The translations under genes were made by a program, and so were the position numbers. From Eledone cirrhosa (Eukaryota), in NCBI GenBank assembly GCA_964016885.1, contig OZ024741.1, positions 334,552,001 through 334,616,000 on the forward strand: DNA of 64,000 nt, read 5' to 3'. The notes under the pieces are model-generated. The model did no database searches. It was not told where the DNA came from and saw only the letters and a list, made by a program, of their open reading frames with translations. Below are positions 1-64,000 of the stretch, piece after piece (the stretch's first letter is position 1; every line of letters begins with the position of its first letter).

Positions 1-28424: not shown

Positions 28425-28490
28425 TATTTCATTATACATATTTCGGGGATACCATATTAAAAATATGGCATGCCTTCTTCAGATAAAATA
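28425..28490 (-). ncRNA. Type I hammerhead motif (family B variant) in a solo pLTR fragment (28381-28620)
   Basis: tattttat CTGAAGA aggcatgccatatt..aatatggtatcccc GAAA tatgta TA atgaaata. Flanks are homologous to 4157-4300. Confidence 0.7.
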
Positions 28491-28763
28491 CAATATATAA
28501 ACAGTTTTATAAATAATTTTGACGTACCATAAATATTGATCAACTTTTATGTTACAAGTTGGTTTGGTAGTGAAATGTTTATAAATATTTAGTGTTAAGC
28601 ACAGTTAAAAAGAAAGACACCCATATATATTTAGGTTAATAGGAGTTAGGTATTGTATACCCGTGTCCCATTAAGGTATTGGCAGCATAATAATTAGCTC
28701 TATGCTTTGGAGCAGAGCCGTATATATGATAAAGAACACAAGAGCGTCTACAACATCAACAGA

Positions 28764-28824
28764 TTTTTATTGGCTTACAATGTTTCTTCCTTACGTAACC
28801 GTAGGATTCGTCAGAGCTATAAAA
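28764..28824 (-). ncRNA. Type I hammerhead motif (family E), inverted copy
   Basis: Minus strand reads ttttatagct CTGACGA a tcctacg gtta cgtaagga a GAAA cattg TA agccaataaaa. Confidence 0.78.
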
Positions 28825-30214
28825 GGTGTTTGATTGATGTTATGGACTCTACCAACCAAACATTCAAGAACAGAGGGTAAAGAGCAAAAGCAGAGGACGA
28901 TAAGTCTAATTTTGGTGCAGGAGGGTGGGGTGTGGGTCCTTGTTTACTAGCTGTGGTCCTATTCATTCCCGGGAGTCGAGTGGTTAGTTGAGCCATAGAT
29001 GGGGTGGCGTCGATAGTAGGGTGCAGAGGGTGTGCAGAGGCTACACACACACAAAGGGCATACAATATATATATAACGGAGGAGAAAGTACATGAGGTCA
29101 TTAGAAATGGAAAAAGAGTAATAAAAATAATCTATAATTAATAATGTATAATAAGGCATGGGGAATATTACACTATAATAAGGTATAAAAGTAAGAATAA
29201 GGTAAAATATAAAGGAGGATAAAAGTGAAAATAAGAATAAAGATAAAAAAATATATATATATAAATAAAAAAAATATATAGAGAATATATAAAGAAATAT
29301 AAGCAAGTATTAGAAAGGGAAAAACACAATGTAAAAAAAACGATTTTTTCAAATAAAAAAATTATAAATATGGGGGGGGGGGGAGAAAACGGGATAGAGA
29401 AATATAATCAAATGTGATTAGTTGAGAGAATATAAGATGATAATAGTTATGTCAAGTTGATACATGTTAATAATAAATAATCTGTGTATCAGAGTTACAC
29501 ATCCTTCAATTCACTTGCAGGTTCAACCCACGTGGCATAGTCCATTGTTCATCTGTGCGGTCATGTGCGTTTGTTTTTGACACCACAGCAGATGCACAAG
29601 TTCGTATACACACAGACACATAATTATATGTATTTCAACTAAAGAAATTCAATTGATTCGCTTATTGATATTATATCTCTGTTGCTCCGATGTGCATGTT
29701 GTGGTGTTCTGGTCGTGTTTAGCATTCACTGTGTTTTGCCATTACCTTGGAATGTGATGTTATGGTCATCAATAGTCCGGCAAGCGCATTCCTCTCTTAT
29801 ATTGTGGAGAATGGTGTTCTGGTCCTCAGTAAACATTTGGGTCAGCAGGAGGGGTGGTTGTTCTCAGTTTCAACTGCGACAATACACATGTGTTACTCTA
29901 CATATCGTGCTCCTCTCAAAGAAGAGTATTATAGGAGGAATTCATGCCAAACACCACATATAGAGAAGACTTCTACAGAAAAAATATACATACATACACA
30001 CATATATACATATCATACACGCACATATACACATATACACATACACACAATATAATACACTTGTATACAATATACATATATATATATATATATACAATAT
30101 ACATGTATACAATACACGTACACATGCATGCATGCATGCACACACGTACGCACACATATATACATATGTTTGTGTGTATGTGTGTGTGAGAGAGAAGAAC
30201 ACCAATCAAACCCC

Positions 30215-30274
30215 TTTTATAGCTCTGACGAATCCTACGGTTACGTAAGGAAGAAACATTGTAACCCAATAAAA
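30215..30274 (+). ncRNA. Type I hammerhead motif (family E), 5' pLTR; one stem I mismatch
   Basis: gct CTGACGA atcctacggttacgtaaggaa GAAA cattg TA acc. Confidence 0.7.
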
Positions 30275-33200
30275 ATCTGTTGATGTTGTAGACGCTCTTG
30301 TGTTCTTTATCATATATACTCCAAAGCATAGAGCTAATTATTATGCTGCCAATACCTTAATGGGACACGGGTATACAATACCTAATTCCTATTAACCTAA
30401 GTATTTCTACGGCTCCCCCCGGTTGAGCTAAATCCTTATAAGCTGTCCACCTTGTGTATGATTATAATTGATTGGCAACATGCTAATTAAAAACTACCTA
30501 CTTATATCACTCAAGAACATCCCAACCCCATCCAGGACTACTTATGAGAAATTACTGATAGCTAGTGTCAACTCCTTCGTTAAGCGTATTAGATGGCGCA
30601 CTTTCCACTTCGATAAGAGAAATAAGAAATCAACCACGGTATCCCCCAATAATAAATTCGGTTTTAAAACCTATAGGAGCCCGCCCCATAACTCCATGCT
30701 AGATGGATTTGAGAATGACCTCCTATCACTAGTAAGGAATATTAAGTTTAAAAAACCCCATGGGACTAGCAACAAATTCCGGATGAAACTAGAAACCTTA
30801 GTTAAGGGCTTTAACGATAAAAGAGATATCCTGGTCACCTCGGATAAAACCAGAAATATTTATAGCTTAAATTATGATACGTATCGCAGGTTTATATACA
30901 ATGAATTAAATAGAAACTATAAAAAGACAAAAGCGCAAACCTAGATGAAATTAATAAGGAAGCATGCGCCATAGTGGATAAACTAGGCCTGGAAAAGTAT
31001 ACCCAACCATATACCCCTAGGCAACCCAGGTTCACCCTTAAAGACCATAAGGCTGACTTCATTAGTAAACCCTCTGTTAGATTAATTAGCCCATCGAAGT
31101 CAGATATAGGGATTATCAGCAAGAAAATTTTAGACGGCGTTATACCTACCATCAGGAGGAAAATAAATCTAGAGCTATGGGAAGAGGTTTTGAAATGGTT
31201 CTCAAGCCTTAGCAACCATAAATCCCTTAAATTTATACAATTCTACATCGATGCGTACTACACCTCAATCTCCCCCATACTCCTTAATAAGGCCCTAATC
31301 ATGGCCATGCAGAAAAGTGACCTCACTAGGTCTCAAATTGATGTCATTCTTGTGGCCCGGAAAACGATAATCACATTTGAGGACAAATTGTGGACCCGCA
31401 AGAATACGCCCAATAACTTCGACATCACAATGGGACTCTGCACAAGTAACGGACCTAGTAGGATTGTACCTCTTAAAGGAGTTACATGAGACATTACCGC
31501 ACTTGAAAGGCGGCTTATATCGGGATGACGCTCTCCTCACTCTCGAGTATAAAAAGTGCAATATAGAAAGAACTAGGAAACAGTTATGTAGGTTCTTTAA
31601 AAGCTTTAATCTAAGTATTACCATAGATGCAAATGACAAAACAGTAAACTTCCTAGACGCCACCCTTGACCTAGAAACTAAAACATTTGCACCCTACCAT
31701 AAACCTAATGATAGACTAACATATGTAAACGCCAGCTCCAACCACCCCAAATCGGTCCTAAACGCTATTCCCAAGGGGGTCTCTAATAGAATTAGCAGAC
31801 TGTCCTGTAATGAGAGTATCTTCAACTCCAATGCAGAGTATTATGACAAGGCCCTAGCAGAATCTGGTTACGGGAATAGATTATCATATATACATAAGGA
31901 CTCCCAAACCATGAGTGTGAAACCTACCAACATAATCACACATAGTATGGCCACAAAGCCTAACCAACTTAGAGGCAAGAATAATAGTAAGAACCCTAAT
32001 GGCGCTAACCCAGCTAAATGTAAACCACGTAGAGACAATACTAGAGTCCCTCACCACAACTCTAAAACAGCAAATGATCATGCCATGAATATAAACCATC
32101 CGGGCTTAAGCAAAACAGACAACGCCACTAACGTTAATAATGGAACCCTACAAAATAGTACGCACAGTAACGAGACTCACCCCATAGACAAGAAAAATAG
32201 AAGAAGGAAAAACATGTATTTTAACCCACCTTTTAACTCTGAGGTCCGCACTAACCTCCCCAGAGTATTCTTCTCATTAGAAAAAAACTTCCCACCAGAC
32301 AATAGATATCTCAACATAATTAACAAAAACGTGATTAAATTATCCTATTCGACCACACCTAACCTCGCATCACACCTAGCACGCACGAACATTAGGAAAA
32401 CTAGAGAAGGTTTCGAAGCAATTAAAATGGCAGTTAACCACCAGCAACCGACTACACTGGAAAATGGGCAACATAATAGCATCACTGAGCCATCTAATGA
32501 TGTAGAGGCACCTAGTGATAATGCTAGAAACCAAAGTTCGGGAGGTACGCTAACTGATCGAACCCGCAGTTGCAATTGTAGGCGGAGTAGTAATTGTCCC
32601 CTAAGGGGGTAGCCTCATAAAAAAACATCGTATATGCATGTGACGTAACCACACACAACTCTACCAAAACATATATAGGATCAACGTCCAATACATTTAA
32701 AACTAGATTTAACGCGCATATGACCACATTTAGACACGATAGACATAAGAATGCCACCTCACTGGCGGGATACATCTCCTTTTTAAAAAATAATAGTACC
32801 CCATACAAACTTTTTTGGAGGAAGCTTACTAGATCCACGCCATACCGACCGCAGAGCGGGAGTTGTGACCTGTGTTTACTGGAATGCCATGCCATAATAC
32901 ACTCTAAACTGAACCTGCTTAACAGGAAATCGGAATTTTCTCCTTTTGCCAACACAAAATCCTGAGTTCCTTCTTCTATTTTAAACCTAGCATATAGACG
33001 TAACAAATATTACGCAACCCCCACCTAGACATACCCTCCTTGACTATAGCTTCCCCCCCCAACCCATAACCCAGATAGATAGCTAGCCTAGGGGTGAAAC
33101 AGTCCCCTACAAGGTTGGTATTTGTGTGTGTGTATGTGTATGTGTATGTGTGTGTGTGTGTGGGTGGGTATATTCTCCTTTTTTCTCTCACACACACATA

Positions 33201-35106
33201 CACACAAACATATGTATATATGTGTGCGTACGTGTGTGCATGCATGCATGCATGTTTACGTGTATTGTATACATGTATATTGTATATATATATATATATA
33301 TATGTATATTGTATACAAGTGTATTATATTGTGTGTATGTGTATATGTGATATGTATGTGTATATATATATGTATGTGTATATGTGTATATGTGCGTGTA
33401 TGATATGTATATATGTGTGTATGTATGTATATTTTTTCTGTAGAAGTCTTCTCTATATGTGGTGTTTGGCATGAATTCCTCCTATAATACTCTTCTTTGA
33501 GAGGAGCACGATATGTAGAGTAACACATGTGTATTGTCGCAGTTGAAACTGAGAACAACCACCCCTCCTGCTGACCCAAATGTTTACTGAGGACCAGAAC
33601 ACCATTCTCGACAATATAAGAGAGGAATGCGCTTGCCGGACTATTGATGACCATAACGTCACATTCCAAGGTAATGGCAAAACACAGTGAATGCTAAACA
33701 CGACCAGAACACCACAACATGCACATCGGAGCAACAGAGATATAATATCAATAAGCGAATCAATTGAATTTTTTTAGTTGAAATACATATAAATATGTGT
33801 CTGTGTGTATCGGACACACGTACACAAAGAAACTGCTGACCTAAATGTACCTGTCATGCCTGTCTGAATTCCTAAGAGAATTTTCGGTCAGTTACTATCT
33901 TGACCGCTTACCCTCACAATTACTACGTAGCGGTTCTTGCACGTGACTGCTGGACCCGGATGAAACGAAGACGAAGAATTTCCTTGCGTACCGTTTTGTA
34001 CCACAGATGCGATCTTACTCTGCCTCGCTAATGTTCAATCGACACCAAAGTTTTACGTTCGGGGCAATAGAATTGAATCCAACCACCGACAACATAGTTG
34101 GATGACCAATAATCACACCAAACCGGAGTACTGTGATCCTTGTGATTTCGAGATATACAACCACTGACACTGTTACGAAGACCAGAAAACCATACTCCAT
34201 AATATTGAACCAAGTGATTGATTTGTGCGACCAAAATAACACCACACACATATTGAACTAGGAATATTGGATCCTCCGTCAATGTCTGGGTGAGCAAAAA
34301 TAGATTTCTATCTGCATTGGAATTTACGAACTTGTGCATCTGCTGTGGTGTAAAAAACAAACGCACATGACCGCACAGATGAACAATGGACTACGCCACG
34401 TGGGTTGAACCTGCAAGTGAATTGAAGGATGTGTAACTCTGATATACAGATTATTTATTATTAAGATGTATCAACTTGACATAACTATTATCATCTTATA
34501 TTCTCTCAACTAATCACATTTGATTATATTTCTCTATGCCGTTTTCTTCCCCCATGTTTATAATTTTTTATTTGAAAAAAATCGGTTTTTTTACATTGTG
34601 TTTTTGCCTTTCTAATACTTGCTTATATTTCTTTATATATTCTCTATATATTTTTTTTATTTATATATATATATTTTTTTATCTTTATTCTTATTTTCAC
34701 TTTTATCCTTTATATTTTACCTTATTCTTACTTTTATACCTTATTATAGTGTAATCTTCCCCATCCCTTATTATACATTATTAATTATAGATTATTTTTA
34801 TTACTCTTTTTCCATTTCTAATTACCTCATGTACTTTCTCCTCCGTTATATATATATTGTATGCCCTTTGTGTGTGTGTAGCCTCTGCACACCCTCTGCA
34901 CCCTACTATCGACGCCACCCCATCTATGGCTCAACTAACCACTCGACTCCCGGGAATGAATAGGACCACAGCTAGTAAACAAGGACCCACACCCCACCCT
35001 CCTGCACCAAAATTAGACTTATCGTCCCCTGCTTTTGCTCTTTACTCTCTTTACTCTTTGTTCTTGAATGTTTGGTTGGTAGAGTCCATAACTCCAATCA
35101 AACCCC

Positions 35107-35166
35107 TTTTATAGCTCTGACGAATCCTACGGTTACGTAAGGAAGAAACATTGTAAGCCAATAAAA
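35107..35166 (+). ncRNA. Type I hammerhead motif (family E), 3' pLTR
   Basis: gct CTGACGA atcctacggttacgtaaggaa GAAA cattg TA agc. Confidence 0.78.
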
Positions 35167-35203
35167 ATCTTTTGATGTTGTAGACGCTCTTGTGTTCTTT
35201 ATC

Positions 35204-35904
35204 ATATATATATATATATACATACACATATATATATATATATTATATATATATACACACATATATATATATTATATATATATACACACACATATATATA
35301 TTATATATATATACACACACATATATATTATATATATATACACACACATATATATATTATATATATATACACACACATATATATATTATATATATATACA
35401 CACACATATATATATATTATATATATATACACACACATATATATATATTATATATATATACACACACATATATATATTATATATATATACACACACATAT
35501 ATATATATTATATATATATACACACACATATATATATATTATATATATATACACACACATATATATATATATTATATATATATACACACACATATATATA
35601 TATTATATATATATACACACACATATATATATATTATATATATATACACACACATATATATATATTATATATATATACACACACATATATATATATTATA
35701 TATATATACACACACATATATATATATTATATATATATACACACACATATATATATATATACACTTATATATATATATACACACACTTATATATATATTA
35801 TATATATATACACACACATATATATATTATATATATATACACACACATATATATATATATACACACACATATATATATATATACACACACTTATATATAT
35901 ATAT

Positions 35905-35937
<33 letters not shown>

Positions 35938-35940
35938 AAT

Positions 35941-35983
<43 letters not shown>

Positions 35984-36381
35984 ACACATATATATATTAT
36001 ATATATATATATACACATATATATATATATATATTATATATATATACACATATACACACACACATATATTATATATATATACACATATACACACACACAT
36101 ATATTATATATATATATACACATATACACACATATATATATATATATTATATATATATACACATATACACACACATATATATATATTATATATATATATA
36201 CACATATACACACACATATATATATATATATATTATATATATATACACATACACACACATATATATATATATATATTATATATATATACACATACACACA
36301 CATATATATATATTATATATATATACACATACACACACATATATATATTATATATATATACACATATACACACACATATAT

Positions 36382-36453
<72 letters not shown>

Positions 36454-36528
36454 TATATATTCATACACACACATATATATATTATATATACACACATTAT
36501 ATATACACACACACATATATATATATAT

Positions 36529-36576
<48 letters not shown>

Positions 36577-36727
36577 CACACACATTATATATACACACAC
36601 ACATATATAGACACACACATATTATATATACACACACACACATTATATACACACACACACATTATATACACACACACACACATTATATATATATTATATA
36701 TATTTATATATATATATATATATATAT
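35204..36727. repeat. (TA)n/(CA)n array with about 26-30 bp higher-order unit
   Basis: Seen directly. Confidence 0.96.
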
Positions 36728-37430
36728 AACCAATTATATTATATACAATAAATATTTTCAATAGACACAGTTAAACTTTCTTATTCAACAACTATGAATA
36801 TTGCTCAAAATATAGCAAAAGTTAATAGTAAAAATCTTAATTTGAACCAACATATAATTAACAATAATAACAATACATTAGTTAACGGGAATAACAATAC
36901 TAGTTTAAATACTAATAATAGTAGAACACCTGCAAATAATAATGTGAATAGTTTAAGGTCTGGAAATAACATTGAGAAGAAATGTAATTGTAGAAAGAAG
37001 TCCGAATGTCCTTTACAAAATAATTGCCTTGACAAAAATCTAGTATATAAATGTACCATTAAGACAAATAATATATATAGCTATATTGGTGTCACTTCAT
37101 CTAAATTTAAGGAACATTGGTATAATCATAGACAGTCTTTTATTAAACCAGATAAGAAATTTTCAACTTCACTTCACTAATATGGTCTTTAAATGACAAT
37201 AATATTAAGTACTCCATCTCTTGGACCGAATTAAAGAAAGCCAAATCCTATCAGAACGCAACTATTTCGCAAATTTGCAATCTTTGTAACTTCGAGACTC
37301 TACAGATAATTACAAATTCTGACAATTTAATCAACAAAAAAAAACAACGAATTATTGAGTAGTTGTCACCATAAAATTGGTAAAACTTTCCAGGCATTGT
37401 ACAAGTTTCGAAAAAATATTGACAATAATT
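36728..37430 (+). mobile_element. Penelope-like element 3' fragment (linker + GIY-YIG)
   Basis: VKLSYSTTMN, CNCRKKSECPLQNNCL, LVYKC..YIGVT and a degenerate CNLC. Confidence 0.85.
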
Positions 37431-38959
37431 TAATATATATATGTTTTTGCCTTATTGTGGTAATAATTTATTGATATTCATATCTATTAGAATTATTTCA
37501 TTAAGAGTCTCGTTGTCCTATGTTTTGATTAGAACAGTTCAATATTTAACTAGACATCTTTTATGATATTTGCAATAGATGATTTATGGTTTTCGAAATA
37601 TCGCGGAATATGTTATAAATGTTTGTATATGGTGAATGAGTTATCTTCCTTTTGTTTACATTGTCCGTAAAATATCCTTCCTTTTGACTAGCTTGCTGAA
37701 TTACATTAGTTTTGAAATAGGTAGACTAATAATATACAGACTATCATTAAAATGAAACTATATATCACAATAAGTAAATACAGAAGTAAATATAACCTTT
37801 CATTAAATTAATGAAATTAAACTTTCGTGAGTAAATGTAACTGCAGTTTAATCCTAGAATTTAAATGAAAATTAAAGAATAGTGAAGATTTTATAAAGAG
37901 AACACAATAATTAAATAATTTGAGTAATATGTGATCTAAATATATTATATGTATTGATAGTGATTTATGTATGGTATTAGATTTTAATACATAGGTAATA
38001 ATTATTTAAATACGCTTTAAAGATTAATTCTTTTAAAGTTGTAACAAAATATTTATAGAATATCTTACCTTAAAATTAAAAATAATCTATAATGGGTTAA
38101 ATTAAATTATATAAATTTTTAATTAAACTATATATGTGATTGCTATAGAAAATAATCTAACTTATTAATTTTGATATAATATATAAGTATAATTAGCTAA
38201 TGCATAATCAAATACTAAAGATATTCAATCGTTTAGTTGAATTTATTGGATGTCCTATTTGATCTAGCATTGGAAAACAACGGTTTTTTTTCTCTATCTC
38301 CCTCTATTTGATGTTTCCTTCATTTTCTTTATCCTCCTCTGTTCCTTTACTTTCCTTACACCTTCTCTCTTTTGTCGTTATTCCTCTTTTCTTTTTATAT
38401 ATTTCTTTTACTCATTCATTCTTTTATTTTTTATTCATTTATCTATTTATGTATGTATTTATTTATTTATTTATCTTGCCTTTCCTCTTATTTAGATCCT
38501 GTCTCATATCTCTAATTTGCTCTCCGTCCTTTTATTCTTTAAGTTTATCATATTATTTGTGGTATATAAACATTGAGATTTGATGAAGAAATAAATCACT
38601 GCCAATACTGGAATTGTATAATCAGTATGTGTGTGTTAAGGTTTGTAACGTATGCACGTCCACAATTTACAACGGATTCTATTCAAAGTCGGGACAATTA
38701 TTGCTTTTGGTCAGGAAAAGGTCATGAAGGAAAAACATTCCAAATCCATCAACAATAAGAGCAAAGATCGATCATGATCATTCCCCCTCTCTATAATTTA
38801 ACTGCTTTACTCTCTCTGTCGCTCTTCACTCCCTACATGACAACACTGTAGTGGAGCGTTCCGTATTGACATACGGCTTATCTGTATTGACATACGGCTT
38901 ATTGCAAATAACAACCCGAAAATAACACTTCATATAACAGATTAATGCTATAGACATAT

Positions 38960-40548
38960 GAATCGGAATGTAACCCGTGAACTTTTTTCTGGGAAAAATT
39001 ATTCGAACAGACATGACCTCATTGCCAGTGTTCAGACTGAAACTGGCGAAACTCATGGCTTTAATCAAAAAGGGTCAGGTATTTGGGGCTGTAAAATGTG
39101 ACATGTTCACCGTCGAATGGCAAAAACGAAGGCTGCCACATGCTCACATTTTGATTTGGTTAGTTGATAAAATCAATTCAAATTCCATAGACAGCTTCAT
39201 TTCGGCTGAAATCCCTAACCCAGCAACTGACCATGAATTACATGACATCGTCAAAGCTAACATGGTCCGTGTGCGTTGGGTCCTAATGAGCATCACGTGT
39301 GTCTGAAAGGTGCGTCGTGCAATAAGGGATACCCAAAAAAATTTGCTGGCCAGACTTAGACTGGTGGCGACGGGTACCCCCTGTACAGGCGGAGATGGCC
39401 CGAGAACGGTGGCTTCACAACAGTAAGGGGGGGTCAAGTCGACAATAGATGGGTGGTCCCTTACTCCACGCTTCTCTTGAAGATGTTCAACGCCCACATC
39501 AACATTGAGTTTTGCAACTCCGTCAAGTCGATAAAATACATATGCAAATATGTAAATAAGGGCTCTGATGCCGCAATGTTCGCATTTCAAGCTGAAAATA
39601 GCAGGGACAAGGTCACAGAATACCTGGCGGAGCGGTACATCAGTAGCAATGAAGCTTTTTGGCGCCTATTTGGTTTACCCCTACACCAACGGCACCCCGC
39701 CATCGTACAGCTTGCGGTACATTTTGAAAATGGGCAAAGGGTTTACTTTACGGACCAAACCGCCGCCAAATTGGCTGCCGATCCGAAAGAGACCACTGAC
39801 GGGCTTCTTCAAACTTTGCCAGTTCGATACATTTGCGCAAACAATTGTGTATTCCCAGGTTCCATCCTACTTTATATGGTCGAAAAACACTTGGGTGCGA
39901 AGAAAGTCATGTCAGGATGTTGAAAAACATCCTGGTGTAAAATTTGACAGCTGTCTTAGAAAGGTTTACACTGTGCCCCCAAGTCAGCATGAGTGCTTTC
40001 ATCTCCGCCTTCTTCTGCATGAAGTTGTAGGCCCACAAAGTTTTCAGGACCTCAAACTGTTGGAGAAATATGTGATACGTACCGGGAAGCCTGCTTTAAG
40101 CGAGGTCTTTTGGAAGATGATTCGCAATGGGATTCCACTTTAGCAGAGGTTGCTTTGTTGAAATCACCTAAATGTCTACGGGAACTCTTTGCCATTTTGC
40201 TTCAAAAGTGTGAATTGGGTGATCCCAAATCTTTATGGGTCAAGGACAGAGACTTCATGTCTGAGGACTTCCTGCGCCTGGCTCATCTGCTATATACTTC
40301 AGTGGAAGTTGGTTATAGCGACATTATCTACAACAGGGCACTCCTCGACATGGGTGGGGGTGAGTTGGCGACGTATGGCTTGCCGTCAACCGTCAGAGAG
40401 GAAGCTAACACGTTGGGCCCGGATTTGTTGCGGGAAACAGCATATGACATCGAATCTCTTTCCCAATACTTAGAGGAAAATGAGCCCAAACTTCTGTCGG
40501 ACCAAAGGTTGGCCTATTTAACTATCATTGACGCGGTTCAAAATCAGA
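38960..40548 (+). mobile_element. Helitron RepHel pseudogene (HUH Rep domain and linker), interrupted by an LTR element
   Basis: VEWQKRRLPHAHILIW (HUH), KYICKYVNKGSD (Y2), HLRLLLHEVVGPQSFQDL and LLSDQRLAY; frameshifted. Confidence 0.92.
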
Positions 40549-40800
40549 TGTTGTTAGAAAAAGCTATCTCACTTACCGCTTTTCATAGGCGCCGCTAAAT
40601 TCCACTGCTGGTATCTCCTCTTCCACGTGCGTCCAGTTGCTTAACACCGGGAGTTGCTAAAACTCGCGTCCACACCGTTGCTGGTCACCACTAGAGAGGC
40701 CCATCTGCTGGCCCTTCCGGTCGAGCATCCTTCCGGCCAAGCACCCTTCCGGTCGAGCACTCCCCCGCTTCCGGCCACCGCACGCCACACCATACCCACA
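40549..40800 (-). repeat. 3' LTR
   Basis: Preceded on the minus strand by a polypurine tract. Confidence 0.95.
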
Positions 40801-43800
40801 CGCCCCCCTGATCTCAAGGATCAATTTTCCCCTCGTCCTTCTGCATATGAAAGTCTGCTGTCCAGGTTGGTGGTTTACGACTTCTTTGCGATCTCCGCAG
40901 TGTTGGGGCAGCACTTTGGGTTTCCTCTTCCTCGGAGTCCGTTGACACAGTGATTCTACGGACATCCAGGACATGACGTGGTACTCCGTCCACGGACACA
41001 TTGTTCTGGGAATTTACGGCCGTCACCGTTCCCCTTCCCCATTGAGATGTGCAACGTGCATCTGGGGGCTTAACCCAGACTTCTTCGCCCACCTGCACGA
41101 ATGCATAATCTCTCCCCACTGGCCGTTGTGGTGGCGTGCACGGGTGCCGCCACTCGTATCTGAATACTGCTCTGTGTGGCACCGATTCCTCGACCTGTCC
41201 CACCCGAGGGGACATGTTGTACCAGAACACTGCCTCCATTGGTGAGATATGGCCCCACTCCGCCATTGCCTTGATCGTCCGGTGGTGTCGCTCCACAATT
41301 CCATTCCCGCTCGGCCTGTGCGCTGCTCTGAAGAAACGGTCCACCTTCCATCCATCGAGCATCACCCTCAGCGCCTCCGAGCGGAACGCTGCGCTGTTGT
41401 CCATCAGCAGTTCGTCCACAGGGCCCCGCTCCAACAACACCTCTCTCAACGTCCGCATGATTTCCTCGGCCGTTCCAGTCTTCCTCTCCCTCCATATCGC
41501 CATCCGTCCTGGTCCACAATTGACCATCGAGAGGTACGTTCCCTGTCGGTAGTGCGTTACATCCACCGCCAATCGCCTCCAGTCGCAATCCACCGGTAGG
41601 CTTCCCGTTTCGTGTACACCCGGGGCGGGATCAATGGACTGACATCGGACGCAGCCTCTAACCACCCTTTGAACACTGTGTCTGTTAACGTCCGAGTCGA
41701 TTCTCCTGGCTAGGAACAGGCTCCTATCCACTCCCATGTGGTGCATGTCATGCAACCCTTTCAGATCCGACTTGGTCAGCCGACACACGGCAGCTATCTC
41801 ATCTTCTACCTCCTCCGGTGCTTCCATCCAGGCTTTCGTCACCTTAGTTAAGATGTCCGCCCTATTTTTCTCTGAGGGCACGAAAACTACGCTCAGCCTC
41901 AGGTCGAACTCGGTGGCCAGCTCTCCTAAAGTTCCCAGGCGGCGCTTTATCAGCATCTCCGTCGCCCCTCTCGTTCGCACTCTCTTCTCACTGGTGAGCA
42001 CTGATCTCACCCATCCGAGTACAGTAGCCGAGTCGGTGCGTATCTCGATGGTGCGCAGTCCCCACCTCAGGGCGAGGTTCACCCCTCTCAACACTGCGTC
42101 CAACTCGGCCACATTGATGTGGTTGCAGTCGTCCTAAGTCAGGCTGCATCCTCGACCTCAACACCTCCTATCTCCAACGTGACACCCAGCGCTATGCTGC
42201 TGGCATCGCACCATACGGTCCCGCTCTGTGATTTGGGAACATACCAGCGTCCCCGCACTGGGTCGTCGGCCTTCACCCTCCCCACGATCTCCTGCATCAT
42301 GGCCACCGTCCTCTCTCCCACTCTGTCACTCCAAGTCACTCCTCCCGCTCGTCTCTTGACATAACTGCATGCCGTCCGGAGCCACCGAGCAATCGGGTAG
42401 TGACCCACCAACTTTCCACACACCGAGAAAAGCTGCCGCCTACTCATACTTGGGCCCAGTTCTGGAACTTCATTTCCCCTCTGGAATTCCAAGACGCCCG
42501 TCCTGTCTCGCCGTAGCCTAAATCCCAGCACGGCTCCTCCCTCCAACACTTCTGATGGCTTCGTAGCCAGTCCATACCCCTGTAAATGGCTCGTGACCTC
42601 CGCCGCCGACACCACAGACTAGTCCACTAGGATGTCGTCAATATAGGAGTTAGTGGCCCTCTTCATCTTGTCGGCCTTTCCCAAATGGTCTTGAGGACCA
42701 CCGCCATGATCTTCGGTGCGGAGCTCATCCCGAAACCGAGCCTGGTCAGGCAATATGTCCGGCCCTTATACCTGACCAGCTGATACTGCCAGAGCTTCTC
42801 ATCTATATGCAATTGCAAGTATGCCGACTTTAGATCTACGATTGCTGAACCCCCCGTCATGCGTCTCCACTCACGCAGGATTTCCCCACAGACATTCGTG
42901 ACCTCGCCACCCGTGTGGCATGACACGTGTTCGTTCAGCTCCCGAAAGTCCAGCACCGGCCTCACCTTGTTCTTCGTGGGTTGCGCCACCGCCATTAACG
43001 GCAATACTCCGCACTTCACCTCCTCTTTCCAGGGAAGCAGTATGCCCTCTTCAATCCATCTCTCTACCTCTCGCTCGAACTCGCTCCTAATGTTTCCCTT
43101 CAATGTGTGTTGATAGCAGCCCACTTTGGTCTTCAGTGTTGGTGGTTCTCCCTTCCAGTACCACTCAACAACCCATCGCTGCCCATCGAACACGGCCTTG
43201 AAGTCTTTGTCCTGCACAGTGTAAGCGGGGTATTTCTCCTCGTGGGCCTTCTGGTTCTCCTGTCGCGCACTCACAGCGCATACCGATGGAGCGGCGCCAA
43301 ATGACACACCGACGTTGTTCACTGTGACGCCTCCTAGACGGCCAATTGCGTCCATGCCCATAACCACGCCCGATCCCATCCACCACGCTGTCTACTACGA
43401 TGGCAGAAAGCCTTATTTTCCTTCCCCGTACCGCTATTTCCATCTCGCTGCGACTTCGGCATTCAATTTTCCTGCCGTCGACTGCCCTTACGCTGCTCTT
43501 CCCTCTCCACCTCTGCGCCACCCCCGCGGTCACCAGTGTCGTCGTACAGCCCGTGTCCACGAGGGCTCGCTGTGGGTTTCCCCTCATGAAGACTTCCACC
43601 ACGGGAAGCGCCTCTACTCGTAAGGGGCAACTACCGGCGCAGTAGTTCCCCTTGGATAGTTTCCCTGGCCGCAGTTAATAGCGATGAGGCCTGGTCGCTT
43701 ACACCGGTAGCATATTATTTCCGGCCTTGACTCTCTGCAGTCTCTAGCCATGTGCGGGCCCTGGCACCGAAAACAGCGACCTCTAAACGTTCGCGGGTGA

Positions 43801-44484
43801 CCACGTGCCGTAGTTGCCTCCTTTTCACCATTTCGCTGCCAGCTGTCTTGAGCCTCTGTAGTTGCTATCGCCGCAACACTCTTTTTGGCATCTTCTGCTA
43901 TGATCCGGGCTTGTTCCACAAAGTGAACGCATTTCCATTTCTTTGTAACCCGGGACTTGGTGCAGTTTCACCGCTATGTCGTCTGGAAATCCATTTATGA
44001 ACGCCAACCGCACCGTGCGTTCGCATTCCACCTGATATCCAGCCAACATAGCCAATCGCCGTATTTACGCTGCGAAAATGTCGACGCGCTCACCGTTCCA
44101 TCTAATTCTTGCCAGCTTAGCGAAAGCGGCTAACGGTCCCTCTGCGAATGCTTCTGTCATGCGCCTCTCAATCTTTTGCGCATCTCTTTGGCTGTGTTCG
44201 TCCAACTCAAGGAAGAGTACCAACGCGTCCCCCTCGAGGCACAGTGCCATGAGGCCAGCCACATCTTCTATCTTCTCCAAGCTTGCGACCAGCCGGACTT
44301 TTCGCAGCCAAGCGACATCACCTTCCCCGGTAAATGCCCTGATAGCTTCGCTTGTTCGTCGTCTTGTCGCCATCTTCTAATTTGTCTTGCGGTACGTGAT
44401 AAAAAAAAACAACAGACTCCTCTCTGTTTTTCCAGTAGCTTTTTTTTTTTTTCAATCAGATCTGTTTCCAGTGCCGAAATAGCT

Positions 44485-44736
44485 TGTGGTTAGAAAAAGC
44501 TATCTCACTTACCGCTTTTCATAGGCGCCGCTAAATTCCACTGCTGGTATCTCCTCTTCCACGTGCGTCCAGCTGCTTAACACCGGGAGCTGCCAAAACT
44601 CGCGTCCACACCGTTGATGGTCACCACTAGAGAGGCCCATCTGCTGGCCCTTCCGGTCGAGCATCCTTCCGGCCAAGCACCCTTCCGGTCGAGCACGCCC
44701 CCGCTTCCGGCCACCGCACGCCACACCATACCCACA
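44485..44736 (-). repeat. 5' LTR
   Basis: Direct repeat of 40549-40800 with a few substitutions. Confidence 0.95.
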
Positions 44737-44865
44737 TCAGATTGGGGTATTTACTTTCTCGATGCTCCTGGAGGTACCGGAAAAACTTTTGTAACGAAAT
44801 TGATTCTCGCTAAGATTTGTCAGGAGAAAAAAATTGCGTTGACCGTTGCATCGTCAGTGAATTGA
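44737..44865 (+). mobile_element. Continuation of the Helitron: Pif1 helicase Walker A, then truncated
   Basis: GIYFLDAPGGTGKTF..IALTVASS resumes immediately after the TSD. Confidence 0.9.
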
Positions 44866-44894
44866 CAGTATCGGTAGAGGGTCGGATGCGATGC

Positions 44895-45005
44895 TTTGAC
44901 GCATAGAGTTACGGCACTTGCCATTCTGTGTTCAAATCCCGCCGAGGTTAACTTTCCCTTTCATCCTTACGGGGTCGATAAAATAAAGTACCAGTAATGT
45001 ACTGG
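44895..45005 (+). mobile_element. SINE fragment (box B + Deu/Nin-like core)
   Basis: gttcaaatccc followed by cctttcatccttacggggtcgataaaataaagtaccagt. A related inverted copy lies at 49625-49745. Confidence 0.65.
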
Positions 45006-46344
45006 TTAATTGCTTGCCTTGTGCCAATAGTAGAAACAATTATGAACAATGAGCAATCTACTACAAAACAACAACAAAAATATCTTACGATAAAATTTAA
45101 AGTATTTGAAAACATTTGAAACATTTTTGTAGGGAAATGTCTTTGGAGATTGCAATTGTAATATATCCCTGAACGACACCAACTGATTCTCGGGATCTAA
45201 TATCGTGTCAACCATAGAAGAATTACGTAAAAAGCTTTCACAAGAGTCTTTAGGCTAAAATGAAAGCTATGGTAGAGATACATGACGTGAAACTTGTTAA
45301 TCTTTAGTTAAAATTGAATAACTTCGCTTCCATCTTTTTTAACCGTATTGAGGCAAGCTGAGAAACTATTTGATATTCCAAAGTATCAATAGCTTGACTA
45401 AAATGAATTATTTTATTCAGGATGTTGGAATTAATTGGATACGATAACACACACACACACACACACACACACGAAAAAAACTTGTCCAACTAACATAACC
45501 ATTTTTGTTTTAGTTACTTTATAATGGATTGTTTGCCTGCTATGTCTGAAACTACTTGACTAATTCCATTTTGTATGTAAACGAATGACGCTTCTCGGTT
45601 TTGGCCATAATTCGGCAATCCCTAAGACGAACAATTACTCAAGCACTGTAATCGAAACTGGGTCGAATTTTCCTCGAGAAAGAGATACTAGTCGACTTAA
45701 TGAATTTACCGAACAAAATATTAGTGGATTTTACTATATAACGAAAGCGCTTAGAATTTGTTTAAATGAAGTGTTTATTTCGATAAAATTTTAAGTATTT
45801 AAAAAAAATATTAATGATACCAGTGCAAGTGCCCTTTCTACGAAAATGTATTCCTGGTTGCTACTAACGGACAACCTTTCAAATGATTGTAGTGTAAAAT
45901 AAATTGAAAATTAGAAAAGAAATATATCTATTTATATATATTTTCTATTAATTCCAATTACAATAAATAATTATAACTAAAGTTTGCCGTATTTTTTGTT
46001 TATTAAATGTAAATATACGACGGTCACTTAACTAGTTTACGAACTACTCCCGAATTTTGTTTCCTCATGACTTTCTAAATATCAAACAAAGTTATTTGTC
46101 ACTAATATACTTTGGACATACTAATAGAAAGTTTCGCTCGTTCGAAACTTTCTATGAGTATGTCTAGCTTGTATCCCCCCCCCTCCCCGCCAATGTGTAT
46201 TTTGGCATTAGTTAAATCATGTTTGTATTTTTTAATCAAAATTTTATTCACATTGTACAACCACATACATGAGTGTGTTTCCGTTAAACATATTCCCACT
46301 GTCAGTACCCTCGATTCTCGCTCTCTCGCTATTATGAACAAATA

Positions 46345-46690
46345 GAGGCCCACGGTCCTGGCGGACAGAATGGGGGTGTTTCTATAGAGGATGGTGAGGG
46401 AGACGCGCTGGAAGAGCCATTCCAGCTCACGCGTGCAGGTAGCCAGCCCTGTACCGATGGTGGTGAGCAGGGTGGTAGCCCTAGGGCCAAGGACACCAAA
46501 AGTCTCCACGGACTCGACCGCAAACCTGTCGGATAGCAACCGATATTTGGAGAATTTATTCTCCTCGGCCCGAAGTGCAGCAGAGTCTGGGTTAGTCACA
46601 GACTGCACCAGGTTACCGCTGTAGAATGTGTCGCTGCATGTGGCATCCCAAATGAGGTGTTTGCCACCGCGGAACGGAAAGATGGTTTGC
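46345..46690 (-). mobile_element. CRE-like non-LTR element, restriction-like endonuclease C-terminal fragment
   Basis: PFRGGKHLIWDATCSDTF..AEENKFSKY..VETFGVLG..LFQRVSLTI. Confidence 0.75.
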
Positions 46691-47099
46691 CACCAGTTGT
46701 ATAAATAACATTACAAACTGTTTATAATTCTCATAGAAGAAAATATAAACACAAATAATCTATACTATAATAAAGGGCGGAGTGCGAGACACCACCCGAT
46801 TTATTTCTTTTAATCCAGTTAGTAAAGTAAGTTGGATTACTTTGAATAAATAATGAATGAATATTACATAATTTATGTACTAAATTTCCTAACTCTTGAT
46901 TAAATATAAATAATTTTATTGCTCATCTAAAATTGACTTCTAAAAGTTTCAAATCAAATTTCTACACTTAGTGTACCGCGCTGCCACCACCACTTCAACT
47001 ACCATATATATATATAGAAAGAGAGAGTGTGATGATTGAGATACAGATAGATAGTGATTATGTGACAGATATATATATATATTTCGTTTCTGAATTTAC

Positions 47100-47960
47100 C
47101 AGAGTGTAATGTTCATCAATACAACCCCTAAAGGTGAATTAGCTTACAAATTTAGAAGGGCCCTAGATAAACATAAACTCAATATTAAGATAGTAGAAAG
47201 ACCAGGTACCTCCATAAAAACACTTATTAGCAATACATACCCTTTTCAAAGACCTCCCTGTATAGACAAGAAATGTATAATCTGTAAACTAAGCCCCCCT
47301 ATTAACTGTAAAACTAGAAATGTAGTATATAGCATAAGATGTACTGAAGGACAATGTAAAGATAAGAATATAGTGTACATAGGTGAGACAGCTCGTAGTA
47401 TAGAAGAACGGATAAATGAACACTGGCGAGAGCTTCAAGATAGTAAAGAATCATCTGTACTCCAACATGCTAAAATAGAACATAAGGGTAAATTAGAGAA
47501 CATAGAAATAAAAATAGAATCTACACACAGAAAAGACGCAATGTTTAGACAAATCACAGAGGCAATAAACATAAATGAACTCCAACCAAAATTAAATAGA
47601 AAACATGAATGGAATAGCAACATCACAACTTACAATTAAGGACAAAATGAAAACACACACACACACACAGAGAACAAACAACCAACCAGTAACATGTAAA
47701 TAAACAAATAAATAAACAAATATAAACAAAAAAGAGACACCCGGATGTAACATGCGCAAACTAAGCAGACAACACACACTAAAACAAGATGGCGCAGGAC
47801 AGAACAAAGGAGAGGCACAAAAACAAAGAAAAGAATCCCCAGTCACTGAAGAGGTTACAGAATGTGTGACGAAAGAAGTTTGACAATATATGAACAATCG
47901 TCTGGTTGTGGAACCAACCAACCAACCGGAAATTTATAAATTCTTAAATTTATAATAAAT
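47100..47960 (+). mobile_element. Penelope-like element 3' fragment (Cys linker + GIY-YIG) with 3' UTR/pLTR
   Basis: ORF 47109..47639 has C..C..C, NVVYSIRC..YIGET, RINEH, EAINI and PKLNRKHEW. Confidence 0.85.
47842..47884 (+). ncRNA. Minimal type I hammerhead motif
   Basis: gtca CTGAAGA ggttac..gtgac GAAA gaag TT tgac; stem III is only 1 bp. Confidence 0.55.
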
Positions 47961-48012
47961 TGAAGTGAAAGCAACTGGTACGTGTGTTTCTTATTGGCAA
48001 CATGACCCTCCC

Positions 48013-48014
<2 letters not shown>

Positions 48015-48094
<80 letters not shown>
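48015..48094. repeat. (GA)n microsatellite
   Basis: Seen directly. Confidence 0.95.
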
Positions 48095-48097
<3 letters not shown>

Positions 48098-48164
48098 AGA
48101 GATTAGGATTTCACAAACAAATATAATATATACAAAGGAAAGGAGCACTAAGAAACCTCTCTAA

Positions 48165-48610
48165 TAATTTTTGAGGCAAGCCAGCACGCTCGCAGCATTA
48201 CCTGGGGTGATGGCGAGGCTGAGGTGCTGGAGCAACCAAGTGCCCTCACGAGCATCACCAGTTACCTCTGTTTGGCGAGCTGCCAATGAAGATAAGAATC
48301 TCGCTGAGAGTAGCCCGACTCACCCAAACTTCTCGAAGGCCACAGGCTGGATAATGTAGTTAGCTGACAGAACACGGTATTTTAGGATTTTGTTCCGTTC
48401 AGCTGCGGATGTTGTAGCTCTCGCCTTTACCGCTGCATCCAGGATGTGGGAAGAAGCAAAAGAGTCACTAACTGTGACGTCCCAGATAAGGCTCCTGCCT
48501 CTTGACCAGGAGCACAGAGCAAGACCATCAAGACTTTTCCCATCAATTCTGGACAACCCAGACGGTTACGAAATTGAGGGGATGTTTGCTCGGGCCAAAG
48601 CTCTCAAGCG
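48165..48610 (-). mobile_element. CRE-like non-LTR element RLE fragment
   Basis: RALARANIPS..RIDGKSLDG..WSRGRSLIWDVTVSDSF..AERNKILKY..PVAFE. Confidence 0.78.
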
Positions 48611-48869
48611 GTAATAGGACAGTGTGTGGATGTGCGCGCGCGAGTTTATCGGCGTTCTTAAATTAGTGACGTATGTGTTTGTGTGTGTGTCACTGTTTTT
48701 TAAATTAGAGACATATATATGTATGTATCCCTTTCCTTCCTTTTACACACACATACATTCATACAAACGTACATACACATTGTGTCACGGACGGGTGGAC
48801 AGAAGTCCCTCAAATTTATATACATGTGAATGGAGTTCTACTGAAGCAGTTAGAGAAGTTGAAGTATAT

Positions 48870-49430
48870 TTGAGCCGTATTCATGAGTGATGGAATGCAG
48901 GAGGCTAAACTAAGTGCGAGAATTGCAAAAGCTGATGCAGTAACGTGACAGCTTCAGCAATCAGAAGGTGAAAAAGTCAAACTCGCTGTCTTCCTGGTAT
49001 TCCTGCCAACTCTTATCGAGGATCATGAATCTTGAGTAATAACCAAAAGAATACAATTGCAAATAAAAGCGGTAGAAATGGGCGTTCCTCCGAAGGGTCT
49101 TTGGAGTAACGTTACAGGATAAAGGGCATAGTTCGGAGACAGAGAGTCACTGCTGGTAGAGCCGCTATTCCTCCGAATTGAGAGATAACACTCCGATATT
49201 ATGAGCATGTGGTTAGAATGTCTCAGTAAAAAATTGCTGGACAGATTTTACAGGCAAAACCAACTGGCAAGAGACTCAGAGGTAGAACCTGAGCGAAATA
49301 GTTGGATAACATCCATGAGCTTGGCTGGTCACGCTTTGGGATCCAGCTGGATCAGTTAGATATGTTTGCTTCTGACAGACTCGCTGGAAGGAGTGTTTGA
49401 GAAGGACTCTGCCTCCACGGCCCTCTCAGA
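48870..49430 (+). mobile_element. Old degenerate RTE-type LINE 3' fragment
   Basis: Remnants RIAKA, LPTL..HES and LVEPLFLRIER..EHVVRM, with many lesions. Confidence 0.55.
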
Positions 49431-49624
49431 AATAGTGGGCGAAGAAGATATTGCCATTTACTTTTCAATTTACATATATATTTGCGTATAATACCAATAT
49501 GCACACTGCATATGCCCGAGGGGCGGTTTTTCTGCAAGTGAGATTAATTTTTCAACATAGTCCCTGGAAAGAAACAATGCATTTATTAACGAGAAGAGTT
49601 TAAATTAATTCTTTCACTGTTGGC

Positions 49625-49745
49625 ACAAGGCCAGCAATTATCCTAATGCATTACTGATACTTTATTTTATCGACCCCCTAGGGATGAAAGGTAAAGTTAA
49701 CTCGGCGGGATTTGAACTGAGAATGTAAAGAGCCGTAACTCTATG
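49625..49745 (-). mobile_element. SINE fragment (box B + Deu/Nin-like core)
   Basis: Reverse complement reads gttcaaatcccgccgagttaactttacctttcatccctagggggtcgataaaataaagta. Confidence 0.65.
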
Positions 49746-49853
49746 CTGCAAACCATAACGTCCTACTGATACTGATGCACTACGGTTCAGCCTTCGCGCA
49801 TGCGCACTGCTAGTAATATTAATAAATGGACGCTATCTTTATAAAACCATATT

Positions 49854-49916
49854 TATTTTATTATATATATATTTCAAGGGTACCAAGATTTTGGTACGCG
49901 CTCATCAGATAAAATA
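49854..49916 (-). ncRNA. Type I hammerhead motif (family B variant)
   Basis: tattttat CTGATGA gcgc gtaccaa aatc ttggtac cctt GAAA tatatata TA ataaaata. Confidence 0.72.
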
Positions 49917-50002
49917 CAAAAGTTGGTTTACAGATAGTGACATATTCAGACGAGAACTTAATGTGCGTTCTATTCTAAATAACTTATTGCTTATAAATAT
50001 AT

Positions 50003-53000
50003 AGATTTCTTTATTTACCATAAAGGCATAAAAAGAAGGGACAAATACAAAGGGGGAGTTTACATATAATCGAGTAAAAAGGGTGTAACATGAAAATAAT
50101 CGAAAATAACCTCAAAAGGGAGGGGACGTGATGGGGGTTGCACACACCCCCGAAAAAGTGTGCAATCCTTTGCCCGGGGAGCACATGGAGAAGGTGCTCC
50201 CCTCTCCTTTACTTCTTTACCTACAGGATGGTATACAGAGAAGGCCCATTTACACGAGCCATTCTCGCCACTATCACCCACCTTTCATAAAACTGCCTGT
50301 GGCCAAGCACCTCTCTCTCCATTCTTATCCTTCTTCCGAAGTGATATCGGAAGAAGTAGACCAGACTATGGCTAGAGAGGAAGTTGCCTGACCTCAGACC
50401 TTTCAATCGTGTCCACCAAACAACCTCTTTCAACATGGCTATTACGCACAGAAAAACCGCCTTTGCTTCCTTTGTGAAGAGGGGAGGCGGTTTGATTGTC
50501 ATCACGGACTCGGCGGTCAATTTAATCGGCGCCACCCGCGACAGCAGTTGTTCGGCGTAGCCCCACAGATCAGCCACGCCCGGACATTGCACCAATGCGT
50601 GCGCCACGGTTTCTTCGTGACGCACGCATCTAGGGCAAATCTTTTTTGAGGGATCCCTGCCCGGGCGCCCGTGTCTGTAGAGCCTCTCTCGAACGGGTAG
50701 AGCCCCTCGGTAGCACTGCCAGGCCAGTGACTTCTGGAAGTTGTCCATTGGTCCTGGGCCGAAAGTCCTACCGAACAGGCTGGCCAGTTCGTCTTCTTCC
50801 ATGTCCAGCGACTCTCCAAGGGTGTCATCGCCCCTGCTAGCCACCAGCCCTCTATAGAATGATGAGGTGGATTCTCCACCGATGGCCCAGCCCGCTTGCC
50901 AGAGAGCCCTGAGCGCCTGAGCACACTCAGTGTGCCAGTCTCCCAGTTTTCCGGATCTTTGTTTGACCCAGGACTGTAGCTCGGTGAGTGAGACGAGTCT
51001 CGGAAAGGCTCGTTTCACGAACGGGGCCCACACCGGTTGACCAGTGAGGAATACCTGTAGGTGCCGTAGCCTTAATGCGTGCCTACGCATCATCAACCAC
51101 GGCATCCCCAGCCCTCCTTTCGAAGGTTGTTGGCAGCAGATGGATCTTCTCACCATAGGAGGACGCTTCTTCCAAAGAAATTGGAAGAGCATGCGTTCCA
51201 TGGTGGTGAGTGTTTCCTTAGGGCAAGGCACGACAGTCAGGCGGTAGTAAGTGACGGACGCTATGTAAATGTTCGCCACCTCCGCCCGGCCTTTTAGGGA
51301 CAGCTTACACTTGGCCCATTTCTGGGTTAGTGCAAACACCTTGTTCGTAACCTCGTTCCAGTTCTTTTCCACCTGGAGGTCCGGTCCAAACCAGACCCCA
51401 AGCAACTTTACCGGGCCCTCCGTCCAGTGTCCGACGACACCGTCAGGAGGCATCGGTCTGCCTCTCCACGTTCCGAGTTGCAGCCCGATGGATTTTTCCC
51501 GGTTCAGTTTCGCTCCTGACAACCTTTCGTACTCCTCCAGTAAGGTACCGATCGCCTCGATCTCCGAGTCGGTTGATACCATTACTGTTACGTCATCGGC
51601 GTAGGCCGACACCGCTTTGCTCAATCCTGGTTCCAGGGGGATACCCTGCAACAACTCCAACTTCCTCAGTAAAGGCTCGAGAATCAATACGTACAGAAGG
51701 GAGGAGAGAGGGCACCCCTGTCGAATGGATCGTGTGATTTCGAACGGCTTCGAAAGGTAGCCGTTCACCTTGATCCTAGAACAGATGTGGTTGCTATGTA
51801 GGGCAGTGATCCAGCCTCTGAAAACAGGACCGAACCCAGCCGCCGCTAGCACCGCATCCAGGTAACCATGGTCGACCCTATCGAAGGCCTTAGACTGATC
51901 CAAGTTGATCAGGGCCCCACCGAAGCCGGGTTTGTTGCCAACCCTCTCTATGATGTATCGCATGAGGTGGAGGTTATCGTGAATGGACCTGGATGGGATA
52001 GCACATGTCTGCGCATCTCCCACCAGGCCACCCACGACAAGCGCCAACCTCTTTGCTAACACCTTGGCCAAAATCTTTAACTCTGTGTTTAGCAGGGTTA
52101 TGGGCCGAAAATTATTTATACTATCCCCCTTGTTCTCGTCCTTCCTCACCAGCGTGACTACGCCCTTGGCTACAGAACAAGGAATTCTCCCGTTCTGCTG
52201 CCAATTGCAGTAGACCGCTTCGAGGAGTTCGGAGAAGAAGACCGGCATTGCTAAATAAAGTTCGTAAGGTATACCATCGAGACCTGGAGATTTGCGTCTG
52301 CTGCATTGGCTCAGCGCATCTCCGATCTCATCAGCCGAGATTGGTCCCTCGCAGGACTCTGCCTCTTTGTTCGAGAGACGCGGCAGGCCGTCGAGGTATG
52401 GACCGAAATCCACGCCCCGGCCCGGACCCTCGCCTCCCCCGAACAATCGGGCAAAGTGCTTTTGAAAGGCCTCGCACATCTGCTTAGGCTCCCGGATCAC
52501 TCGTCCATCTTCGTCTTGCAACGACCGGATGGTGGATCGATTTCCACTTTTAGCTTCTGTCACGCGGGCCCATCCAACGGCTTTGGCCCCCTCATTACCT
52601 AGAGCACGTATTTTACTTCGAATGACGCAGCCTTCATGCTTTGCATCGAAAAACTGGTTCAAGGCCGTCCTCGATGCCAGCACTCTGGCCACATCTTCGC
52701 TCTTGATTGCCTCTTCTAATTTACCTGTTAATTCTTTCTCGTTTCTATTCCTATTGGCAGCTAACATCTTGCTATAACTTATTGATTCTGTTCTAATCTC
52801 TCTTTTGAGAGATGCCCACCATCGGTTGTTGACGATTGCACCCGTCAACCTCTCCTTAACTAATCTGCTAATCCGGTTTCTGTAAGTCTCTTTTGCCGGT
52901 AAAGACAAATTAAGTTTCCAGTAACCGGGACCCTGTCTATGTGTTTTCTCGAGATTGACCACGCAGGTCACTAATTTGTGATCCGTGTAGCCAACCGTGC

Positions 53001-53745
53001 GCATTTCTGGACAGCTTAATATGTCCCTATCCTTACTTCTAATTAAGAATCTATCTAAGTACGATCTAGATTGACCACTGTGGTTTCTCCAAGTCCAGGT
53101 AGGCACAGTTGGAAAATCTAGTCGATATCTATCGACCAAGTTAAAACGGTCGAGTAACCCCTTGAGGCTGTTACACCCCCCTCTATTAGGACATGCTCCT
53201 GCATAGTCCCAACGTGCATCCAGGATGTCATTCCAATCCCCCGCTAGAAGCAGGGAACGCGACGTTCCCAGAAAAGTCTCCAAACGCTGGAAGAAGTCGG
53301 GCCGTTCAGCTCCGAAAGGGGAGTAGACGGCGACCAGTCTCAAGGCCGCACTTTCACTACTGCCAACGTCTAGCACCAACAAACGACCCTCCGGGTCCGA
53401 GTGCACAACCTGTACGTCAAGACCCAGGTGTTTTTGCAGCAGCACGACAACCCCACCCCCACCTCCAGGTTGACAGAGAGATGCATGCACCTCAAAGTCA
53501 TCGAAGGTGGGGGCCAGCTGCCGCATGACGCTGATTCGAGTCTCACAGATAACCATTACATTTATACTACATGACCTGAGGTCATTTAGAAGCTTTGCTT
53601 GCTTCCAAGTTGAGCCCAGGCCACGTGCATTCAAACATCCTACTCTTAACACATCCATGTGGGCGGCAGAGCCAAAGGAGAGTGTAGAGACCTACCTTTC
53701 CGCTTCCCGGGGTTCGGGTTGCACGACTTCCATGGGGTCGGGGGT
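50003..53745 (-). mobile_element. L1/Tx1-type LINE, 5'-truncated (ORF1 missing), with intact ORF2 and 3' UTR
   Basis: Uninterrupted ORF. AATAAA on the minus strand at about 50011. Both ends abut TA-rich repeats. Confidence 0.9.
50221..53658 (-). CDS. LINE ORF2: APE endonuclease + reverse transcriptase + CCHC zinc finger (1145 aa)
   Basis: LNARGL, GDWN, SYLDRF, TDH, GPGYWKLN, RPITLLN, QGCPLS, AYADD and CPRC..ETVAHALVQC. Confidence 0.93.
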   Translation of the reverse strand: MDVLRVGCLNARGLGSTWKQAKLLNDLRSCSINVMVICETRISVMRQLAPTFDDFEVHASLCQPGGGGGVVVLLQKHLGLDVQVVHSDPEGRLLVLDVGSSESAALRLVAVYSPFGAERPDFFQRLETFLGTSRSLLLAGDWNDILDARWDYAGACPNRGGCNSLKGLLDRFNLVDRYRLDFPTVPTWTWRNHSGQSRSYLDRFLIRSKDRDILSCPEMRTVGYTDHKLVTCVVNLEKTHRQGPGYWKLNLSLPAKETYRNRISRLVKERLTGAIVNNRWWASLKREIRTESISYSKMLAANRNRNEKELTGKLEEAIKSEDVARVLASRTALNQFFDAKHEGCVIRSKIRALGNEGAKAVGWARVTEAKSGNRSTIRSLQDEDGRVIREPKQMCEAFQKHFARLFGGGEGPGRGVDFGPYLDGLPRLSNKEAESCEGPISADEIGDALSQCSRRKSPGLDGIPYELYLAMPVFFSELLEAVYCNWQQNGRIPCSVAKGVVTLVRKDENKGDSINNFRPITLLNTELKILAKVLAKRLALVVGGLVGDAQTCAIPSRSIHDNLHLMRYIIERVGNKPGFGGALINLDQSKAFDRVDHGYLDAVLAAAGFGPVFRGWITALHSNHICSRIKVNGYLSKPFEITRSIRQGCPLSSLLYVLILEPLLRKLELLQGIPLEPGLSKAVSAYADDVTVMVSTDSEIEAIGTLLEEYERLSGAKLNREKSIGLQLGTWRGRPMPPDGVVGHWTEGPVKLLGVWFGPDLQVEKNWNEVTNKVFALTQKWAKCKLSLKGRAEVANIYIASVTYYRLTVVPCPKETLTTMERMLFQFLWKKRPPMVRRSICCQQPSKGGLGMPWLMMRRHALRLRHLQVFLTGQPVWAPFVKRAFPRLVSLTELQSWVKQRSGKLGDWHTECAQALRALWQAGWAIGGESTSSFYRGLVASRGDDTLGESLDMEEDELASLFGRTFGPGPMDNFQKSLAWQCYRGALPVRERLYRHGRPGRDPSKKICPRCVRHEETVAHALVQCPGVADLWGYAEQLLSRVAPIKLTAESVMTIKPPPLFTKEAKAVFLCVIAMLKEVVWWTRLKGLRSGNFLSSHSLVYFFRYHFGRRIRMEREVLGHRQFYERWVIVARMARVNGPSLYTIL

Positions 53746-53774
53746 GTATATAGATAGATAGATATATATACATA

Positions 53775-53900
53775 TTCACGCATGCGCACTACGGTCCAGC
53801 CTTCGCGCATGCGCACTATGGTCCACACTTCACGCATGCGCATTACAGTTCACACTTCGCATGCGCACTAAGGTTCATCCTTCGCGCATGCAGACTAACG
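53775..53900. repeat. 27-bp tandem repeat ttcgcgcatgcgcactacggtccagcc (also 49778-49808, 54324-54376, 63910-64000)
   Basis: Seen directly. Each unit carries the palindrome GCGCATGCGC. The downstream flank 53946-54100 is repeated at 54428-54596. Confidence 0.85.
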
Positions 53901-54277
53901 GCCCCGCCTACCTGTACATCTACCTGCTTATCTCCCCCTCTCCCCCAATATATACATATATATGTCTATTTATGAATAGATATATTTGTGTGTGCCTGTC
54001 CATTTCAAGAATTACAAAGAATTTGTGAGTTACTTCATACGGAGAGGATTAATAATAGCTTCACTAACTTTGGGGAACGATTTTTGTGTGGTGTGTGGTA
54101 TATATATATATATATATATATCCCAAGGCTTTGATACCATCAACACCATACACACACAGGTGGCATATCTAAGAACTGACTAACTGCCTGATTAGGTCAT
54201 AGCCATTCAATGGCTATCATCGAAATATATATAGCAGTAAATAAAGGATTATGAGTTCATGCAATTGACTTGTTTCG

Positions 54278-54326
<49 letters not shown>

Positions 54327-55409
54327 GCGCATGCGCACTACGGTCCAGCCTTCGCGCATGCGAACTACGGTCCAGCATAACTGTTAATTTACCTTCCGAT
54401 CTATCTACCTGTCTCTCTATCTGGTGCAATATATACATATATATGTCTATGTATGAATAGATGTATTTGTGTGTGTCTGTCCGTTAGATGTATAATTCCA
54501 TTTCAAGAATTATGAACAACTTGTAAGTTACTTTAGCCGAGGAGGATTAATAATAACTTCACTAACTGGGGGACGATTTGTGTGTGGTGTTTGGTATGGG
54601 TACGAGCTGGCCAGAGGTCCGCAACATCGCTGGTTATAGACCGCTAAGCATGGGCTTAATCTTTACTTTATATTCTACCCAGAAACTTTATCGTGACTAT
54701 CTATAATACACTTAAACTTTTTCATAAAAGCCTCCCTCTGTAAAATCTTTAACTAAATCTCACACCTTTAAACCTAAACCTTATTTTTCTAATTTCATCT
54801 TAAATGGCATCTTCTAACTCTAAACATAAATTTAACGTTTCTAATTGTTAATCGTAATTTCTGTCCATACATTATACCATGCAGACGCCTACTATATATT
54901 ACTAGATATAGCTTTGTTAAAGATATGTTCTTTGAAAATATATTTTTCGCGGCACCAGCTTGATTGTAACCTGATCTCAACGCTGGCCTCTGTCTTTGAC
55001 GAGGTGGTAGTAGTACACTATAAGCCTACGCCCCTTCACCAGATGGACATAAGTAGGCTTAATAATCACCACTTGAGGGCGGCCGACTGGGATAGAATCT
55101 GCTAAATGTTCGGTCGCCTTCATGTCTCTGATTTTCAGCCCCATGGATTTTGTCTATTATATTCATACTGAACCCGGTCATTGAAATGGTCATAGTATAA
55201 TAAACCTTTTAAGGAATTACACCAGTCCAGCCTCCTGTTATTTTATAATAATTAACTCCGTACTCGCATCGCCAACTACACAAATGAAGACGGGTGAGTT
55301 GCATAACGTTGAGTGCTCTCCATAATATTACATCGAGGTTGACCATACGGAATGACCAGTTCTATCCAGTGGTGAACCAACAAACCTAAATAAATATATA
55401 TATACATAT

Positions 55410-55775
55410 ATAACAAAATACTGGTGTGTATGAATATAACAAAAGACACAGTTGTGTGTATAAAGTTTAATTAACAAGTTGAAGTTATGTAGAATAGTAT
55501 AGTTGACATGTCCATGAGTAGATGAAAGATTGAAGTAAAGTTATTTGTTACCGTTTTGAAGTGAGCTCGCAAGAGACCATGTTAGGGTTGTCAGGCGAAC
55601 GCGCCTGGCCGAAGGGCCAGGCAGGTTAGAAGAAGGCAAATGAGAGAGAGAGATCGCTCTGACTATCCCTTTTATAGGGTCTCAGGACGGAAGTGACAAA
55701 AAGGGTTCTGCCACCTCAACGGGAAGTAACTCCAGCTACTTCCTTCTAGAGAGCGGTGATGTGATTGTCATAACA
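55410..55775 (-). mobile_element. Probable solo LTR; internally deleted relatives at 56828-56939 and 61943-62054
   Basis: Minus strand starts TGTTATGAC, has a TATAAAA box followed by agtcag and CT runs, then ATTAAA. Both ends are shared with the shorter copies. Confidence 0.5.
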
Positions 55776-56970
55776 AAGGAGGCAACTCTTGCAACATTAC
55801 CCCCAGCCAGATTTTTAAAATATAAAAATCGAATGAACCATGTATGGAGTAAGATGGCGAGCATGTAACACCGAAGTCCAGTCATGAAAATTACGAAAAA
55901 AATAATGTTTGCAATAAAAGGAAAACAGCAAAATATATGCATGCAAAAATCAATGATAGGTATCAAGGTAGCCAACGGCTCTTGGACAGAAAACGACTGG
56001 ACATCTATCTATCCATCACTCAAAGATACAATGTAATCAAAGTAAAAGAAGAGGTCAAAGTTCAAATGTTCAAGATACAGTTCACAGGTGTGCAATCACA
56101 TGACAGCAGGAACGAAAGTGTGTCCTAGAGAATGTATGCAGGTGGTTTCTGGTCTGTGGTACAACGTGAAAGTCCCAACCTCTGAAGGGATTTTCTCACA
56201 GGAAGAGTACTGCAAAAATAAATTCTGTCTTGTTCTGCTGGTTTTGGTTGTTGCTGTTATCTAAAGCAAAGATGAAGCTGTGTTGTTGTCTCGCGGAGTG
56301 AGCGTATTCGATGTTGTTTAAATTCACAGTAAAAATTTTCACAGAAAAAATGAGTTGCGCAAAGTGCTAGAAATAACAGCCAAAGTTGATGGTCGATGTT
56401 GAGAATGCGTTGACCTGGAAGGGTCAAGAGGCCAGCGACCAAAGAAATAAGCATTCTGAATAAATGCGCAGTTTTCAACGGCAAATTTACGTGGTAAATG
56501 TTTAAACCGGCAAATAGGAGAATATAGCTTAAGGCTGGAGAATCCTTGTCAAGAAACATTATCTATGGCGTGTGTTATCTCAGTGAGTCGAGATGTGTGC
56601 TCCCCACACGTGCCGAAATAAGGTTAAAGTCAAGTTGAAAAAAAAATATTTCTATTGCGCGAGAAAATGGCGCGAAAATGATAGTGCAACAGGTCGTTGG
56701 CAGCCATTTTGAAAGATTTTGGTCGACACCTTCCAACGAAAATGGGGTACTGCTAATTAATTTTTTTATATATATTCACACAACACCAATTCCTATTATT
56801 TTTTCATTTTTTCGGGGTCACCACTTATAACCGAATACTGGTGTGTATGAATATAGCAAGACACTAGGTTGTGCCGGTCCAACGGGAAGTAACTCCAGCT
56901 ACTTCCTGTCTAGAGAGCGGTGATGTGATTGTCATAACAAGGGGGGAAACACTTACTACACATATATACA

Positions 56971-57022
<52 letters not shown>

Positions 57023-57044
57023 CATATACATATACATATATATA

Positions 57045-57520
57045 GCTTGAGATCGGTGTGGAAGTCTGACTTTTGTAAAGAGCTGAAAATCCGCCTCTTC
57101 ATTGTTGTAGTGGAGTCTGTGTTGCTGTACGGGTCTGAGACTTGGACACTGACAAAGAAACTCACTCAGATGGTAGATGGGTGCTATACGAGAATGCTGA
57201 GGATGGCTCTGAACATTAATCAGTATACACTGACGATGAAAAGCTCAGCTGTATGGGAGCCTCCCAAAAGTCAGCTCAAAAGTGACACAGAAAAGACTGA
57301 TTGTTAGCTGGACATGCTCACCGACATCCAGATTTGACACTGCATTCAGTGCTCCTGTAGGAGCCCCTGCATGGACACACTGGAAGAGGAAGACCAAGGT
57401 TAACATATGTTGATGCCTAAGGACAGAAACTGGTCTCTTTGAGACGCAGGACATGGCGGCGATGATGAGGGACAGAGACCGCTGGAGAGAACTCGTCCAT
57501 GGATCTCGGTAATTTTACCC
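57045..57520 (+). mobile_element. RTE-type LINE 3' fragment (mirror copy at 61365-61842, minus strand)
   Basis: LKIRLF..VESVLLYGSETWTLT..DGCYTRMLRMALN. Confidence 0.8.
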
Positions 57521-57566
57521 GCCCTAGATATATATATATATATATATATATAGTACTATATGTATA

Positions 57567-58155
57567 TCATCATCATCACCGTTTTACGTCTGTTCTTCCA
57601 CACTAGCATGGGTTAGACGGGTTGTCCTGTTGTGGGCAGTGTCCGGTCGGCTGACCATGCCTTGCTCAAACGGGAACTGATTCTGGCTTGATTTCTACAG
57701 CTGGATGCCCATCATAACACCAACCTCATTTACAGTAAGTGCTAGGTGCTTTTTTCCCGTGGCGCCTACACGTCCACTTTACAGTGTGGGCTGGGTGCTT
57801 TTTTTGCCGTGGCACCTCCACGACCACTTTGCAGTGGGAGGGTGTGAGGGCATATTGTCTATATGCTTCAGCTTCGGCTTGTACCCGTGGGGGGTCGGGT
57901 CTTCAGTATTACTGCGTGACGCCAGAGGTCACGGTCGTGTGTCATCGCCTTTAAGAGGTGTAATTGGGTAAGGTCGGCTTTTATCACCTCATTCCAGGTC
58001 TTCTTGGGTCTTCCCACTCCGCGGTTGCCACCGACTTCTAGTGCTCTGCACCTTTTTATGCAGCTGTCATCCTTCATACGCATCACATGTCCATACCAAC
58101 GCAGTCGCCTCTCCTGCACACAGCATTTGATTCCTCTTATGCTCAGTGTCTTCTC
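57567..58155 (-). mobile_element. RTE 3' fragment with 3' UTR and (TGA)n tail (mirror copy at 60723-61320, plus strand)
   Basis: QERRLRWYGHVMRM and GRPKKTW. The UTR is shared with 10193-10620 and the SINE tail. Confidence 0.85.
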
Positions 58156-58599
58156 AATTCATTTTTGCTTTGCCGTTATATATATATAAACGTTTGTATA
58201 TGTATAATAAAACCAAAGCAATGCAGGTATGGGTATAGAATAAAGAATGCAAATGTAAAAGATATTGTTGACAATTAGTCTTTTACCTTAGATTTATTTA
58301 AATGTCCTTAATTTTCGAGATAATATCTCTTCTTCGGAGGGAAGTAAAGTGGTTAAACCAGTGTTCTAAATAGCTTGCCAAGTCATGCTGACAGGAAATG
58401 GTATAGAGTATCTGTTCTATCTCTAATATCAAAGAGTTAAGGTTAGGTGGATAAAGAGTAGTCTCCCTTTAAAAGGATTTTTTTTTTTGTACATGCCTGT
58501 TTAAGTGCGTGGGAGAATGCGTGAAGGTGTAAGTATGTGTATGTGTGTGAGAAGATATGTCTACACGTCAATGGAAAAAGATATGTCTACACGTCAATG

Positions 58600-60321
58600 A
58601 ACTATATACAGAGATCCCGGACATGACTGCAGCTCAGATCGAAAAACAAACCAACTCCATCTGGTTCGACATCTGTAGGAGAAGACAACTCACAAATAAA
58701 GTTAAGCTCAACTACACCACTAAAATAGCAGACTGCCCACTTTCAACCACCTCATCAAAACCCACAAGAATAGTACTAAGACACAAATAAGACCCATCGT
58801 CTCTAGCATAGAAGGACCCCTATACAAAATTTCCTGGCTCCTCTCCCAGGTCCTCAAGCCTCTACTCTCCACCTTTCCCGGGCGCATGTCAGTAGCTCCG
58901 ACGAAGTCATACGTAGACTACACCAACTCCAGCCAGAACAACTTAAAGTAAATAGATACGCCTTTAGCCTCGACGTTATCTCCCTCTACACTACAATCTC
59001 CGTTCATCTAGCTGTCGATTTATTGACGGACTGCGTGGTCGCAGAGGACATCCACTGCTACGGCCTCCATCCGACGGACATACACCAGCTTTTGTCCTTC
59101 ACAGTGGACAACACGTACTTCACCTTCCACCACCACACATACAGACAGACAACAGGATTACCCATGGGATCCAGCCTATCGGGCCTGTTGGCCATCACCT
59201 ATATGAACCAGCTAGAATGCCGAGCCCTCAACCATGCCATTCCCATACCTTCTTCACCCGATATGTAGATGTCATACTCATCCTTACATCATCCCGTGAG
59301 GAGGCAGATAAAATATACACAACATTCTCCAGCATGGACGCCAGTAAAAAGTTCAGCATGGAACACCCCGATGACCGCGGATCCCTAGCCCTACTGGACT
59401 TCCAACTCAGAGTAACAGAGGAAGGCAATATCCACACCTGCTTCTATAAAAAAGCCACCAGCAGAGACCTGTTCGTACATTTCAGATCGGCCCTCCCAGC
59501 CGGCGCTAAGTTCGGATACATAAGGAACGAACTAACACGTATCCGGAACAAATGCACCGACGCTAGAGAGCGAGACACACACACACCACACATTTCCTGG
59601 AAGTACTCAAACTGAACGGATACACGACATCCACCACAAACCGTGCCAGAAAGAACAGACGACACCACACCCGAGGCACTAACACTTGCCTCCTGAAGCT
59701 CCCGCACTTCAGTGACGAAACAACAACAGCCATCCGCAGAGCTATCAGACGAGAGGGACTAGATAGCCAACTAGCCCACTCAAGTCCTTCTCTACGCGGA
59801 CAGCTAACCAAAAGACACTCCACCAGACATGACAACTGCTGCAGGTTAGCCAACTGCCCCATCAACGACACAGACCTATGCCACCAGGCTTACGTCGTAT
59901 ACAGACTAGAGTGCGACAAATGCAGCAATTGCTACGTATGTAGCACCACCAGACCACTCCACATAAGAATAAAAGAACATCTCAATACTAACGCTTCCTC
60001 ATTTAAGAAAGACCTAGTTAAATGCAAAAACACCGACAAAACCATAACAGTTAGGATAGAAACTAAGGAAAGAAACCTCGGCAATCTTAGAATTAAGGAA
60101 GCACTAATTATAGACAAAACACAACCACCAATCAATAATAGACTAGAACTCAACACCCAATTTATAACTTGATAGAGCATCTAGCCCCATATTTACACCC
60201 TCCCCTCCCACACGCACGCAAGCACACGCTTACACCTCCACTTATTCTCTCTCACACACACAAAGACCAGTTCTAACACGAGATAACATCTATCCCCCAC
60301 ATTTACGTGTAGACGTATCTT

Positions 60322-60356
<35 letters not shown>

Positions 60357-60622
60357 TTACACCTTCACGCATTCTCCCACACACTTAAACAGGCATGTAC
60401 AAAAAAAACCTTTTAAAGGGAGACTACTCTTTATACACCTAACCTTAACTCTTTAATATTAGAGATAGAACAGATACTCTATACCATTTCCTGTCAGCAT
60501 GACATGGCAAGCTATTTAGAACACTGGTTTAACCGCTTTACTTCCCTCCGAAGAAGAGATATTATCTCGAAAATTAAGGACATTGAAATAAATCTAAGGT
60601 AAAAGACTAATTGTCAACAATA
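58600..60622 (+). mobile_element. Penelope-like element, disrupted RT + GIY-YIG with 3' pLTR; further pLTRs at 58262-58572 (-) and 62652-63024 (+)
   Basis: FSLDVISLYT, YRQTTGLPMGSSLS, TRYVDVIL, LALLDF, VVYRLECDKC..YV and EALII. Confidence 0.88.
60543..60580 (+). ncRNA. Minimal hammerhead-like motif with U4C core variant (copies at 58305-58342 minus and 62948-62985 plus)
   Basis: cct CCGAAGA a gagat att atctc GAAA at TA agg; stem III is the palindrome aatt. Confidence 0.5.
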
Positions 60623-61840
60623 TCTTTTGCATTTGCATTCTTTATTCTATGCCCATACCTGCATTGTTTTGGCTTTATTATACATATACAAACGTCTATA
60701 TATATATATATATATATATATAGCGGCAAAGCATAAATGAATTGAGAGAGACACTGAGCATAAGAGGAATCAAATGCTGTGTGCAGGAGAGGCGACTGCG
60801 TTGGTATGGACATGTGATGCCTATGAAAGATGACAGCTGCATAAAAAGGTGCAGAGCACTAGAAGTCGGTGGCAACCGCGGAGTGGGAAGACCCAAGAAG
60901 ACCTGGAATGAGGTGATAAAAGCCGACCTTACCCAATTACACCTCTTAAAGGCGATGACGCACGACCCTGACCTCTGGCGTCACGCAGTAATACAGAAGA
61001 CCCGACCCCCCACGGGTACAAGCCGAAGCTGAAGCATATAGACAATATGCCCTCACACCTCCCACTGCAAAGTGGCCATGGAGGTGCCACGGCAAAAAGG
61101 TACCCAGCCCACACTGTAAAGTGAACGTGTAGGCGCCACGGGAAAAAGCACCTAGCACTCACTGTAAATTAGGAAGGGCATCCAGCTGTAGAAATCAAGC
61201 CAGAATCAGTTCCCGTTTGAGCAAGGCATTGTCAGCCGACCGGACACTGCCCACAACAGGACAACCCGTCTAACCCATGCTAGTGTGGAAGAACAGACGT
61301 AAAACGGTGATGATGATGATATACATATAGTACTATATATCTATATATATATATATATCTAGGGCGGGTAAAATACCGAGATTCATGGACGAGTTCTCTC
61401 CAGCGGTCTCTGTCCCTCATCATCGCCGCCATGTCCTGCGTCTCAAAGAGACCAGTTTCTGTCCATAGGGCATCAACATATGTTAACCTTGGTCTTCCTC
61501 TTCCAGTGTGTCCATGCAGGGGCTCCTACAGGAGCACTGAATGCAGTGTCACATCTGGATGTCGGTGAGCATGTCCAGCTAACAATCAGTCTTCTCTGTG
61601 TCACTTTTGAGCTGACTTTTGGGAGGCTCCCATATAGCTGAGTTTTTCTTCCTCAGTGTATACTGATTAATGTTCAGAGCCATCCTCAGCATTCTCGTAT
61701 AGCACCCATCTACCATCTGAGTGAGTTTCTTGGTCAGTGTCCAAGTCTCAGACCCGTACAGCAGCAGAGACTCCACTACAACAATGAAGAGGCGGACCTT
61801 CAGGTCTTTACAAAGGTCAGACTTCCACACCGATCTCAAG

Positions 61841-61886
<46 letters not shown>

Positions 61887-63020
61887 ATATGTATATATAT
61901 ATATATAGTTATGTATATATGTGTAGCAAGAGTTGCCTCCCTTGTTATGACAATCACATCACCGCTCTCTATACAGGAAGTAGCTGGAGTTACTTCTCGT
62001 TGGACCGGCACAACCTAGTGTCTTGCTATATTCATACACACCAGTATACGGTTATAAGTGGTGACCCCGAAAAAAGAAAAGAATAATAGGAATTGGTGTT
62101 GTGTGAATATATATAAAAAAATTAATTAGCAGTACCCCATTTTCGTTGGAAGGTGTCGACCAAAATCTTTCAAAATGGCTGCCAACGACCTGTTGCACTA
62201 ACATTTTCGCGCCATTTTCTCGCGCAATAGAATTTTTTTTTTTCAACCCGACTTTAACCTTGTTTCGGCACGTGTGGGGAGCACACATCTCGACTCACTG
62301 AGATAACACACGCCATAGATAATGTTTCTTGACAAGGATTCTCCAGCCTTAAACTATATTCTCCTATTTGCCGGTTTAAAAATTTACCACGTAAATTTGC
62401 CGTTGAAAACTGCGCATTTATTCAGAATGCTTATTTCTATGGTCGCTGGCCTTTTGACCCTCCCAGGTCAACGCATTCTCAACATCGACCATCAACTTTG
62501 GCTGTTATTTCTAGCACTTTGCGCAACTCCTTTTTTCTGGGAAATTTTTACTGTGAATTTAAACAACATCGAATACGCTCACTCCGCGAGACAACAACAC
62601 AGCTTCATCTTTACTTTAGACAACAGCAACAACCAAAACCAGCAGAACAAGACCCAATTTATAACTTGATAGAGCATCCAGCCCCATATTTACATCCCCC
62701 TTCCCACACATGCACACATGCTTACATCTCCACTTATTCTCTCTCACACACACACACATACTTACACCTTTACGCATTCTCCCACACACTTAAACAGGCA
62801 TGTACAAAAAAACCCTTTTAAAGGGAGACTACTCTTTATCCACCTAACCTTAACTCTTTGATATTAGAGATAGAACAGATACTCTATACCATTTCCTGTC
62901 AGCATGTCTTGGCAAGCTATTTAGAACACTGGTTTAACCGCTTTACTTCCCCCCGAAGAAGAGATATTATCTCGAAAATTAAGGACATTTAAATAAATCT
63001 AAGGTAAAAGATCTGTCAAC

Positions 63021-63905
63021 AATATATTTCTTTAATGGAATATATACAGTGAAGATTAATTATATTATAAGGTATCCATTTTTGAAGTTCTGGTCAACTT
63101 TATTTAGTTACCTACCTAGCTATGTGTGGTTACACACTTGTAAAAATTATCTCCTGTGATTATTCATGTTTATATATATGTTAATCAATTTCTAGTTATT
63201 ATAAAATGCTCCGACCTACTCGTTAGAACCTTAGAGATTATTTTCCGGGTGATCTGGCGCATGTCTTTCTGGCATGACACCCATCATTTTGATTTAGATT
63301 AAATTCATTTAATTTATCTTAATTTTGGATATAGATATATAAATACGGCTCCTTAATTGTAGAGCTAACCCTGTTGAAAGGACTGGACTGCTGTTTCTAG
63401 TTGTCGATAACCCTATTCACGCCACTGGGACGAAGCTACTATGATGTGTGTATTTCTAGTAAATACTACACGTGGTGATAGTCAGTCGCAGATTTGAACT
63501 TGAAGTGTAAGCTCGGATAGCTGGAAATTTCTTCCTTGTTGAAAATCCAAATCCCCACTTCCGTGGTTTACCATCCGATTAATTGGTGAAATATATTTCT
63601 TTAATGGAATATATACAGGGAAGATTAATCATATTATAAGGTATCAATTTTGAAGTTCTGGTCAACTTTATTTAGTTACCTACCTAGCTATGTGTGGTTA
63701 CACACTTGTAAAAATTATCTCCTGTGATTATTCATGTTTATATATATGTTAATCAATTTCTAGTTATTATAAAATGCTTGGACCTACTCGTTAGAATCTT
63801 AGACCTTATTTTCCGGGTGATATGGCGCATGTATTTCTGGCATGACGCCCATAATTTTGATTTAGATTAAATTCATTTAATTTATCTTAATTTTGGATAT
63901 ATATA
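63021..63905. repeat. Partial tandem duplication, period about 569 bp (63021-63335 matches 63590-63903)
   Basis: atatatttctttaatggaatatatacag..ttaattttggatata occurs twice. Confidence 0.88.
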
Positions 63906-64000
63906 TGTATTCGCGCATGTGCACTACGGTCCGGCCTTCGCACATGCGCACTACGGTACAGCCTTCGCGCATGCGCACTATGGTCCAGCCTTCGCGCATG

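Follow-up and report, generated by a model that had tools for sequence, protein, structure and literature searches.

The sequence analysed here, referred to as the window, is a stretch of 64,000 nucleotides of the Eledone cirrhosa contig OZ024741.1. Self-alignment revealed two inverted arms (56227-58573 and about 60305-62653) around a PLE, as well as three pLTR copies; the inverted duplication is real in the assembly. In window coordinates, the features are:

55420..56950, minus strand: multi-copy non-coding LTR-type element, intact across the breakpoint at 56227
about 55420-55796, minus strand: 3' LTR of this element (from sequence)
about 55799-55815, minus strand: its polypurine tract (from sequence)
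56813-56823, minus strand: its PBS-like site (from sequence)
about 56835-56950, minus strand: its 5' LTR, internally deleted; the internal region lies between its LTRs
56227..58176, no strand assigned: original left flank F (donor of the duplication), comprising a (TA)n tract, two 3' fragments of non-LTR retrotransposons and a portion of the LTR-type element
58177..58187, no strand assigned: (TA)n target, left side (from sequence)
58188..58573, minus strand: pINV, an inverted partial pLTR with a natural tailless 3' end on (TA)n
58306-58340, minus strand: hammerhead-like motif of pINV (motif scan)
58552..58599, plus strand: 22-bp tandem duplication with GAAA spacer across the pINV/core inversion junction, with AATG/CAATG microhomology
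58595..60172, plus strand: PLE ORF, 5'-truncated and frameshifted, encoding RT and, at the C terminus, a GIY-YIG endonuclease; the ORF lacks about 1 kb at its 5' end
60157..60697, plus strand: pLTR1, its 3' end without a tail and on the flank that pINV also adjoins
60545..60579, plus strand: minimal hammerhead-like motif of pLTR1 (motif scan, family conservation)
60698..60722, no strand assigned: (TA)n tract, mirror of 58177-58187 (from sequence and arm alignment)
60723..62653, minus strand: F', the left flank copied in inverted orientation (1.93 kb), truncated within the LTR-type element
62654..63025, plus strand: pLTR2, starting in the last ORF codons, with an internal deletion of about 90 bp and the last ~70 bp missing
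62950-62984, plus strand: hammerhead-like motif of pLTR2, stem I broken
63021..63909, plus strand: family G, an unrelated tandem repeat with a 569-bp unit, 5'-truncated, 3' end on (TA)n

Within the arms, 56261-56950 aligns to 62619-61932 with 96.7% identity, and 57052-58522 aligns to 61834-60367 with 92.4% identity and gaps. A preliminary description of the window had given 2.3 kb of duplicated non-PLE DNA. The duplication stands, but the natural 3' end of the PLE lies further out, at 60697/58188, about 70 bp beyond the end of pLTR2. The non-PLE cargo is thus 56227-58176 against 60723-62653, i.e. 1.95 kb common to both arms, in which 52 of 1,736 sites differ. The target of the PLE is (TA)n on both sides.

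The PLE is a member of a family whose ends number at least 1,687. The window ORF is decayed, and the matches to RVT_1 (E 1.4e-5) and GIY-YIG (E 0.0014) are present under the Pfam cut-off. The family copy L034 contains both domains over the cut-off in a single frame (E 2.9e-14 and 4.1e-6), which is the ORF structure of canonical EN+ PLEs. The CCHH motif, in which two cysteines lie between GIY and YIG, another canonical feature (PMC8557442), is found in the window ORF as VVYRLECDKCSNCYV...HIRIKEH. A search of the PDB gave no relative. Partial-tandem pLTRs with an inverted 5' copy were also recovered, as direct 5' pLTRs and inverted arms were mapped across family copies; inverted pLTRs are typical of the family and not special to the window.

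A core-stem II-GAAA motif is found in all three window pLTRs and, using a strict pattern, in 194 of the 307 family ends. Rfam did not call the hammerhead-like motif at E values up to 5, where low-complexity matches were the only hits, and the folding z is about 0. The motif is a fixed part of the pLTR and a putative ribozyme. Such motifs had been noted at both ends of the cargo, and they are there; since every pLTR has one, they are no special mark and add nothing to the case for transduction.

That the right arm is the copy, as had been proposed, was borne out: the left arm is the original because its breakpoint lies inside the multi-copy LTR-type element and because 16 derived changes are common to both arms. 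In the same comparison (467 sites against 18 family copies), four derived sites were left-only and eight right-only. The LTR-type element, which we take to be TRIM-like, has its LTR pair at 55704-55786 and 56867-56950 by self-alignment, and copies of its family are unbroken through 55950-56717 (40 scored of 1,358 candidates). The left arm had been thought to run on into ordinary flank, which is not the case, as this element crosses the breakpoint there. Likewise, the "LTR derivative" and the "600-bp unknown" previously listed among the cargo pieces turned out to be one and the same multi-copy element. The two retrotransposon fragments are presumably RTE-like; a Pfam search gave no match for them. 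The cargo consists of transposon debris only, copied from the insertion's own flank, and no host gene was moved.

The homology between the arms stops at GAACAAGAC, and the arm alignment confirmed that this is exactly where pLTR2 starts. The cargo/pLTR2 junction is microhomeologous: AC is common to both sides, followed after two mismatches by AATTTAT. With 68 loci mapped, the pLTR2 start is a plain truncation and not a recurrent family boundary. At its other end, pLTR2 is joined to family G through AATAT microhomology. The end at which a tail would be predicted is gone, and the missing ~70 bp were not found within the next 8 kb; family G is likely a later insertion that took away this end. We set aside an internal start site as the origin of the short 3' end, as the joint with family G explains it and the ~70 bp are absent downstream. 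A derivation of pLTR2 from another subfamily was rejected, since the nearest copies are identical for all three pLTRs. At the inversion junction, the 22-bp tandem duplication reported earlier was found at 58552-58573 and 58578-58599, with GAAA in between. The 22-mer is made up of 17 nt of the pLTR and CAATG from the core (the family sequence at the same point) and thus spans the inversion junction itself.

In 93 of 95 other outward-facing pairs of the family (52 of 53 and 41 of 42), exactly one end carries a tail of about 42 nt. The exceptions are L040, which consists of two separate insertions 5.6 kb apart, and L267, which has a part-tail. In canonical EN+ PLEs a 30-40 nt tail is found on one end of the inverted pair, but the pINV/pLTR1 pair of the window is tailless at both ends, and both ends are joined to the same flank. 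This double joining was seen in the window only, among 107 outward pairs in 101 loci. The double tailless pair speaks against a plain twin-primed copy, not against PLE identity. Given the one-tail rule and the shared flank, one end is likely a copy of the other, and the pLTR1 end is best read as a probable in-register copy of the pINV end. The family resembles canonical EN+ PLEs (PMC3846280; PMC8557442; PMC11167929) in its RT plus C-terminal GIY-YIG, partial-tandem pLTRs, head-to-head inverted arm, one-end tail, hammerhead-like motif and (TA)n targets; the window differs by its two tailless inverted ends on one flank, the 1.93-kb inverted flank copy and the third pLTR.

The divergence is 1.5% per arm (95% CI 1.1-2.0), and private changes amount to 2.0% in the core (1.4-2.9; Fisher p=0.18), with ts:tv ratios of 29:23 for the 52 arm substitutions and 17:12 for the core. 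Of 199 sites, 5, 7 and 4 differ in the three pairwise comparisons of the pLTRs, and no pair stands out. Arm and core ages agree, although the 199 pLTR sites have little power and a moderate lag is possible.

We consider it fairly probable that the inverted flank copy arose at the DNA level when the cut left end folded back, either while the PLE was inserting or shortly afterwards, and we infer the following steps. The endonuclease would cut both strands of the (TA)n, and reverse transcription would extend the left end from the tailless start site to 58595. The 3' end of the cDNA would then anneal via AATG to its own pLTR part and thereby close a hairpin, with slippage at this joint giving rise to the 22-bp repeat. 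If the hairpin was opened 1.95 kb upstream, either by a nick and strand displacement or by replication and breakage, the product would be F-pINV-core-pLTR1-F'. A short cDNA (pLTR2), primed at the right target end, would be attached to the new end of this product through microhomeology, and a later insertion of family G in the right (TA)n would have trimmed pLTR2. The same product would result from two sister ends that were replicated and held together by cDNA; we count this variant within the fold-back reading.

In purified form, a PLE protein cleaves both strands and extends them from two RNA start sites (PMC11167929), and hairpin and sister-end foldbacks containing cDNA have been described for L1 (PMC11702581). 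As in the L1 foldbacks, the fold holds cDNA and its arms share a single cut site: in the window, both leave from the same (TA)n and the same tailless end. The L1-induced foldbacks, inverted duplications and locally templated insertions in cultured human cells also share with it a cut end that self-anneals or replicates and the copying of local DNA. The window differs in enzyme class and in being a fixed germline event. The L1 foldbacks lead to chromosome-scale instability, whereas the event in the window would have been resolved locally after 1.95 kb by joining to the second cDNA.

The geometry of the locus fits a later template switch equally well. A miniature DUP-TRP/INV-DUP mediated by inverted repeats may have acted on an earlier normal F-pINV-core-pLTR(tail) copy: using microhomeology, a stalled fork would switch from the start of the pLTR to F, which lies 1.95 kb upstream, copy F and pINV, and return via the pINV/pLTR homology. 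This route also accounts for the two tailless ends, for one junction hidden inside inverted repeats and for the other with microhomeology, and the difference between core (2.0%) and arms (1.5%) leaves room for a lag. It would likewise explain changes common to pLTR1 and pINV at 60309 (0 of 33 copies) and 60652 (4 of 121), but both sites lie where pLTR2 is missing, and the changes may therefore stem from the source element. No lag is measurable among the three pLTRs, with the low power that 199 sites afford. According to PMC11293582, inverted repeats are switch substrates in humans, and the human structures share with the window a repeat in three copies, one of them inverted, a neighbouring segment in duplicate, and one homology and one microhomology junction. 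The window differs in its kilobase scale, in the absence of a measurable lag after insertion and in its element-made repeats of ~390 bp, compared with identity tracts of 2.2-5.5 kb in the human cases covered there. Fold-backs such as that at L068 (see below), where there is no pLTR pair, would also remain unexplained. We hold a later switch to be unlikely, though it deserves to be taken seriously.

PLE-driven transduction or duplication of host DNA had been suggested in the preliminary description. The duplication and its tie to a PLE event stand, but RNA-type transduction is not favoured, because the donor is the element's own adjacent flank, inverted and made of transposon pieces only. A minus-strand copy at F would have to be read through into the 1.95 kb of flank, and reverse transcription would jump from pLTR RNA onto this transcript, with the product reinserting in its own source. 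Such a course also predicts a tailless pLTR1, and the PLE protein is able to nick its own pLTR DNA (PMC11167929). Moreover, the arrangement in which two direct pLTRs enclose the cargo and an inverted pLTR lies on the far side resembles the Pen1 spacers (0.9-1.5 kb) and the pLTR-framed Pen3a NRPS gene of Adineta vaga (PMC3846280). The NRPS gene, however, originated at a different place, and there are a TSD and an empty allele for it, whereas the window has an adjacent donor and no gene. Reinsertion in the source would further require the loss of at least 1.6 kb of it, and no leftover element piece was found in the window plus 8 kb. The cargo ends in a DNA-type microhomeology joint and not in poly(A). 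No second copy of the pLTR-cargo-pLTR unit, nor of the cargo/pLTR2 junction, was present among the 40 best of 2,434 candidates. We consider this course quite improbable. Even less credit is given to two separate events, in which a short copy (pLTR2) with a (TA)n-centred fold-back of F came first and a twin-primed copy then entered the central (TA)n. Structures of the type F-(TA)n-F'-PLE 5' end do exist at L152 and L067, and (TA)n tracts are shared hot spots. The central pair should then carry one tail, but has none, and the 5' part of pLTR2 is nearer to pLTR1 (89%) than to any other copy among those scored (at most 86% for the same part). An assembly artefact, i.e. a chimeric fold-back read or two joined haplotypes, has hardly any probability in our view. 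The public reads (four runs for the whole region, four for 62560-63100) gave family-level cover only; no listed piece bridges a junction, and the best of 10 listed runs shares 0.38 of words, which is uninformative and not contrary. Against an artefact stand the 52 substitutions with a ts:tv ratio similar to that of the core, private changes in both arms and separate microhomology at each junction; in addition, the joining of two haplotypes would not place them in inverted orientation about a coherent retroelement. Misassembly is thus unlikely.

Simpler (TA)n-centred flank fold-backs, which favour the fold-back reading, adjoin family ends at L068, L208, L152 and L067, i.e. at four of 191 other copies, one of which is clean; the count leaves out L044, L231 and L283. 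It weighs against this reading that all four were among the first 111 loci and none among the next 80. At L068, 540 bp of single-copy DNA are duplicated, and the arms differ by 2.2% versus 0.94% private change in its PLE. Also on the negative side, repeat DNA is involved in three of the four cases. The flank of L067 belongs to a young family whose copies are 97-100% identical. L208 and L152 were judged from hit tables: at L208 the sister arm is only narrowly ahead of other copies (646 vs 631 bits), and at L152 the arm is 100% identical over 140 bp vs 96% for the best other copies. Palindromes centred on (TA)n occur at 18 of 1,829 tracts anyway, and many of these are other elements. Inverted repeats beside family ends at L034, L059, L063, L069, L172, L196, L216, L220, L229, L230, L244, L245, L258, L278 and L284 were dropped, as they proved to be palindromic families or other elements paired in inverted orientation.

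The value of the locus is mechanistic, as a hint at how PLEs insert; how they build their tandem and inverted structures has been described as undefined (PMC8557442). The near-absolute rule of one tail per pair is testable and ties in with the two start sites that RT was seen to use in vitro (PMC11167929). A more far-reaching idea, which we put forward as a doubtful but real possibility, is that PLE insertion in self-complementary (TA)n regularly leads to hairpin-capped ends, with about 2% of insertions mirror-copying 0.1-2 kb of their own flank. The strict one-tail rule would then reflect PLE dimer halves always priming at different RNA start sites, its violation would mark DNA-copied ends genome-wide, and PLEs would routinely generate local inverted duplications wherever a genome is rich in (TA)n. 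If fold-backs do follow ~2% of insertions in this family with its at least 1,687 ends, PLEs would steadily supply palindromes and small duplications to this genome. A search of the literature on octopus repeats gave nothing on such a structure, and in the literature searched, the inverted copying of an element's own flank is otherwise seen only for L1 in cell culture. In Adineta vaga, 304 bp of an internal insert are repeated in inverted orientation upstream of a 5' pLTR (PMC3846280), which is a partial precedent.

Masked self-alignment of the window (contig C2, from a genome of 3.0 Gb) revealed that the central element is flanked by an inverted duplication and that its terminal repeat (pLTR) is present in three copies. 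The element is a canonical Penelope-like element (PLE) copy, 5'-truncated and frameshifted, with RT plus GIY-YIG at the C-terminus; in fuller copies of the family the ORF is about 1 kb longer, and a partial pLTR stands in direct orientation at the 5' end. The parts are arranged as follows (window coordinates):

56227-58176, F, the original left flank
58188-58573, pINV, an inverted partial pLTR
58595-60172, core, the truncated ORF part of the PLE
60157-60697, pLTR1
60723-62653, F', the inverted copy of F (right arm)
62654-63025, pLTR2, the third pLTR

Together with direct alignment, this confirmed the inverted duplication centred on the PLE, with corrected boundaries. The geometry of the preliminary description stands: arm homology ends at GAACAAGAC, the exact start of pLTR2, and the 22-bp tandem repeat was found at 58552-58599. 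The 22-mer consists of 17 nt of pLTR and 5 nt of core and was thus duplicated when the joint between core and inverted pLTR formed, or afterwards; this joint has AATG/CAATG microhomology. At the outer junction, the alignment has AC common to flank and PLE, two mismatches and then a common AATTTAT. Since the natural PLE 3' ends are at 60697 and 58188, the non-PLE cargo amounts to 1.95 kb. The duplication is real and PLE-linked. A motif scan and family comparison identified a minimal hammerhead-like motif in the pLTR, which was not called by an Rfam search and whose predicted fold was no better than shuffles. Being part of the pLTR, it does not justify the earlier emphasis on ribozymes at both ends of the cargo.

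The cargo is entirely repeat DNA (the repeat labels TRIM, RTE and CR1 are our assumed assignments). What had been listed separately as a 600-bp unknown and an LTR derivative is a single non-coding LTR-type element, whose family copies are continuous across the breakpoint. It is intact in the left arm and cut off in the right arm, which bears out the proposal that the right arm is the copy. Compared with 18 family copies at 467 sites, the arms have 16 shared derived sites, 4 left-only and 8 right-only; the shared sites indicate one local source, not two insertions. To speak of host-DNA transduction was an overstatement. In a junction search, scoring of the best 40 of 2,434 candidates found no second locus that crosses the cargo/pLTR2 junction.

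Between the arms, 52 of 1,736 unmasked sites are different (29 transitions, 23 transversions), and there are 11 gap events; over 1,417 sites, 29 changes are private to the core (17 transitions, 12 transversions). Divergence per lineage is 1.5% for the arms vs 2.0% for the core, which is not a significant difference (p=0.18), and the three pLTRs differ pairwise at 5, 7 and 4 of 199 shared sites. The duplication is thus about the same age as the insertion, with room for a moderate lag.

The PLE family is large (1,687 exact genomic matches to a 26-nt end motif). Its 3' ends read ...CAAACGTT followed by (TA)n, or have a further tail of about 42 nt ahead of the (TA)n. We surveyed 191 other family loci in three sets: set 1 comprises all 39 other loci that the core search listed, set 2 comprises 72 of the 75 loci to which the first 100 listed end matches belong (the remaining 3 had already been included), and set 3 comprises 80 of 92 further places identified from 98 exact tailless ends. 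Inverted pairs that face outward are common: among the 192 sequences, window included, 101 contain such pairs, 107 in all. Leaving out the window, exactly one end is tailed in 52 of the 53 pairs in sets 1 and 2 and in 41 of 42 in set 3, which was picked by a tailless end and so tests the partner end only; the total is 93 of 95. Of the two pairs that depart from this near-absolute rule, one consists of separate insertions (L040) and the other has a partial tail (L267). The rule is independent of which arm is longer (L031-L069, L137-L288). Among unpaired ends in the first 111 loci and the window, 41 are tailless vs 18 tailed. In the window, both ends of the pINV/pLTR1 pair are tailless, and only this pair among the 107 has outer flanks that match from the ends. 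The simplest reading takes the pLTR1 end for a copy of the pINV end, made along with that of the flank, and pLTR2 for the real opposite end of the insertion.

pLTR2 ends about 70 bp short, and AATAT joins it to an unrelated tandem family (569-bp unit), present here as a 5'-truncated copy with its 3' end on (TA)n. The missing 70 bp are absent from the next 8 kb. Presumably pLTR2 was trimmed by later insertion of this family, in which case the original PLE event was a pure insertion into (TA)n. In the 5' part of pLTR2 (62654-62760), C-to-T differences relative to the family are clustered, and about 90 bp are deleted between two (CA)n tracts. The 569-bp family (63021-63909; L092-L106) is non-coding, with 3,252 candidates; it shows 5' truncation and inverted pieces of the 5' part, and its 3' end is fixed on (TA)n; no hammerhead core was detected in it by motif scan. 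Judged by sequence, it appears to behave like a PLE-mobilised element. In three places, 53761-54567 and 63896-64000 among them, (TA)n is followed by a short repeat family that contains an internal tandem unit; this family constitutes the true right flank of the PLE insertion.

We somewhat favour an insertion-coupled fold-back of the cut left end, then joined to a short second cDNA; from the observed structure we infer the following steps. Both (TA)n strands would be cut, and the left end reverse-transcribed into a long cDNA that anneals to itself at AATG. The resulting hairpin would open 1.95 kb upstream, and the new end would be joined to a short cDNA that originated at the right end. These steps would yield F, pINV, core, pLTR1, F' and pLTR2 in exactly this order; they would also explain why the tail is missing and why the ages agree. 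The same order of parts results if, later than the insertion, a template switch took place between the two inverted pLTRs; this explanation is possible, if doubtful.

RNA read-through followed by reinsertion into the source requires additional losses and is unlikely. That a second insertion landed in a pre-existing palindrome is very improbable, as this violates the one-tail rule. Least credible is a read or haplotype artefact, against which the transition/transversion and gap spectrum of the arms, and the changes in the core, argue; public sequencing runs gave no piece bridging the junctions and were uninformative on the structure.

Previous work describes inverted pLTRs, a tail that is optional, host DNA enclosed by pLTRs, and self-priming (PMC3846280), cutting and extension of both strands with the tail defined by two RT start sites (PMC11167929), and a tail often at one end only, with the PLE cycle undefined (PMC8557442). 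Also on record are, for L1, foldbacks as well as inverted duplications and templated insertions (PMC11702581) and, separately, DUP-TRP/INV-DUP rearrangements (PMC11293582). The accessible text of PMC13282606 and 10.64898/2026.07.22.740005 has nothing on PLE-centred flank duplication, and our search of such partly available literature, with older subscription Penelope papers outside its scope, returned no report of target-flank inverted duplication at a PLE insertion. We provisionally regard it as a new form of known behaviour. The value of the locus lies in the tail rule, together with the possibility that flank fold-backs recur, and not in the cargo.

Inverted repeats centred on (TA)n were found at 14 of 1,223 and 4 of 606 tracts in the surveyed loci. 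Four, all of them among the first 111 loci as against none among the next 80, adjoin family ends via (TA)n alone:

L068, raw 7073-8183 (G000:C14 ~29805470-29806580), 540-543-bp inverted duplication, (TA)n-centred, then (TA)n and a tailed PLE end
L152, 5973-6320, 133-bp inverted copy of flank, repeat DNA
L208, 2272-3298, 429-bp inverted copy of flank, repeat DNA
L067, raw ~5700-6036, 142-bp inverted copy of flank, repeat DNA

L068 is a clean case: the duplicated DNA is single-copy, and arm divergence (12 of 536 sites) matches element age (PLE private rate 0.94%). The L152 arm was likely copied locally (identity of 100% across 140 bp, whereas the best of the other copies reach 96%), and for L208 the sister arm as top match (646 vs 631 bits) is suggestive of a local fold-back. 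For L067 the case is ambiguous, since the flank there consists of a young repeat family. Most other palindromes beside family ends proved on inspection to be other elements. Just past the PLE 3' end of L044 (raw ~3410-4260), directly after (TA)n, a 340-bp inverted repeat (96%, 150-bp spacer) is either a MITE or a fold-back.

Long (TA)n tracts occur at family 5' junctions as well as 3' ends (e.g. L067, L069, L059), and fold-back arms end with long (TA)n where the donor has none. This suggests that (TA)n is added or expanded in the course of PLE insertion. The same (TA)n hot spots are also occupied by other repeat families, often as inverted pairs, in which hammerhead-type cores of the canonical CTGATGA form are present:

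L034, 2740-2977, CTGATGA-core family
L069, 3111-3180, CTGATGA-core family
L172, 6279-6348, CTGATGA-core family
L230, 1632-1905, CTGATGA-core family
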